Shown in pieces: positions 1 through 64,000 of a stretch of 64,000 nucleotides of DNA. Position 1 is the stretch's first letter, and every line of letters starts with the position of its first letter. Source of the DNA: Polyangiaceae bacterium (lineage in GTDB: Bacteria > Myxococcota_A > Polyangia > Polyangiales > Polyangiaceae). The DNA is taken from assembly GCA_050287085.1 (NCBI GenBank), contig JBNKBE010000012.1, forward strand, positions 96,001 to 160,000, given 5' to 3'. A program made the translations under genes and the position numbers. The notes under the pieces are model-generated. The model ran no database searches. It was not told the DNA's origin and saw nothing but the letters and a program-made list of their open reading frames with translations.

Positions 1-383
1 ATCTTGAAGCCCTTGAAAAAGAGCTCTCAAAAAGCGAGTATTAACGAATACTTACCGCCGTTTCAGGTGAGTTTCTCGGCGCTTCCGTGCAGAATCTCGT
101 CTACAAGTTGTCCACAGGCCCAAAACGGCCCCTACGAGTACAGAAGCTCGAACAAAAGCCCCCCGGCCAGCACGCCCACCAAGCCCTGTCCATCGCTCAT
201 TCGCTGGCTAAGGGCCCGCGGATGGAAAGTCAGTCGCGAGCCGATCGAGACCGCCGCGAGGTGGGCGCGTGAGGAGCAAGCACCGCAGAGCTACTGGAGT
301 TGGTCGAGGAGCACTGTGACGAGCCCGCTCACCGCAACAAGAGACTCGGCCGGCGCAAGTGGGACTTTCCCGTCCGGGGGCCT

Positions 384-2213
384 CTAACCCTCAGTTCCGT
401 ACATCGACTCCGCTATGGAGAAGGTACTGTTTTCGAGCTGAGCGTAGGCGTTGCGGATCGTCACCAGGTCAGCACCACTCTCCAAGGTGTGGCGAAGAAG
501 CTCGATGTCGTTGCGAATTGCGCTCGTCGCTTCCTCTCCAACGATGTCCCCGTAGCCTTCGATGGCCTGGGTTGAGGTGTAGATCAAAGCCTCTGCCTGA
601 TTCTTCAGTTCGGCGAGCTCACGCCGCAGACTATCCGTCTGGCGAAAGCGCTCACCAGCCTCCACCAAGGCCGTCACCTCTTCCTCGGTCAGGCCGCTTG
701 TGGGCTTGACGTGAACCGTCTGCACATTTCCGGTGCCAAGGTCTCGCGCCTCAACGGACAGCAACCCCTCCGCATCAACCGCAAACGCCACCTGAATCTT
801 AGGAACCCCCCGCGGAGCGGGTGGGATTCCCGTCAAGTCAAAGCGCGCCAGACTACGATTGTCGGAAGCCATCTCCCGTTCGCCTTGAAGCACGTGAATC
901 GGGACGAAACTCTGGTTGTCGACGCTCGTCGTGAAGATCTCGCTTCGCTCCGTAGGCAGCGTCGTGTTGCGAGGTATCAACTTGGTGAAGACGCCGCCGC
1001 CCGTTTCCACACCGATCGACAGCGGTGCAACATCCAGCAAGAGTACTTCCTCGATCTGCCCGATCAGGGCCGCACCCTGAATTGCCGCTCCAATCGCAAC
1101 AACCTCGTCCGGGTTTACACCTTTATGCGGCTCGCGACCGAAGAACTCCTTCACCGCCCGACGAACGGCGGGCATGCGGGTCATACCCCCCACCAGAACA
1201 ACTTCCTGGATGTCAGCGCGCGACAGCTGGATCTCCTGGAGTAGCGCATCGCAGGCTGCCGTGGTGCGCTCTATGAGGTCCATCGTTAGGATCTCGAGTT
1301 CGCTTCGTTTGATCGTGCGTTCTAGATGCAGAGGACCACTTTCCCCGGTCGTGATGAAGGGAACGTTGACCTGGGTCTGCAGCGCACTGGAGAGCTCATG
1401 CTTCGCCTTCTCGGCGGCTTCGCGCAAACGCTGTAGCGCCATGCGATTCTCTCGCAGATCGATCCCGTGCTGCTTCTGGAACTCGTCGGCGAGCGCATCA
1501 ATGATACGCACATCAAAGTCCTCGCCTCCCAGGTGCGTATCGCCGCCGGTACCCCGCACGTTGAATACGCCACCCGTGATCTCGAGCACCGATATATCGA
1601 ATGTGCCCCCGCCGAGATCGTAAATAGCAACGCGCTGGTCACTCGTTGTGTCGAGCCCGTAGGCGAGCGCCGCCGCGGTCGGCTCATTGACAATGCGTCG
1701 TACCTCCAGCCCGGCTATCGCCCCCGCGTCTTTCGTAGCCTGACGCTGAGCGTCGTCGAAATACGCCGGAACGGTGATGACGACATCGCTCACCGTCTCC
1801 CCGAGGTACGCCTCCGCTGATTCCTTGAGATGAGACAGCACTATGGCCGATATTTCGGGAGGCGACATGGCTTGGTCACGAACGCGCACCCATGCGTCCC
1901 CGTTCTCGTGGGATACGATTTCATACGCCACCATCTCAGCCTGACGCCGCACCTCGGCGGAGTCCGCCTTCCGTCCCATCAGACGCTTGACGGCGTGTAC
2001 CGTGTGTCGCGGATTTGTGGTCGCCTGTCGCTTTGCGACCTGACCCACAAGACGCTCTCCCCCTTCGGTGAATCCAACCAGACTCGGCGTGGTTCGAGCG
2101 CCATCCGCATTCGGAATGACTTGAACGTCGCGTTGTCCCTCCGCACCGGTGCCCTCCAGGACGGCCACGCATGAGTTGGTGGTACCTAGGTCAATTCCTA
2201 TCAACTTCGGCAT
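384..2213 (-). CDS. dnaK: Hsp70 chaperone DnaK
   Basis: GIDLGTTNS, VITVPAYFDDAQRQATKDAG, YDLGGGTFDIS, LVGGMTRMP and NPDEVVAIGAA motifs; 609 aa. Confidence 0.97.
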   Translation of the reverse strand: MPKLIGIDLGTTNSCVAVLEGTGAEGQRDVQVIPNADGARTTPSLVGFTEGGERLVGQVAKRQATTNPRHTVHAVKRLMGRKADSAEVRRQAEMVAYEIVSHENGDAWVRVRDQAMSPPEISAIVLSHLKESAEAYLGETVSDVVITVPAYFDDAQRQATKDAGAIAGLEVRRIVNEPTAAALAYGLDTTSDQRVAIYDLGGGTFDISVLEITGGVFNVRGTGGDTHLGGEDFDVRIIDALADEFQKQHGIDLRENRMALQRLREAAEKAKHELSSALQTQVNVPFITTGESGPLHLERTIKRSELEILTMDLIERTTAACDALLQEIQLSRADIQEVVLVGGMTRMPAVRRAVKEFFGREPHKGVNPDEVVAIGAAIQGAALIGQIEEVLLLDVAPLSIGVETGGGVFTKLIPRNTTLPTERSEIFTTSVDNQSFVPIHVLQGEREMASDNRSLARFDLTGIPPAPRGVPKIQVAFAVDAEGLLSVEARDLGTGNVQTVHVKPTSGLTEEEVTALVEAGERFRQTDSLRRELAELKNQAEALIYTSTQAIEGYGDIVGEEATSAIRNDIELLRHTLESGADLVTIRNAYAQLENSTFSIAESMYGTEG

Positions 2214-2333
2214 CGGCCCCTAGCTTAGTCCCAGCACGCGCAAGCGCCCCCAGCAATATGAGCAAAGCAGCGCAGGTGTCGCTTTTCGAACATCCGGCTG
2301 GTTCGACGACGAGCGCCCACCAGCCCTTAGCAG

Positions 2334-2933
2334 CTATTGGCCGCTGCCCGAGTCACCGGGTGGAGCCTTGGCCACGACCACCATCGCTGGCCGGATCAAG
2401 CGCTGCCCCGCGCGATAGCCCCCTTGCACCTCAGCCACGACCGAACCCGGCTCGGCGTCGGTAGTCTCAAGGTGTTGTATGGCTTCGTGAAACGCTGGGT
2501 CAAACGCTACTCCGACGCTGGTGACGCGCTCGATCCCAACGCGGGTCAAGGTGTCCTGAAACTGACGGGCGACCATTTCGATACCACTCGCAAACGAGCT
2601 TAGGTCGACCGCGCTCCCCGCCGCCGCCATCGCGCGTTCGAGATTGTCGAAGACCGGCAGGAGATCCTTGAGCATACCCTCACGCCCCTGAGAGCGCGCG
2701 TCTTCCTGCTCGCGCCTTGAGCGCTTCCGGAAATTATCAAAGTCGGCAGCTGTTCTCATCAGCTGCTCACGCAACTGCTGAACGCGCTGCTCAGCCTCCG
2801 CCAACAGATCGGCTACTGACGCCTCGCCGCTTTCGCCCGTCGGAGCGTCGCTGGCGCCATCGGTGTCGCCGGCTGACTCCGGGACAGTCGAAGGGGGAAC
2901 GTCCTGCTCAGGTCGCTCTGATTCGCTTGCCAC
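2334..2933 (-). CDS. grpE: Nucleotide exchange factor GrpE
   Basis: [29 protein letters not shown] and GY...[10 protein letters not shown] motifs; directly upstream of dnaK. Confidence 0.96.
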
Positions 2934-3048
2934 GATGTCTCTTTATCCTGTTCCGAGATTGGTAGTGAGCCGGACCTACTATAGCCATCCCTGGGGAAGT
3001 GCAACCCTCGGCAGCGAAAGACCGCCCAAGGCTCAAGCCGGGCCAGGC

Positions 3049-4116
3049 TCAATGGGGGCTGCCCGGCATTGCTTCTGAACATCGACGATGGCGAAGGGCC
3101 GTCAGACTCCCACCCGTCGAGCGCCCGTCCTCACTTGCAGGTGGATTTGCCTGAAACCAACGATCCACCGGCCGGGGCAGCACCCAAAACTCCCCTGCTG
3201 GCAGGGTCCGAAGCGGATGGGATCCGGAGTCGGCGCTGGCCCGGCCGTAGGCGGCCGATTCGAGCCAGAAACAGTGCCGGTCATGATTGGGCGCCAGCAG
3301 GTGCGTGCGCCCGCGCCGGAGCAGTAGTTTCATGTCGCGCTGGGTGCCATCGGCGAAACTCAGGTGAAAGTGCCTGTGCCCAGCCGCAACGCGAACGTGA
3401 AGACCCGCCCCCGGGCTCTCCAAACTCGTCGGCTGAAGGGTCCCTAGGGGCCCCCCGTCCGCTGATAGGGTGACGGGCTGATTGCCTAGGTTGAGGATCA
3501 TCAGCTCAGGGAAGAGATAGCCGTACAGGATAGGAGCCAGCACCATGGCAGCCAATGGGACCCCAAGCGTCGATGCACGGACGACGGCTTCGTGGCGCCG
3601 CACTTCCTCGAGCTCGACCCGATTGAGGGCCGCCGCACGAGCCGCCCATGCTGGATGTGTACACACCAAGCGCTCAGGACCGGAGAAGAACACCGCCGCC
3701 CCCTCACTGCTGCGCCCCTGACCGGGCCTTCTATGCACCACCGAGAGAGCAATGATGGGCGCCAGGGACGCCGTCAGGACGGCCAAGCCAAAACCCCACA
3801 CGCTCGCTCGCGGCGCCAACACCGGCCAAGTCAAAGCCGCGGCGGAGGCGCCGACAAGCGCAGCCAGCACGGCCGCAAGCCTGCGGGTGACAACCGCCGC
3901 CTGCGCACCATAACAGCGCTCGCAATACGGCACGAGCAGCTGCTCAGCCGCCCCTTGGACCACCGCACTGCACGAGGCGTCCCCATCACAACACGCGCAT
4001 TCGGCCGGCAAGACTCCACCGCTTTCCGGCCAAACGAGCGCCCACGCCGGCCGAGGCGCGGGCAGCAATTCGAGCCCGCCCAGAGCCGCTCGAGAAGGAT
4101 CAGCCGTAATGCTCAC
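3049..4116 (-). CDS. Hypothetical membrane protein with Cys clusters (CACC...PYCERC) and about 3 TM helices
   Basis: Long ORF with hydrophobic segments. Start placed at GTG 4116 so that it does not overlap the divergent helicase gene. Confidence 0.6.
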   Translation of the reverse strand: MSITADPSRAALGGLELLPAPRPAWALVWPESGGVLPAECACCDGDASCSAVVQGAAEQLLVPYCERCYGAQAAVVTRRLAAVLAALVGASAAALTWPVLAPRASVWGFGLAVLTASLAPIIALSVVHRRPGQGRSSEGAAVFFSGPERLVCTHPAWAARAAALNRVELEEVRRHEAVVRASTLGVPLAAMVLAPILYGYLFPELMILNLGNQPVTLSADGGPLGTLQPTSLESPGAGLHVRVAAGHRHFHLSFADGTQRDMKLLLRRGRTHLLAPNHDRHCFWLESAAYGRASADSGSHPLRTLPAGEFWVLPRPVDRWFQANPPASEDGRSTGGSLTALRHRRCSEAMPGSPH

Positions 4117-4236
4117 CGGCGCCAGTGTGCCGGGGGAGCCCCGGCCTGTCAAAAGGACCCGAACAACCCCGAAAACGGCGGGACCCCGGTCCACATATCG
4201 GTTGAGCCGAGCAGCGGGAGGGACTACCCCCATCGG

Positions 4237-6534
4237 ATGCAACTCAATGAGCCTCAGCGGGAAGCCGCGCTCCACACGAGTGGTCCGCTCTTGGTCTTCG
4301 CTGGCGCTGGCAGCGGCAAAACACGCGTTATCACGTACCGCGTCGCCAACCTACTAGCCAATCACCGAGTTCCTCCCTACCGCATTCTCTGTGTCACCTT
4401 CACGAATAAGGCGGCCGGCGAGATGCGCGAGCGACTCGAAAAGCTCGCGGGCCCAGAGGTGGTGCGCGATCTGTGGGTAGGAACGTTTCACTCTGTTTGT
4501 TGCCGTCTCCTTCGGCGCTATCACGACGAGGTCGGTCTTGAACGCCACTTTGTCATCTATGATGACTCCGACCAAAAGGCGGTGGTCGCCCGTCTGATCA
4601 AGGACCGTGGTCTCGACGACCGGCTGTACCCCCCGAAGCGCGTGCTGGCGCGCATTCACGGGAAGAAGCAGGAAGGCGTGCGCCCGCGCGAAGTGAAGGA
4701 GGACAATATCTTCGACGCGGTACATGTCGAGCTATTCGAGGCCTATGAGGGCGCCCTCAAGCGCGCCAACGCCGTCGACTTCGACGACCTCATTCTGCAC
4801 GTCATGCGTATTGCCGAGGACACGACCAGCGCGGCTGGCCGGGAGCTGCGCGAACGCTTCGACTATCTTCTCGTCGACGAATTTCAGGATACGAACGGAG
4901 TGCAGTATCGGCTGATACGCGCCCTGGCCGCTCACTCGCAGAACTTGTGTGTCGTGGGAGACGACGACCAGTCCATCTACAGCTGGCGCGGCGCCGACAT
5001 CCGCAACATTCGCGGCTTCCAGCGAGACTTCCCGAGCGCTGCGGTGGTGAAGCTAGAGCAGAACTACCGCTCGAGCGCCAACATCGTCGCGGCTGCGCTG
5101 GGCGTCATCGAGCAATCCGAATCTCGCGAACCCAAAGCGTTGTGGACGGAACAGCCCGCGGGCGAAGACATCGTTGTTCGCGCCTGCCGCGACGAACGGG
5201 ACGAGGCACGCTACGTGGCAGAAACGGTCGCCAGCGAGGTCATAAGCGGCACGGCCGCCAACGAGATCGCTATCTTCTACCGGGTAAACGCTCAGTCCCG
5301 AGTGCTGGAAGAGGCGTTGCGAGCGCTTGCTGTCCCCTACCAAATCGTCGGCGGCATGCGCTTCTTCGACCGAGCTGAGGTGAAAGACGTCATGGCCTAC
5401 CTGCGCTTGGTCCAAAATCCACGCAGCGACGCGGATCTGGTGCGGGTCATCAACGTTCCTGCCCGAGGTATCGGGCAGAAGTCGGTGCAACGCTTGCTCG
5501 ACTTCGCCACCCAGCGCGGCACTTCCGCCTACGACGCCTTGCGCCCCGCGTTGCATGAAGGCGCCCTGGGTGCCGCCGCAAAGAAGCGGGTCTTGGCCTT
5601 TGTCGAGCTCGTCGACGAACTTCGTCGCTTGAGCTCAGAGCTTGGCCCCTCGGCGCTCGCCTCCGAGATCGTGGAACGGACGGACTATCGCAAGGCGCTG
5701 CGCGACGCCGATACCGCGGAGGCCGACGCCCGCCTCGAAAACATTGAAGAGCTATTGGGCTCGATCAAAGAATACGAGGCCGACTGCGAGGCCCACGAGC
5801 TACCCATCTCGCTGGACGGTTACCTGGAACGCGTCGCACTCGTTGCGGATATCGATCAGGTGGAGACGGGACCCAGCGTCCTGATGATGACCGTTCACAG
5901 TGCCAAAGGCCTGGAGTTTGATCGCGTATTTCTCACCGGGCTCGAGGAGGAGATATTTCCGTACCGCGGGGTGGACGGCGAAGCTCCCGACGAGCTCGAA
6001 GAGGAAAGGCGCCTCGCCTACGTCGCGATCACACGCGCCCGCAAGCGTCTGACGATCACCTACGCGGGCATGCGGCTGATCTTTGGACAGACACGCTACG
6101 GCGCGCCGAGTCGCTTCTTGGCAAATCTGCCGGAAGACACGATTTCACACACCGGCGGAGCGTTTGGCGGAGGACACCTCCGTTTCGGCTCGCGCGACTG
6201 GGACTCGCCGCGACACTCCCAGCCCTCCCGCTCCGCGCCGAGTCGCTTCGTTCCCGGCCGCGGCTACGTACATGGCGCCCCCCCCGCAGCGGAGGCGTCG
6301 CGCGCGCGCTCGCTCTCCCCAGCGAAGCCGCCGGAGGGCGAACGTCATATCGACTATGAAGCTTATGACGACATCCCCCAGGCGCAGCAGGTCAAGGGCA
6401 AACGAGTATTTCATCAGCGCTTCGGGCGCGGCATCGTGCAGCGAGTCGAACCCGGGATCCCCCCCCAAGTCGTGGCGCGTTTCCCTGGCTTCGGCGAGCG
6501 CAAGGTGCTCGCCTCCTATCTCCGCTTCGAGTAG
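4237..6534 (+). CDS. uvrD: UvrD/PcrA-family ATP-dependent DNA helicase with C-terminal tudor-like domain
   Basis: LNEPQREA, AGAGSGKT, TFTNKAA, LVDEFQD, VGDDDQSIYSWRGA, LEQNYRS, TVHSAKGLEF and EERRLAYVAITRA motifs. Start MQLNEPQ at 4237; the ORF track extends it spuriously to 3592. Confidence 0.95.
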   Translation: MQLNEPQREAALHTSGPLLVFAGAGSGKTRVITYRVANLLANHRVPPYRILCVTFTNKAAGEMRERLEKLAGPEVVRDLWVGTFHSVCCRLLRRYHDEVGLERHFVIYDDSDQKAVVARLIKDRGLDDRLYPPKRVLARIHGKKQEGVRPREVKEDNIFDAVHVELFEAYEGALKRANAVDFDDLILHVMRIAEDTTSAAGRELRERFDYLLVDEFQDTNGVQYRLIRALAAHSQNLCVVGDDDQSIYSWRGADIRNIRGFQRDFPSAAVVKLEQNYRSSANIVAAALGVIEQSESREPKALWTEQPAGEDIVVRACRDERDEARYVAETVASEVISGTAANEIAIFYRVNAQSRVLEEALRALAVPYQIVGGMRFFDRAEVKDVMAYLRLVQNPRSDADLVRVINVPARGIGQKSVQRLLDFATQRGTSAYDALRPALHEGALGAAAKKRVLAFVELVDELRRLSSELGPSALASEIVERTDYRKALRDADTAEADARLENIEELLGSIKEYEADCEAHELPISLDGYLERVALVADIDQVETGPSVLMMTVHSAKGLEFDRVFLTGLEEEIFPYRGVDGEAPDELEEERRLAYVAITRARKRLTITYAGMRLIFGQTRYGAPSRFLANLPEDTISHTGGAFGGGHLRFGSRDWDSPRHSQPSRSAPSRFVPGRGYVHGAPPAAEASRARSLSPAKPPEGERHIDYEAYDDIPQAQQVKGKRVFHQRFGRGIVQRVEPGIPPQVVARFPGFGERKVLASYLRFE

Positions 6535-6545
6535 AAGCAACGAGC

Positions 6546-6860
6546 ATGAACAAGCGACTGCAGATGTTGGAACAGCTGGCAGCTAGCGACAGCGCCGATG
6601 CGTTCACGCTCTACGGGCTCGCCATGGAATACCGGCGCGAAGGGCGCTCAGCGGACGGCTTGAGCGCCTTTGAGCGACTGAGAGATCAGTTTCCTAACTA
6701 CCTTCCGACCTATCTGATGGCCGCCCAGCTGCTGTGCGAACTGGATCAACCCAAGTCCGCGAGCGTATGGCTGAAAGAAGGCATTGCTTTGGCGCAGTCA
6801 GCCGGCGACAGCAAAACACTCGGTGAGCTTGAAGAGCTCCTCGCGACGCTGGATCAATAG
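6546..6860 (+). CDS. Small TPR-repeat protein
   Basis: DAFTLYGLAMEY...FPNYLPTYLMAAQLL TPR pattern; 11 bp after the helicase stop. Confidence 0.8.
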   Translation: MNKRLQMLEQLAASDSADAFTLYGLAMEYRREGRSADGLSAFERLRDQFPNYLPTYLMAAQLLCELDQPKSASVWLKEGIALAQSAGDSKTLGELEELLATLDQ

Positions 6861-6870
6861 GACGCCACCA

Positions 6871-8025
6871 TTGGCCAGCCTGGGTCGAAAGGCAGCAACG
6901 TGGGGGGTCGGCTTCGCGGCAATCTGCGTCGCTTGGAGCATTGGAGTGCTGGTGCTGGCGCCCCGTGCAACGTCCAGCGCTTATGTCGCCGAAGCGTCGT
7001 CTTTGCGCCAGCCGGGGGAGTCCCCGCAGCTGCGCGTGCTGCTGATCGGTGATGCCGGCGGATTGGACCACGCGTCGCCCCTGATTGCGCTCGCCGAGGA
7101 GCGCGCCCAGCTCGCTCCCGAGCGCACGCTGGTGGTCTTCTTGGGAGACAACATCTACCCCGCCGGGTTGCCTCCGTTGGGAGCTCCGGACCGAGCTCGA
7201 GCCGAAGCGCGACTCCGTCGCCAGTTTAGCGGCCTCAAGAAGCTAGGGGCGGAACTCCTATTCCTGCCCGGAAACCACGACTGGGCCAACTCGGGACCCG
7301 ATGGGGCCGACGCCGTGCGGCGTCAGCAGGCCTTCCTCTTGGCAAGAGGAGTCGAGTTCCAGCCGCGCGACGCGCTCCCCGGTCCGCTGTGCCGCGACTA
7401 CCCCGGCCTCCGTCTGCTTGCGCTCGATACACAGTGGTGGCTGCACGGCGGTCCCAAGCCCGCCGCGGACGAGGCTCGCGTGTGGGAGGCGATTCAGGCG
7501 TGCGTACGCGACGCCCCAACCCCCGTGCTCCTGACCACTCACCACCCGCCGCGAAGCTACGGGGCCCACGGTGGACGCTTCACCTGGACCGACCATCTAC
7601 TTCCCTTGCGAAGGCGAAAGGGGTTCTTGGGCCTGCTCCCAACACCGCTGCTCGGCTCGGCCTACGTGGGTCTGCGTAGCCTTAGACCAAGCGCGCAAGA
7701 TCAAGCGCACCCCCGCTACCAAGAGCTCCTATCCGGGCTCGGCGCAGCGCTGGCTCAGCACCCTCCACGCCTGTGGGCGGCAGGGCACGAACACAACCTA
7801 CTGCTCGACCGCGGCGGTAGCAGCGCATCCTGGCTACTGGTCAGCGGGTCAGGATCCTCGGCCACCGCAACCACTCATGGCGCCGATACCCTATTTGCCC
7901 AGTCCGCCCGAGGACTGGCGGAGCTCGAGGTGTTTGGGCCGCGTTGGACCCTCACGATCCATGCCCTCGCCGACGGCAAACGGACGCTCTGGTCGCACCC
8001 GCTGACCGCCCCTAGCGCCCAATGA
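6871..8025 (+). CDS. Secreted or membrane-anchored metallophosphoesterase (calcineurin-like fold)
   Basis: GDAG, FLGDNIYP, PGNHDW, HHP and GHEH metal-ligand motifs; N-terminal hydrophobic segment; TTG start inferred. Confidence 0.85.
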   Translation: MASLGRKAATWGVGFAAICVAWSIGVLVLAPRATSSAYVAEASSLRQPGESPQLRVLLIGDAGGLDHASPLIALAEERAQLAPERTLVVFLGDNIYPAGLPPLGAPDRARAEARLRRQFSGLKKLGAELLFLPGNHDWANSGPDGADAVRRQQAFLLARGVEFQPRDALPGPLCRDYPGLRLLALDTQWWLHGGPKPAADEARVWEAIQACVRDAPTPVLLTTHHPPRSYGAHGGRFTWTDHLLPLRRRKGFLGLLPTPLLGSAYVGLRSLRPSAQDQAHPRYQELLSGLGAALAQHPPRLWAAGHEHNLLLDRGGSSASWLLVSGSGSSATATTHGADTLFAQSARGLAELEVFGPRWTLTIHALADGKRTLWSHPLTAPSAQ

Positions 8026-8119
8026 CGCAAGTGCGCACCGGGCACGAGCCGGCGCCGGCGTGGCAAATCACCAGCGGACGCTGTCCCTGACGAAAGGGCT
8101 GTGATAGGCCGCTCGGAGT

Positions 8120-9082
8120 ATGGCCAAGGCTTCTCGCACGTTCTGGACGCTGGGCTGCGCGCTCGCAGGCTGGCTCTCTGCAGCGCAAGTGCAGGCAAGA
8201 ATCGTTGAACGGGTTATCGCTGTAGTCGGGGAACGCCCGCTGCTGCTGACGGAACTGCAAGCGCGCGCGCGACCATTCCTGCTCCAGCTGGAGACAGCAC
8301 CGCCGCAAGAACGCGCCGGGGCCACAGCCCAGCTCTACCGCTCGCTGCTCGATCGCATGATCGACGAAGAGCTGCTCCGGCGCGCCGCCGCCAAAGATCA
8401 CGTGACGGTGACCAGCGAGGAGGTGGATGCCGCCATCGAACGCGTTGCCAAGGGCAATCAGGTGACTCGCGAGCAGCTCCTGCAAGAAGTTGAGCGCTCG
8501 GGAGTGCCTCAGGGGGAGTACCGCAAAGAGCTCCAGCGACAGCTCCTGGATGCCAAGGTCATGAACCTGCGGCTACAAGGTCGTATTCGCGTGTCCGAGC
8601 AGGAAATGAAAGCGGCCTACGACAAGGTGGCCGCCGCTGAACACGCGGCCTTGCCCGTCAGAATCGCCGCGCTGCGCTTGCCCTGGCGGCCCGGGGACGA
8701 CGCCACGCGCCAGAAGCTGGTAGCGGTGGGTGAGCAAGCGCGCAACGGAGCTGATTTTCAAGCCCTCGTGCGCCAATACTCGGATGATCCGGCCGCCCGC
8801 GAAAGCGGCGGTGAGTTGCCCATGCTCCCCGCAAATCAGATGGCCGAGGAGCTGAGCGCTGCGGTCGCGGATCTCAGCCCCGGAGACGTCAGCGCTCCCA
8901 TCGAAAGTGGCGACGCGCTGGTGATCATCAAGCTGCTCGAACGCCAGGCATCGGAGATTCCGGAGTTCGAAGCGGTTCGCCCCCAGTTGGAGCAACGCGT
9001 CCAACTCCAAAAGATGGAAAAGGCACGAGCCAGCTGGCTCAAGAACCTGCGCAAGACGACCCACGTGGAGATTCGTTACTGA
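8120..9082 (+). CDS. surA: SurA-like periplasmic chaperone / parvulin-type peptidyl-prolyl isomerase
   Basis: Signal peptide, IVERVIAVVG N-terminal domain, GADFQALVRQYSDD...GGEL...PGDVSAPI rotamase domain. Confidence 0.85.
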   Translation: MAKASRTFWTLGCALAGWLSAAQVQARIVERVIAVVGERPLLLTELQARARPFLLQLETAPPQERAGATAQLYRSLLDRMIDEELLRRAAAKDHVTVTSEEVDAAIERVAKGNQVTREQLLQEVERSGVPQGEYRKELQRQLLDAKVMNLRLQGRIRVSEQEMKAAYDKVAAAEHAALPVRIAALRLPWRPGDDATRQKLVAVGEQARNGADFQALVRQYSDDPAARESGGELPMLPANQMAEELSAAVADLSPGDVSAPIESGDALVIIKLLERQASEIPEFEAVRPQLEQRVQLQKMEKARASWLKNLRKTTHVEIRY

Positions 9083-9252
9083 TGGCGGGCCGGGCGGAGT
9101 CGCCGAGCCAGGATCGCTTCGCGCGAATCGCCGCGTCGATGTCGCAGTGACAAATTGGCAGCAATAGGGGCATCCCGCGCCAGCTTGTCGACGGCCCCGC
9201 CCCATGCAAAGCGCTCGCAGCCCAATAGCCGATAACACCCTCCAGTTGATAC

Positions 9253-9268
9253 TGGCACGCTACGTGCT
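9253..9268 (+). promoter_or_regulatory. Candidate sigma-54 (-24/-12) promoter
   Basis: TGGCACG-CTAC-GTGCT versus consensus TGGCACG-N4-TTGCW, with correct GG/GC spacing, just upstream of the 9285 CDS. Confidence 0.5.
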
Positions 9269-9284
9269 CACTCACTAGGCTGCC

Positions 9285-10589
9285 ATGTCAATGAGGTTCG
9301 AACCACGCGCGCCTTTGCATAGGGTCTTGTGCTGGACTTGTGTTGTGCTCTCGGGGCTATTGATGCTCGCTGGGCCCGCTGCCGCTCAGACGATCTCTCA
9401 GATCAACACTCAAGATGACCGCATCATCACCTACGAGGCGGAGTCAACACTCCCGACGCGACGAGAAGGCAGCAACCGACTCACGCTGCGCAGCGCTGAA
9501 TGCCTCGCCGATGCGGAGCTCGTGGTGCATCTGCAGATCATGGCGCCCAACAGTAGCTACTTGCTGGAGGCCTGGGCCGGCTCGAGTGGCTCCTGCAACG
9601 AACGCGACGCACGTCTCAATGCCACTTTCGATCCCCCCCAATGCTGGAAACTGGCCAGCGAACAGAATAGCCAGACCGAACTCACGCTGCGACTCCCGGT
9701 CCGTCGCCTTCTGGCCCAAGAACAAGACGCCGCTTCGAAGGACTACAGCAGTGACATCTGCTACACGACCAGTGATCTGACCGTCACGCTGACGCTTCTG
9801 CACGTCAATGGTTCGAAAGACCCGGTAGGTACCGGGACCACCCTCACCATTCCAGTCAATACCCAGGGCCCTCCAACCCCTACCGGCGTCACCGCAGAAA
9901 CAGCTGACCGCTCGCTGGTCGTTTCCTGGGATGTAGCCGCCGGAAACAACGTCCAGACCTATGAGGTCTATTGCTTGCCTGCGGACGGTGTGACCTCACA
10001 ACAAGGAGCCGCACTCACGCTGGATGGTGGCGTGGGCGGCGCCGCAGCTGACGCCGCGGCCGACGCCGCCCCTCCGTCTGCGAACACCACCAACCCAGAA
10101 TCAAGCGCAAGCGGCGCGGGCTCTGGCGCCTCCGAAGCCACGCCCGACGCAGGAAGCGGTGCCGTGACGTCACCGGTGGTCACCACCAACGACACTGCCT
10201 GCGATATCTCCGATTACCTGGTCAACGGCGAACTTGTCCTCACCGAAGCGCAGCGCAAACAGTATCTGTGCAAGAGCGCGTCAGGGATTGCAGGCTCGGT
10301 ACGCACAGAAAAGGTGCTCACCAACAACCGTCGCTACGCGGTGGTTGTCGTAGGGCTGGACGAAAGCTTCAACGAAAGCGAATTGCAGCCCGGCGCCTGC
10401 GGCGTACCCGCAGACGTGGTCGAAGCCTTCGAGGTGTATGAGGCTATCGGCGGCGAAGGCGGAGGCGGCTATTTCAAGTGCTCAACGGCCGGCGTCGCAG
10501 CCAAAGCGCGCACTACCCCCGTCGCCAGCCTTCTGCTCGGTCTGCTACTGACCATGATGTGGATACGACGAGAAAGGAAGAGCGCGTGA
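9285..10589 (+). CDS. Secreted FN3-domain surface protein with MYXO-CTERM-like sorting signal (resembles MXAN_2561 family)
   Basis: Signal peptide; FN3-like PPTPTGVT...LVVSW...YEVY; Ala/Ser/Gly linker; C-terminal GGGG-YFKCST, hydrophobic helix and RRERK. Confidence 0.75.
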   Translation: MSMRFEPRAPLHRVLCWTCVVLSGLLMLAGPAAAQTISQINTQDDRIITYEAESTLPTRREGSNRLTLRSAECLADAELVVHLQIMAPNSSYLLEAWAGSSGSCNERDARLNATFDPPQCWKLASEQNSQTELTLRLPVRRLLAQEQDAASKDYSSDICYTTSDLTVTLTLLHVNGSKDPVGTGTTLTIPVNTQGPPTPTGVTAETADRSLVVSWDVAAGNNVQTYEVYCLPADGVTSQQGAALTLDGGVGGAAADAAADAAPPSANTTNPESSASGAGSGASEATPDAGSGAVTSPVVTTNDTACDISDYLVNGELVLTEAQRKQYLCKSASGIAGSVRTEKVLTNNRRYAVVVVGLDESFNESELQPGACGVPADVVEAFEVYEAIGGEGGGGYFKCSTAGVAAKARTTPVASLLLGLLLTMMWIRRERKSA

Positions 10590-11464
10590 CGCAGCTCGAA
10601 ACCAATAGGCCTCCAGCTTGGCATTCGCCAAAGAAGAGACTCGGCCGCGGCGTCGTCGCAGCCAGTGCCCTTGCGTCGGGGCTGCTGCTCTGCCCACACG
10701 CTCGAGCGCAGGGAGTCGACGAGTTCGGAAGCTACGGCGAAAAGTCGCTTTCCAGTGCACAAGCCTGGGCCCTCGAGCTCCGCTTTGGGCGCTACGATCT
10801 GGACATCGGGAGCGAGTTCAACGGCGCAAGCGGGTTGTCGACGCGCGCGCGCAACAACCTCGGCAACGAAGCGGGCAGCGTGTTGAGCGAAACGGAGTTG
10901 GCCGATTTCGACAACACCTTCTTCGGTTCGAAACCACGCTACCAGATCGGGATCGAATACGACTGGCAGCCGCTACGGTTGAAGAACTATCTATCGTTTG
11001 GACCCGGTCTGAGCGTAGGCATGACGCAGTTTGACACCCGCTCGTTCACCCTCAGTGGGGAACGAAGCAAGCAGGACTCCTCGCTCAGCATCGTCCCACT
11101 GCACCTACTTGGTGTGCTCCGCGTGGACGCGCTTGCCAACAACACCGTCATTCCGCTGGTCCCTTACGGCAAGCTCGGCGTCGGCACAGCCTTCTGGTGG
11201 TTTGACGATGGCGTGGACACGGCAAAGGGCGCCAGCGGCAAAGCGGCCAAAGGAACGTCCTCTGGCCTGGTCTGGGCCCTGGGGCTAATGTTGCGCCTGG
11301 ACATGTTGGAGCCCACCTCCAGCGCCGACCTAGACGCAACCTACGGCATCAATCACAGTTATGTCTTCCTTGAATGGGTCGACAGTCAGCTCGACAACTT
11401 CGGAGGCAAGGCACTTCGGGTCGGCAGTAGCGCCTGGACGACAGGAATAGCCCTCGAATACTGA
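10586..11464 (+). CDS. Outer-membrane beta-barrel protein (resembles MXAN_2562 family)
   Basis: GTGA overlap with upstream stop; signal peptide; ELRFGRY, LVPYGKLG and YGINHSYVFLEW strands; C-terminal aromatic residue (ALEY). Confidence 0.75.
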   Translation: MTQLETNRPPAWHSPKKRLGRGVVAASALASGLLLCPHARAQGVDEFGSYGEKSLSSAQAWALELRFGRYDLDIGSEFNGASGLSTRARNNLGNEAGSVLSETELADFDNTFFGSKPRYQIGIEYDWQPLRLKNYLSFGPGLSVGMTQFDTRSFTLSGERSKQDSSLSIVPLHLLGVLRVDALANNTVIPLVPYGKLGVGTAFWWFDDGVDTAKGASGKAAKGTSSGLVWALGLMLRLDMLEPTSSADLDATYGINHSYVFLEWVDSQLDNFGGKALRVGSSAWTTGIALEY

Positions 11465-11511
11465 GCGGGCCTGCAGCCGCTCCCAGGGGCAGCGGTGGCT
11501 ACCGCGGCCCC
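11463..11511. terminator. GC-rich hairpins between convergent genes (possible terminator)
   Basis: GAGCGG-N8-CCGCTC followed by GGGGC...GCCCC; no U-tract. Confidence 0.3.
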
Positions 11512-11522
11512 ATTGCCCCTAC

Positions 11523-12647
11523 CTAATTGGGTCGCTCGGCTCTTGCCTTTCCGGCAGCTCCGCCTCGTCCTTTGGCTGCGCCGTTGGGCACCTCAGCCCC
11601 CTCGGACTTTGCCGCGGGTTCTTCCACCTGAATCTTGGGGATGACGCCGTGATGCTCTAGTAGCTGCCGCTCAATCTGGGTGAGCAGCTCGGGACGACTT
11701 GCCAAATAGGCCCGTGCATTCTCTCGCCCCTGCCCTATGCGCTCACTGCCTATCGAATACCAGGCCCCACTCTTCGTGATGATCCCAGCGTCCGCGCCCA
11801 TATCCACCAGCTCCCCGGTGCGGCTGATCCCCTGACCATAAAGGATATCGAACTCAACCTCTTTGAAGGGCGCCGCCATCTTGTTCTTGACGACCTTGAT
11901 CCGAGTGCGATTCCCGATCACCACGGGTTCGCCGTTCTTGGTCTCCTTGAGCGCCCCAATCCGCCGAATGTCGAGTCGTTGCGAGGCGTAGAACTTCAAC
12001 GCATTGCCGCCGGTAGTGGTCTCGGGGCTACCAAACATGACACCGATCTTCATACGAATCTGATTGGTGAACATCAACACACACTTGGAACGGTTAACGC
12101 TACCGGTCAACTTGCGCAGCGCCTGACTCATCAAACGCGCCTGAAGTCCGACATGGGAATCCCCCATATCACCCTCGATTTCCGCTTTGGGAACCAGGGC
12201 TGCCACGGAGTCGACGACCACCATGTCAACAGCCCCCGACCGCACCAACATATCGGCGATTTCTAGCGCCTGCTCCCCGTGGTCAGGCTGACTGATGAGC
12301 AACTCTTCCGTTCTAACGCCGAGATGACGGGCGTAGGTTACGTCGAGAGCATGTTCCGCATCGATGAACGCCGCCACTCCACCCTGTTTCTGAACACCGG
12401 CAATGGCATGCAGCATCAGGGTGGTCTTCCCGCTCGACTCGGGACCGTAGATTTCAACGATGCGGCCGCGTGGATATCCGCCAATGCCGAGCCCGATATC
12501 CAAGCCCACGGAGCCGGTCGGCACCACGGGAATGTCACCGCCGATCTTTTCACCCTCCGCCAGACGCATGATCGCGCCCTTGCCAAATTCCTTCTCTACG
12601 CTGGCGATAGCGATGTCCAACGCGCGGGCCTTATTCTTGTCTTCCAT
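11523..12647 (-). CDS. recA: Recombinase RecA
   Basis: [48 protein letters not shown] and [10 protein letters not shown] motifs. Confidence 0.99.
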
Positions 12648-12731
12648 GACCTACTCCGATCCGCCATTTAGGGGCGGAAAGCCCCAGAAGCCAATGCTTC
12701 CGTTAGCTCAAACCGATTCACTTGTTCAGTG

Positions 12732-12760
12732 TTTCTATCGGAGCACTGCTCGGATGTCAA
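12732..12760 (-). promoter_or_regulatory. recA sigma-70-type promoter with a palindromic spacer (candidate operator)
   Basis: Minus strand reads TTGACA-17 nt-TAGAAA; the spacer TCCGAGCAGTGCTCCGA is an imperfect inverted repeat. Confidence 0.6.
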
Positions 12761-13132
12761 CTTCTGGGCGGAACCACAATGTCCGCCCCCTGCCCCTACG
12801 AGGGCCGTGCTCGCCACCCCGAAACCCCTGAATCGGTGGACGCAGCATAGAAAGAGCGGCTCTCGGCGGTGTTTCCGGGGCACGGCGTCAAGGACGCCAC
12901 AAAGCGTCCCGCATAGAAGCAGGGCTGCCAACAAGGAACGGACCGAAGACAGCCCTGCTGGACGCCTGCGGGCGGCAGGCGCCGAAGCGCCCATCCGGAG
13001 CGACGCAATCCACGGTGCTGAAGCCGCCAGCTGTCTGCCAGCGGAGCATCGCCCGTGTCGCTACGAGACATGCCCATCGGTGCCCCCGCCGTGAACTTCA
13101 GTCTAGTTGCGTGTAATCCGTTCTTACTAGAT

Positions 13133-13777
13133 ATGGCACCGTTGAGTAACAACTCTAGAGACTGGAGCGTGCGTGGCTTCTCGCTAGTCGAGCTGCTGAT
13201 CGTCATCGCCATTCTCGCGGTGCTGGGGACTCTCGCGGGGCATGGCGTTCGCCGCTACGCCGCGTCGGCGATGTCCGCGGAGGCGGTGAATTCCCTGGGA
13301 GCGATCGCGCGGGGCGTGGTCATGAACGCCAAGCCGCTCGTCGTTACGGATGAAGCAGTCAGCGGCAAGAGCGGCAAAAGCAAAGGCGGTGGTGCCACCG
13401 TCGTGCACAATTATTCCGGGGGCTTGTGCCCCGACGCGCAACCGGTTCCAGCAACTCTGGAGGCGGTCGCCGGGAAGAAGTACCAAGCGTCCCCGAGGGA
13501 CTTTGTCGACGACGGGTGGACGTGCATCGGATTCACGATGGAGATGCCCCAACGCTATCAGTATCACTATTATGTGGGAGGTCCCCCGGTGCAGGTCCAT
13601 CTGCCCCACGGCGGAAGTCCCGCCGGACTCGATCGCGAGCTTACCTGGACCGCTGGAGCGATCGGAGATCTGGACGGTGACGGCGACGAATCAAGTTTCT
13701 CCCTGAGCGGCTACCTGACGGACGACGGTATCGTCATAGCGGCCCCGGCCATCGAAACCGAATCGCCGTGGGAATGA
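13133..13777 (+). CDS. Type IV pilin-like protein
   Basis: Prepilin cleavage site RG|FSLVELLIVIAIL with E5; EAVNSLGAI; two Cys; C-terminal AIGDLDGDG motif typical of delta/myxobacterial pilins. Confidence 0.88.
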   Translation: MAPLSNNSRDWSVRGFSLVELLIVIAILAVLGTLAGHGVRRYAASAMSAEAVNSLGAIARGVVMNAKPLVVTDEAVSGKSGKSKGGGATVVHNYSGGLCPDAQPVPATLEAVAGKKYQASPRDFVDDGWTCIGFTMEMPQRYQYHYYVGGPPVQVHLPHGGSPAGLDRELTWTAGAIGDLDGDGDESSFSLSGYLTDDGIVIAAPAIETESPWE

Positions 13778-13791
13778 GCGCTCGGCTGCGT

Positions 13792-15027
13792 CTAGCCCTC
13801 GGCCGCGGGCTCACGCCGGCGGATCTCGACGCGTTCAACCCGGCGGGGACCGGCCGCTGTAACTTTGAACTCGACGTCGCGATGCGTCAACACTTCACCC
13901 ACCCGTGGCACCCTGCCGGCGAGTTCGAATAGGTACCCACCCAGGCTCACAGAATCGCTCTCGGCATCTTCCCAGTCCAGCGCCTCGAATACCTTACGCG
14001 TCTCCGCCCAACCACGGCAGATGAGCACGCCGTCGCTGCGTTTGACGATGAAAGTCGTGGCGCGATCGGTCTCATCCTCGATCTCTCCCACGATCTCCTC
14101 AAGGACGTCCTCTAGCGTGACCAAGCCTTGGGTTCCCCCATACTCGTCAACGACGATCGCCATGTGGCGACGTTCGGTGCGAAACAGCTCGAGCAGGCGT
14201 TCCAATGGTGCCGTTTCCGGAACAACGAGCGCCTTGTCGACAACCTGCTGCCAATCAACATCACCCGGTTGTTCATAAATCTGGAACAGTAGGGCCTTAG
14301 CAAGAACGATACCCGATATTTCGTCTGGATTGCCGCTTTCCGAAAAAGGAAAACGACTGTGTCCCAGCTGCTTGACTATTCGGAGGTTCTCTTCGAGCGA
14401 ACGGGTCGCAGACAGCATCGCCATGCCCCCGCGCGGCACCATCACATCGCGGGCGCGCAGCTTCCGCAAGTTGACCGCCCCCTCGATCATTTCTGCGACG
14501 CTCGGCAGAACCACCCCCTCGGTACTGCCCAAGGCCGCGAGCAAGCGCAGCTCCTCAGGCGACGTGATAGGAACCTCGTTGCCCGAACGCAGCCAGCCTG
14601 AAAGGAGTCGCGTCAGAAAGATCGGGATGCGCAAGACCCAAACGAAGAACTGAACTCCGTAGGCGACAGGGATAGCTAGCCGGGCCGCCAGCGCGACCCC
14701 CAAGGTCTTGGGCACGATCTCGGTGAACAGCAGAATCGAAACCGTGAAGACGGCCGTGAAGATCCAAAGCGGCGTTTGCGGAAAGACTTTGCCAAACGAA
14801 GCCCCCGCCACCATCGAGCCAGCGGTGTTGGCCACGGTGTTGAGGATCAGGATTGCCGCAATAGGAACGTCGATCTCGCGCTTGAACTTGCGCAGGATCC
14901 GCCCCGGACGACTGCTGCCCAGTGCTTCTACTTCCGAGTGTCGAACCGACAGCAATACCGCTTCGGAAATCGAACAAAGAAATGAGATCACCAGCGCGGT
15001 GACTACCGCGACGACGAATGCGAGCAT
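13792..15027 (-). CDS. CNNM/CorC-family protein (DUF21 + CBS pair + CorC_HlyC)
   Basis: CSISEAVLLS, ILILNTVAN, EIVPKTL, HSRFP and AIVVDEYGGTQGLVTLEDVLEEIVGEIEDE motifs. Confidence 0.93.
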   Translation of the reverse strand: MLAFVVAVVTALVISFLCSISEAVLLSVRHSEVEALGSSRPGRILRKFKREIDVPIAAILILNTVANTAGSMVAGASFGKVFPQTPLWIFTAVFTVSILLFTEIVPKTLGVALAARLAIPVAYGVQFFVWVLRIPIFLTRLLSGWLRSGNEVPITSPEELRLLAALGSTEGVVLPSVAEMIEGAVNLRKLRARDVMVPRGGMAMLSATRSLEENLRIVKQLGHSRFPFSESGNPDEISGIVLAKALLFQIYEQPGDVDWQQVVDKALVVPETAPLERLLELFRTERRHMAIVVDEYGGTQGLVTLEDVLEEIVGEIEDETDRATTFIVKRSDGVLICRGWAETRKVFEALDWEDAESDSVSLGGYLFELAGRVPRVGEVLTHRDVEFKVTAAGPRRVERVEIRRREPAAEG

Positions 15028-15148
15028 CTTTCGGTGATCTTACCAGAGCAAGACGCGATTCGGAGGCCGAATGCCTGAAGAATCACCGCAGAAGCGGGCT
15101 TGGGTCGCCGTCGATCCCAGCGCGGGCGCCCCGATCTACGCCTTTGAG

Positions 15149-16399
15149 CTATTTGGCTTGCGCCAGGCCGCGCATCACCTGTTGCTTCAATCGCTTGTTC
15201 TTGAGCGTCGTGTCGGCCACGGGAGCTGCTGGGGAGCGGACCCCTGATTCGCTCGAAGCGGCTGTTTCGGGCGCGGCGAAAGCTGGCTGGCCTGCTGCGA
15301 TGATGACCGGTGCCGGAGCGTTCATTCGCTGCCCGACCTGCACACCAAGTCCGGCGCCCAAGGCGGCGGCAAAAACCGCCACCACCGCGCGGGAAGGTGC
15401 GGGCAGCCCCAGGGCATCAACGACGCGACGCGGCAGTGAAACCCCGGCTTTGGCCATGGATTCGCGATGTTCAGCGCGCACCAGGGCAGGCAAGCGGTCC
15501 GTCGCGCGACGCCGCGGAGTGCGCCCCAACTCCTTGGGATCCGTCGACAAGCGTCGTGCGATGTCCGTCAAACGCAGGCACAGCTGTTCCGCCGATCGCA
15601 TGCGCCGATCACGGTCCTTCTGTAGACACAACTCGATGACCTCAGCCAACTCACGATCCAGCTGGGGCAGCAACTCCAACAGCGGTCGATGCGGGCTCGA
15701 CATTATGTCGACCATCAGGGCGTTGTAGTTCGTATTGCGAAACGGCAATTTTCCCGTCAGCGCTTGATACATCGAGACGCCCATCGACCAAACGTCGGTG
15801 CGAGCGTCCACGCTGCCCGCGCCCCGAGCCTGCTCCGGACTCATGAAGATGGGATTGCCGAGCACGGCACCACTTTGCGTGACGCTCTGCCCGTCGTAGT
15901 CGGGTCCGAGGGTCTTGCTCACTCCAAAGTCGAGGATCTTCGGGGTGATGGCGCCGTCTTTGCTACGGCATAAGAAGATGTTGTTGGTCGATAGATCACG
16001 ATGAATGACCCCAGCGTCGTGCGCCGCCTGCAGCGCCGAAGCGATCTGCGCGAAGTACGCAGCGGTCTTCAAGGGAGACAGAGCGCCCTCGCGCTCCACC
16101 AGGCTCTCCATCTCTTCGCCGTGCAACAACTCCATCACGATGAAGGGCGTGTTGTCCTGGCCCATGGCCACATCGTAGACATCGACGATGTGCGGATGCC
16201 GCAAGGTGCCGGTGGTTTTGGCCTCGCGCACAAAGCGGTCAAAAGCCTCTTGATTGCGGGCGAACTCCGGAAGCAAGAACTTGATGGCGAACTCACGGTT
16301 CGTAAGCTCGTTCAGCGCGGCCCAGACTTCCCCCATACCGCCCGTGCCCAAGGGGCGAATCAGGCGGTACCGTCCTGCGATGCGTTCTCCAGTGTTCAC
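15149..16399 (-). CDS. Hanks-type Ser/Thr protein kinase with C-terminal TM helix
   Basis: LGTGGMGEVW, FAIK, HRDLSTNN, DFG, MSPEQ and DVWSMG subdomains. Confidence 0.93.
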   Translation of the reverse strand: MNTGERIAGRYRLIRPLGTGGMGEVWAALNELTNREFAIKFLLPEFARNQEAFDRFVREAKTTGTLRHPHIVDVYDVAMGQDNTPFIVMELLHGEEMESLVEREGALSPLKTAAYFAQIASALQAAHDAGVIHRDLSTNNIFLCRSKDGAITPKILDFGVSKTLGPDYDGQSVTQSGAVLGNPIFMSPEQARGAGSVDARTDVWSMGVSMYQALTGKLPFRNTNYNALMVDIMSSPHRPLLELLPQLDRELAEVIELCLQKDRDRRMRSAEQLCLRLTDIARRLSTDPKELGRTPRRRATDRLPALVRAEHRESMAKAGVSLPRRVVDALGLPAPSRAVVAVFAAALGAGLGVQVGQRMNAPAPVIIAAGQPAFAAPETAASSESGVRSPAAPVADTTLKNKRLKQQVMRGLAQAK

Positions 16400-16487
16400 G
16401 CCCGGACGCTAAGCAGGTTCGAGGGCACTGGGCCAACAAAGGGGTGCCTAATTATTGAACCGAGCCACGCGCCCAGGCACGAGGCTC

Positions 16488-17630
16488 CTAGCGGGCCGAG
16501 GCTGGCGCTCGGAGCTGCGCCTGCTGACGCTGCAGCAACTGGGCAACCATCCGAGAGCGCTCGACGGCAAATTGCTTGACGTCGCGCTGCGGTGAGGCGG
16601 AAAGCGCATTGAGAAGCTTGGTAACGCGCTCGATGTCTCGCGTTTGCATCAGCGCCTCAAAGTAGTTGTTCGCCAGGCGCACGTCGCGCACCATCTTGGA
16701 CTCGTGCGGGCGCAGCAACTCTATCACCTTGGGTAGCTCACCCTTCTGCCCATAGAGAGCCGATAGCGAAACGAGCGCCAGGCTGTTGTTGGAGTCACGC
16801 TCCACCGCTTTCTGAGCGAAAGCAAGCGCTCGCTCCCGGGAGTCTTCGCTGCCCGAAAATAGACTCTGGAGCGCGATGTAGGGTGCGGCGCTCTTTTTGT
16901 TCGGCTCGGCGGCGCCGAGGGCCTCGACTGCGGCGATGGCATCCTCCTCACCTGCAGCGTCCTTCGCCAAGCGGTAAAGAGATACCCACGCGTCGATGCA
17001 CTCCGGATCGGTGCTGATCGCCTTCTCTACCATCGTCCGAGCGCCGTCGGCGTCGCCCCGCTCTTTCTTGGCCCGGGCTAGGTGAAGCGCCGGGAATGGA
17101 CTCTGCGGCAACAGATTCAGGGCCCCATTGAGCGTGCCTTCGGCTTTCTCGCTCTGACCTGCAGCGAGCTGCGCCACCCCCAGCGCAAGCCAGTCCTCGC
17201 CCCCGCCGCCTCCGGCTACGAGCTTGGAGAGCACCGGCACGGCGTCCGCGGCCCGCCCATATTTCATGAGCTCCTGGGCGTAGATGCGGGCCCGTCCGAG
17301 ATCGGTGGGATTCTCCTGCCAGTGCTTCTCAAGCCCGGAAAGCAGATCGTTGAGCCCGATAGACAGGGGTCGCCCCTCATTGTCCGTGACCTGCACTGCG
17401 GGCCCGTTGAACCCAAGCAGCTCCCACATCTGATCGGGAGTCACGGCAAAAGGCCCGTCGTTGAGCTTCGCGACGAGCTCGTCGGTAGGCTTTTTGACCG
17501 GAAGAACAATCAGCGCGTTGGGGGGAACCCCCCCTGGAAACGCCCCAATCGGCGCCACGATCGCGGCGCCACCCTGAATCTGCAGACTCGCACCGACCGT
17601 CGCAGCGCCCGGGCTCTTTTCATCGCTCAT
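16488..17630 (-). CDS. TPR-repeat protein
   Basis: Several TPR-like helical repeats (WLALGVAQLAAG, ALVSLSALYGQKG); start MSDEK at 17630 inferred. Confidence 0.75.
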   Translation of the reverse strand: MSDEKSPGAATVGASLQIQGGAAIVAPIGAFPGGVPPNALIVLPVKKPTDELVAKLNDGPFAVTPDQMWELLGFNGPAVQVTDNEGRPLSIGLNDLLSGLEKHWQENPTDLGRARIYAQELMKYGRAADAVPVLSKLVAGGGGGEDWLALGVAQLAAGQSEKAEGTLNGALNLLPQSPFPALHLARAKKERGDADGARTMVEKAISTDPECIDAWVSLYRLAKDAAGEEDAIAAVEALGAAEPNKKSAAPYIALQSLFSGSEDSRERALAFAQKAVERDSNNSLALVSLSALYGQKGELPKVIELLRPHESKMVRDVRLANNYFEALMQTRDIERVTKLLNALSASPQRDVKQFAVERSRMVAQLLQRQQAQLRAPASAR

Positions 17631-17861
17631 GCCACGCCTGTTAGCAGTGGCCCGAAAGGGCGGCAACCTGCAGGACCAAGCCAACCGGCAAATCTTGTGT
17701 TTCACCCCTGAACACCGGCCGGAAAACTACAGGCGGACCTCCCTATCGAGAGCCCCGAGCGGGCTACTGCTAGCCCGGCGAAGACACGCTTTCGACCCTA
17801 CTCGCGCTGAATGCCGAGGCTGCGCTAGCGGTCCATGGGGGGGGAGGCTATACCTAACGCA

Positions 17862-18896
17862 ATGAGCGGCGTCGCCAATGTCCTTATCGCCATCCTGGGT
17901 CTGGCGGTGCTAATGGTGGTTCACGAATGCGGGCATCTGTTCGCTGCACGGGCGTTCAAGCTACGTGTGGTCCGCTTCAGTATCGGCTTTGGTCCAGCCC
18001 TTTGGCGAGTCCAAGCTCGGGGCAGCGAAACCGAGTACCAAATCGCCCTGATTCCGTTCATGGCCTATGTCCAAGTGGCGGGCATGAACCCTTTCGAAGA
18101 GGTCGAGCCAGACGATGAAGGCAGCTACGCAAACGCCAGCCTGACCGCCCGGATCAGCACCGTAATCGGCGGACCGCTTGCCAACTATCTATTTGCCTCC
18201 GTGCTGATGTTCGCCGCGTTCATGGCGTTTGGCGAACCCAATTTGCAATCCACTGTTGTCGACGTCCACCCCGACACCGCTGCGGAAGCAGCTCAGATGC
18301 AAACGGGGGACAAGATAGTTCAGTTGGGTGACCAGACGATCGAGAGCTTCGCAGACCTGCGTGACGTCGTGCTGCAGAACGCTGGCACTCCCCTCAAGAT
18401 GCTCGTGCAACGCGAGGGGCGCGAAGTTGCCCTGACAATCACGCCTCGTCCGACGGGCAAGGACGGCGCCGGCCAAATCGGTGTCAGTCCTACCCCGCAG
18501 TACGAACCCATTGCGTTCGGGGAAGCGGTCAGCCGCGCCATCGCTTTTCCCGCCGAAGTGGTGGAGCAACTGGTTGTCGGGCTGGTTCGAATGATCGCTC
18601 AAAAGGCTAAGCCCGACGTGAGCGGTCCAGTCGGGATCGTCAAAGCGGGGGCGGAGATGGTGAAGGCTGGCCCCTATGAGATCTTGTACTTCTTTGGGAT
18701 GCTGAGCGCTTATCTCGGAGGGTTCAACCTACTGCCTTTTCCCGGGCTGGATGGAGGCCGGCTGGCATTCCTTGGCTATGAGGCAGTCGCGAGGCGACGA
18801 CCGAACGCCAAAGTGGAGGCCCAAATTCACGCCTTTGGCTTGTTGATGTTCCTCGCCCTGATCGCGGTCGTTACCGTGCAGGACTTCCAGCGCTGA
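17862..18896 (+). CDS. rseP: RseP-like M50 intramembrane Zn protease with PDZ domain
   Basis: HECGH, FSIGFGP, GGPLAN, PDZ (GDKIV), SGPVGI and NLLPFPGLDGG motifs. Confidence 0.92.
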   Translation: MSGVANVLIAILGLAVLMVVHECGHLFAARAFKLRVVRFSIGFGPALWRVQARGSETEYQIALIPFMAYVQVAGMNPFEEVEPDDEGSYANASLTARISTVIGGPLANYLFASVLMFAAFMAFGEPNLQSTVVDVHPDTAAEAAQMQTGDKIVQLGDQTIESFADLRDVVLQNAGTPLKMLVQREGREVALTITPRPTGKDGAGQIGVSPTPQYEPIAFGEAVSRAIAFPAEVVEQLVVGLVRMIAQKAKPDVSGPVGIVKAGAEMVKAGPYEILYFFGMLSAYLGGFNLLPFPGLDGGRLAFLGYEAVARRRPNAKVEAQIHAFGLLMFLALIAVVTVQDFQR

Positions 18897-18944
18897 AGCG
18901 GCGGTCTCGACCGGCTCGCGACTGACATCCCCATCCGCGGGCCC

Positions 18945-19478
18945 CTACTCCTGCTGGAGGGTCAGCTCGATCGGGTCGGCGTAGGGATAGCCACACTCCT
19001 CCCGATGTCGGAGTTTCGGCTTGAACGTGACTGCAGCATACCCGTTCGGCTCGAGCAGGAGCTCTACCGCCTGATCCAGCTCCGGATCGTACCAGCCGAC
19101 AAGGGTGTATTGGCACCTTTCCTCGTCATAGAGCAGATTGGTCAGGTCATTGAAACCCGCGTCGCGGTCGGCAGGCGCGTGACTGGCACCAATACGTGCG
19201 TTGCTGATCTCGAAGGCCGGTCGCGGGCGCCCTCGACCCGAACTCTTGAGACAGACGGGCTGCCCCTCTTCGTCGACCAAAGTGACGGCAATCGGATCCG
19301 CATCGAACGTGTAGAGCTCGCACTCGCCATCGGGACGCCCGCAGGCGCTCGTCAGGAGCGCAGAAGGCAACACAACAAGAGCAGCCAGTACGACCGACCA
19401 CGACTCCTTGGGCTGCGGACAAAGCCCGCTACATCGCTGCGCAGCGCTCTTCTGCGAATGACTTGGCACAGGTCCCAT
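18945..19478 (-). CDS. Putative lipoprotein, last gene of the TonB cluster
   Basis: Lipobox LTSAC; starts 3 bp after the receptor stop; start uncertain. Confidence 0.6.
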   Translation of the reverse strand: MGPVPSHSQKSAAQRCSGLCPQPKESWSVVLAALVVLPSALLTSACGRPDGECELYTFDADPIAVTLVDEEGQPVCLKSSGRGRPRPAFEISNARIGASHAPADRDAGFNDLTNLLYDEERCQYTLVGWYDPELDQAVELLLEPNGYAAVTFKPKLRHREECGYPYADPIELTLQQE

Positions 19479-19481
19479 TGC

Positions 19482-22400
19482 TCAATAACTCCAGCTTGCG
19501 TTCAGACTGATAACCCGTCCGCGCAGAAACGCCGCCCGCAGCAAGGTCACGTCATCTTTCGTTTGGGTGAGACGTTGCCGCGGGTTGATCAGATTCTGAG
19601 CCTTGAGCCCAAGACGCCAGCGATCGAGCGCGTACGACGTGACGAAATCCAAGCGATGGAAGGGCTCCTCAACGGCATCCGGAATCCCCTGCGCTCCCGG
19701 CAGCATGATGCGCGGACCGAACACGTTGTACAGTAGCGAAGCGGTGAGCCCCTGGCTGTCGACAGTACCGTCGTACTCCAAGGTCGCGTTCAACACATAG
19801 GGAGATTGCCCCTGTAGCGGCCGTTTGGGATTGGTCGCCACCGCAGAAGCCTCCCCCTCCTTGTCAGTCTGAAGCTCGATTTCCGATTGGATCAGCGCCA
19901 GGTTTCCGCTGCCGGTGAGTCGGCGCCCCCACTCCCCCAAGAAAGCCAACGACTTCCGTGCTTCTAGCTCCACGCCGACGTTGGTTGCGCGCTTTGAGTT
20001 TCGCCAGGTCCAAACCTTGCCTGCGCCGCCCAAGAGCAGGAGCTCAATGGGCCGATTGAAGTCCTTGTAGAACGCGCCAACGCTCACGCTCTCGTCGGGA
20101 GACGGGTACCACTCCCACCGCACGTCGTAGTTGCGAATGAGCGCGCGTTCGAGCTCGGGAGTACCCCGCAGCGTGATTCCGGCCTTCACGTCGACAGCGC
20201 GAGAAAGGGATATTTCTCTAAAATCCGGACGCGACACCGTTACGCCGAAGCCTCCGCGCAGCTGCATGTCCTCTAAAAAGCGCCAGGTTGCGGTCGATGC
20301 GGGGAGCAAGTCCAAGTTGTCGAGACGTGCCGTGGTTCGCACTTCCGGGTTGAATTGGTCGTAGCTCTCGGTGATCTGCAGCGCGCGCTCCACCCGCAGA
20401 CCCGCCATGACGTCCAGGTCGTCAAAGAGCGTGCTTGTCTGCATGATGTAGGCTGCAACAATCGACATTCGCGACTGGTACGTATCAGAACCGCCGCCCA
20501 GCGGATCGGATTGGGTCGCCTCTTCCAAGACAAACCCTTCAGGGTCGATGCGCTCCCGAGACAGTACCTGGTCCGGCAATTGGCTGCGATATCCGAGCCC
20601 GGAGAGCTGGCCCCGCCCACTCGACTTGAATTGAAAGCGGCGCCCCCCCACGTCGCGCGTACGCTCGCTAACCCGTCCGCCCAACGCCGGAGTAAACTTC
20701 CAGACCTCGCCAAACTGAAAAGGCCACTGAAAATCCAGCGCACCCTCCGACATCTTATCCTCGAGGTCCGCAAAGAAGCGCTGCGAAGTTCCCGCATCAG
20801 GTTCGAGAACGTAAACCTGAGCGTTGGTCGACGCCAGATATCGGCGGCGGTCGGGTTGGTCGCGCTCCGCGAGAGAATAGCCTGCGCGCCAACTCAATTT
20901 CGGCGCGCGCGCCACCTCGTCCTTGTCTTCCGCCAACGAGAAGCTGTGTTCACCTGTCAACTGCTGTGTGAAGAGCTGCCGCTCGATCCAATCCAACTGA
21001 TAGGTGCGGAATAGATCGCTCTCCTCGTCAACGCCGTCGAGGCGCAGCGCGGAAAACTCCGACATTCGCAGCACCAAGGTGTTGGCCTCGATTCGCTGGT
21101 TGTTCGCCGGCTCAGCCCCTAGCACCAACATTCCGCCGCTATTGACCTCGTAGCCCGTCTCCTCGATGGCGTAGTTGGCGCCATTATAGATGAGAGCCTC
21201 TCGGTCGTCGTTAGTGGGCAGCACTTCGCGCAAGAACGAGCGCGTCTGCGAAAAGTTGCGCCGATAGAAGGCGCTCGCCATCACCCCCACGGGAAAGCCG
21301 ATGTCGAAACGATCGCCAACACTGACGCCCAGGGAGTGGTTGAACGGGACGGTTTGCCGAAAGAGCTGATAATTCGGCTCAAAGGAATCCCCCAGCGCCT
21401 CCAATTCCTCCGCTGAACCGTCAAACGCCCGAACACTGGGGGTCTGCGCAATGGCTTTGGGCAGCGCGCGAGTGCCGTCATCAAAGCCCAGCCAGTCAGT
21501 GCCGGAACCGCGATAGCTGAGACCGTCGGTCAACGTAGCGACGGAATTGTAGCCAAGCGACGCGTTGATCGTGAACAGGAACTGCTCGGGAATGGAACGC
21601 GTGCGCAGCTGGACTGCGCCGCCCCCGAACTCGCCGGGCATTTCTGGCGAATAGGTCTTCTGAACGACCACACTCTGAAGAATGCTCGACGGAAAGAGGT
21701 CGAGCGGCACGACGCGGCGTTCCGGCTCAGGGCTGGGCAGATTGAGTCCGTTGAGCAACGTGCTCGAATAGCGCTCGCCCATGCCGCGCACATAGACGTA
21801 CTTGCCCCCGACCAGTGTGAGCCCAGTAACCCTCTTGAGCGCTGCAGCGGCCGACGTGTCGCCACTCTTGGCCATCTGTTCCGAGCCAATCACGTCCGCG
21901 ACAGCAGTACTTTCGCGGCGTGTTGCCGTCAGCTCTGCGACACCGCCTTGGATAAACGGAGCGGTGACGACGAAGTCGTCAAGCTGCAAGGACGCCGGAG
22001 ACAGCTTCACGGTGGTACTCACCGTACGATCCTTTGCTACCTCAACCTCATCACTGGTCTGGGTCGAGAATTTCGCGTGCACCACGGACACCGCGCGTTT
22101 ACCCACTGGCACCCGAACTGAAAAGCGCCCGGCTGCATCCGTAATGCCCTCGACGCTGACGCCCCTGACAAAGACCCGAGCGCCCGCGACGGGGGTGTCA
22201 TCTTCATCCGAAAGCACCACGCCCGTTAGCGTGCCAAACTCAACAATCTCTGGCTTCTCGCTCTTCTCAGGTACGGCGGCTTCAGCCGTTGGCCGTTCGG
22301 CAAAGGCCGATTCGACGTCTGGCTGCCCAATCAAGCCACCCGGGCCAACGCGAAAGATGACCGAGGGTACATCCCGTTCGTGAAGCTCCAGTTCGAAGGT

Positions 22401-22763
22401 CGACGTGCCACCGCCCGTTGTCGAAGGCAACTGGATGGTGAAGCGCCGTGCTCCGATGGGCGGCACAAGGCGAAGCGAGCCAAACTCATCCGTGACGGCG
22501 CTTTGCCCCGTATCCGCTGTGACCCTCACCCCCGCGACAATGGCGCCTTCCTCGGGTACGAATACCATCAGAATTTCGCCTAGCGCCCCCGGCTCGGACG
22601 CGACATCGGCTGCATCTGGGGCGTCAGCGCTAGCCGCCACATCTTGAGCACGTGCTGCAAATGCCCAACCTAACGTAAGCCCGAGAGCTGTTGTGAAAGC
22701 TCCTACGCGGTGGACTCGAAGGGCAAGACTATCCCGCCTGCGGCGTTGCACAGTTTCGTTCAT
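19482..22763 (-). CDS. TonB-dependent receptor with N-terminal carboxypeptidase-regulatory-like domains
   Basis: Signal peptide; plug (LKRVTGLT, YVYVRGMGERYS, VPLDLFP); barrel (SRPDFRE, NYDVRWEWYP, LQGQSPY, AQNL); C-terminal SWSY. Confidence 0.95.
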   Translation of the reverse strand: MNETVQRRRRDSLALRVHRVGAFTTALGLTLGWAFAARAQDVAASADAPDAADVASEPGALGEILMVFVPEEGAIVAGVRVTADTGQSAVTDEFGSLRLVPPIGARRFTIQLPSTTGGGTSTFELELHERDVPSVIFRVGPGGLIGQPDVESAFAERPTAEAAVPEKSEKPEIVEFGTLTGVVLSDEDDTPVAGARVFVRGVSVEGITDAAGRFSVRVPVGKRAVSVVHAKFSTQTSDEVEVAKDRTVSTTVKLSPASLQLDDFVVTAPFIQGGVAELTATRRESTAVADVIGSEQMAKSGDTSAAAALKRVTGLTLVGGKYVYVRGMGERYSSTLLNGLNLPSPEPERRVVPLDLFPSSILQSVVVQKTYSPEMPGEFGGGAVQLRTRSIPEQFLFTINASLGYNSVATLTDGLSYRGSGTDWLGFDDGTRALPKAIAQTPSVRAFDGSAEELEALGDSFEPNYQLFRQTVPFNHSLGVSVGDRFDIGFPVGVMASAFYRRNFSQTRSFLREVLPTNDDREALIYNGANYAIEETGYEVNSGGMLVLGAEPANNQRIEANTLVLRMSEFSALRLDGVDEESDLFRTYQLDWIERQLFTQQLTGEHSFSLAEDKDEVARAPKLSWRAGYSLAERDQPDRRRYLASTNAQVYVLEPDAGTSQRFFADLEDKMSEGALDFQWPFQFGEVWKFTPALGGRVSERTRDVGGRRFQFKSSGRGQLSGLGYRSQLPDQVLSRERIDPEGFVLEEATQSDPLGGGSDTYQSRMSIVAAYIMQTSTLFDDLDVMAGLRVERALQITESYDQFNPEVRTTARLDNLDLLPASTATWRFLEDMQLRGGFGVTVSRPDFREISLSRAVDVKAGITLRGTPELERALIRNYDVRWEWYPSPDESVSVGAFYKDFNRPIELLLLGGAGKVWTWRNSKRATNVGVELEARKSLAFLGEWGRRLTGSGNLALIQSEIELQTDKEGEASAVATNPKRPLQGQSPYVLNATLEYDGTVDSQGLTASLLYNVFGPRIMLPGAQGIPDAVEEPFHRLDFVTSYALDRWRLGLKAQNLINPRQRLTQTKDDVTLLRAAFLRGRVISLNASWSY

Positions 22764-22815
22764 GGCTCAAGTCAAGTGCGAGCGACGGCCATAGGCCTTG
22801 CCGCGATTCTGCGTG

Positions 22816-24012
22816 TTAGGGGTTGCACTCCCAGCCGGCTGCCTTGCACGCTGCCATGGCCTTCCGCAGCTGGAGTGCAGCTTCAAAAACTTCAGGACTC
22901 TTGATCGCCTTGAGCTGCTCTTCAGCCTCGGCAAAGCGCTGCGTCTTGTGAAAAGCGTAGGCCAACGCGTAGCGGACATTGTCGTCCGAAAGCAACCCTA
23001 GACGCTTGAGTTTGGGCAACATCGCCGCGACGGATTCGTAGCGCTCCGAGGCCAGCACAAGTGCCAGCCGCTGTTTGGTCTTCGCCTTCTGATCGCTGAC
23101 GCGGGTATTGAGGAACATCGCGCGGTCAACCAAGCCAGCCTGCTTGTACACCTCTGCCGCCTCCAGGGTATACTTGGGGTCTACGCGGGCCGCCGCCTCA
23201 AAGAGCATACCCGCCGTTACCGGGTGCCCCGCGTCCAGATAGGCATGAGCCAACTGCAAGGCCACGCGCTCGCTCTCTGGAAAGCGCAGTCGCGCCCCTT
23301 CCAGGACTAGTTGGGCCTTTGCGTATTGCCCGGCCGCACGCAGCGCCTCGCCAACCGCAACGTAATCGTCCTCTCGGATACCCGAGCGAGCCAAGTAGCT
23401 ATCACTGACGTCGGCCGCGGCCTGATAGAGCCCCATGTCGATGAGATAGAACAGCGCACGTCGATCGAGCTCGGCCGAATCCGCAAAACGCTTGCGACCC
23501 GCATCGAGCATGCTCAGTGCTTGTACCTTCTGGTCGAGCTTCCAATGAGCTTCGGTGCGCAGCAAGTAGATGGCCGCGCTCTTTTCTGCCTCTGCTCCAG
23601 CGCGGGCAAACGCCGCTAGCGCCTGCTCGTATTCCTCAAGTCGGAAGTGCGCCTGACCCAAGTAGAGAAAGACATCCTTCTTTTGGGTGCCCAGCTTGAT
23701 CGTCTGCTGCAGATCGTCTCGCGCCTGCTTTGCGTTGCCCTGCTGCAGATGCGATATGCCTCGCAACAAGTAGAACCGCTTCTTGTCCGTAGCTGAGTCG
23801 TTCAAATCGGCGTCAGCGAGAACCCTAAGAGCGCGATCGAAGTGCTGTCCGGCGACCATGCGTGCTGCGAGGTCGACGTAGTCTATCTTCGGGCCGTCGT
23901 CAGCCTGCGTCTTGCTTTCCTCCGCCGCCAACGCGGAAGCAGCCATAGGTCCCATCGACAACGCCAAGAAGAGCAGCCATCGGTGACTTCCAGATATGCG
24001 AAAACGCTTCAT
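22816..24012 (-). CDS. Periplasmic TPR protein (TtpD-like)
   Basis: Signal peptide and multiple TPR repeats; immediately after tonB. Confidence 0.8.
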   Translation of the reverse strand: MKRFRISGSHRWLLFLALSMGPMAASALAAEESKTQADDGPKIDYVDLAARMVAGQHFDRALRVLADADLNDSATDKKRFYLLRGISHLQQGNAKQARDDLQQTIKLGTQKKDVFLYLGQAHFRLEEYEQALAAFARAGAEAEKSAAIYLLRTEAHWKLDQKVQALSMLDAGRKRFADSAELDRRALFYLIDMGLYQAAADVSDSYLARSGIREDDYVAVGEALRAAGQYAKAQLVLEGARLRFPESERVALQLAHAYLDAGHPVTAGMLFEAAARVDPKYTLEAAEVYKQAGLVDRAMFLNTRVSDQKAKTKQRLALVLASERYESVAAMLPKLKRLGLLSDDNVRYALAYAFHKTQRFAEAEEQLKAIKSPEVFEAALQLRKAMAACKAAGWECNP

Positions 24013-24017
24013 CACTC

Positions 24018-24668
24018 TTAACTCTTCTGCAACTTGAAGACGATCTTCTGCTTCATCCACGTGGTTTGCGCTTGATTCTGGTACTGCGCAGGTTGGAATT
24101 CCCACTCGGATAGCGCTTGCTTTGCTGCGTCGTCGAAGGTCCCCTTCGGGCTTGCGTCCAACACCTTCATCCGGCCTACACGCCCGTCTGCCATCACCTC
24201 GAAGTTGATGAGCACGTAGCCTTCAACCCCACGCTTGCGCGCTTCCGCGGGATAGGCCGCCCGAACACGCCTCAGGGCTTTGGCGGGTTCGTCCACAGCG
24301 TCGGCGGTCATCGCGCCGTCCTTGGAAAAGGTGCCCACGACGTCGGCGGAAACGGCGCCAAGACTCAAACCCTCGAGCCCCCCCATACTGAAGCTCGCTC
24401 CAGAGATATTGGCAGCAAGGTTGGGGGCTCGAGCTGCCGGCGTTGTTCTGGGCTTCGCTTTCGGCTTCGGACGGGGCTTCTGCCTCTGCTTCTTCTTTGG
24501 CGGCTTCTTCTGCTCGACTTTGAACTCGACCGCCTGCAGACCCTTTTCCTTTTCCGGCGGCGGGCGGTCCTTGTTCATTACAAACACAACAAGGAAGACA
24601 CCCAGCGCACCAGCCCCCATCGTGAGGGTTGCAATCAAGTGCTGCACAAGGGTCCGAGAGCGATGCAT
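24018..24668 (-). CDS. tonB: Energy transducer TonB
   Basis: N-terminal TM helix, Lys/Pro-rich linker, YPAEARKRGVEGYV...DGRV...FDDAA...WEFQPA TonB_C domain. Confidence 0.93.
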   Translation of the reverse strand: MHRSRTLVQHLIATLTMGAGALGVFLVVFVMNKDRPPPEKEKGLQAVEFKVEQKKPPKKKQRQKPRPKPKAKPRTTPAARAPNLAANISGASFSMGGLEGLSLGAVSADVVGTFSKDGAMTADAVDEPAKALRRVRAAYPAEARKRGVEGYVLINFEVMADGRVGRMKVLDASPKGTFDDAAKQALSEWEFQPAQYQNQAQTTWMKQKIVFKLQKS

Positions 24669-24671
24669 GGC

Positions 24672-25079
24672 TCAACCCCCCGCTTCTAGCTCGGTTGCGA
24701 CTCCAACATTGGTCGCCCCACCCAGTCGGCACTGATCGACAACCTCGATCAGCTTCTCCGCAGGAACGCGTCGGTCGGTGATGACAAGAATGGTCTTCGA
24801 GTCACTGCCTTCTAGCGCCTCGCGCACTCGACTCTGAACCATCCATGCCCTCACGGGGTTCCCGTTGACATAGATGTTGGACGACGAGTCAATATTGACG
24901 CGCAGGCTCTTGCTCGAAGCGCGAGACGCGCTTGCCGCCGCCGGACGCTCCAGATCGAGCTTCATGTCTTTGACGAAGGTCGTAGAAACCATGAAGAAGA
25001 TGAGGAGGATGAAGACGCAATCGATCAACGGTGAGATGTCGATCTCCGATGTACTCTGCTCTTTGACTCGCCTCTTCAT
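24672..25079 (-). CDS. exbD: Biopolymer transporter ExbD
   Basis: IDISPLIDCVFILLIFFMV motif. Confidence 0.94.
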   Translation of the reverse strand: MKRRVKEQSTSEIDISPLIDCVFILLIFFMVSTTFVKDMKLDLERPAAASASRASSKSLRVNIDSSSNIYVNGNPVRAWMVQSRVREALEGSDSKTILVITDRRVPAEKLIEVVDQCRLGGATNVGVATELEAGG

Positions 25080-25720
25080 GCGGCCACCTTCTCTTTCTCG
25101 CCCATAGCGCTACCGCCGCCGCAAAGCATCTCTTTGAGTTGCTGCAACTCACTTCGGCGGCGCCGCTCCTGCTTATCCAAGACCCGCCCGACTACGATCC
25201 CGGGCACGGCGACCGCAAGTCCCATCTGCGTGGTAAAAAGCGCTTGTGAGATCCCGCCTGCGATACCACCGCTCTGGGAGAACAAGGCCATATCGGCAAG
25301 GGAGTCGAAGGTCTCAATCATGCCGATGACCGTACCCAAGAGGCCCGCCAGCGGCGCTGTCGAAACAATGCTCTTGATGATGACCTTGCACCGCATCAGG
25401 GGAGTATCAAAAGCGGTGAAGGCGTCATCTAGAACCGGCCGCAACCCAGCCTGACCGTACCGCTCACGGAGTTCGAGCCCCCAAACGACGGCAGTGTCGA
25501 TCAGCCCGGTTGGCTGGCGCTCATAGCCGGACATGTATCGCGAGACCAAAACGCGGGCGCTGCGTCGGTTACCGCGCCGCAAATACTGAAAGCGCAGACC
25601 GAGACAATACCAGAGTACAAGAGTCCCGATCGCCAGCGGCGGCATGACGAATCCGCCCGCCTCGAAGTACTCGAGCAAAGCGCTCGGAAAGGCTTGGAGC
25701 TCGGAAATGATGCCCGCCAT
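25076..25720 (-). CDS. exbB: MotA/TolQ/ExbB proton channel
   Basis: APLAGLLGTVIGMIETF and GGISQALFTTQMGL motifs. Confidence 0.92.
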   Translation of the reverse strand: MAGIISELQAFPSALLEYFEAGGFVMPPLAIGTLVLWYCLGLRFQYLRRGNRRSARVLVSRYMSGYERQPTGLIDTAVVWGLELRERYGQAGLRPVLDDAFTAFDTPLMRCKVIIKSIVSTAPLAGLLGTVIGMIETFDSLADMALFSQSGGIAGGISQALFTTQMGLAVAVPGIVVGRVLDKQERRRRSELQQLKEMLCGGGSAMGEKEKVAA

Positions 25721-25723
25721 GTC

Positions 25724-27178
25724 CTACTCCGCGGCGGGTGAGGGCTCTGGGTCGACGGAAGGTCGACGGATTTCAGTCGGTGGCGTGGAAACACGAATGC
25801 CGTTGGCGATATTGATAACGCGTAGCGCCGCCTTGTCGATCGTGTCCTTGATGCTTTCTGCCCACGCAGAAAGCATATTGCCGAGAACCAACGACGGAAT
25901 CGCCACGATCAGGCCCAGCTCGGTCGTGATGAGGGCAATCGCGATGCCACCCGAAAGCAGCTTGGGGTTTCCCGTACCGAACTCCGTAATGATGTCAAAG
26001 GTCGCGATCATGCCGGTTACCGTGCCAAGCAAACCGAGAAGCGGCGCTACGGCAGCAATCACCACGATCTGCGTTCCAAAGCGTTCAAGGGTCGGCTGCT
26101 CATGCAAGATGGCTTCTTGCACGATATCTTCCAGCTCCTGACGATCGCGATGGATGTTGCGCAGAGTGGCCACCAACACCCGACCACCCGCACTCTTGGT
26201 TTCATCGCAAATGCGACGCGCCTCATCGAATTTTTGGTCCGCAACGAGGGGAGAAATGCGGTCGAGTAGACGATTTGTGTTCGCCGCCGCACGCCAGAGA
26301 AAGAGCGCTCGGAGCAACGCCATCACAACCGCAAGGGCTCCGATCGCAACGATCACCCACCCGATTACGCCACCGTCTTGCACCACTTCGATGGGCGACT
26401 TCTCGTGTTTCGGCTCAACCCCCTTGTCGAGCGATTCGTACAGAAAGGTGCGTAGCACAGCGGGCTGCCCGCCACTGAGAAGCGTCTCAACAATGCTCTT
26501 CGCCTCAGCGGCGGGCCATATCTTGAGGCTGCCGCCGCCCGCGGGGGCAAGCGCTCCGCTCGCGTTTTCGGCAGCGCCGTAGGCAGCGATTTGGCCGAGT
26601 CGAATTATCCGACCTTGAACCTGTTGTCCGGAAGCATTGAAGAACTTGCCGGGCTCCTCTCGGACTCGACCGAAACGGGACAAGAGCGAAAGTCCTTGGG
26701 TAAACGCGAAACGGACCCGATCGATCTCGGCTCGCCGCTTGGTCGCATCATCGACCCCGTCTCCGCTAGGCGCCTCGGGCAGCTTGATGTCGCCCTTCTC
26801 GAGAGCCGCGTCCGCTTGCGTGAGCAGGCTATCGACCTGGTCATCACCTTCGCTCGCCGCCTCCGCCTGCCGCTCAACGTCGGCTAACATTTCATTGAGC
26901 GACTCAGCTTGCATCGAGAGCGAAAGCACTGAGCCTTGCAGTCGATCCACCTCCGCAGTAGCAGCGCCGATCTTCGCCTGACTATCGGTCTCGACTTGCG
27001 TCAAACGTCCCTTGAGAGAGTCACGCTCAGCTATCAGGAACGACAATTCCCGACGATAGGCGTCCATAACGTCCGCTCGCGCGTGACGCGGTGCCAGCGC
27101 TAGCAGGCAGCATATCGCCGCCGACAACAGAAACCATCCGCGAGCGAAGTGCGGGCGGGAAGGGCATCGCGGGATCAT
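25724..27178 (-). CDS. Extended ExbB-family protein with periplasmic coiled coil (TtpC-like)
   Basis: Signal peptide, coiled coil, then APLLGLLGTVTGMIATF and GGIAIALITTELGL motifs. Confidence 0.9.
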   Translation of the reverse strand: MIPRCPSRPHFARGWFLLSAAICCLLALAPRHARADVMDAYRRELSFLIAERDSLKGRLTQVETDSQAKIGAATAEVDRLQGSVLSLSMQAESLNEMLADVERQAEAASEGDDQVDSLLTQADAALEKGDIKLPEAPSGDGVDDATKRRAEIDRVRFAFTQGLSLLSRFGRVREEPGKFFNASGQQVQGRIIRLGQIAAYGAAENASGALAPAGGGSLKIWPAAEAKSIVETLLSGGQPAVLRTFLYESLDKGVEPKHEKSPIEVVQDGGVIGWVIVAIGALAVVMALLRALFLWRAAANTNRLLDRISPLVADQKFDEARRICDETKSAGGRVLVATLRNIHRDRQELEDIVQEAILHEQPTLERFGTQIVVIAAVAPLLGLLGTVTGMIATFDIITEFGTGNPKLLSGGIAIALITTELGLIVAIPSLVLGNMLSAWAESIKDTIDKAALRVINIANGIRVSTPPTEIRRPSVDPEPSPAAE

Positions 27179-27978
27179 TTTGATACCTCTACTGAACTGG
27201 TTAGTGCGCCCGGCAATTCGAAGTAGCCAACGCGGATCTGCTTCTTGAAGCTGGAGAAGAGCTCGTTGACCTGCTTGACTTCGGTCGGACCGCTAAAGGG
27301 CACATAGCTCCAAGCATCCCCGCTGCGGACCGCCCGCCCCACGCTTCCGTCAGCGCCCTGGTAGTAAAGCATGACCATGCCGATCCGAATCACGTCGGCG
27401 AGCTGCTCCTGCCCGTCCACGTTGATGGTCTGACGAAACAGCCCGTTCTCGCGAGACATGCGGAACTCGTCCTCCATCACGCCCCATAGACGAAGCAGCG
27501 CGGTGGAAGGATTCACCAAGCCGGCCTTGTATTGGTCTTCCAGCTTGGTCACGGAACCTAGACGCTCACTCGTACGAAAGGGGAGGCTGGCCGAGATGTA
27601 TGACTTCACCTGTTCAGCGCTTTCCCTGAATAGGGGAACCAGCTCGTTCCCCCTCTCTTTCTCCGCCGCGATCTCTCTGCGTCGCTTTTCGATGTGCGCA
27701 CTCACCTTGGAGAGACGTCCCTGCTCACGCTTTTGCTCGAGCTCGAGGTCCGCTTTTTGGCGCGCCAATGAGCGAAGGCGATCGCTCGTTTCAGTGCTCT
27801 TTGCGCTGAGCTGTGAAGTCAAACTCTCCACTTCTGCACGCAGCTTGCTGAGTTGCTGCGCGAGGGCCTTGACGTCCTCGGCCAACGCAGGCGATGCGAT
27901 CGCTACGGCACCGAGAAGGCCCACGCAGGCCAACCAGCGGCGCGGCTTGCGGGAGTTGAGAGGGGCGGTAAAAGTCAT
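27175..27978 (-). CDS. DUF3450-like periplasmic protein (TtpB-like)
   Basis: Signal peptide, coiled coil, LPFRTSER and IRIGMVMLYY motifs; position at the head of the TonB2-type cluster. Confidence 0.8.
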   Translation of the reverse strand: MTFTAPLNSRKPRRWLACVGLLGAVAIASPALAEDVKALAQQLSKLRAEVESLTSQLSAKSTETSDRLRSLARQKADLELEQKREQGRLSKVSAHIEKRRREIAAEKERGNELVPLFRESAEQVKSYISASLPFRTSERLGSVTKLEDQYKAGLVNPSTALLRLWGVMEDEFRMSRENGLFRQTINVDGQEQLADVIRIGMVMLYYQGADGSVGRAVRSGDAWSYVPFSGPTEVKQVNELFSSFKKQIRVGYFELPGALTSSVEVSK

Positions 27979-28000
27979 CTGTCTATCAGCCTTCTAGAGA

Positions 28001-28034
28001 TACAAACAGGGGGCCGGGCAATACGCCCGACCCC
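28001..28034 (-). terminator. Intra-operon hairpin (terminator or attenuator)
   Basis: Minus strand GGGGTCGGGC-GTATT-GCCCGGCCCC (one U-G pair) followed by CTGTTTGTA. Confidence 0.55.
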
Positions 28035-28167
28035 TTCTGAAACTGGCGAAGTTCGCCAGCTGCTCGCCACGGTCATCCGGCGCGCGCCAAGCCTCACAGA
28101 GGAGAAGCGGCGCGCGATGTATCACCCACGAGCAGTAGAGTCACCCCTCTTGAGGTGACAGTTCTAC

Positions 28168-29703
28168 CTACTCTTGCTCGTCAGTGGTCCACCCGGCAGC
28201 CCAGTTGTCGCCTTCGCCAAATGCACCCGCGTAGTCGACGTCTTCGAGCCCGTCGGCCTCGACCTTGCCAACACCGAGCAGATCGGAATCCTTCGCGGGT
28301 ACGAGGTATCCGTACAACTCGTCGCTCTGCTCGTCGAGTCCGAGGTCATCATAGCCGCCATCTTCGATCAGCGTGTTGTTGCTGTCTTTGGCTTCAAACG
28401 CGTCCTGGCTCTTCTCTAGCCAGTCACCTTCGGGGTAGATGGCGTCCTTAGCGCAAGCGATGAAACTATTGTTGATGGTGGCCTCGGTCTCCTCGTCCTG
28501 AACCAGCAGGCACGGCCCGCCGCTGTCAGCAACTACCGAGTTCCAGATCTCGGCGTGCGTGCCTCGGCGCAACTGAATTCCCTCGCCGGTCTTTGCGCTA
28601 CCGATGATGGTGATGTTAGCGAGCACGGGAGCGGAAACCGGCGTCGCGTCGTGGGCGCCTTCGAGGTTGTCGCCCTCGATACCGTTGTCCCCAGCGTAGT
28701 CTTCAGCCTTTCGGTACTGATCGATAGCTACGAACTGAGCCGAGCCGGTCCAACCGCTCGTCCAATCCAGACTGTCGTCGCCTTCGCCGCTGAGGACGAG
28801 ATGGCTTACGCTGACGGTACCGCCAAAGAACTCTACGCCGTCGTCGGAGTTGTGGTGAACCTGCACGTAGTCGATGACTGTTCCGGAGCCGACACCCTGG
28901 AAGGCAATGCCGTTCAGCTCCTCGGTGTCAGATGCGAGGTTGCCAGCGAACTCAACACGTACGTACTTGAGCACGCCGCTGCTGTCGTCGGCTTCGTCGC
29001 CGCCATATAGCCCACTGGCTACTTCACCTTCCGCATCACCGTCGGTTGCGTTCTGAGGGGCACGACCGTTGAGCACCAGACCGCCCCACTGACCGGCTAC
29101 GCGAATGCCGTCACTATCGCCCTTCGAAGTGAAGACGATCGGCTCTTTCGCCGTGCCTTCCGCCATGATCTTGGAGCCACGACGAACAACAACAGCGGAG
29201 CCGTTGCCGCCGTAGATCGTCACGCCAGGATTGATGGTGAAAACGGTCTCGTCCTTATCATTGCCAACCCAGAAGTACTGACCCGTCTTGAGCTCGTAGC
29301 GGACGCCGTCACACGCCATCAGTTCCAGGTCCTTGGTCATCCCCTTGGACGTAGTGCTGAGCTCACATACATCATCGCTGCCGCAGTCGACGTTCGGGTG
29401 GTCCTTCAGAGCCTGAAGGTAAGCTTCGCAGTCGTCAGCCGGCTTGTCATTGCTCATGCCGGCATCCGACATGTCGTTGTCGGCAGGCTTGTCGTCGGTC
29501 TTGCCAGCGTCAGCCTTGTCGGTAGGCATGTCGTCGTCGGTAGTCATGTCACCGTCGGCAGGCTTGTCGTTGGTCTTGCCAGCGTCAGCCTTGTCGGCGT
29601 CACCAGTCTTGTCGCTCTTGTCGTCCGAGTTGCCGCAAGCAACAAGCGCCGGGGCACCAAGAGCAATAAGGGTTGTAAGAATTGTAAGATGAAGTCTCTT
29701 CAT
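28168..29703 (-). CDS. Acidic lipoprotein with parallel beta-helix-type domain, of the kind encoded beside TonB-dependent receptors
   Basis: Lipobox LVAC; AEGTAKEPIVFTS, GQWGGLVLNGRAP, SSGVLKYVRVEFAG, DDGVEFFGG and DDSLDW repeats; start MKRLH at 29703. Confidence 0.85.
   Translation of the reverse strand: MKRLHLTILTTLIALGAPALVACGNSDDKSDKTGDADKADAGKTNDKPADGDMTTDDDMPTDKADAGKTDDKPADNDMSDAGMSNDKPADDCEAYLQALKDHPNVDCGSDDVCELSTTSKGMTKDLELMACDGVRYELKTGQYFWVGNDKDETVFTINPGVTIYGGNGSAVVVRRGSKIMAEGTAKEPIVFTSKGDSDGIRVAGQWGGLVLNGRAPQNATDGDAEGEVASGLYGGDEADDSSGVLKYVRVEFAGNLASDTEELNGIAFQGVGSGTVIDYVQVHHNSDDGVEFFGGTVSVSHLVLSGEGDDSLDWTSGWTGSAQFVAIDQYRKAEDYAGDNGIEGDNLEGAHDATPVSAPVLANITIIGSAKTGEGIQLRRGTHAEIWNSVVADSGGPCLLVQDEETEATINNSFIACAKDAIYPEGDWLEKSQDAFEAKDSNNTLIEDGGYDDLGLDEQSDELYGYLVPAKDSDLLGVGKVEADGLEDVDYAGAFGEGDNWAAGWTTDEQE
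29479..29597. repeat. 44-bp direct repeat (one mismatch, 75-bp period) inside the lipoprotein linker
   Basis: Copies at 29479-29522 and 29554-29597, encoding DKADAGKT(N/D)DKPAD. Confidence 0.9.
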
Positions 29704-29862
29704 GTTGCGAATCTCCGCCGAATGAGCTCGGCCTTGCTGAACCAACCGCCAGGGCCGGCGGCGACAGAACCTAGTCGCTGCGGGGTCTGCTCAGGTGACA
29801 GCGTCGAAAACGATGCGTTACAGAATTGCCACGGCTTGGTCGCATCGATTCGCGGCGGCGAC

Positions 29863-29890
29863 GGGACAACCATGTGACAATTCGGAAACA
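29863..29890 (-). promoter_or_regulatory. Pho-box-like (OmpR/PhoB family) 11-bp-phased direct repeats
   Basis: Minus strand TGTTTC-N5-TGTCAC-N5-TGTCCC; a second phased triplet GTTAC/GCCAC/GTCGC at 29817/29828/29839 on the plus strand. Confidence 0.5.
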
Positions 29891-30173
29891 TCCCGCAAGC
29901 TCTGACCCGTCGGAAACGGCTCGAGCATTCAGCTATTGATCTTACATATCCATCACTTACGAAAGCGCACCCGGGGGCTCCGCGGCTGAGACTCGGAAAC
30001 GGTGCCTGACGCTCGTTGCCTGTCACTGACCACGACGCCCGTGACAACAGCATGCGGTGCCAGGGAAAATATCGCGCCGTATCGCCGCCCCCACTTCGAG
30101 CGCCGACATCACTGCCGTCGTGCACCCGCCGGGGCCAACGTCGGGTCGAGCGCTGAAGCGATAGCCACAGAGC

Positions 30174-31715
30174 TCATCTGGGTCTGGATGACCTCGCCCC
30201 CGAAAGCCGGCTACCGTCCTCCCCAGAACGCGGCCAGTCGACGGCAACAGTGGTGCCGTCCTTCTCGTCTCCCACGATACAGATGCTACCGCGATGCAAC
30301 TCGACCACCTTCTGGCACAGCGCAAGCCCGATGCCGCTGCCTTCGAACTCGCGCTTCGCGTGGAGACGCTGGAATACCTTGAAGACGCGAGTGCGGTGTT
30401 CCGGCGGAATGCCGATCCCGTTGTCACTAACAAGGATGCGATAGACAACAGGATGCACTTCTACCCGAACCGCGACGCGCAGAGGGCGCTCAGGGGAACG
30501 GAACTTGATAGCGTTGGCAAGCAGGTTGGAAACGAGCAAGCGGAGCGCGGTCAGATCTCCCCAAACTATCGGCAGGTCTGGGGCCAACTCAAGTTCAGCA
30601 TCATCGGGTGCGCCGAGCCGGAGCGTGTCCCAGATGTGGGAAAATAGCTCCGATAGCGCAATTGAGTCCTCATGAAGCCCCTGTGCCCCGGCAGTCGAAA
30701 ACGCCAGAAGCCCGTCAACCAGAGCCCCCATATCCTTCGTAGCCTGCGCGATGATGCGGAGTGCGTCCCGCACCTCGGCGTTGTCATGTTCGCCGAGCAG
30801 TTGCTCCAAGATTCCCGCGAACACTGAAATGTGCCGAATTGGCGCCTTTAGGTCATGCGAAGCCGCGTAGGCAAATTGTTCAAGGTCTCGATTCTTCGCT
30901 CGCAGCGCACTCTCGACATGCTGGGCGTCGGTCACGTCGCGCACGACTACGACCATCCGTCGACGACCTTGGTCCGTGCGCGACGCAGGCACCGCGCTGA
31001 CCGCCCAATAGCTCCCCCCGGGCTGCTCCGTAGCCTGCAGGTAGTAGCAGCGCTCGGCAAAGGCTTCCCCCGCTAAGGCTAGCGCAAAGGGATGAAGTTC
31101 GGGTGGAACTGTCGCCTTCGTCTCGGCTTCGAAGAGTGGGAGACTGCAGAAGCGCTCAGCCGCCTGCGAGGTCACTGTGGCAAGCGGCCAGATGCGTCGC
31201 ATCGCGGCGTTGACGTAGGACACGGACCCACCCTCGACAATGACCACGCCGTTGTTGAGGCTAGCCATAGCGCTCTCAAACAGCTCTTTCTCCGCTGCGA
31301 CTTCGTCCGCGCGACGACGCAGTTCAGCAAAGACGGCGAGCTTCGCCCGGAGGATCTCCGCATCGATCGGTTTCGGTAGGTAGTCGAAGGCCCCCAGGTC
31401 AAACGCCTGCGGGTCAGAACGCGTCCCGGTATTGTGAGCTGTGATGAACAGGACTGGGGTTTCCGCATGCTCAGGATCTTGGCGGATCATTCTTACAAGT
31501 TCGTAGCCGCTCATGTCTGGCATTTGGACGTCGCAGAGAATGCATGCGTACGAATGCCGAAGCAGCTGACTGAGCGCTTCATTGGCGCTCTTGGCAACAT
31601 CGAGTCGATACGACTCATGACCCAGCAGCTGCGACATGGCGTACAGGTTCTGCTCGAGGTCGTCCACGTAGAGCAGTCGCACGAGTGATGGCGGCGTTAT
31701 TGCAGTCTCAAACAC
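30174..31715 (-). CDS. Cytoplasmic hybrid sensor kinase (REC-PAS-HisKA-HATPase)
   Basis: LYVDD, CDVQMPDMSGYE, FAYAASHDLKAP, NLLANAIKF, DNGIGI and GSGIGLA motifs; GTG start preceded by GGAGGAG. Confidence 0.92.
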   Translation of the reverse strand: MFETAITPPSLVRLLYVDDLEQNLYAMSQLLGHESYRLDVAKSANEALSQLLRHSYACILCDVQMPDMSGYELVRMIRQDPEHAETPVLFITAHNTGTRSDPQAFDLGAFDYLPKPIDAEILRAKLAVFAELRRRADEVAAEKELFESAMASLNNGVVIVEGGSVSYVNAAMRRIWPLATVTSQAAERFCSLPLFEAETKATVPPELHPFALALAGEAFAERCYYLQATEQPGGSYWAVSAVPASRTDQGRRRMVVVVRDVTDAQHVESALRAKNRDLEQFAYAASHDLKAPIRHISVFAGILEQLLGEHDNAEVRDALRIIAQATKDMGALVDGLLAFSTAGAQGLHEDSIALSELFSHIWDTLRLGAPDDAELELAPDLPIVWGDLTALRLLVSNLLANAIKFRSPERPLRVAVRVEVHPVVYRILVSDNGIGIPPEHRTRVFKVFQRLHAKREFEGSGIGLALCQKVVELHRGSICIVGDEKDGTTVAVDWPRSGEDGSRLSGARSSRPR

Positions 31716-32086
31716 GTCTCCTCCTTCGGGCCACTCAGCGTTGCCCTTCCCCCCGATCCGGCCGACAATGACCCGGACGCTCGACAATCTATCATAGCCA
31801 ACGCCACAATGGTGAAGGCCGTTTGGCCCCAAAGAGATCCGAACTTGAACCGTTCTCTCTCTGGGCCCGCTACGCACCGAGCGCTTCTCAGGTATGGGCA
31901 GGCGGCCGGTGGCGAGGCCTTGGAGCGCCCGGATTCGGCCGCGGCACCGCGGCGACAAGACGCGGAAATCCCTGCCCTTTTCCTCGGACTCCCGGAACCC
32001 ATTGAACGGCACCTAGAGCGAGGTCGAGCGCAGGAGCCCGCGACGGGCGCGCCCCCGCGCGAAGCTGCTAGGCTAGCGACACCCGA

Positions 32087-33166
32087 ATGAGCCACGGCAA
32101 TAGTAGCGCTGATCGCCCCATATTGAAGCTGAAGCGTGCAGCGGAGGTCTTCCTGCACTGGAAGGTCACGCACTCGGAAAGCCTGCCCTACCTGCCCACG
32201 GAGATCAGCTTCGAAGTCACGAATCGCTGCAATTTCAAGTGCGACTTCTGTCCACAATCCTCCCCCCAGCACTTCGAGCGCGTCCCCCCCGGGCAGCTGG
32301 AACCACCGGAGCTTCGGCGCATGTTGGGCAAATTGAGAGCCGCGGGCCTAGCCACCCGGACACTGCATTGGACGCTCGATGGAGAGCCATTCATGCACAA
32401 GCGCTTTGAGCAGCTGATCCAGACCGCGGGAGAATACGACTTCACGACCCACCACTTCGCCACGAATGGCTACTTCGTCAGCGCGGCACGTCTGCGGCAG
32501 TTTCCGGGTGGCAAGCATCGCTATTTTCTCACTCCGGACTTCTGCGCGGATCGCGAATATTTCGAGTCCGTACGAGGCACGGCCGGCTCGTGGCAGCGTG
32601 TGCTCGACAATCTTCGATCGGTACTGAGCGCACCGGACCTCTCCCGTTTCCACCTGAAGATCACCGATATTGCGAGCTACAAGGAACAAGACGAAGAACT
32701 GCTACGGAAACGCTTCAAAGAGCTCAAGGCCCTGTTCCCAGACTCGCCGCGAGTCACTTTCCTGCAGCGCGCGTTCCACAATGCGACGGGCTTCTCTCAA
32801 ACGGAGAACAAGGTTGATGTTGGCGTCGAGCGCTTGAAGCGGACTCCAAAGGCTAGCGTGCCCCGCGCCGGGTACCGGCTTTGCCCCTACCCGTGGTTCA
32901 GCTTCGTGGTCGCCAGCAACGGTGAAGTGGTGGCCTGCTGCCGCGATCTGGAACACAAGACGGTACTCGGCAACTTGCTAACGCAGGAATTCGATGAAAT
33001 ATGGAACGGTGAGCCATACCAAGAACTGCGGCGCGCGCTCGTGAATCGTGACCCGGGGAAGATTGCGGCCTGCGCCCGGTGCGACATGCCCTACGATCCG
33101 TCCAAAGGAACGCTGCGACACCTCGCTCGCTCCGCCATTCACCGCATGCTATTGTTGGAGAAGTAG
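32087..33166 (+). CDS. Radical SAM enzyme with C-terminal SPASM/twitch domain
   Basis: CNFKCDFC, DGEPF, then CPYPW...GEVVACC...LGNL...IWNG...CARC. Confidence 0.92.
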   Translation: MSHGNSSADRPILKLKRAAEVFLHWKVTHSESLPYLPTEISFEVTNRCNFKCDFCPQSSPQHFERVPPGQLEPPELRRMLGKLRAAGLATRTLHWTLDGEPFMHKRFEQLIQTAGEYDFTTHHFATNGYFVSAARLRQFPGGKHRYFLTPDFCADREYFESVRGTAGSWQRVLDNLRSVLSAPDLSRFHLKITDIASYKEQDEELLRKRFKELKALFPDSPRVTFLQRAFHNATGFSQTENKVDVGVERLKRTPKASVPRAGYRLCPYPWFSFVVASNGEVVACCRDLEHKTVLGNLLTQEFDEIWNGEPYQELRRALVNRDPGKIAACARCDMPYDPSKGTLRHLARSAIHRMLLLEK

Positions 33167-33172
33167 TTCGTC

Positions 33173-34027
33173 ATGCTGGACTCGATGCTCGCTCGACTCC
33201 GGGCGCATGCCCCCTGGTATGTGTTGACCGGTGCCGGGGTCAGCGTCGACAGTGGCATCCCAGCCTACCGCGATGAGCAGGGAACGTGGCAGCACTCCGC
33301 GCCGATCACTTATGCGGAATTCACGCAAGAAGTGTCCGTCCGCCAGCGTTATTGGCTCCGCTCTAGCTTTGGCTTCAAACGCGTTGCTCGCGCCCTTCCC
33401 AACGAGGCACATCTCGCCCTGGCAGCCTTGGAACGCGCTGGCTTGGTAGCGGCGCTTGTCACGCAAAATGTCGACGGACTGCACAACGTCGCCGGCAGCC
33501 GGCACGCGATCGAACTGCACGGCAGCATTCACCACGTGATCTGCCTTGGCTGCGGTCAACGAAGCCCTCGCAGCTCGCTTCAGCGACGCTTGGAACAGCA
33601 AAATCCGTGGTTGACTACGCTCACCGAGCTCAGCGCCGCACCCGACGGCGATGCCAACGTCTGCGCGCCAGCTGATAAGTCCCTGGAGCTCGTCAACTGC
33701 GAGCGATGCGGCGGGCTACTCAAGCCCGACGTGGTCTTCTTTGGCGAAGGCGTCCCCAAGGCCCGCGTCAAACACTGCTATGAGCTCCTGAACGCCGCAC
33801 GCTCGGTACTCGTTATTGGTAGCTCGCTCGCAGTCTTCTCTGGGTACCGCTTTGTAAAACGAGGGGCAAGCTTGGGTCTGCCAGTGCTCGTCGTCAACCG
33901 AGGCACGACGCGCGCGGACGGCTTCGCCGCTGCCAAGTACGAATTCTCCTGCGGAGCGTTGCTCAACGCCCTAGCCGCTCGCACCGCAGCTGAAGCAACA
34001 CCCCTTGAATCCCCATGCGAAACCTAG
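33173..34027 (+). CDS. Sirtuin (Sir2 family) NAD-dependent deacylase, class II / SIRT4-like
   Basis: TGAGVSVDSGIPAYR, RQRYW, TQNVDGLH, ELHG, CxxC...CxxC, LKPDVVFFGE, GSSL and NRG motifs. Confidence 0.93.
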   Translation: MLDSMLARLRAHAPWYVLTGAGVSVDSGIPAYRDEQGTWQHSAPITYAEFTQEVSVRQRYWLRSSFGFKRVARALPNEAHLALAALERAGLVAALVTQNVDGLHNVAGSRHAIELHGSIHHVICLGCGQRSPRSSLQRRLEQQNPWLTTLTELSAAPDGDANVCAPADKSLELVNCERCGGLLKPDVVFFGEGVPKARVKHCYELLNAARSVLVIGSSLAVFSGYRFVKRGASLGLPVLVVNRGTTRADGFAAAKYEFSCGALLNALAARTAAEATPLESPCET

Positions 34028-34105
34028 CTGACGTCCTATTGCAACAAGCGGGAGCCTTGCCGCGCTTCGGGCTATCCCCTAGCCTCCAAAGCTCAGGAAC
34101 CAGCC

Positions 34106-34899
34106 ATGACGGAAACGCTAACCAGCGCTCGCGCCGCCGCCTTTCTTCTTCGCTACGAGGCCGGCGGACGCTTCTTCCGGGAGCCCATTCTCCCTTCCAC
34201 GGACCTGCGCGAACAAAACCTGAGCGGGATTGAGTTCCGTGGCGGCAGCTTCGCTGGCAGTGACCTGTTCGCGGCCAGTCTCTACCAGGCCACAATAACG
34301 GGCACCGACTTCAGTCATGCCAACCTTGTCTCCTGCGACCTGAGTCGGAGCCATATCTCTCTGAGCCACTTCGTAGGAGCTCACTTGAATCAAGCGCGGA
34401 TCCGCTACAGCCAACTCTTGGAGGTGGAATGCGCGGGGCCAGCCTCGCCCATGCAGATCTGCGCCACAGCGCCCTAGAAGCCAACCTCGAAGGCGCCAAC
34501 CTCACGCGCTGTCGAGCCGAAGGAGTGGACCTAAGTCGTTGTTTTGCATTCGGACTCAACGCCGAGCGGCTGCACGCTCCGAAGGCCGATCTGAGCTTCG
34601 CCAAGCTGCGTCGCTCCAACCTGCACGGAGCCACGCTTCGAGACTCATGCCTTTCAGCAACTGATCTGCGGGAAAGCCAGCTGTCGGAAGTTGATGCCAC
34701 CGGAGGCGACTTCCGCGGGGCTCAGCTTCAAGGTGCAGATCTCAGTCGCTCTTCATTGCGTTATGCAGACTTGAGTGATGCTGACCTGACGGGCGCTCGA
34801 TTGCTCGCCACCGATCTGCGTGGAGCCATTCTGAACAACACGTGCTTTGACCAGGTCGACCTATCGGAAGCCCTGCTCGGTGCGTTGGAAGCGGAGTGA
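34106..34899 (+). pseudogene. Pentapeptide-repeat protein split by a frameshift near 34435-34438 (possibly a sequencing error)
   Basis: Starts FLLRYEAGGRFF with A(D/N)Lxx repeats in ORF 34106-34477; repeats continue in another frame (34429-34899). One extra G in the GGGG run would join them. Confidence 0.8.
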
Positions 34900-35238
34900 G
34901 ATCTCAACGCCGGCGCCCTCGCGCGACGGCTCGAGCCGTCACGTCAGCGTATTTCTCGCAGGTATGAGTGCGGTCGAACCACACGGCTGAATTTCTGACT
35001 CGTGGGTTCTAGTCACCTACGCGAACGCCATCTGGGGGAGATTCTGGGTGGTTTCAAGGCAACGCGAAATCCGTTCCAGCACGGACCTGTACGCGAGGAC
35101 TGAGCCTCCGCCTGCCCTCCAAACCCGGGCGAAGAGATCCTGAAGTCGCCCCTATGCGGTGTTTTTGGTAGGCGAAGCATTGAGTTGAGCGTCGCTCTCT
35201 AGGCCAGCGCATGCGCTCTTGAGATCCATTGTGACTCG

Positions 35239-35748
35239 TTGCCGGAATCGGGCATTCAATTGAAGTACCCCACATCTCACCCCCGTTGGGGGCTCGCATT
35301 GCATATTGCAAGCAGCGCCCTACTGCTTCTTCTGCTGCTGTCGCGCCCAGCCGCCGCCGGCATCGAAGCACCGACGTGGCACGAAACCCAAGACGCCGAT
35401 GCTGAAGCGGGCCACGTGACCCTGACCTGGTCCGGCACGGGCGATAGCTACGAGCTTCAACATGCAACCGATGAACAATTCCTGCGCACCAGCCGCATAA
35501 CAAGTACGGCAGATACGCAAAGTTTCGTCTCCGGACTCGGAAATGGAGCCCACTACTTCCGAATTCGCTCGAAGCAACGCGGGGTGCTATCGCCCTGGTC
35601 GCCTGTGCTTCGCTTCGACGTGGCTCACCCCTCGCTTGCCACAAGTCTTGGTCTGTTCGGAGCCGGCGCGCTCGTCTTCGTCGTCACCGTTGCCTTCACT
35701 CTGACCGAGGGCTTTGGAGCATCAAGACACGCAAGGCGGGCGACTTGA
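35239..35748 (+). CDS. Exported single FN3-like domain protein with C-terminal TM anchor
   Basis: Signal peptide (LLLLLLSRPAAA); VTLTW...YELQ...VSGLGNGAHYFRIRS...SPWS; C-terminal hydrophobic helix; stop overlaps the symporter start; start uncertain. Confidence 0.75.
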   Translation: MPESGIQLKYPTSHPRWGLALHIASSALLLLLLLSRPAAAGIEAPTWHETQDADAEAGHVTLTWSGTGDSYELQHATDEQFLRTSRITSTADTQSFVSGLGNGAHYFRIRSKQRGVLSPWSPVLRFDVAHPSLATSLGLFGAGALVFVVTVAFTLTEGFGASRHARRAT

Positions 35749-37184
35749 ACTCGTTCAGTTTGCCTGCTGGCCTCGCCTGGGGATTGCTCGCCGCGTTCTC
35801 CGTACTGTGGATTGGCCTCGGGCTGTTCTGGGGTAAACGCGCTCGGACGGCTGAAGGGCATATGCTGGCAGGGCGCAATGTGGGCCTCGCACTGGGAGCT
35901 GCCACGGCCGTGGCCACCTGGGTCACCTCCAACACCACCATGTTGGCGCCGCAGTTCGCCCTCCAACTCGGAATCTGGGGCATGCTGGCATACTCCACCG
36001 CGTCCATCGGACTGTTTCTCTTTGCACCGATGGCACGTCGCATTCGAGCCCTGATGCCCAATGGCTACACCAGCGCGGAGTTCGTACGACTGCGTTACGG
36101 AAGAGCAGCTTGGGGCGTCTTCATGCTCATTTCGGTCTTCTACAGCCTCACATGGCTGATCAGTATGGCCATGGCCGGTGGCCTGCTCCTGGAGGCCCTT
36201 GCCGGCATTCCCTACGTCGCGGGCATGAGCATCATCTTGGCCGTCTGCGTGGTCTACACGGTGGTCGGCGGCCTCTACGCCGTGATCGGAACCGACTTCA
36301 TTCAGAGCCTGATCATTCTGGCTGGAGTTGTCATCGTCGGAGTGGCTGTGCTGGATCGAGTTCCCGTGGGTGTGATGTACGATCGCATCTCGGAAGAGCG
36401 TCCACTTCTACTGGACGCGATGTTCCCCGCGGCACTGATGGCCGTGTTCAACAATCTTCTATTCGGGCTGGGTGAAATCACGCACAGCAACGTTTGGTGG
36501 AGTCGTGCCTTCGCGATCCGCGACGGCCTAGGTCAGAAAGCGTACACACTAGCGGGGCTCATCTGGTTCCCCATCCCTCTCGCCGCAGGTTTCATTGCGC
36601 TCGCCGCGCCGAGCTTGGGAGTGAACGTGGCACGCCCGGATATGGTCGCCCCCTTGGTCGCGGGGTCGTTGCTGGGCAAAGCCGGAGCCGTCCTAGTCTT
36701 CATTGTCGTGTTTTCTTCTCTGGCCTCTAGCATCGACAGCCTGCTTGCGGCGACCAGCGATTTGATCACGAAGGAGGTCGTCGCACGGATACGACCCCGG
36801 CCCGGCGATGCTAGCGAGAAGCGACAGGCCATTGTCACTACGCTCGCCCTAGGTCTCCTGTGCTGGCTCGCCTGCCTGCCGAAAGTCGGAACGCTAGCGT
36901 CCGTATTATTCTTCGCCGGTCCCCTCGTAGGTAGCACCATCTGGCCAATTCTGGCTGGGCTCTATCATCCGAAGGCCTCGGCTGCTGCCGCAACCAGCGC
37001 GATGGTTCTCGGCAGCGGCGCTGGGCTCTTCGCATACTTCACCCTCGGTTGGTATACCGCGTCCTTGATCGGCACCACTGTATCGATGGCAGTGGTGTTG
37101 GTCGGGCTTGGCAGCAGCGCCCGCACTTTCGACTTCTCAATTCTCGCGGGAAGTAGCCCAACCCGAAACACGGAGACCTCGTAG
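35745..37184 (+). CDS. Sodium:solute symporter (SSS family, DUR3/PutP-like)
   Basis: About 13 TM helices; LAGRNVG, ATW, EFVRLRYG, YTVVGGLYAVIGTDFIQ and SSIDSLLAA motifs. Confidence 0.93.
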   Translation: MNSFSLPAGLAWGLLAAFSVLWIGLGLFWGKRARTAEGHMLAGRNVGLALGAATAVATWVTSNTTMLAPQFALQLGIWGMLAYSTASIGLFLFAPMARRIRALMPNGYTSAEFVRLRYGRAAWGVFMLISVFYSLTWLISMAMAGGLLLEALAGIPYVAGMSIILAVCVVYTVVGGLYAVIGTDFIQSLIILAGVVIVGVAVLDRVPVGVMYDRISEERPLLLDAMFPAALMAVFNNLLFGLGEITHSNVWWSRAFAIRDGLGQKAYTLAGLIWFPIPLAAGFIALAAPSLGVNVARPDMVAPLVAGSLLGKAGAVLVFIVVFSSLASSIDSLLAATSDLITKEVVARIRPRPGDASEKRQAIVTTLALGLLCWLACLPKVGTLASVLFFAGPLVGSTIWPILAGLYHPKASAAAATSAMVLGSGAGLFAYFTLGWYTASLIGTTVSMAVVLVGLGSSARTFDFSILAGSSPTRNTETS

Positions 37185-37303
37185 TGTTTCCAAAAGTTGT
37201 GTTCGAGGCGCTGGTACTGCTCAGTCTCATACTGACGGGCAGCTCCGTACTCCTATTGACGGTGCTTTGGCTGCGCGACTTGCGAAAGGGGAAACTGTGG
37301 TAG
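37184..37303 (+). CDS. 39-aa single-TM peptide, absent from the ORF track
   Basis: GTG at 37184 shares its G with the symporter TAG and follows a GGAG RBS; translates MFPKVVFEALVLLSLILTGSSVLLLTVLWLRDLRKGKLW*. Confidence 0.75.
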   Translation: MFPKVVFEALVLLSLILTGSSVLLLTVLWLRDLRKGKLW

Positions 37304-38400
37304 AGGGGAAACAGCGCTTCGAGTCCAGGATCGCGCCCGTGGGGTTGTCCCATAACTCGAGCGGACAACAACTCGCCGCCCGAGGTTTGGTCGAATTTCG
37401 CGATCAACGCCTGGACTTCATGCTCCTACAGAGCCTCGCCGGAAAGGCAGTGCTCAGCGCGCGCCTGTTCGACGCTTCGCTGGTCGTGGCGTTATGCAAG
37501 TTTGCTGGGCTACTCGAAATGACGGAGATCGCATCTCATCATCCACTCGACGGCAAGCTTGTGATCACCGCCTTCTTTGAGGCTAGCACACGGACGCGAC
37601 TCTCCTTTGAGAGTGCCGCCCTCCGGCTCGACGCCAAAGTCGTGAGCGTACCCGACGGCAAGGTCACCGGCATCGCCAAAGGCGAAAGCTTGGCGGACAT
37701 CGGCGAGATGTTCAACACCTATGGTGACCTTGTGGTCATGCGCCACCCAAAGAGCGAAGCCGTTTCTCAGCTACAGACTCACCTACGACTCCCCCTCATC
37801 AACGCAGGCAACGGCACTGACGAACATCCCACGCAAGCGTTAGTTGACTGGTACACGCTGCTCAAGTGGCGCCCAGAGTTGTGCGCCAGTGAACTCCCCC
37901 GGAGCAAACGCATCAGGCTCGGCATCATTGGTGACCCCAGCACGATGAGAACGGTTCGCAGCTTTCTCTACCTGGCTTGCTGTTTTGCCCCCGCTATCTC
38001 GGAGCTGTACATCATATCGCCCAACAAGAGCGAACCGACGGGTGCTCTCAAACGCAGCCTAAGCAGCGCTGGCATTCCACTCACAACGACCGACAAGCTC
38101 GGCCCCATATTGCCTTCGCTCGACGTCGTCTACATCAACTCCATCGCGCTACTGGATGATGGCTATCATGAATTGTCCGGGGACTACAACCTGAGCGCTA
38201 GTAGCCGTCTGAAGAAGGGTGCGGTCATTCTGCACCCCTTTGCCCGTCGTGGAGAACTTGCCGAGGACCTCGACGGAACAGAGCACAATCTCTACTTCGC
38301 CCAGGCAGCTGGCGCCGTTTATCTGCGTCAGGCGCTCCTGATCTGTCTACTCGAACGCTTGACCGCTTTGCCTGGGGGCGTGCTCTACTTGGCAAAGTAG
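37297..38400 (+). CDS. Aspartate-carbamoyltransferase-like enzyme, probably with a non-canonical amino-acid substrate
   Basis: FFEASTRTRLSFE, KGES, MRH, INAGNG..EHPTQ and RTVRS present; RxQxER and HPLP replaced by YINSIAL and HPFA; start GTG 37297 inferred. Confidence 0.88.
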   Translation: MVEGKQRFESRIAPVGLSHNSSGQQLAARGLVEFRDQRLDFMLLQSLAGKAVLSARLFDASLVVALCKFAGLLEMTEIASHHPLDGKLVITAFFEASTRTRLSFESAALRLDAKVVSVPDGKVTGIAKGESLADIGEMFNTYGDLVVMRHPKSEAVSQLQTHLRLPLINAGNGTDEHPTQALVDWYTLLKWRPELCASELPRSKRIRLGIIGDPSTMRTVRSFLYLACCFAPAISELYIISPNKSEPTGALKRSLSSAGIPLTTTDKLGPILPSLDVVYINSIALLDDGYHELSGDYNLSASSRLKKGAVILHPFARRGELAEDLDGTEHNLYFAQAAGAVYLRQALLICLLERLTALPGGVLYLAK

Positions 38401-38480
38401 AGCATCGGCCATACTACTCCGCGTGACCGACAACGCGACTTCGACAGTGCATCCAGAAGCTATGCGGGAATCGAACTAAC

Positions 38481-40445
38481 ATGTGTGGAATTACAGGTTT
38501 CTGGCAGGTAGGTGGCCTCGGGGCAAACGATCACGAGAACCTGACGCGTATGCTCGCTACACTGCACCATCGCGGTCCCGACGGCAGCGGGCGCTATCAC
38601 GATGACGCGCTAGGCCTCGCCATTGGACACACTCGCCTCACCATCATCGATTTGCACACCGGCAAGCAGCCATTGATCGCTCCGGATCGCGCCCAGGTGT
38701 TCTCAGCCAACGGCGAATTCTACAACTACAAGGAAATGCGAGCGGAGTTCGCTCGCAGCGGCGTGGACTTCGAAACCAAGAGCGACAGCGAGGTCGCTCT
38801 CTATGCGTATCGGCGCTACGGCGACGCGTTCTTCGAACACCTTCGTGGCGAGTTCGCAATCGCGCTATTCGACTACCAGAAGCAAGAACTGCTGCTGGTC
38901 AGAGACCGCTTTGGTGTCAAACCACTCTACTACCATGCGACGGACGAGCGTTTGGTCTGGGGGTCCGAGGTAAAAGCCATTCTCGCTAACGACAAGGTGC
39001 CCAGAAGTCTCGACTTCAAGTCTGCGCTCAACCAAATGATGCAGACCATGGTGCCCGGCACAACAGCCTTTTCTGGTGTGCGAACACTGCTGCCTGGACA
39101 CTTTCTACGAGTGCGCCGCGAGGGCCACCGACTGGTTGCGCGTGAGCATCGCTACTGGGATATGAACTTCCCTGACGCCGAGGCACACGAGGAAGCACTC
39201 GAACCGCAGGTCTACATCGACCGCACTGCTGAGCAATTGATCGATGCGATTCGAGTACGGCTCGAGGCGGACGTTCCAGTGGGCTGCTACCTGTCGGGTG
39301 GCATCGACAGTTGCTCGATCCTGGGGCTCGCCACGGCGATGCAGCAATCGCCCGTCAAAGCCTTCACGATAAGCTTCGAGCACAAAGCCTACGACGAAAG
39401 CCATATCGCAACCGAGATGGCTCAGAAAGCCAAGGCGCAACAGGAGATTCTACGACTATCGGCAAGAGAGCTCTACGGACCGGCCTACGTTAAGACTCTA
39501 TGGCATGCGGAGCGCACATTCTACAACACGCTGGGAGTTGCCAAATGGCACATGAGTCGGCGCGTTCGAGAATGCGGCTACAAGGTCGTCGTAACCGGTG
39601 AAGGCTCCGACGAGATGTTTGCTGGCTACCCCTTCTTCAAGCGCGACTACTTCGCTCACGCGCCAGAGGCGAAGGGGGATGCCGCGGAGCTGGCACGGCG
39701 TATGGACGCCAGCAATACCCTCTTCAAGGGTGCGATCCTTGCTGAGGAAGCGACTCACCACGATGCTGCCGCGGATGTCATGGGGTTTACCCCTTCGTGG
39801 ATTCAACCGTGGATCCTTACGCTGGCAGCAGCGCGACCGCTGCTTTCAAAGACAGCCACTGAAGCCCTCGCAGAGTACGATCCAGTCGCGGCCGTGTTCG
39901 AAACGCTCGACCCCGAACAGTTGCGAGGACGCCATCCGCTGGACAAGGTTCAGTATAGCTGGATCAAGACGATGCTCGAAGGCCAGATCCTCACCTGGGG
40001 GGGTGATCGAGTCGATATGGCCAACTCGATGGAATCACGTCCAGCATTTCTCGATCATCACCTCGCGGAGATGGCACGCAACATTCCACCGAAATACAGA
40101 ATCCGGGGTGGCGTCGAAAAGTGGGTCTTGCGCGAAGCTATGCGTGGCGTGTTGCCCGAGGTGCTCTACAAGCGAGAGAAGTTCGCCTTCATGGCTCCGC
40201 CCGCACATACCGAGAAGCGGCAAAACAGTGTCTTGGACGACCTTATCGAAGAACGTCTCTCACACGCCGCAATCGAGTCCCTGGGCTTCTTCGACGCGAG
40301 CGCAATCGATGCGTTTCTTGCAGCCCGCAAGCAGGAGACTGACCCGGCACGGCAGACTCGCAACGATATTCTACTCAACCATACATTGGGCCTTCAGGTG
40401 CTGCATCAAGAATTTGTGGAGGCCCCGCGAGGCGCCGTGCTGTAG
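38481..40445 (+). CDS. Asparagine-synthetase-like glutamine amidotransferase (AsnB/AsnO/LtsA family)
   Basis: N-terminal MCGI (Ntn Cys), HRGPD, HTRL, NGEFYN, RDRFGVKPLYY, LSGGIDS, GEGSDE and DRVDMANSMESR motifs. Confidence 0.95.
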   Translation: MCGITGFWQVGGLGANDHENLTRMLATLHHRGPDGSGRYHDDALGLAIGHTRLTIIDLHTGKQPLIAPDRAQVFSANGEFYNYKEMRAEFARSGVDFETKSDSEVALYAYRRYGDAFFEHLRGEFAIALFDYQKQELLLVRDRFGVKPLYYHATDERLVWGSEVKAILANDKVPRSLDFKSALNQMMQTMVPGTTAFSGVRTLLPGHFLRVRREGHRLVAREHRYWDMNFPDAEAHEEALEPQVYIDRTAEQLIDAIRVRLEADVPVGCYLSGGIDSCSILGLATAMQQSPVKAFTISFEHKAYDESHIATEMAQKAKAQQEILRLSARELYGPAYVKTLWHAERTFYNTLGVAKWHMSRRVRECGYKVVVTGEGSDEMFAGYPFFKRDYFAHAPEAKGDAAELARRMDASNTLFKGAILAEEATHHDAAADVMGFTPSWIQPWILTLAAARPLLSKTATEALAEYDPVAAVFETLDPEQLRGRHPLDKVQYSWIKTMLEGQILTWGGDRVDMANSMESRPAFLDHHLAEMARNIPPKYRIRGGVEKWVLREAMRGVLPEVLYKREKFAFMAPPAHTEKRQNSVLDDLIEERLSHAAIESLGFFDASAIDAFLAARKQETDPARQTRNDILLNHTLGLQVLHQEFVEAPRGAVL

Positions 40446-40556
40446 TCAGCATAGAGCAGCGCCAGACAGACGCGGTCCCGAGCGCGCTCCTTTCGCGTCA
40501 ACGCGAGCCGCAACGTGATGCCGCGGCGTTTTTGAGATCGATTCCAAGACGAGACA

Positions 40557-41792
40557 ATGCTGAGCATAAACATGAAGCGACTGCAGCGAGATCTCGAGGA
40601 GCTCGCTGAAATTGGCCGCCGCGGAGACACAGGCATCTACCGCATTGCGTTGAGCGACGAGGACATGCAGGCGCGTCAGTGGCTGCAAGACAGGTTGTCG
40701 GACGCAGGCCTCCACTGGGAAGTCGACCCAGCGGCGAATATCTGCGGCAAACTCAATTGCGTGCCAGGAGAGCCCAACGTCTTGACGGGCTCGCATCTCG
40801 ACACCGTACCGAGCGCCGGACATTTGGACGGAGCCTTGGGCGTCGTTGCCGGACTTGAATGCTTGCGCACGCTCTCCGAACAAGGCTTTGTTGGCAAGCG
40901 CGGTATCGAAGTCGTCAGCTTCACCGATGAGGAGGGTCGCTTTGGCGGAATGCCAGGCTCGCAGGCGATCGCCGGAAAACTCACTCCCGAATCGGTCTAC
41001 TCAGCAAAAGATCTCAGCGGCGTGAGTCTGGCTGAAGCGCTTGAAGCGCGCGGGTTCATCCCCCTTCACGTGTTGCGCGCAGCGCGAGGGCGCGGCAGCG
41101 TCCATTCCTTCGTGGAGCTCCACATCGAGCAAGGCCCTGTGCTCGACAGTCAGGGGCTAGACATTGGTATCGTCACGGGCATCGTCGGCCTCGTGAAGTG
41201 GAAGGTAACACTGACAGGACAAGCCAACCACGCGGGAACAACGCCTATGGCGCTACGACGTGACGCATTTCAAGGTCTGGCCGAGTTCTCTCTGAGTCTT
41301 GATTCGATTCTGCGGAAACACGGCGATCCGAACAGTGTTGCCACGATTGGCCAAGTTAGCGTCAAACCAGGCGCCCCCAACGTGGTTCCCGCTCGAGCTG
41401 AGTTCTCCCTTGAGATCCGCGACATCAACAGTGAAGCGCTGGAGCGCCTCGCCGCCGCCATACGGCAACATCTCCGCGAAATCGCAGACCGACGCCGGCT
41501 GAGACTCGACTTCGCGGTATTGAGTGAGATCGCGCCTGTGCCCTGTGCCGAATCGGTCATGCAGACAATTGTCAGCGTCGCGCACGAGCTCGGACTGCGC
41601 GGGCAGCGTATGCCGAGCGGGGCCGCCCACGACGCGCAGCAAATGGCTTCACTGGCTCCAACCGGGATGATCTTCATTCCGAGCAAGGACGGGCGCAGTC
41701 ACTCTCCGGCTGAATGGTCAAGCTGGGAATCGATCGAGGCAGGGACCAATGTACTGCTGAATACTTTGGTCAGCCTGGCTGAAGCCCCCTAG
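40557..41792 (+). CDS. M20-family Zn amidohydrolase (N-carbamoyl-L-amino-acid / allantoate amidohydrolase type)
   Basis: GSHLDTVP, DGALGV, DEEG, ELHIEQGP, NHAGTTPM, SGAAHDA and SHSPAE motifs. Confidence 0.94.
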   Translation: MLSINMKRLQRDLEELAEIGRRGDTGIYRIALSDEDMQARQWLQDRLSDAGLHWEVDPAANICGKLNCVPGEPNVLTGSHLDTVPSAGHLDGALGVVAGLECLRTLSEQGFVGKRGIEVVSFTDEEGRFGGMPGSQAIAGKLTPESVYSAKDLSGVSLAEALEARGFIPLHVLRAARGRGSVHSFVELHIEQGPVLDSQGLDIGIVTGIVGLVKWKVTLTGQANHAGTTPMALRRDAFQGLAEFSLSLDSILRKHGDPNSVATIGQVSVKPGAPNVVPARAEFSLEIRDINSEALERLAAAIRQHLREIADRRRLRLDFAVLSEIAPVPCAESVMQTIVSVAHELGLRGQRMPSGAAHDAQQMASLAPTGMIFIPSKDGRSHSPAEWSSWESIEAGTNVLLNTLVSLAEAP

Positions 41793-41922
41793 TGCCCCGA
41801 CACCCAGGACCGTGAGGTCGACGGCCGGCCGCGGCACTCCCCGGCCTGGCTGCCATGGAAGCTGCTATACTCCTCCCCTATCGGGTCGCGCGCCGCAGCC
41901 GGCTGGCACCGACTTTCTCCTC

Positions 41923-42666
41923 ATGACTCAAAAGCAATTCGACAATATAGACCCGCTGCGCGACGCGTATCGGACCCACCTCACAGACGCCCATGAGGTG
42001 GAAATCGCGATTCGACAAGACCACGTCGCCCTGCTCTGTATCGACATGCAGTACTTGGACGCCGCTCGTGGGTGGGGGGTGTTCGCCCCTGGCCCGCAGG
42101 CGGTAGTACCGCCACAGGCCGAAGACTACTACTTCGAACGTCTCGAGAGCCTTGCATTGCGCAACGTGCGGCGATTGCAAGACGCATTCAGACGGCAACG
42201 TCTGGAAGTGATCCACACCCGCATTCGCTCTCTGACGCAGGATGGTCGCGATCGCGGCCCCGGACACAAGCGCCTGGGCCTACATGCCGCTCCAGGGTCA
42301 AAAGAAGCCGAGTTTCTCGAAGAAGTCGCTCCGCGGGGAGATGAAATCGTCCTCAACAAGACGGCCAGCGGAGTCTTCGTATCGACCAATCTGGAATACG
42401 TATTGCGAAATTTAGAAGTCAACGCCCTCTACATCGTTGGGGTCTACACCAACGAGTGTGTCGAAACCACCGCAAGAGACGCCAGCGACCTCGGCTTCTT
42501 CACAACCGTCATCGAAGACGCCTGTGCCACGGTAACACCTGAACTTCACAACTCATCCCTAAACACACTGCGGGATCGCTACGCACGCATCCTGTCCACT
42601 GATGCCGCCATTCGGGAGATCGAAGCGTATCGAGGCCGGGCAAGCGTGGCGCCACCGGGCCTTTGA
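41923..42666 (+). CDS. Isochorismatase-family cysteine hydrolase (amidase)
   Basis: Asp-Lys-Cys triad: LLCIDMQ, LNKTASGVF, GVYTNECVETTARDA; start MTQKQ at 41923. Confidence 0.92.
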   Translation: MTQKQFDNIDPLRDAYRTHLTDAHEVEIAIRQDHVALLCIDMQYLDAARGWGVFAPGPQAVVPPQAEDYYFERLESLALRNVRRLQDAFRRQRLEVIHTRIRSLTQDGRDRGPGHKRLGLHAAPGSKEAEFLEEVAPRGDEIVLNKTASGVFVSTNLEYVLRNLEVNALYIVGVYTNECVETTARDASDLGFFTTVIEDACATVTPELHNSSLNTLRDRYARILSTDAAIREIEAYRGRASVAPPGL

Positions 42667-42727
42667 CTCCGAGCATCGAATTGGGCCAGAAGCGACCCAC
42701 ATACTGACAACGACGCGGCTATCAACA

Positions 42728-42802
42728 GCAGACTTACCAACGGCAGACTTACCAACGGCAGACTTACCAACGGCAGACTTACCAACGGCAGACTTACCAA
42801 CG
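42728..42802. repeat. Intergenic tandem repeat, 5 x GCAGACTTACCAACG
   Basis: Five perfect 15-bp copies with no spacers. Confidence 0.97.
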
Positions 42803-42812
42803 GCACAGTAAG

Positions 42813-44126
42813 GTGATGAGTACCGGGCACGCACTTCGCTTCGCTTCACTGCTCGCGTCGATGACCATCGCATGGCTCATGGTCGCCTGTGAACAACGTT
42901 CAGAGCAACTCGAAGAGCTAGGCATCGACGAGCAAGAAGCGCGGCGGATCCTGGCCGAGATCGCTGCAAGGAGCGCGAGCGCTAGCGCCGCGCTACCGCC
43001 CCCTCCCGCGCCACCGAAAGCGAAGATGGCAGGCAAAGAGGAGGCGCAAGCACCAGAACCGGCCAAGACCAGCAGTCAACGCTGGGTCGTCGATGAGATG
43101 GTGGATATTGCGCCGGCTGCACCCCTTGCCACCCATGCTCGAGGCGTATTCCTCCTGGATGCACAAAACCGACTCTGGCTCGCGAAGTTGGGCTCCTTGC
43201 AACACCGCAAGAAGCCGGGCCCCTCACCCGTAGCGGCCATCCCCGACAACGACGTGCGCTTCGCGCTGGGACGCGGTCCAAGCATTGCTGGCGACTACGC
43301 CTATTGGGTCCGCGAACACTACTTGCTGCGTCGCCCAATCGTTCCCCCTTATGAACCTCTCGAGGTGCTCGCAGACGATGCTCGCGTGGGAACCCGGGCA
43401 AGTGCTCTGAGTGCGTTTCTTGGGGGGAAGAAGAGAAACTGGGTGGTCTACGTCGCGTTCCCGCCGACCCGAGGGGGACCGCTTCGAGCCAAGCTCTGGC
43501 ATGGCAACGATCGACATCTGGTCCTGACGCCAGATGGCAGTTCGACCCTCAACGCGCAGCTTGTCCTTGCTGGCAATGAAGCGCGTGTCTTCTCCCTAGA
43601 AGCTCGCACCGGCATGAGCTCGGTTCACTCACGCAGGGTGGTTGCCACTCATGATCTGCCAGTGCTGGGTGAAGACCAAGTAGTTTGGGTCGGCGGAAGT
43701 GCCAACGGCCTCAGCGAACTCCGTGCGTTTGGATCCAGCAGCCAAGATGTATTCGGACTGCTGCCGATCGAAAAGGACATGGCCCATTTCGGCATGGCTG
43801 TCTTGTCCTTCAACCTGACCGAACCCCCAGCCCCGGCGGAAATCGCATGGGCCGATTTTCAGAACGGTTTGGATCCAGCGCCTGTGGATGCCGCCCGTGT
43901 GTGCGGTACGCAGAGCGCCCTGTACGCTCGTCCGCAGACGGCAGAGCCCCACGGCCCTCAAGAGCTGGTGCTAGCCGAGCTGAAGAATGGAAGACCCGAG
44001 CCCGGAATAGTGCTCGCCCGCTCCAAGGCCTTCTACGACTTGTCGCTGGTATCGCTCAAGGGCGGCGCGCTCTTGGCCTACGTCGCCGACCACCGCTCCT
44101 GGGCTCAGACGGTCCGCTGCAGATAG
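42813..44126 (+). CDS. Hypothetical lipoprotein with beta-rich (propeller-like) body
   Basis: Lipobox LMVAC, Pro/Ala linker, 437-aa ORF. Confidence 0.7.
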   Translation: MMSTGHALRFASLLASMTIAWLMVACEQRSEQLEELGIDEQEARRILAEIAARSASASAALPPPPAPPKAKMAGKEEAQAPEPAKTSSQRWVVDEMVDIAPAAPLATHARGVFLLDAQNRLWLAKLGSLQHRKKPGPSPVAAIPDNDVRFALGRGPSIAGDYAYWVREHYLLRRPIVPPYEPLEVLADDARVGTRASALSAFLGGKKRNWVVYVAFPPTRGGPLRAKLWHGNDRHLVLTPDGSSTLNAQLVLAGNEARVFSLEARTGMSSVHSRRVVATHDLPVLGEDQVVWVGGSANGLSELRAFGSSSQDVFGLLPIEKDMAHFGMAVLSFNLTEPPAPAEIAWADFQNGLDPAPVDAARVCGTQSALYARPQTAEPHGPQELVLAELKNGRPEPGIVLARSKAFYDLSLVSLKGGALLAYVADHRSWAQTVRCR

Positions 44127-44161
44127 CGGAGGAACCCGCCTGAAGCTTCTGCGGTACCGCC

Positions 44162-44503
44162 CTAGCTGGTGGTGACTCGGACTACCTCGCTGCCCAACAG
44201 CGCGAGCGAGGCAATAGCCGTTGCAATCTTCGCTCGTCGCGCCGCGGCGGGCGCTGCACTACTCGCTGCGCCAGGCATGAGCGCCTTGCGCGTCGCAACC
44301 AAGCCAATGACTGCGGCCCCCACTCCGAGGCCGCGCGCAGCCACCGCCACGGAGGGTGCTCCTATGCCCACCATCGACAGAAGTAGCACCGGCGCCCCAA
44401 GGGCCGCCGGAATGAGAGCGGTCTTGCTCGCTCGAGCTGAACCATAATACCCAACTACGCCGATGGCGACGAGCGAGGCTCCGAACAGTGCGGGCGCTAT
44501 CAT
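44162..44503 (-). CDS. Small membrane protein (TMEM14-like)
   Basis: GVVGYY...SKTALIPA motif with 3-4 hydrophobic helices; start MIAPA at 44503 inferred. Confidence 0.65.
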   Translation of the reverse strand: MIAPALFGASLVAIGVVGYYGSARASKTALIPAALGAPVLLLSMVGIGAPSVAVAARGLGVGAAVIGLVATRKALMPGAASSAAPAAARRAKIATAIASLALLGSEVVRVTTS

Positions 44504-44723
44504 TCGCCTCGAATCGCGCCTTTCGGTTGACCCTGTCAAGCTCTTTGCGCCGGGCGGAAGCCTTGATCGGAGGAGCGGGGAGCGAGCTTGCTCGCGCCCC
44601 GCGCTTTGGGGTTCGGCCGGTGGGAGGGGGTTCGGCTTTGGGAGGCCGGTTGCAGCACCGCCGTGCTGATAAGCTTGCGCACGACAGCGAGGGCAACGGT
44701 TCGGTCGGGACCGGGATGCCCTT

Positions 44724-45548
44724 CTACTCCCGGGCAGCGAGAAGCTCCGCGCTTGCGAACTCGTTGTAGCTGTCGAAAATGGGAAAGGTCGTTTCGGTCG
44801 CTCCCAGGAGCGTAGCCAATTCCGACCCGGCATGAGTCTGCAGGTTGGTATTGGCCACGCCGAAATGAATGTTCGGAAAGGTCGAACGCATCTTGACCCG
44901 ACCCTTGGGGCCGTCCTCCCACCACGTGGCCACAAATGATGTCGAAGTCACATCTGGTGCGTTCACTCCAGCCGTCGCAGTATAGGGTGCCCCATTGGGC
45001 TTGAACGCTCGAACGACGAGCTGACTTTCGCCTTGTCCCCAGACGGCCTCGAACTCGAGACGCGGGTCCAGCTTCGCCGTCACACCAAGGCGCCGAAGGC
45101 CTGCCGCGAGGCCCGCATTGTTGGTCGAAAAGTACAGCGCGTAGTTGTTGAGATCGGCGCTTGGGTCCGGACCCGGACCGCCGTCAGCCGAGCTCAGATT
45201 GATCCCCACTTGAGATACGATAGCCGCTCCTGTTGAACGCCCGTCGACCCAAACGTCGTCGCAATTGGCAACCCGAAGCACAAGCAGCGCCACCGCGCCT
45301 CCGCCCGCAACGGTGTACGCCACCGGCACCCGAGCCCCAATCGCAGCGGGCTCCACCGGCGCAATGCTGGCAATCTCCGAACAATCGTTGAACGTCACCT
45401 CCGTTCGGGCCTGTGACAGAGCGGCCCCAAGGTGTCCGAATCCAGGTTCGGTCATCACATCCTCGCCTCCGCAGCCCGACAGCCAAGCCAAGCTACTCAC
45501 GCCGACGGCCATTTTCCAAAGTCGCATCGTTCTCAGCATTCCTTCCAC
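44724..45548 (-). CDS. Hypothetical lipoprotein
   Basis: Lipobox WLSGC; globular beta-rich domain; start uncertain. Confidence 0.7.
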   Translation of the reverse strand: MEGMLRTMRLWKMAVGVSSLAWLSGCGGEDVMTEPGFGHLGAALSQARTEVTFNDCSEIASIAPVEPAAIGARVPVAYTVAGGGAVALLVLRVANCDDVWVDGRSTGAAIVSQVGINLSSADGGPGPDPSADLNNYALYFSTNNAGLAAGLRRLGVTAKLDPRLEFEAVWGQGESQLVVRAFKPNGAPYTATAGVNAPDVTSTSFVATWWEDGPKGRVKMRSTFPNIHFGVANTNLQTHAGSELATLLGATETTFPIFDSYNEFASAELLAARE

Positions 45549-45772
45549 GATTGACGAGGGTTTGCCTCCATGCCGCCGCGCAGTGACACACCGCGCCCCT
45601 CAAGTCCATACAGCACCGGACTCGACTGTCGCCGTCGCACAACGACGCCACGAGGCCCCATAGAGGTAGCGCATGCGGGTAGTGCACGCCACTCACCCAG
45701 CGTGGTAGCATGCACCAAGGTGCGATGAGCCCTCAGGCGTCTGGAAATGGCCGACATCAGGAACATACCAGG

Positions 45773-46171
45773 TCAGAGATCCCCTTCGAAGCTTGCCCAG
45801 GCGGCATGCGATTCATGGAGGGTTACCTTCATCGATACAAGTGCATCGCTACCCGGCCCGAGGCGGCCCCCGGCGATCGCCGCTTGCATGCGGTCGAACA
45901 CCGTGCGCGCCATATATTCCGTCGTGGTGTTTTGTCCGTGCAGCGCTTCAAGGTCGTCCAAGTTCTTGAAGTTGAACTCACCGACAATTGCCTTGAGCGT
46001 TTCCCCGGCGCGGCCAATATCCACGACCACGTTGTTGGGGTCTAGAGTTGCACGCCGGAACTCGACGTCAACCACGTAGGTCGCTCCGTGAAGGGCCTGA
46101 GCCGGGCCAAATAGCTCCCCACGAAAGCTGTGGGCGATCATCATGTGTTCACGAACGCAGACTGTATACAT
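45773..46171 (-). CDS. PTPS/QueD-fold (COG0720) protein, non-QueD subtype (PTPS-IV-like)
   Basis: IAHSF, FGPAQALHGATYVVD, NTTTEYMA and VTLHES motifs; no CxxxHGH. Confidence 0.88.
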   Translation of the reverse strand: MYTVCVREHMMIAHSFRGELFGPAQALHGATYVVDVEFRRATLDPNNVVVDIGRAGETLKAIVGEFNFKNLDDLEALHGQNTTTEYMARTVFDRMQAAIAGGRLGPGSDALVSMKVTLHESHAAWASFEGDL

Positions 46172-46232
46172 TGCTCTTCCTTTTTTGAGACGCCGGAGGC
46201 GCTGCTATTGGGTGCTTTCCCATTGGCGGGTC

Positions 46233-47339
46233 CTAAGCACCAATCGTTTGGAGTACGTCGTAGCGAAACGAGGCGGCAGCCTGGTGCCAAGTAGCTAGCT
46301 TTCGGGCGAATTCGTGAGCGCCGCGAGACAACGCGGCTCGCCGCTCAACGTGGCTAATGCAGTCAAGATGAGCCGACAGTTGCGCCACATCCCCGACGGG
46401 TGCCAACAAACCCGTCACCCCTGCGTCCACGATGTCGACAACCCCCCCCGCGGCATAAGCCACCACGGGCAGCGCTGCGGCGGCAGCCTCAACCAATACA
46501 AGCGGGTAGTTCTCGGTATAGCTCGGGTGTAGCAACACATCCGCTCGCGCCATATGGTCGCGCACCTCCACGGGCGAGCGTTGCCCCACAAAGTGCACAG
46601 CAAGACTGGCGGTATTCGAACGAGCTTTCAACTCCGCGACGAAGCCGGGCTCCAGCTCACAATTGCCAATGACCGTCCAACGTAGCTCACGCCGAGCAAG
46701 GCGTCGCAGCGCCTCCACCGCGTCAAGCAGCCCCTTGTTTCGCGCCACTGCTCCTACCGTGAGAATCTGCAAAGGCCCCGCCACGCGGTCTGCACTAGGC
46801 CTCGCTGGAGACCGCTGCCCCTCGATGCCCGGATAGGCTACGACAAAGCGGGTCTGCGGCAACAGGGAGCTGAGCTCACGCGCTAGATAAGGACCCGGCA
46901 ATACGACCAGGTCTGCTCGGGCCAAGAGCTCCAATTCGCCGGGCTCCGGTGCGAGCAGGAGCTCCGGCCCGGGCTGGGTAACCTGCGCCGCAACCCTGAC
47001 GAAGGAGGGCAGGGCGTGCAACAAGACTCCGAAGTGCACCTGCGCTTGGTGGGCTTGCTCTTGGATGAACTCAAAGGGCCCAGATTCCAGAAAGAGCGAG
47101 TCAACCAACCAGACGTCGCCGCGTCGCGAATTCGTGGCCTGCAGGGTAGACCTCCAGAGCGAACGATCCACGCCCAAGCCAACGCGCTCGACTCCTGATC
47201 CACTGCGAGCGATCTCCCGATTGTAGCGATAGCCGCCACTCAGGTGCCCGGTCGCACTGGGCTCAATCAGGACGATATGCGGTGTGGTTCGGGGGCTGGC
47301 AACTCCACCCGAGAAGGGCTCAACACCACGAGGAGTCAT
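46233..47339 (-). CDS. GT4-family glycosyltransferase
   Basis: SGGYRYN, RNKG and PSYTENYPLVLVEA (E-x7-E) motifs. Confidence 0.9.
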   Translation of the reverse strand: MTPRGVEPFSGGVASPRTTPHIVLIEPSATGHLSGGYRYNREIARSGSGVERVGLGVDRSLWRSTLQATNSRRGDVWLVDSLFLESGPFEFIQEQAHQAQVHFGVLLHALPSFVRVAAQVTQPGPELLLAPEPGELELLARADLVVLPGPYLARELSSLLPQTRFVVAYPGIEGQRSPARPSADRVAGPLQILTVGAVARNKGLLDAVEALRRLARRELRWTVIGNCELEPGFVAELKARSNTASLAVHFVGQRSPVEVRDHMARADVLLHPSYTENYPLVLVEAAAAALPVVAYAAGGVVDIVDAGVTGLLAPVGDVAQLSAHLDCISHVERRAALSRGAHEFARKLATWHQAAASFRYDVLQTIGA

Positions 47340-47342
47340 CCC

Positions 47343-48239
47343 TCAGCGAGTACCCGGCCCGCGGCCAAATACGTCCAGTTGGTGGGCGATGTAGTGCAGT
47401 CTGCCAGCGGCAATCTGCTCGTGCCGAAGCCCCGCCCAGGCACGTAGTTCGTCCGCGTCAAGCGCGCCAGACCCCGTCAACGCTACCTCGATAGTGTTGA
47501 CGATGTGATGCAGGAAATACGCTTCGTCCGCTGGATAGCTTTGGCTCTGTGGGAAGACAACCCAGTCCGAGCTCGCCGCTTCGAGGAGGCGAGCCCCACT
47601 CTCGGGGAGTGCCTCAAGCAGATGTCGACCCGTTTTGCTGTCACCCGCGGGTAGTCCGTTCGTGATGCGCTCGTCCATGGTCTTGTGGAACTGAGCCATT
47701 ACCCGACCGTCCAACGGCTCTTCGGGTAGCAATATGGTCTCCCCGTCAAAGTTGATGGTGAACCAATAGGGAGCATCCGGCACCACTCCCCGCCAGATTG
47801 CAGACAAGGCGGGCCGCAAGTCCATCAAGTCTAGAACGGCGTTGGCGGATACCGCGTCGTAGCGTTCCGCCTGCGACCGCATCGAGCAAAAACGCAAGGC
47901 GTCCTCATGCACAAAACGCAACTCGAAGTCGAAGTCCTGACCCCTTAGCTTCAACGGGCTCGCCAGCTCGCCGCCATCCGCAGCGCCGGCCCACTCGACC
48001 AAGTGTGCTCGCGCCGCAGACAGGCTCGCGAGATCGCGATCGACAAGCGTGTAGCGCGCACGACGCAAATAGCCCCAGTCGGCCAAGCGCGAGACCATTG
48101 TCCCGACTCCGGCGCCGATCTCCACGATATTGGGACACTCGGGCAGAGCGGCGACAAACCCCTCGAGCACGCGCCGATGAATCGCACGGTCGTCGACGGT
48201 TTTCTTCGAATGGAGGTAGCGGACGTCGGAGAACTGCAC
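47343..48239 (-). CDS. Class I SAM-dependent methyltransferase-like protein
   Basis: YLHSKKTVDDRA, VEIGAGVG (motif I), LVD and ANAVLDL motifs. Confidence 0.85.
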   Translation of the reverse strand: MQFSDVRYLHSKKTVDDRAIHRRVLEGFVAALPECPNIVEIGAGVGTMVSRLADWGYLRRARYTLVDRDLASLSAARAHLVEWAGAADGGELASPLKLRGQDFDFELRFVHEDALRFCSMRSQAERYDAVSANAVLDLMDLRPALSAIWRGVVPDAPYWFTINFDGETILLPEEPLDGRVMAQFHKTMDERITNGLPAGDSKTGRHLLEALPESGARLLEAASSDWVVFPQSQSYPADEAYFLHHIVNTIEVALTGSGALDADELRAWAGLRHEQIAAGRLHYIAHQLDVFGRGPGTR

Positions 48240-48300
48240 GCAGCGAACCTAATCTACAGCGCCCCGCGTCGCAAAGTGTATCAGGCAGCGCTGAGCGTAG

Positions 48301-48999
48301 TCAGGAGGCGTCTGAGATGCGGTAGCGCTGCCAAAACGAGCGGACGAAAGAAAGACTGACAAGCAGCGTTCCAAAGCTACACAGCCACGGAGCGAACGCC
48401 GACGGCAGGACAAACGCCAGCAAGAACGAGCCGATCATCAGGGCGTAGATAGTGCGGCCAAAGCGGGTGCGTGGGGCACGTCCCACGGGCGTCGGCACGA
48501 CCAACGGAGCCAATACGTAGAGGTAGTGCCAAGCGCCAACCCATACCAGAGCGCGAGGGATCAACCCGGCATGATGCAAGGCCAAGGGCAGGGCCGTGAC
48601 CAACACCGAATCCACCTCAACGTCGTACAATGCGCCAAAAGGCCCCTCAAGCCCGTCGCGCCGCGCAAGCCAGCCGTCGAGCCCGTCCAGAACCAATATT
48701 AGAAGCCCGAGAATACCAGTGCCGGGCAAAGGCAGGGCGCCTGCGGTGAGCAGAAGTCCCAAGACACCTCCAAGGCGCAACGTCGTGACGACGTTGGCGC
48801 TCCCGAAGTGCCCTGTAGGGCTCCACGCGCGGCGCCCGAGAAAGAGCAGCCCGGCGAGCGACACGCCGCTATAGACCGCCAACAACGACGGATCGGGCGC
48901 CCACGACGCAAGCAGAATCACCGCTAGCATTCCAGCCGAATGCCACAGCAGCCAGCGCTCCATGACAGCGAATCGCGCTTTCTCCGCCGCGTCGCTCAA
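48301..48999 (-). CDS. CDP-alcohol phosphatidyltransferase family protein
   Basis: ANVVTTLR and DGLDGWLARR...FGALYDVEVD signature. Confidence 0.92.
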   Translation of the reverse strand: MSDAAEKARFAVMERWLLWHSAGMLAVILLASWAPDPSLLAVYSGVSLAGLLFLGRRAWSPTGHFGSANVVTTLRLGGVLGLLLTAGALPLPGTGILGLLILVLDGLDGWLARRDGLEGPFGALYDVEVDSVLVTALPLALHHAGLIPRALVWVGAWHYLYVLAPLVVPTPVGRAPRTRFGRTIYALMIGSFLLAFVLPSAFAPWLCSFGTLLVSLSFVRSFWQRYRISDAS

Positions 49000-50726
49000 G
49001 CGCCAGCCATCGCCTCCAACAGGGGGGGGACCATCACCATCAGCTCATGAGCCACAGAACGAGCTGCGAATAACACAAGGGCCCCGCGCTCCCCCGCAAT
49101 AGCTGCCTCCGAAGCCACACCCCCGGACATCAGGGTGCTAGCCGCCACGAAAGCACCAGCGTTCAGCTCCCCAACCCCAGCACCGTCACGCTGAAGCAAC
49201 ACGCTGCCCCCGGTCACGATGTACAACCCTGGCAGAGGCACCCCCGCCTTGACGAGCTCCTCGCCGGGAGAAAAGACCTTCACATCCATTCGCGCGAACA
49301 CCGTCTCGCGCAGCGATTGGTCTAGTGCCGCCCCCAGCGGCCCCAATGTCGCTCCACAATAGGCCAAGTAGCGATCCGCGATAAAACGCAGTTCGTCCGC
49401 CACCCAGGGACACTCTTCCAGGCATTGGCGCATTTCCGCAGGGCGCCACAACGCAACGCGAGTTCCGCTCTCCTCCGCCAGAACACGAAGCGCGAGGTTG
49501 TCTTCGAGCGATCCCTGCGTGAAGACGACGTCACCCGCACGCGCGTGAGCCCCCGCTTCATCAGCGAAAGCAGGCAGAACATACACGGCCCCAGCGGTCA
49601 CTATCGCGGCGCCAAATAGGCCAACCTCCTCGCCCTTGTCCAAAGCCTCAACCCGGGCCGAGGCGCCAAGACGCAGCTGCACCGGCTCCGGTAGGTCTTC
49701 AAACCCAGGCACGTCCGCAAGGGAGAAGCCGTCCACGTCTTTGGTCAGCGCCAGAGCGGGAGGAAAGCTGGACTCGATCCACTCTCGCGTCGGACGATCC
49801 ACCTCCGGATCCCCATACTCCGCCGCTGAGGGGGCGATGCTGGGCGCGGCTATCAGCCCATCCGGATCGGAATAGGGTCCCGTCCGTCCCGAATCGCTCG
49901 GCGGCTCAGAGCTCCAGTGGGGCAGCAAGTCAACCGCTGCCTCAACCGGCTCCAGGCTGTCCTGAAGGTCCTCGAGCTCCTCCAACTCTTCAAACTCTTC
50001 TAGTTCCTCTTCCTCTGCGTCATCGTCAGGCACCAGCTCCAAACGGGGCACGCGCCCCGACGGGGGGATCACTGGGCTCGAAGACGGAAAGCGACTGTCA
50101 GGCCCGATGGATGCCAAGACCTCTGGGGATTCCTCCGGATACGCACGGAATGGCTCGTCTGCTCTGCGCGCATACGCTTCCAAACTCCCCGCGTACCCCC
50201 CATCGGCCACAACAGTCGGCTCGAACGATTCCCCCAACGGTGGAGGCGGGGGACGCGTGTCGGCCGAAAAGGCATCCGAGGGCGGACGGGAACCGTCGAA
50301 GGGTGACAAATCGGCGGGCGGCGGAGCGTTGAAGGGACTGCTCGTCCCATCGTCGGCAAGATCTGGCTCGTCAAAATCCAACGGGGACACCTCCCGACGA
50401 TGCCTCACGGCGCCGTTCTGCACCTCTTCAGCCTCGAGCTCCATCTCGACGTCGATATCGATGGCCTCGTCGTCCGTCTCGCCCCACATCGACTCGGCAA
50501 GGCGCGCCGCCATGCCGCGCAACTCCTCGGCGCGCTCCAGGGCCCCGCCGTGCGCAGCCGCTTCCGCCGCCCGACGGATCCAGACGATGGCGTCCGCCTT
50601 GCCGCCTCGCTGCCATTGCGCCAGCGCGGTCGAAATCGCCCAGCGCACGTCATCATCGTCCGACTCGCGGGTGCCAAAGGCGTCTTCCAGTGCCGCGCCT
50701 TCGTTCATCCTCAGCATCCTATGCAC
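48996..50726 (-). CDS. Cyclic-nucleotide-binding-domain protein with acidic/Pro-rich linker
   Basis: C-terminal FSPGEELVKAG...GLYIVTGGSV...LNAGAFV cNMP-like domain preceded by a degenerate copy; start uncertain. Confidence 0.7.
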   Translation of the reverse strand: MHRMLRMNEGAALEDAFGTRESDDDDVRWAISTALAQWQRGGKADAIVWIRRAAEAAAHGGALERAEELRGMAARLAESMWGETDDEAIDIDVEMELEAEEVQNGAVRHRREVSPLDFDEPDLADDGTSSPFNAPPPADLSPFDGSRPPSDAFSADTRPPPPPLGESFEPTVVADGGYAGSLEAYARRADEPFRAYPEESPEVLASIGPDSRFPSSSPVIPPSGRVPRLELVPDDDAEEEELEEFEELEELEDLQDSLEPVEAAVDLLPHWSSEPPSDSGRTGPYSDPDGLIAAPSIAPSAAEYGDPEVDRPTREWIESSFPPALALTKDVDGFSLADVPGFEDLPEPVQLRLGASARVEALDKGEEVGLFGAAIVTAGAVYVLPAFADEAGAHARAGDVVFTQGSLEDNLALRVLAEESGTRVALWRPAEMRQCLEECPWVADELRFIADRYLAYCGATLGPLGAALDQSLRETVFARMDVKVFSPGEELVKAGVPLPGLYIVTGGSVLLQRDGAGVGELNAGAFVAASTLMSGGVASEAAIAGERGALVLFAARSVAHELMVMVPPLLEAMAGA

Positions 50727-50851
50727 ATCCGCAGCCTACTCCAGGCCACAGCTCGACGCCCAGATACGACGTTTCGACCGACCAGAATCTCAATGGGCAC
50801 GCAGATCCAATGTGCACCGCGCTGCCGCACCCCTGCAAACGAAATGCTGTC

Positions 50852-53554
50852 TCACTGAGCATGCACGTAGATTTCGCGGTCCTTGGCTCCGTTCGCCGGG
50901 CCAACCACCCCGTTGGCCTCCATCGCTTCCACGATTTTGGCAGCCCGATTGTAGCCGATCGTTAGCTTTCGTTGCAGCCATGAGGTGGAACAGCGCTGAG
51001 TTTGAGCTACGATGGCCACCGCTTCGTCATAGCGAGGATCCAAGGGCTGTTCCTTCGATTCGTCGCCCTCATCTTCCTCTTCCTGGAGGATGATGTCGCG
51101 GTACTCTGGCGTACCCTGGGTACGTAGGTAGGCGGTCAGCTCGTTGACCTCTTCCTCGCTGATGAAGGGACACTGCACGCGGTGAGTGTCGGTGGAGCCG
51201 TTCAGCTTGACCAACATGTCGCCTTTGCCGAGCAACAATTCGGCCCCCATCTCGTCCAGGATCGTGCGACTGTCCACTTTCTGCGCCACGCGGAAGGCGA
51301 TACGAGTAGGGAAGTTGGCTTTGATCATCCCAGTGATGACATCGACGCTGGGGCGCTGCGTCGCCAACACGACGTGCATGCCGGCCGCGCGAGCCTTTTG
51401 AGCGAGACGCGCAACGGATGCTTCCACCTCTTTGCCCTGCTGCATCATGAGGTCGGCAAATTCGTCGACGACGATGACGATATGCGGCATCCGCCCCGGA
51501 AGCGCCACGCCATCGGTGCCCGTCTGGGCTGCCGCTACGGTCACCACCTGGCCATCCGCGGTGAGCGCTTCGACTTCCGCCGGCGGGGGCGCTGGAAGCT
51601 CGCCACGCTGCACGCGATCAGTCCATTGATTGTAGGTCGTGATGTTCTTCGTCCCAGCCGTGGCAAAGGCTTGATAACGCCGCTCCATCTCGTCGACGGC
51701 CCACTTCAAGGCCTTGTTTGCCTGCTTCATGTCGGTCACGACCGGCAAGAGCATGTGGGGGATACCGTCAAAGGGAGCGAGCTCTACCACCTTCGGATCC
51801 ACCATCAGCATGCGCAGCTCGTCTGGCGTGCGCTTGAACAACAAGCTCGAGAGCATGACATTGAGCCCAACGCTCTTTCCGGCCCCCGTCGCCCCCGCCA
51901 CGATCACGTGTGGCATGGCCGCCAGATCGGCGAAAAACGGCGCGCCCACAATGTTGCGTCCCAAGACAACCGGCAACGCGGCATCCCCCGCTAGCGCCTC
52001 GAAGCGCTCGTCCTCCACCAGCTCACGCAAGCTCACCGGAGTGCGTGTGTCATTGGGCAACTCAAAGCCAATACGCGCCTTGCCCGGAATCGGCGCGATG
52101 ATACGAACCTTGCGGGAAAGACCCAACGCGAGGTCGTCACATAAGCCCGCCACCTTGCTCACCTTGGTTCCCGCCAGAGGTGAGACCTCGTAGGTCGTGA
52201 CCGTCGGACCGGGATGCACCTCTTCAACCTTGCCGGTAACCCCATAGTCCAAGAGCGTGGTCTCAAGCCGCTGCGCAAGCTCGAATACCCGCTTCTCGTC
52301 GATCGGTCCGGCTCCGGCTTTGGCTTCGAGCAACAACTCGGTTGAGGGCAGCTCGAAGCGCCCCGCGCGCGCGCGAACGCGGCGCCTAGTGGAACGCTCG
52401 ACCTCGCTGTTGAGCGTCGTATCCACAATTTTTGGGGCGAGCGCGGCCCCCTCGTCGCCGGACGGGGGAGCGTTGCCTCCGAGCCCATCTTCGCCCCCGC
52501 GTGCGTCTGCCGAGCCCTCCAGTCTGGAGCTGGCCGGCTCCGAGCCTGGGTCCTCACACGGGTCCTCGCCTGCGCTGGACTCCCAATCGTCCAGCAGGTC
52601 CTCTTCGCCCGGCCGAGGCGCCACCGACGGGGCCAAGGGTGAGCCGGCAGCAGCCGCTTCAGCCTCCTGCCCGTCACCCGCCAAGTCCAAATCCGCAACG
52701 AAAACGGGCGCCGGGGTCGGCGTTTCCGGGTAGAGCATGCCACTGGACGGAAAGGCCGCGCGCAGAGAGTCGGCGATCACCAATGGGGGACGACCCGTGC
52801 GCTCGAGGGGAACCCAAGGTTCGCCAAAATCGAGACTCGCCAAGGCCGACTTGCTGGCCCCCGCGTGCACGACCCGCTCCGTCGAAGGCTGAAGGCGTCG
52901 CAACTCGCTGGCCGCATGCCACACACGCGTCAGGTACCGCAGCAGGTGACGCAGATGCAGCCCCAAGAGGCGGGCCCCCTCGATGGCCTGCTCACACCAC
53001 TGGATGAAAGAAAACTCAGAACGGCCGATAAGAATCAGCCCAATGAGCGTCAGACCTACCAGATACGAACCCAGGGTCGAGAAGAGGGCCGACATGAGCT
53101 CACCAAAGAGCAAGCCAACGTTCCCTCCTACGCGCAGCGCCCCAAATACCTCGGCGTGGGGACTCGCGACATGCACCAAAGCCGAGGCCACAATGGCCAT
53201 CAACACGTCGCCCGCTAGGCGCAGTCCTGACAGACGGAGCTGACGCTCGCGAAAGAGCGGCACCGCTAGCCACAGCAGTTCAAGAGGAGCAAGCCATGCG
53301 ACCACCCCAAAGCCCTGAGCCAGGACGGAAGCACAGGTCGCACCCACCGGCCCAACCCAGTTGCCGCCACTCACATCCGGGTCGGATGGATCGAGCTGCA
53401 AGCTGGACAAGGCCAGCGAAAGATAGACAGCAAGAGCGACCAAGACCAAAGCCAGGGTCTCAGGCAGCGGCCCCGCAGGGACCGAGTGCGAACGGACCGA
53501 GCGACGCGGGGCGGCCGTTGCCGACGCGCGAGGAGTGAATAATCGAACGCCCAT
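50852..53554 (-). CDS. ftsK: DNA translocase FtsK
   Basis: N-terminal TM domain; GATGAGKSV, MVDPK, VVDEFADLM, ATQRPSVDVITG and LLGKGDML; gamma domain LQRKLTIGYNRAA. Confidence 0.97.
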   Translation of the reverse strand: MGVRLFTPRASATAAPRRSVRSHSVPAGPLPETLALVLVALAVYLSLALSSLQLDPSDPDVSGGNWVGPVGATCASVLAQGFGVVAWLAPLELLWLAVPLFRERQLRLSGLRLAGDVLMAIVASALVHVASPHAEVFGALRVGGNVGLLFGELMSALFSTLGSYLVGLTLIGLILIGRSEFSFIQWCEQAIEGARLLGLHLRHLLRYLTRVWHAASELRRLQPSTERVVHAGASKSALASLDFGEPWVPLERTGRPPLVIADSLRAAFPSSGMLYPETPTPAPVFVADLDLAGDGQEAEAAAAGSPLAPSVAPRPGEEDLLDDWESSAGEDPCEDPGSEPASSRLEGSADARGGEDGLGGNAPPSGDEGAALAPKIVDTTLNSEVERSTRRRVRARAGRFELPSTELLLEAKAGAGPIDEKRVFELAQRLETTLLDYGVTGKVEEVHPGPTVTTYEVSPLAGTKVSKVAGLCDDLALGLSRKVRIIAPIPGKARIGFELPNDTRTPVSLRELVEDERFEALAGDAALPVVLGRNIVGAPFFADLAAMPHVIVAGATGAGKSVGLNVMLSSLLFKRTPDELRMLMVDPKVVELAPFDGIPHMLLPVVTDMKQANKALKWAVDEMERRYQAFATAGTKNITTYNQWTDRVQRGELPAPPPAEVEALTADGQVVTVAAAQTGTDGVALPGRMPHIVIVVDEFADLMMQQGKEVEASVARLAQKARAAGMHVVLATQRPSVDVITGMIKANFPTRIAFRVAQKVDSRTILDEMGAELLLGKGDMLVKLNGSTDTHRVQCPFISEEEVNELTAYLRTQGTPEYRDIILQEEEDEGDESKEQPLDPRYDEAVAIVAQTQRCSTSWLQRKLTIGYNRAAKIVEAMEANGVVGPANGAKDREIYVHAQ

Positions 53555-53755
53555 GAATCCTACTCAAGCCTACAGTATCACACCCTCACCGACCCAGTTA
53601 TCTGCGCCAGCGCGGGCGCTGCACTTCATTAAGGTCTCGTCCGGCGCGGTGGTCCGCCCACCTCCGTCCTTGAGTGTCAGCCCAGCCGACGTATATTTCG
53701 GTGCCGAGGGGTGGCGGCCGGGCTCCGTTCTCGGCATCGTAGGCATAGGCATTGA

Positions 53756-55390
53756 ATGACGACAATTACTAGGGGACTTGGTCGCGCGCTGCCGCTGCTC
53801 GTGCTGCTCGCAGCCAGCAGCTTGGCGGGATGCAGAACGACCGAGAAGGAACTGCAGCGCTGGGCTAGCACCCAGCACGGGCCTGAGAAGTTGGTCGCGG
53901 TATTGGTCCACGACAAATACGACGCCGATCTTCGCGGCCAGGCTGCCCTCGCGTTGGTGGGGATGAAGCTGAGAGGCGGACGCCGGCTCGGCATCGATCT
54001 GCTGCTGGACGCCTACCCAAGGCTCTCAGACGAGGAGCGCAGAGAGCTCAATACGCGCTTGGTGCCCGCGCTGATCGTCGAATTGAGAAAACCCCCACCC
54101 GCGCCCCAGTCCGAGGGAAATCCGGTCCAGGACGAGTCGATCGCCTTCAAAGACGCTGCGGCCGCCCTATTGACCGAAAACGCCGCCCTCATTCCAGATC
54201 AGGGCCAGCGCGATGAACTCAGCAACGCGTTGTCGGACTGGGCCTTTGTGGCGTTCGACACGCGTGTTGATGCTTCGGGTCAGCGTATCGATATGCAGCG
54301 CATGCTCGAGTTGCTGGGGCCGCGCAGCGTCAAACGCTTTCCCGACTTGCTTCAGACCGAAGCCTTGAAGCTCGGACGCGCCGTCCAGATCATTGACAAG
54401 GTAGCGGACAAGGCGACGCGCGCCGCGGCTGGACGCCGCCTGATCGCGATCGCCAACGAGGTGAGTTCGGCACGGTGGCTACAAAACAAGCGCAAACTGG
54501 TCGAAGACGCCAATCTCAAAGCAGGGGCCAAAGTATCGGGTCCCCGCCTGGAGCTGCAGCTCAAGCGCTTCCAGGAAGAAGAACTCAGCCGCATCTTCGG
54601 ATTGATGAAGCGGGTGCACAGCCCAGAGGTTGTGGGTTACCTGGTGGCCCACGCGGCATCGAATAACCATGCAGTCAAGACACGCCAGGCCGCTCTGATT
54701 GCGTTGGATGGTCTCGTGGCTCACGCTGACAAGGGGATCGCTGCCCCCTTGCTCACCCTCGCCAAAGATCCGGCGACCGACAGCGAAATCCGCGCCCTAG
54801 CATTGCGCCGCGCAGGTGAACGGCCCCGTAGCGAATTGGCCGCGCCCTTGTTCGAGTTCTTTGACAGCAAGGACTGGCGGATACGACAGGCGGCGGCTGA
54901 ACTCCTGCTCGTGCTGGGCAAGCAGGAGGACCTCGAAGCCTTCATGGCCCACATCCCATCCGTCAAGAATCTGACTATCAGCGAACCACTGCGCTATGGA
55001 CGACTGATTGGGCAGCTCAAAGGAAAAAGTCACTTCCGCGATCTCGTCGCACCCTACCTCTCAGGCCGACACAGCGTACCCGAACGACTGAGCGCGCTGG
55101 GTGCCTACTATGCCCACGGCACGCCCGCGGACCTGGCAGCCCTAGAGCGGTGGGAGGGCGATCCAACCCCCGCCCCCGCCTGCCAACGCGACGCCGAAGG
55201 ATGCAGCTGGGAGTGCAGCGGGGAAAGCGTCAAATCCGTCGGCGCCTTCGTGAAATGGTGCGTTCGCCCTGAGATCGACCGCCGCGCGCAGTTGGAAAAA
55301 GCCCAAGCGGTTGCAGCTCCCAAGACGAACGCCAAGAAACCAGCCGGCCCGGCAGCAAATGCGTCGCCCCCGGGTGAGAAGACGCAGTAA
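53756..55390 (+). CDS. Lipoprotein with HEAT-like helical repeats
   Basis: Lipobox LAGC; DSEIRALAL and DWRIRQAAA repeats; C-terminal Cys cluster. Confidence 0.75.
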   Translation: MTTITRGLGRALPLLVLLAASSLAGCRTTEKELQRWASTQHGPEKLVAVLVHDKYDADLRGQAALALVGMKLRGGRRLGIDLLLDAYPRLSDEERRELNTRLVPALIVELRKPPPAPQSEGNPVQDESIAFKDAAAALLTENAALIPDQGQRDELSNALSDWAFVAFDTRVDASGQRIDMQRMLELLGPRSVKRFPDLLQTEALKLGRAVQIIDKVADKATRAAAGRRLIAIANEVSSARWLQNKRKLVEDANLKAGAKVSGPRLELQLKRFQEEELSRIFGLMKRVHSPEVVGYLVAHAASNNHAVKTRQAALIALDGLVAHADKGIAAPLLTLAKDPATDSEIRALALRRAGERPRSELAAPLFEFFDSKDWRIRQAAAELLLVLGKQEDLEAFMAHIPSVKNLTISEPLRYGRLIGQLKGKSHFRDLVAPYLSGRHSVPERLSALGAYYAHGTPADLAALERWEGDPTPAPACQRDAEGCSWECSGESVKSVGAFVKWCVRPEIDRRAQLEKAQAVAAPKTNAKKPAGPAANASPPGEKTQ

Positions 55391-55449
55391 GCTTTGGCGC
55401 CGAGGCCTCGCGCCCTCGACGCGCACACTCCGATGGGATCCCAGCGCTG

Positions 55450-56253
55450 ATGTCAGACACGAACAAGACCGACCGCTCCTTCAAGTGCCGCGAGGCACTT
55501 TGGCACAAGTTTGAGCAAATGGCTGCCGAGCTCGACTGTTCGGTGGACTACTTGATCAACGACGCGATGAAGCAGTACGCACGGCAACGCGGGTACGGCA
55601 CGCGCGGCCTCGGTTCCGCGCCCAGCGCGTCGGCTCCCCCGTTGCCCAACATGGCAGGTCCCACCGGAGTCCTAGCACCCCCTGCCCCTCCCCTGACGGT
55701 TCCGCAGCGCTCCCCCGCCGGCCCCCCCCAGGGGCCGGGTCGTGCAGCGGTTGGTGGTCCTCCTCCTCCGCCGCCGATGGCCCCGCCGCCGATGGCTCCG
55801 CCACCGCCGCCACAGACGCGGCTGTCAGCACCTCCCCGCGGACCCGGGGCCGCGACCTTGCCCATATCACCCCTGGCCCCCGGCGCTCCCCCACCGCCGC
55901 CCCCACCGCCACCGGCGGCGCCACCGCGCGCCCGACACGATGGCAGCGCTCGCAATCATGCGCTGCCCGCGGCAGGTTCCCTCAACCTCTACTACATGGG
56001 TGAACGCTTCCCCATCACCAAAGAGCGCTTCGTCATCGGACGCGGCAAGCAGTCGAGTGACCTGACGATCAAAGATCCGAACGTCTCCCGCCAGCACGCC
56101 CTCGTAGAATTCCTAAACGGCCAATACTTCATGGTCGATATGGGCTCGACGAACGGTGTCGAATACGAGGGGCAGCGTATCCAGCGTCAGGTCATCGGCG
56201 AAGGGGACGTCTTTCACGTCTGTGACCACGAGCTCCGCTTTTCATCCCACTGA
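55450..56253 (+). CDS. Ribbon-helix-helix-like + Pro-rich linker + FHA domain protein
   Basis: N-terminal RSFKC...LWHKFEQMAAELDCSVDYLINDAMKQY; FHA motifs IGRG, VSRQHA and DMGSTNG. Confidence 0.85.
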   Translation: MSDTNKTDRSFKCREALWHKFEQMAAELDCSVDYLINDAMKQYARQRGYGTRGLGSAPSASAPPLPNMAGPTGVLAPPAPPLTVPQRSPAGPPQGPGRAAVGGPPPPPPMAPPPMAPPPPPQTRLSAPPRGPGAATLPISPLAPGAPPPPPPPPPAAPPRARHDGSARNHALPAAGSLNLYYMGERFPITKERFVIGRGKQSSDLTIKDPNVSRQHALVEFLNGQYFMVDMGSTNGVEYEGQRIQRQVIGEGDVFHVCDHELRFSSH

Positions 56254-56277
56254 GCACACCGACCTCGCTAGGAGCGT

Positions 56278-57582
56278 GTGTTCTTCTTCCGCAGCCTCCG
56301 ACTCAACGCACTCGCATTCCCCCTGGCAGCGTGGGCAGTGTGTTACCCTCGAAGCCCAGCCGCGGCACAGGAGCTTCCCTGGCGTTGGCCGGGCTCCACA
56401 CCGCTTCCGCCAGCCGCTAGAAGCGCCGAGATTGCAAACGCCGAGGCTGGGCTTTTCATGGCCCCACGCGCGGACGCGCCACGACGCGGCGCTGCGCTGA
56501 GTGGAGCCCGCCTCACCATCTTCGGCGTTCACCCCGGCGGAGCAGGGTGCACCGGTCGCTGGTTCTTGGTCGGTCATGCCGCGTGGCTGTGCGAAGACGA
56601 AATGCGCCTATCAGCCTGGCCGGCGAGCGATGGCTCGGCACGGCTGTACAGCAACGGACTGCCCTATCGCTACTTCTTCGTCGGCGCTGACGGAAGCCTC
56701 GGGTACAACACGCTCGAACTGGCGGGCGAGGGTATTGCCGACTCCCAACTCCAACCCGGATTCGCGGTCGCAGTGGTGCGCGAGCACCAGCAGCCCGGCT
56801 CGGGGGAGCCCTACCTTGAAACCAGTCACGGCCTGTTCTTGCCAGCACGAGACCTGACCCCTGCTCAGGCCTCTACGTTCCAAGGTGAAGAGCTCTCAGA
56901 CGGGCTTCTAGACGTCGCCTGGACGCGGCCGAGAAACACCTGGATCTACGACGTACCCGCAGGCAGACGTCAGCGCGCAGTGGGGAAGCGGCATGCGCTA
57001 AGACTCCGAAACCCACCGCCCGCGCTGAGCGAGCGGAAGCTCGACACGTGGTTGCAATTGAAGGACGACGGCTGGGTACGCCGCAAAGACCTCATAGTGC
57101 TGCGCCCACCCCACGTCGCGCCGGCCAATGCGCCTTCGGAAGATGCACCTTGGGAGCGCTGGCTATTCGTCGACACCACCTCACAAACCCTCACGGCATA
57201 CCAAGGTGTAACCCCGGTATTTGCAACACTCGTCTCGACCGGCCGAGGCGCCGTCGGCAGCGAAACGGCCACTCCGCGCGGGACATTCCGCCTCTGGATC
57301 AAGCTTCGGAGCTCAGACATGACAGACCTCGAAGTCGACACGGGGGACGCCAGTTATGCCATCGAGGAAGTCCCCTGGGTCATGTTCTTCCACGGCGGAT
57401 ACGGTCTGCACGGGGCTTTCTGGCATGACGCCTTCGGCGAGCGCCGTAGCCACGGATGCATCAACCTGAGCCCCGAGGACGCTCGTTTCCTTTTCGAGTG
57501 GACAGCGCCAGCCCTACCGCGAGGGTGGCATGCGGTGCTCCCCACAGAGCACGATCCCGGCACTCGCATCATCATTGAATAA
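56278..57582 (+). CDS. L,D-transpeptidase (YkuD family)
   Basis: VSTG, TPRGTF and HGAFWH...SHGCINL catalytic motif. Confidence 0.9.
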   Translation: MFFFRSLRLNALAFPLAAWAVCYPRSPAAAQELPWRWPGSTPLPPAARSAEIANAEAGLFMAPRADAPRRGAALSGARLTIFGVHPGGAGCTGRWFLVGHAAWLCEDEMRLSAWPASDGSARLYSNGLPYRYFFVGADGSLGYNTLELAGEGIADSQLQPGFAVAVVREHQQPGSGEPYLETSHGLFLPARDLTPAQASTFQGEELSDGLLDVAWTRPRNTWIYDVPAGRRQRAVGKRHALRLRNPPPALSERKLDTWLQLKDDGWVRRKDLIVLRPPHVAPANAPSEDAPWERWLFVDTTSQTLTAYQGVTPVFATLVSTGRGAVGSETATPRGTFRLWIKLRSSDMTDLEVDTGDASYAIEEVPWVMFFHGGYGLHGAFWHDAFGERRSHGCINLSPEDARFLFEWTAPALPRGWHAVLPTEHDPGTRIIIE

Positions 57583-57702
57583 CGGCCGGCGATTTCTTCG
57601 CTGCTTTGCTGGCCGAATCCCAAGGCTCGGCGCTTTGATGACGTAGCGTCCGGGCGATCGGCTATTGCCATGAGGCAAGGGCATTCCCTAGGATCGCCTT
57701 CG

Positions 57703-59343
57703 ATGGTTTCTATTGTCCACGCCGCTCGGGATATTGGACGCCTTCGCGATATCTCCCGAGTGCTGGCGCGCCACGGCTTCGGCGAGATTGCGCAGCGTCT
57801 CGGCCTGGTGCGCCGTGGCGGACAGACCAGCGCCGCTCCTCCTTCGGTGTCCGCAAGCCGCGCAGAACGCATCCGACACGTCCTAGAAGACCTAGGACCG
57901 TCGTTTGTAAAGCTCGGGCAGATCGCATCAACGCGAGCGGACCTATTGCCCCCCGACGTCATCACGGAGCTTCGACGCCTGCAAGACGGCGTACCAGCCG
58001 TGCCCTTTACCGCCATTCGTGAACGCGTGGAACTCTCCCTTGGCGCGCCATTGGAAGAGCTATTCGAAAGCTGGGACGAGACGCCGCTAGCTGCCGCTAG
58101 CATAGCGCAGGTGCATCGCGCGGTGCTCCGCACCGGAACTGGAGCGAAGGAAGTCGTTCTGAAGGTGCAGCGCCCCGGGATCGCAGAAACCATCTCCAGC
58201 GATCTCGACATTCTGCACAATCTGGCCGCACTCCTCGAACGCACCGTCGCCGAAACACGCATCTACTCGCCCACGGGTCTTGTCCAACAATTTGACCGTG
58301 CCGTCACCAACGAGCTGGACTTCACGACTGAAGCTGAAAACGCACGACGATTCGCTCGCAACTTTGAGCACGTACCCGGGGTACGCTTTCCAAACGTCTA
58401 TCGAGAACGTTCGTCCAAGCACGTCATCTGCCTCGAATATCTCGACGGCCAGAAGATCGACGAAGCGGTCAGAAACGGCCACTCCGGCCCCGTGCTGGCG
58501 CGCCGAGCGGTTGAGATTATCGTTAAGCAAATCTTCGAAGACGGCTTCTTTCACGCCGATCCTCATCCCGGCAACGTATTGATTCTAGGACCGCCGCAGA
58601 ACGCTGTGTACGCCCTGATCGACCTGGGCATGGTCGGTCGACTGAGTCCGCGTATGCGAGACCTCACCATCGACATGATGGTCGCGGCTTTTCGCAGCGA
58701 CTACGACGCCATTGCCGATGCCCTCTACGCCATCGCCTCACCTACCGAGAAAATCGACTTGAGGGCATTTCGGTCCGAAGTTGCGCTCCTGGCAGATCGC
58801 TACCTGGGTAAGCGACTAAAAGAACTGGAGCTAAGCTCTCTGGTCCGTGATCTGGTGGGCGCTGCGAATCGCTACGGGCTGGAAGTGCCCTCGGATTTCC
58901 TGCTCGTAGGAAAGACCCTGATGACGGTCGAAGGGATCGGCAAGGAAATCGCTCCTGAACTCGACATCATGGAGGAAACCCGTCCGTTCTTCCTCGACCT
59001 GGTTCGTCGACGCTATTCGCCCGAGCGGCTCGGACTAGACATGTTGCGGCAGCTCGATCGGCTGACGTCGATGAGCAAGAGCGTCCCCGAGCAGCTACAA
59101 GAGGTGCTGGAGGACGTCCGCACCGGACGGCTCACGATACGCGCCTCTCAACCGGATTTGGTTGGAGCGGCCGCACTGCTGGCGCGAAAGCTGTTTACCG
59201 GACTGATCTTTCTAGCGCTGGCTCTAGCTGCAGCGCTTCTCGCCGGCTCTGGCAAAGAACGAGCGGCTTGGTTCGTGGGCTCTGGGGCGCTTCTCTGGCT
59301 AAGTGTTCACCTACTCCGAGACGCCACTCGAAGACGTCCGTGA
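57703..59343 (+). CDS. UbiB/ABC1-family atypical kinase
   Basis: LGPSFVKLGQ, AAASIAQVHRA, KVQRP, ELDF..EA, FFHADPHPGN and IDLGMVG motifs; C-terminal TM helices. Confidence 0.93.
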   Translation: MVSIVHAARDIGRLRDISRVLARHGFGEIAQRLGLVRRGGQTSAAPPSVSASRAERIRHVLEDLGPSFVKLGQIASTRADLLPPDVITELRRLQDGVPAVPFTAIRERVELSLGAPLEELFESWDETPLAAASIAQVHRAVLRTGTGAKEVVLKVQRPGIAETISSDLDILHNLAALLERTVAETRIYSPTGLVQQFDRAVTNELDFTTEAENARRFARNFEHVPGVRFPNVYRERSSKHVICLEYLDGQKIDEAVRNGHSGPVLARRAVEIIVKQIFEDGFFHADPHPGNVLILGPPQNAVYALIDLGMVGRLSPRMRDLTIDMMVAAFRSDYDAIADALYAIASPTEKIDLRAFRSEVALLADRYLGKRLKELELSSLVRDLVGAANRYGLEVPSDFLLVGKTLMTVEGIGKEIAPELDIMEETRPFFLDLVRRRYSPERLGLDMLRQLDRLTSMSKSVPEQLQEVLEDVRTGRLTIRASQPDLVGAAALLARKLFTGLIFLALALAAALLAGSGKERAAWFVGSGALLWLSVHLLRDATRRRP

Positions 59344-59360
59344 CCACGTTTCGCAGCCTG

Positions 59361-59399
59361 AAAAAAGAACTGCGCGTCCCCAAAAAGGGCACGCGCAGT
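59361..59399 (-). terminator. Rho-independent terminator after atpE
   Basis: Stem ACTGCGCGT/ACGCGCAGT followed on the minus strand by TCTTTTTT. Confidence 0.8.
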
Positions 59400-59442
59400 A
59401 GTTGCGGCAGTCAACGCTGCCACGAGGGAAGTGGAGCGGCGA

Positions 59443-59772
59443 TTAGCCGATCTTGCCCTGGAGCATGAACGCGATAACAAAGCCGAACAGCACCAACGAT
59501 TCGATCAGCGCGAGTCCGAGAATCATCGGGGTTTGAATGCGCGATGCAGCCCCTGGGTTACGGCTAATGCCCTCAAGCGCAGCTGCCGCCGCACGGCCCT
59601 GACCGAGACCACCACCGAGAACGGCAAGACCGATTGCTACGCCAGCTGCGAGAGCGGCCATCGCCTGCGCATCGAACTCGTTGGCCGCAGCGCCCGACTG
59701 CGCAAACGCCGACTGGGCAAAGAAGGTGGTTACGAGGCTCAGAGCTACGACAAGCTTGTTCTTCATGGCCAT
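59443..59772 (-). CDS. atpE: ATP synthase Fo subunit c with N-terminal extension
   Basis: [10 protein letters not shown] loop, LALIES carboxylate. Confidence 0.96.
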
Positions 59773-59929
59773 GATGATTGGTCTCCTTGATATTCTCTAA
59801 AAGCGCGGGTGCGTGTAGTTTGATTCAGAAAAGGGCGCTACCGCTTTTTGCCAGCGCCCAACGGGAAATACTTCAGGTGTTCAGTACCGCTCACCCATCA
59901 GATGAACGGCGAAGATTCGCAAGCGGACG

Positions 59930-60697
59930 TCAGTGCGCCTCATGCTCGGTGGCAAGGCCTATATAGACGCACGTCAGAAGCGTAAAGACGAGCGTCTGAA
60001 CCGCGATGACGATACAGCCGAGCAACATCACCGGTAGGGGCAACAGTAGGCTAGCCATCGACGTCACGATGCCGAGGATCAAGTGGTCCACGGACATATT
60101 CAACATGAGACGGACCGCCAAGGTCACCGGACGAACGCAAAGCGAAACTACCTCGATGGGGAATACCAGGGGCGCCAAGTACCACGCCGGCCCCATCAGA
60201 TGCTTCACGTACCCCATGCCATTGCTGAGCAGGCCGTAGAGGTTGAAGAGAACAAATACAACGAGCGCGCAGCCGAGCGTGATGTTGAGGCTGCTGGTGG
60301 CGACAGGCATGCCTGGCAGCAGAGCCATCACGTTGGACGTGAAGACAAAGAGCGCAGACCCGCCAATGATGGGGAAGTACTTCTTGGCCCGTTCAGCGTC
60401 CATCACGCCCTTGGCCATATCGTAGAAGTAACCCACAAACGCTTCCACGCCGGTGCGCAAGGTCAGCTTGTCATCGGGGACAACCGCCGAGTCCAAATCC
60501 GCGAGCTGAAACTTCACCGCACGCGCGACGAAGAGAATGAGCAGCATGACCAAGGCTGCCGCCAAAATCGGCTCGAAAGAGTGCCAAGTCGGCGTCTGGT
60601 GCGCGACAAAACTCTCGCCAATGGCGGCCGCATTCTCACTGAGTCTCTCTTCTGCCGTCCCCAAGAGCAGGGTCAGCCAACTACTGTGTTCAGGCAC
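59930..60697 (-). CDS. atpB: ATP synthase Fo subunit a
   Basis: PIEVVS...RPVTLAVRLMLNM and IAVQTLVFTLLTCVYI motifs. Confidence 0.96.
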   Translation of the reverse strand: MPEHSSWLTLLLGTAEERLSENAAAIGESFVAHQTPTWHSFEPILAAALVMLLILFVARAVKFQLADLDSAVVPDDKLTLRTGVEAFVGYFYDMAKGVMDAERAKKYFPIIGGSALFVFTSNVMALLPGMPVATSSLNITLGCALVVFVLFNLYGLLSNGMGYVKHLMGPAWYLAPLVFPIEVVSLCVRPVTLAVRLMLNMSVDHLILGIVTSMASLLLPLPVMLLGCIVIAVQTLVFTLLTCVYIGLATEHEAH

Positions 60698-61094
60698 GTC
60701 GCTTTTCCTTCGTCTCAGCCTGCCCCGAGCTCTGCGGAACGGGAGAAAGCTGAGCTAGCACAATCCCAATCGGCAGCGCCCCGAGCCCCACCATCAGCGG
60801 GAGGCCCTTGAGCAAGCCGGCGTCAAATAACAGGTACAGCGCAGCAAGCAACACACAAAGCTTCAGCACTGCGGCAACAAGCCACGCCGCAGCGGACCCG
60901 CCGCCCAAAAGCGCTCGTACCGTTCTGCTGAGAGTCCACAGGTTGAGCACCCCGACGGCGGCCCCAGCCAAGACGCTCAGCGCGCCGGGAACCCCAAAGA
61001 GCGGCACCGACAACACGGCAAACAGACCACCGACAACCACAACAGTCACCAGTGCGCGTCGTTCCATAAGCCGTGCGATGTCAGCTTCGTTCAT
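60690..61094 (-). CDS. atpI: ATP synthase subunit I-like membrane protein
   Basis: Four TM helices, GAAVGVLN; directly upstream of atpB. Confidence 0.75.
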   Translation of the reverse strand: MNEADIARLMERRALVTVVVVGGLFAVLSVPLFGVPGALSVLAGAAVGVLNLWTLSRTVRALLGGGSAAAWLVAAVLKLCVLLAALYLLFDAGLLKGLPLMVGLGALPIGIVLAQLSPVPQSSGQAETKEKRRA

Positions 61095-61347
61095 CGTGAT
61101 ACCTCCGTCGCTCCGCGCGTTGTCGCGCCTCGTCAGCATCCGCCTCGCGGTTCGCCTGGCGCAGCGCGCGATACACAGCGCGAGCCCCATGGGCCAAACC
61201 CAGCGCAAATCCGGCTAGCAGAAACACATTCCGAGTAGCCAGGTGCTCGTCGACTCTGTACCCCACGTACGCCGGCAAGAGAACGCCCAGGGCGATTTCG
61301 AGCCCCAATGTCCCGTAGCTCCCCAGCCCTTTTAAGTTGCTCTGCAC
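61081..61347 (-). CDS. atpZ: AtpZ/AtpI (ATPase gene 1) family protein
   Basis: LGLEIAL...VGYRVDEHL...GFALGLAHG pattern; first gene of the Fo operon. Confidence 0.8.
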   Translation of the reverse strand: MQSNLKGLGSYGTLGLEIALGVLLPAYVGYRVDEHLATRNVFLLAGFALGLAHGARAVYRALRQANREADADEARQRAERRRYHDERS

Positions 61348-61443
61348 GGTTCGACTCGCGCGCGACCTACCACGCTGAAGGAACTACGGTCAACGCAGCC
61401 GGAAGGCTGCCCCTGTGCCGCGTTCCGAGGTAAAACACGAGCT

Positions 61444-62532
61444 ATGCGGCACGCGCGATTCCCCATCAATCGTCCACTCCTGCTTGCCTGGCTGTGCTGT
61501 TGCGGAGTCGCGAACGCCGCGCCCGTTACGCCTTCTCCCGTCAAAGCCGGCCCAGCCTTGGACGCCTCGGAAGGCAGTACCGCCGACGCGCCGCTGTCCG
61601 ACCCGCCGCTGTCCGACGCGCCCCTGTCCGACGCGCCCCTGTCCGACGCGCCCCTGTCCGGCGCGCCCCCGCCCCAGGCGGTCCCTCCGGGCGCCCCTGA
61701 ACCGCCGCCAGGACAGTTTCCAGCGGCAGAAGAAGTGCGGCAAGACGACGTCGAACCCGCAGACGATTCAAACGCGAACGATGCGGACGCCCCCTACGAG
61801 CCACCGCTGCCGGACGGCATCGTATTGCCGCCGCTCCGTCCCGTGCCGAAAGGTCCTATCTCCCTTCCGGCCGCGGCGCTCCACCCACTCCGCATCGGCG
61901 CCCCACGCTTCTCGCTTTGGGGCGGCCTGCGCGCGGGCTGGCTCTTTCCGCAGGGCACCTTGTGGCTCAATGGCTGGGACGACGGACGCGTCTGCTGCTT
62001 CTACTCACCCGTCCATTTCACGGACGTGGCGCGCTCGTCCCCCAAGCTCCAGGCAGATCTGGGATTGCGTTTCGGTCGACGCTACAACGTTTTCGGGACT
62101 TTCGAGTTTTCCCCGACGCGCCCAACATCCGACGGTGCAACGCGCAATAGCCAGCAGAAGTGGGGGCAACTCGCATTCACCGGACTCGGCTTCAGATTCT
62201 CCACGGACCCAGACGGGCTCGGCATGTTGTTTGAGGTGGCGCTGGGGTATCGAACCTTCCGCACCGAATGGGAAGACGGCGCGGTATTCGAAGGAGACAA
62301 GAGTGGTATCGCCCTGCGCTTTGCCCTCGGCGCCGACATCCGACTTAGCCGTTGGCTATCGCTGACACCCCAGCTTTCGCTGGCGACGGGAAGCTTCAGT
62401 CGACTGCGCTTCACGGCCCCCGAAAGCGCTCGCCGCAGCGTGTTGACTTCGCTCGACGAGCTCGGTGCGCACCACATCATCGGACTGGATCTGGGAGCGC
62501 ATTTCGACATCTGGGATCTGAGCGCCTACTAG
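61444..62532 (+). CDS. Secreted protein with Pro-rich N-terminus and probable small outer-membrane beta-barrel
   Basis: Signal peptide; alternating strands (LQADLGLRF, FALGADIRL, IGLDLGAHFDI). Confidence 0.65.
   Translation: MRHARFPINRPLLLAWLCCCGVANAAPVTPSPVKAGPALDASEGSTADAPLSDPPLSDAPLSDAPLSDAPLSGAPPPQAVPPGAPEPPPGQFPAAEEVRQDDVEPADDSNANDADAPYEPPLPDGIVLPPLRPVPKGPISLPAAALHPLRIGAPRFSLWGGLRAGWLFPQGTLWLNGWDDGRVCCFYSPVHFTDVARSSPKLQADLGLRFGRRYNVFGTFEFSPTRPTSDGATRNSQQKWGQLAFTGLGFRFSTDPDGLGMLFEVALGYRTFRTEWEDGAVFEGDKSGIALRFALGADIRLSRWLSLTPQLSLATGSFSRLRFTAPESARRSVLTSLDELGAHHIIGLDLGAHFDIWDLSAY
61585..61659 (+). repeat. Coding tandem repeat, 5 x 15 bp (D-A/P-P-L-S)
   Basis: GAC(G/C)CGCC(G/C)CTGTCC x5. 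Confidence 0.92.
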
Positions 62533-62541
62533 GAGCCGAAG

Positions 62542-63999
62542 TCAATGCGCTCGGGTCTCGACGGAGGGCTCGGCTCGGACCTCGGGGGAAGGCTTGGCCC
62601 AAGCTGCGGTCACGCTGACGTTCACTCCCGTGGGCTGCTCGTCAGCGAACTCATGAGCCTGCGTCACAGGCGTTAGCAGCGCGTCGCGCCCTCGAGTGAA
62701 CGATTGGTCGAGCACCACGCCCAGATAGGCGCGATCGAGTGCGAGTGCTCGCGTTGCCGACGGAATGAGCAGAGCTTCTACGTTGGTCTTCAGTTCAGCC
62801 AGCGCGGCGACGCTGAGCGTACCATCGGGCGCAAAGAACTTGCGACTGACCTCTTCGTTGCTCCGAAAGTCATCGGCGGCCCCGTTTTGTTCCAAGTACA
62901 AGGCGTATTCGAAGTGACCATCCGCTCGTCTGGGCTCCGATACGCCCCTGAGCGAATCCTGAGTGGCGTGGAACCATCCACCGCGACGTTCATCGACTTT
63001 GCGCGCAAAGGAGAAGCTACTGTCGTCCGTTACCCCAACCCCGCCGTGGCAGCCCACGCAGAAGGTCAGCTCCTCGTAGGTTTGAGGGCGCAGTCGCCCT
63101 TGTGGGTTCTCGATGAAGGCTTGGTAGGTCCAGCCTTGACCGTTGGTAACACCGCGTTCGAAGTTGCCTCGGATCTGACGGACCCGATCTGGATCGGTAG
63201 CTTTCTCCTGAAGCTCGCGCATCGCTTTCTGCTGAAGCGCCGAGAAGTTGTAGTATCGGTGCTTCCGCGCGTAGCGCAGCTCTTTCATGCGCGATGCCAT
63301 CCGCACCTCCTGCTTGGGGCCCACGTCCAGGTAGCGTACGCTATGCAAGAATTCGGTTCCTTGTGGGAACAGGCCGGCACTGGGCGCGGGAATTCTTGAA
63401 TCGGCACCCGCCTGCCCCACGTAGCGCAGACGAGAACCCTTGCCTGGTTGCCAACTAAACACAACCCGCGAGGCTGACGATAGTTGGCCATCGTCGTCGA
63501 GATCGGTATCAACGCTGCGCTCGACCACCGTATCGATAGGCACGTCGCGGCGCTGAATCATCGCCTGCACGATAGCGAGATTCACTCGGTATACGCTGAG
63601 GTCGAAACGGCCCTGGACATCTTGCTGGAACTCGGCAGGCAAGCGAATGAGGGCGTCCCCCATCGAACCGCCGTTGGTTGGAAGGAATGCTCCGGGAAAG
63701 GGATAAAACGAGTATGCACGCCAGCCCGTGTAGCTTCCATCCTCACGACGATCGAACCCGCTATCATCGAATCGATAGGCCGCGTCCGGCACATAGCCGT
63801 CCCACTTGCCATTGTCGTCCTCATCCCAGGCAGCCGGAAGGTCCTGCAGCTCAGCCCGTAACGCGGGCTTCCCTGTCGGGTCAAAGTAGTTGCTCTCCCG
63901 CACGTACCTAAGCAACTCTTCATCGCTCACGTTTGCCGTACTCGGCGGGTTGAACAGATTGCGCCACGGATTCTTGCGCGCAGGCTCGGGCAGCTTGAG
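62542..63999 (-). CDS. Uncharacterised protein with a CxxCH (c-type heme) motif; 5' end outside the window
   Basis: Frame is open to the window edge (...KNPWRNLF...); FCVGCHGG motif. Confidence 0.8.
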   Translation of the reverse strand, partial: LKLPEPARKNPWRNLFNPPSTANVSDEELLRYVRESNYFDPTGKPALRAELQDLPAAWDEDDNGKWDGYVPDAAYRFDDSGFDRREDGSYTGWRAYSFYPFPGAFLPTNGGSMGDALIRLPAEFQQDVQGRFDLSVYRVNLAIVQAMIQRRDVPIDTVVERSVDTDLDDDGQLSSASRVVFSWQPGKGSRLRYVGQAGADSRIPAPSAGLFPQGTEFLHSVRYLDVGPKQEVRMASRMKELRYARKHRYYNFSALQQKAMRELQEKATDPDRVRQIRGNFERGVTNGQGWTYQAFIENPQGRLRPQTYEELTFCVGCHGGVGVTDDSSFSFARKVDERRGGWFHATQDSLRGVSEPRRADGHFEYALYLEQNGAADDFRSNEEVSRKFFAPDGTLSVAALAELKTNVEALLIPSATRALALDRAYLGVVLDQSFTRGRDALLTPVTQAHEFADEQPTGVNVSVTAAWAKPSPEVRAEPSVETRAH

Positions 64000-64000
64000 C

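What the first reader, a model, noticed from the sequence alone, without database searches (positions are those of the whole stretch)
37297..38400. ATCase homologue with the aspartate side-chain recognition loop replaced
Seen: carbamoyl-phosphate-site residues (STRT, KGE, R in MRH, HPTQ) and the alpha-carboxylate Arg (RTVRS, equivalent to E. coli R167) are kept. The TRxQxER loop (E. coli R229/Q231, which binds the beta-carboxylate) reads YINSIAL, and HPLP reads HPFA. The ornithine-type DxxxSMG and HCLP motifs are also absent. Inference: a transcarbamylase for a different alpha-amino acid, acting before amidation because alpha-carboxylate binding is retained.
Basis: partly seen in the sequence, partly recalled or inferred. 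Interest (0 to 1): 0.72.

Follow-up and report, generated by a model that had tools for sequence, protein, structure and literature searches.

The report
Orphan carbamoyltransferase of probable osmolyte operon
This gene is a look-alike of the pyrimidine enzyme ATCase that has lost its aspartate-gripping residues; it belongs to a described but untested family and, with its neighbouring amide-forming enzyme, probably makes a salt-protective carbamoylated amino acid amide whose genes have not been identified.

Summary
Observation confirmed. The 367-aa protein keeps every carbamoyl-phosphate ligand and the alpha-carboxylate Arg/Lys, but E. coli R229/Q231 read Ser/Ala and HPLP reads HPFA. No Arg occurs at 229 in 119 and 120 homologues or 80 genome loci. 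The genome has a separate canonical pyrB and argF. The family is in print: Barba et al. 2013 'pseudo-ATCase' marine subgroup (same motifs, same neighbours), substrate never tested; Doré et al. call it pyrB2. What I add: the partner is a Gln-dependent, ATP-driven amidotransferase (80 of 80 loci), not an asparaginase. The operon also holds a DUR3-like symporter, an unlisted conserved 39-aa membrane protein, an N-carbamoylase and a cysteine amidase. It is linked to MarR and glycine-betaine genes, and mirrors the NAGGN osmolyte operon. Best reading (0.5): Gln is carbamoylated, then alpha-amidated to N-carbamoyl-L-glutamine-1-amide, an osmolyte whose genes I did not find in print. Against: cluster-bearing Rhodopirellula baltica showed no such solute and no salt induction of this gene; I could not check the known producer's genome. 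The scan noted the same idea on two other genomes.

The parts
35239..35748 (+). Small exported/membrane-anchored protein with a fibronectin-III-like domain; start codon uncertain
   Evidence: No Pfam or NCBIfam hit; ESM Atlas neighbours 0.95-0.97, one named FN3-domain protein; homologue in 45 of 80 genome loci and 28 of 80 metagenome loci; a distantly similar protein in 24 planctomycete loci
35745..37184 (+). Sodium:solute symporter (SSS), closest solved relative DUR3 urea symporter
   Evidence: PF00474 E 5.6e-25; DUR3 E 1.7e-28 against 1.8e-8 for the next SSS; in 75 of 80 genome loci, the 5 misses having under 800 bases upstream
37184..37303 (+). Unlisted 39-aa hydrophobic membrane protein ending D-x5-(L/I/V)W; overlaps the SSS stop and the transcarbamylase start
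   Evidence: Found after the SSS stop in 133 of 140 loci examined, 132 ending in W; no NCBIfam hit
37297..38400 (+). Pseudo-ATCase transcarbamylase, 367 aa (the finding)
   Evidence: PF02729 and PF00185; below all NCBIfam PyrB/ArgF cut-offs, best 174.5 against 236.95 bits; AlphaFold2 pLDDT 87.7, Foldseek top hits ATCases
37585..37596 (+). STRT phosphate-binding motif (residues 97-100)
37948..37950 (+). R218, equivalent to E. coli R167 (alpha-carboxylate), preceded by family-invariant M217 in place of Gly
38131..38151 (+). Replaced 240s loop YINSIAL (R229 to S282, Q231 to A284)
38233..38244 (+). HPFA in place of HPLP (P268 to A316)
38481..40445 (+). AsnB-like glutamine-dependent, ATP-driven amidotransferase, 654 aa, Cys1 and PP-loop intact
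   Evidence: TIGR01536 416 bits, over cut-off 267; NAGGN amidotransferase TIGR03104 302 bits, under cut-off 570; MCG start matched in 77 of 80 loci, two more read VCGI from a GTG start, one not parsed; SGGIDS and TGEG.DE conserved over 71 aligned
40557..41792 (+). [quoted passage not shown]
   Evidence: Best PDB hit 3n5f L-carbamoylase E 1.5e-96; over cut-off for TIGR01879 and NF006771; ErtE (N-carbamyl-L-glutamate hydrolase) is the best equivalog but under its cut-off, here and in 33 of 33 cluster homologues
41923..42666 (+). Isochorismatase-family cysteine amidase, 247 aa
   Evidence: PF00857 E 2.3e-35; only distant PDB relatives (biuret, ureidoacrylate, N-carbamoylsarcosine amidases); Asp, Lys and Cys of the recalled catalytic triad conserved over 75 aligned

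Best explanation
[quoted passage not shown] Step 1 (inferred): the enzyme binds carbamoyl phosphate from CarAB through its intact site and grips the alpha-carboxylate of L-glutamine (less likely glutamate) with R218/K128. The Arg-free, enlarged NSIA pocket takes a longer neutral side chain. Product: N-carbamoyl-glutamine. Step 2 (inferred): the AsnB-like enzyme uses ATP and Gln to amidate the alpha-carboxylate, as AsnO does in NAGGN synthesis. Uptake (inferred): DUR3-like symporter with two small membrane partners. Turnover (inferred): the cysteine amidase removes the amide and the M20 carbamoylase frees the amino acid. Shown here: fold, motifs, operon, conservation, separate pyrB/argF/carB. 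Not shown: substrate, product, direction, regulation. Layered odds: not an ATCase 0.97; biosynthetic partner of the amidotransferase 0.7; product is CGA 0.5.
For: Carbamoyl-phosphate site invariant and no Arg at 229 in 119+120 homologues. Amidotransferase downstream on the same strand in 80 of 80 genome loci and 66 of 80 metagenome loci, where all 14 misses have at most 413 bases after the gene; the hydrolases are more often missing (M20 39 of 80, amidase 30 of 80). Carbamoyl-phosphate synthase present, no carbamate kinase over cut-off. GatB present, no AsnRS over cut-off, so the AsnB-like enzyme is not needed for translation. Osmolyte context: betaine synthesis or uptake genes in 14 of 160 loci and a MarR gene in 31 of 160. 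Glycine/sarcosine methyltransferase in 26 of 80 cluster-bearing genomes against 2 of 160 in a planctomycete class sample and 5 of 150 in this genome's order. This genome carries the methyltransferase pair and a BCCT carrier on C40. The NAGGN operon has the same layout: divergent MarR, asparagine-synthase-like gene, acyltransferase, peptidase, with amidation last (PMC8070244, passages). CGA is a known solute with both charged groups masked (PMC1224877, passage). Transporter nearest to a urea carrier; hydrolase nearest to L-N-carbamoylase.
Against: R. baltica is named as carrying this cluster (PMC4016543), yet an NMR survey reports glutamate, sucrose, trehalose and MGG and never mentions a carbamoyl or amide solute (PMC3694870, abstract and passages). 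RB13301 is not in the list of regulated genes of a salt/heat/cold microarray (PMC2754498 supplement 1). 54 of 80 cluster-bearing genomes lack the betaine methyltransferase. In the random planctomycete sample the 3 cluster-bearing genomes lacked it and the 2 that had it lacked the cluster. The co-occurrence may only reflect shared marine habitat and kinship. No betaine gene lies next to the operon in this window, and the MarR query found no match in this genome. No named Ectothiorhodospira protein appeared. Nothing here measures pocket size, so Gln is chosen by analogy with a known metabolite. Doré et al. find the cluster favoured in N- and P-poor warm water, odd for a four-nitrogen solute.
Confidence: 0.5

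Rival explanations
1. Same biosynthetic logic, different amino acid or order: for example AsnB first makes asparagine, which the transcarbamylase carbamoylates; or a small/neutral acceptor (Gly, Ala, sarcosine) gives another ureido amide. The product serves as osmolyte or nitrogen store.
For: Losing the Arg that binds a beta-carboxylate also suits Asn. The partner passes the asparagine-synthase cut-off and not the NAGGN amidotransferase one, and is the only strong Asn_synthase match in the genome. Invariant M217 in place of Gly could shrink the pocket. Sarcosine-making genes are linked in 8 of 160 loci and the amidase family includes N-carbamoylsarcosine amidase.
Against: R229 to Ser/Ala/Thr and Q231 to Ala remove more bulk than an isosteric Asn needs (inference). 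No such solute came up in my paper searches, which were aimed at the glutamine compound. The amidase matches are all distant (E 1e-8 to 1e-14).
Confidence: 0.27
2. Catabolic or scavenging operon: the DUR3-like symporter imports a ureido compound or urea derivative, the two hydrolases release nitrogen, and the transcarbamylase runs backwards like UGTCase to yield carbamoyl phosphate.
For: Transporter nearest DUR3; two hydrolases in the operon; the only tested pseudo-ATCase is catabolic (PMC4016543); picocyanobacterial cluster enriched in N-depleted water; this genome has urease.
Against: No carbamate kinase over cut-off in the genome and none among recurring neighbours. The ATP-consuming amidotransferase is the constant partner (80 of 80) and the hydrolases are the optional ones. 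Motifs differ from UGTCase's H(T/S)LP.
Confidence: 0.13
3. A second, divergent ATCase for an alternative pyrimidine route (the pyrB2 reading of Doré et al.).
For: ATCase fold and best HMM and structure hits; database labels say ATCase; proposed in 10.1101/2022.08.17.504260 (passage).
Against: RxQ loop, described as present in all known ATCases, is absent in every family member read; canonical pyrB here and in 5 of 5 named genomes checked; no dihydroorotase among recurring neighbours.
Confidence: 0.04
4. Non-catalytic or regulatory subunit (carbamoyl-phosphate sensor or scaffold for the amidotransferase or transporter).
For: Loss of the Leu-Pro whose cis peptide orients main-chain oxygens toward both substrates; a sister clade has lost the phosphate motif altogether.
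Against: All carbamoyl-phosphate ligands, K128 and R218 are invariant across two clades 45% apart.
Confidence: 0.06

Closest known systems
Pseudo-ATCase marine subgroup of Barba et al. 2013 (PMC4016543; subgroup 3 in text and Fig. 5 legend; R. baltica RB13301, Nitrosococcus, Synechococcus WH8102, Kangiella)
   Same: STRT, HPTQ, HPLA-type and SIA motifs; Na+ symporter upstream; N-carbamoyl-amino-acid hydrolase nearby. The R. baltica gene fetched here reads NSIA/HPLAR (L176).
   Different: The paper calls the downstream gene a putative asparaginase; here it is a Gln-dependent amidotransferase. Its Table 1 lists the HPLA/SIA motifs under 'pseudo-ATCase 1', which looks like a label swap. No substrate was proposed or tested for this subgroup in the sections I read (6 in part, 7, passages of 8 and 11).
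asnB-pyrB2-pydC cluster of marine picocyanobacteria (Doré et al., 10.1101/2022.08.17.504260)
   Same: Same three gene types by name.
   Different: Read there as an alternative pyrimidine route; I did not have their sequences, so identity with this family rests on gene names and on Barba's listing of WH8102.
Aspartate transcarbamylase PyrB (EC 2.1.3.2)
   Same: Fold, carbamoyl-phosphate site, E50-type FxExSTRT, K84, R105, R167 equivalents; 30-35% identity.
   Different: No R229/Q231 loop, HPxA for HPLP, about 45 extra N-terminal residues, below NCBIfam cut-offs, no pyr context.
Ureidoglycine transcarbamylase (UGTCase, Rubrobacter Rxyl_2847)
   Same: ATCase-branch paralogue keeping R167/K84 equivalents, with a Ser in the 240s loop (Table 1 of PMC4581275).
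   Different: H(T/S)LP motif, purine-catabolism context with carbamate kinase and allantoinase, catabolic.
NAGGN osmolyte operon (asnO-ngg-peptidase, MarR PA3458)
   Same: N-capping enzyme plus AsnB-type amidotransferase acting last, a degrading hydrolase and often a MarR gene.

Membership tests
Transcarbamylase superfamily | SxRT, HPxQ, beta-4 Arg and two-domain fold | tested here: met
Transcarbamylase superfamily | HxLP motif with cis Leu-Pro | tested here: not met
   HPFA/HPLA in all members read; the same exception is listed for pseudo-ATCases
ATCase (PyrB) | RxQ(x)xER 240s loop | tested here: not met
ATCase (PyrB) | R167 and K84 equivalents | tested here: met
   R218 and K128 invariant
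ATCase (PyrB) | NCBIfam equivalog cut-off | tested here: not met
   174.5 of 236.95 and 171.7 of 263 bits
ATCase (PyrB) | Aspartate carbamoylation, pyrB complementation | not testable with these tools
   needs bench work
OTCase, PTCase, YgeW | DxxxSMG/HCLP motifs or HMM cut-offs | tested here: not met
   motifs absent; OTCase 77.6 of 306, PTCase 45.6 of 500, YgeW 23.5 of 500 bits
UGTCase | H(T/S)LP motif; carbamate kinase and allantoinase neighbours | tested here: not met
Pseudo-ATCase marine subgroup (Barba 2013) | STRT, HPTQ, HPLA, (A/S)I(A/S) motifs | tested here: met
   STRT, HPTQ, SIA exact; HPFA is a variant seen in 31 of 119 near homologues against HPLA in 86
Pseudo-ATCase marine subgroup (Barba 2013) | Na+ symporter upstream, Asn-related gene downstream, carbamoylase nearby; separate genuine pyrB | tested here: met
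Pseudo-ATCase marine subgroup (Barba 2013) | One clade with the R. baltica protein | tested here: inconclusive
CGA biosynthesis (genes not found in print) | Cluster present in the producer E. marismortui | not testable with these tools
   No named record of that organism reached; an earlier AI note asserts it, unchecked
CGA biosynthesis (genes not found in print) | Enzymes make CGA; solute rises with salt | not testable with these tools
   Published R. baltica data show neither

The most novel reading that the evidence does not exclude
This is a glutamine transcarbamylase, a new specificity in the ATCase branch. With its AsnB-like neighbour it forms the two-step route to N-carbamoyl-L-glutamine-1-amide, an osmolyte known since 1991 from one purple sulfur bacterium. 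The operon's spread across marine myxobacteria, planctomycetes, Bacteroidota, Nitrospira, lucinid-clam symbionts and picocyanobacteria would make it a common, overlooked nitrogen-rich marine solute with its own carrier and recycling enzymes.
Probability: 0.45. Interest if true: 0.72.

Novelty: new member of a known kind. Interest (0 to 1): 0.5.

Why it matters
The family is labelled ATCase in databases and was read as a pyrimidine route in picocyanobacteria, so the annotation is wrong in at least several hundred species (417 relatives among 185,579 GTDB species genomes with two patterns). If the CGA reading holds, a 35-year-old orphan metabolite gets its genes, the transcarbamylase family gains a new specificity, and a four-nitrogen solute enters marine osmolyte and dissolved-nitrogen budgets. 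The test is cheap: one colour assay on an amino-acid panel and one coupled LC-MS run. The score is held down because the family, its motifs and its gene context were published in 2013 and the substrate call is still analogy.

Tried and rejected
Looking for a named Ectothiorhodospira homologue: none among named rows; this is a failure to reach the record, not absence. Fusion of the enzyme to the amidotransferase: none among 9 longer hits, all 30-45% identical with CAD/PyrB-type or unrelated domains (weak test). Plasmids: 1 of 72,556 records matched, a genuine pyrB. Promoter/terminator scan: 0 promoters, 5 terminators against 5.7 expected, uninformative. Tree: the careful search did not finish; the quick tree used 66 of 136 trimmed sequences (one in three RxQ-type ATCases kept, two fragments dropped) and had no named PTCase, YgeW or UGTCase. 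ErtE as best equivalog of the M20 enzyme: under cut-off each time and outscored by a broad subfamily model, so only a weak hint of glutamate/glutamine. R. baltica salt-up genes RB13294 and RB13300: both lie near the cluster, but by position they may be antisense calls over the MarR gene and the small membrane gene, so not used as support. Ectoine synthase: no match in this genome, but no control rang. Barba supplements unreadable; they hold the alignment that would fix the subgroup label. bioRxiv supplements of Doré et al. (Fig. S8, Dataset 6) are closed and bear on which strains carry the cluster. No complex prediction was run, because no binding claim is made.

Full report
Observation. Window 37297-38400 (+) encodes a 367-aa protein with both Pfam transcarbamylase domains. 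Its best NCBIfam hits are ATCases, all under their cut-offs (174.5 of 236.95 bits for TIGR00670). Its best solved relatives are ATCases by sequence (1ml4, E 2.6e-41) and by fold (AlphaFold2 from 38 homologues, pLDDT 87.7, pTM 0.89; Foldseek 1ml4 E 1.9e-23). The alignments place S282 on the Arg and A284 on the Gln of the ATCase 240s loop, R218 on the alpha-carboxylate Arg, and A316 on the Pro of HPLP. The review by Shi et al. (PMC4581275, sections 3, 5 and 8 read) gives the roles of these residues and states that the RxQ motif is in all known ATCases.

It is a family trait. In 119 of 119 nearest homologues STRT, K128, R149 and R218 are invariant, and 281-284 is NSIA, NSIT or NSLA. A second clade, 45% identical and named as Chromatiales and Ca. 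Thiodiazotropha where names exist, has A, T, S or V at 282 in 120 of 120 and HPLAR throughout. A quick tree of 66 of 136 sequences puts 14 such proteins on one branch (SH-aLRT 85). With a sister group of 13 motif-less proteins the support is 100, apart from 36 RxQ-type ATCases (the careful search did not finish).

Not the housekeeping enzyme. The genome has three transcarbamylases: pyrR-pyrB with RIQQER and HPGP, argD-argF with the SMG and HCLP motifs, and this gene. Five of five named genomes checked also have an RxQ-type ATCase and an ornithine-type enzyme beside the family gene. The gene is patchy: 0 of 150 other genomes of this order and 3 of 160 in a planctomycete class sample, but 417 relatives over all GTDB species.

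The operon. On the + strand: a small FN3-like membrane protein (35239-35748), an SSS carrier nearest to the urea symporter DUR3 (35745-37184), a 39-aa membrane protein missed by ORF lists (37184-37303), the transcarbamylase, an AsnB-like amidotransferase (38481-40445), an M20 N-carbamoylase (40557-41792) and an isochorismatase-family amidase (41923-42666). In 80 genome loci from Myxococcota, Planctomycetota, Bacteroidota, Calditrichota, Nitrospira and others, the amidotransferase follows in 80, the carrier is present in 75 (the misses are contig ends), the FN3-like gene in 45, the M20 enzyme in 39 and the amidase in 30. In 80 metagenome loci of the second clade the counts are 66, 65, 28, 44 and 47. 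The small ORF follows the carrier in 133 of 140 loci examined. The amidotransferase keeps its N-terminal Cys and PP-loop, so it spends ATP and Gln to make an amide.

Direction. The constant partner is ATP-consuming and the hydrolases are optional. The genome has CarB but no carbamate kinase over cut-off. It has GatB and no AsnRS over cut-off, so free Asn is not needed for translation. The operon gene is the only strong Asn-synthase match; three weak domain matches lie elsewhere. These points favour synthesis of a dedicated small molecule carrying a ureido group and a new amide (inference).

Osmolyte link. Glycine-betaine synthesis or uptake genes lie within 7-8 kb in 14 of 160 loci (10 of 86 loci of at least 10 kb), and a MarR gene in 31 of 160 (40 with looser clustering). 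The glycine/sarcosine methyltransferase occurs in 26 of 80 cluster-bearing genomes: 6 of 6 titled Polyangiaceae and 14 of 32 planctomycetes. Backgrounds are 2 of 160 and 5 of 150. This genome has the methyltransferase pair and a BCCT carrier on contig C40. Kin are not independent and marine habitat may drive both traits; in the random sample the 3 cluster carriers lacked the methyltransferase. The layout matches the NAGGN operon, where an N-capping enzyme acts first, an asparagine-synthase-like enzyme amidates last, a peptidase follows and a divergent MarR represses (PMC8070244, passages). [quoted passage not shown]

Mechanism, most likely (0.5). Gln plus carbamoyl phosphate gives N-carbamoyl-Gln; the amidotransferase converts its alpha-carboxylate to the amide; the carrier takes the solute up; amidase and carbamoylase recycle it. 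Shown: anatomy, motifs, conservation, paralogy. Inferred: substrate, order, product, role.

Against. R. baltica carries the cluster, but NMR showed glutamate, sucrose, trehalose and MGG with no mention of a carbamoyl solute (PMC3694870, abstract and passages). RB13301 is not among regulated genes in a stress microarray (PMC2754498, supplements searched). One R. baltica assembly has a frameshifted amidotransferase (L033), which may or may not apply to the strain studied. In picocyanobacteria the cluster goes with N- and P-poor water. I could not reach the producer's genome. Rivals: another amino acid or Asn first (0.27), catabolic scavenging (0.13), non-catalytic (0.06), second ATCase (0.04).

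What is known. Barba et al. 2013 (PMC4016543; abstract, section 7 and passages) defined pseudo-ATCases and listed the HPLA and SIA motifs. They described a marine subgroup between a Na+ symporter and a 'putative asparaginase', next to a carbamoylase, and tested only the Rubrobacter enzyme (UGTCase). Their Table 1 label for these motifs appears swapped with the text; the R. baltica gene read here has NSIA/HPLAR. Doré et al. (bioRxiv, passages) call it pyrB2 and suggest pyrimidine synthesis. Searches for a link to CGA or compatible solutes found no paper making it (listings only for PMC3857566, PMC13003124, PMC7398229, PMC3478167, PMC8336468); most subscription journals are outside the library. 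Two earlier notes of this scan propose the same idea on other genomes. My reading was noted before that look-up. They are not independent support, and their claim about the producer's genome is unchecked.

Verdict. A real, correctly described feature; a new member of a published but uncharacterised family, not an ATCase. Its value is a sharply testable pathway proposal for an orphan osmolyte. Interest 0.5; 0.72 if the CGA route is confirmed (probability 0.45).

Noticed in passing
window 37184-37303 (+): Unannotated 39-aa membrane protein coupling the symporter to the transcarbamylase; conserved in 133 of 140 loci, no NCBIfam family.
   Followed up: yes
P0134, P0140, P0141, P0152, P0155, P0161, P0164, P0181, P0182, P0186, P0208, P0252, P0264: Sister clade of about 355-aa ATCase-fold proteins that have lost STRT, KGE and HPxAR but mostly keep the R167-type Arg; almost all metagenomic, one named Gammaproteobacteria. 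Gene context unknown; none was the best match in the 80 metagenome loci.
   Followed up: partly
G000:C40:9310-12337: Glycine/sarcosine and sarcosine/dimethylglycine methyltransferases next to a BCCT carrier: de novo betaine synthesis in this genome.
   Followed up: partly
L033:9053-10971: The amidotransferase gene of R. baltica BR-MGV is split by a frameshift near its 3' end; real or assembly error not determined.
   Followed up: partly
L055:9011-11908; similar in L057, L066, L078: In some Bacteroidota loci a long (965-aa in L055) protein with a split M20 carbamoylase-like region replaces the usual hydrolase pair.
   Followed up: no
P0121, P0130: Actinobacterial members (Actinophytocola, Micromonospora) with NALV/NALT loops; context not seen, may serve another product.
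   Followed up: no
window 34106-34899 (+): A pentapeptide-repeat-like gene lies in two overlapping frames (34106-34477 and 34429-34899), possibly frameshifted (family label recalled).
   Followed up: no
window 28168-29745 (-) and 24672-27978 (-): Acidic lipoprotein-like ORF with short Asp/Lys-rich repeats, upstream of genes that look like ExbB/ExbD (labels recalled, not scanned).
   Followed up: no
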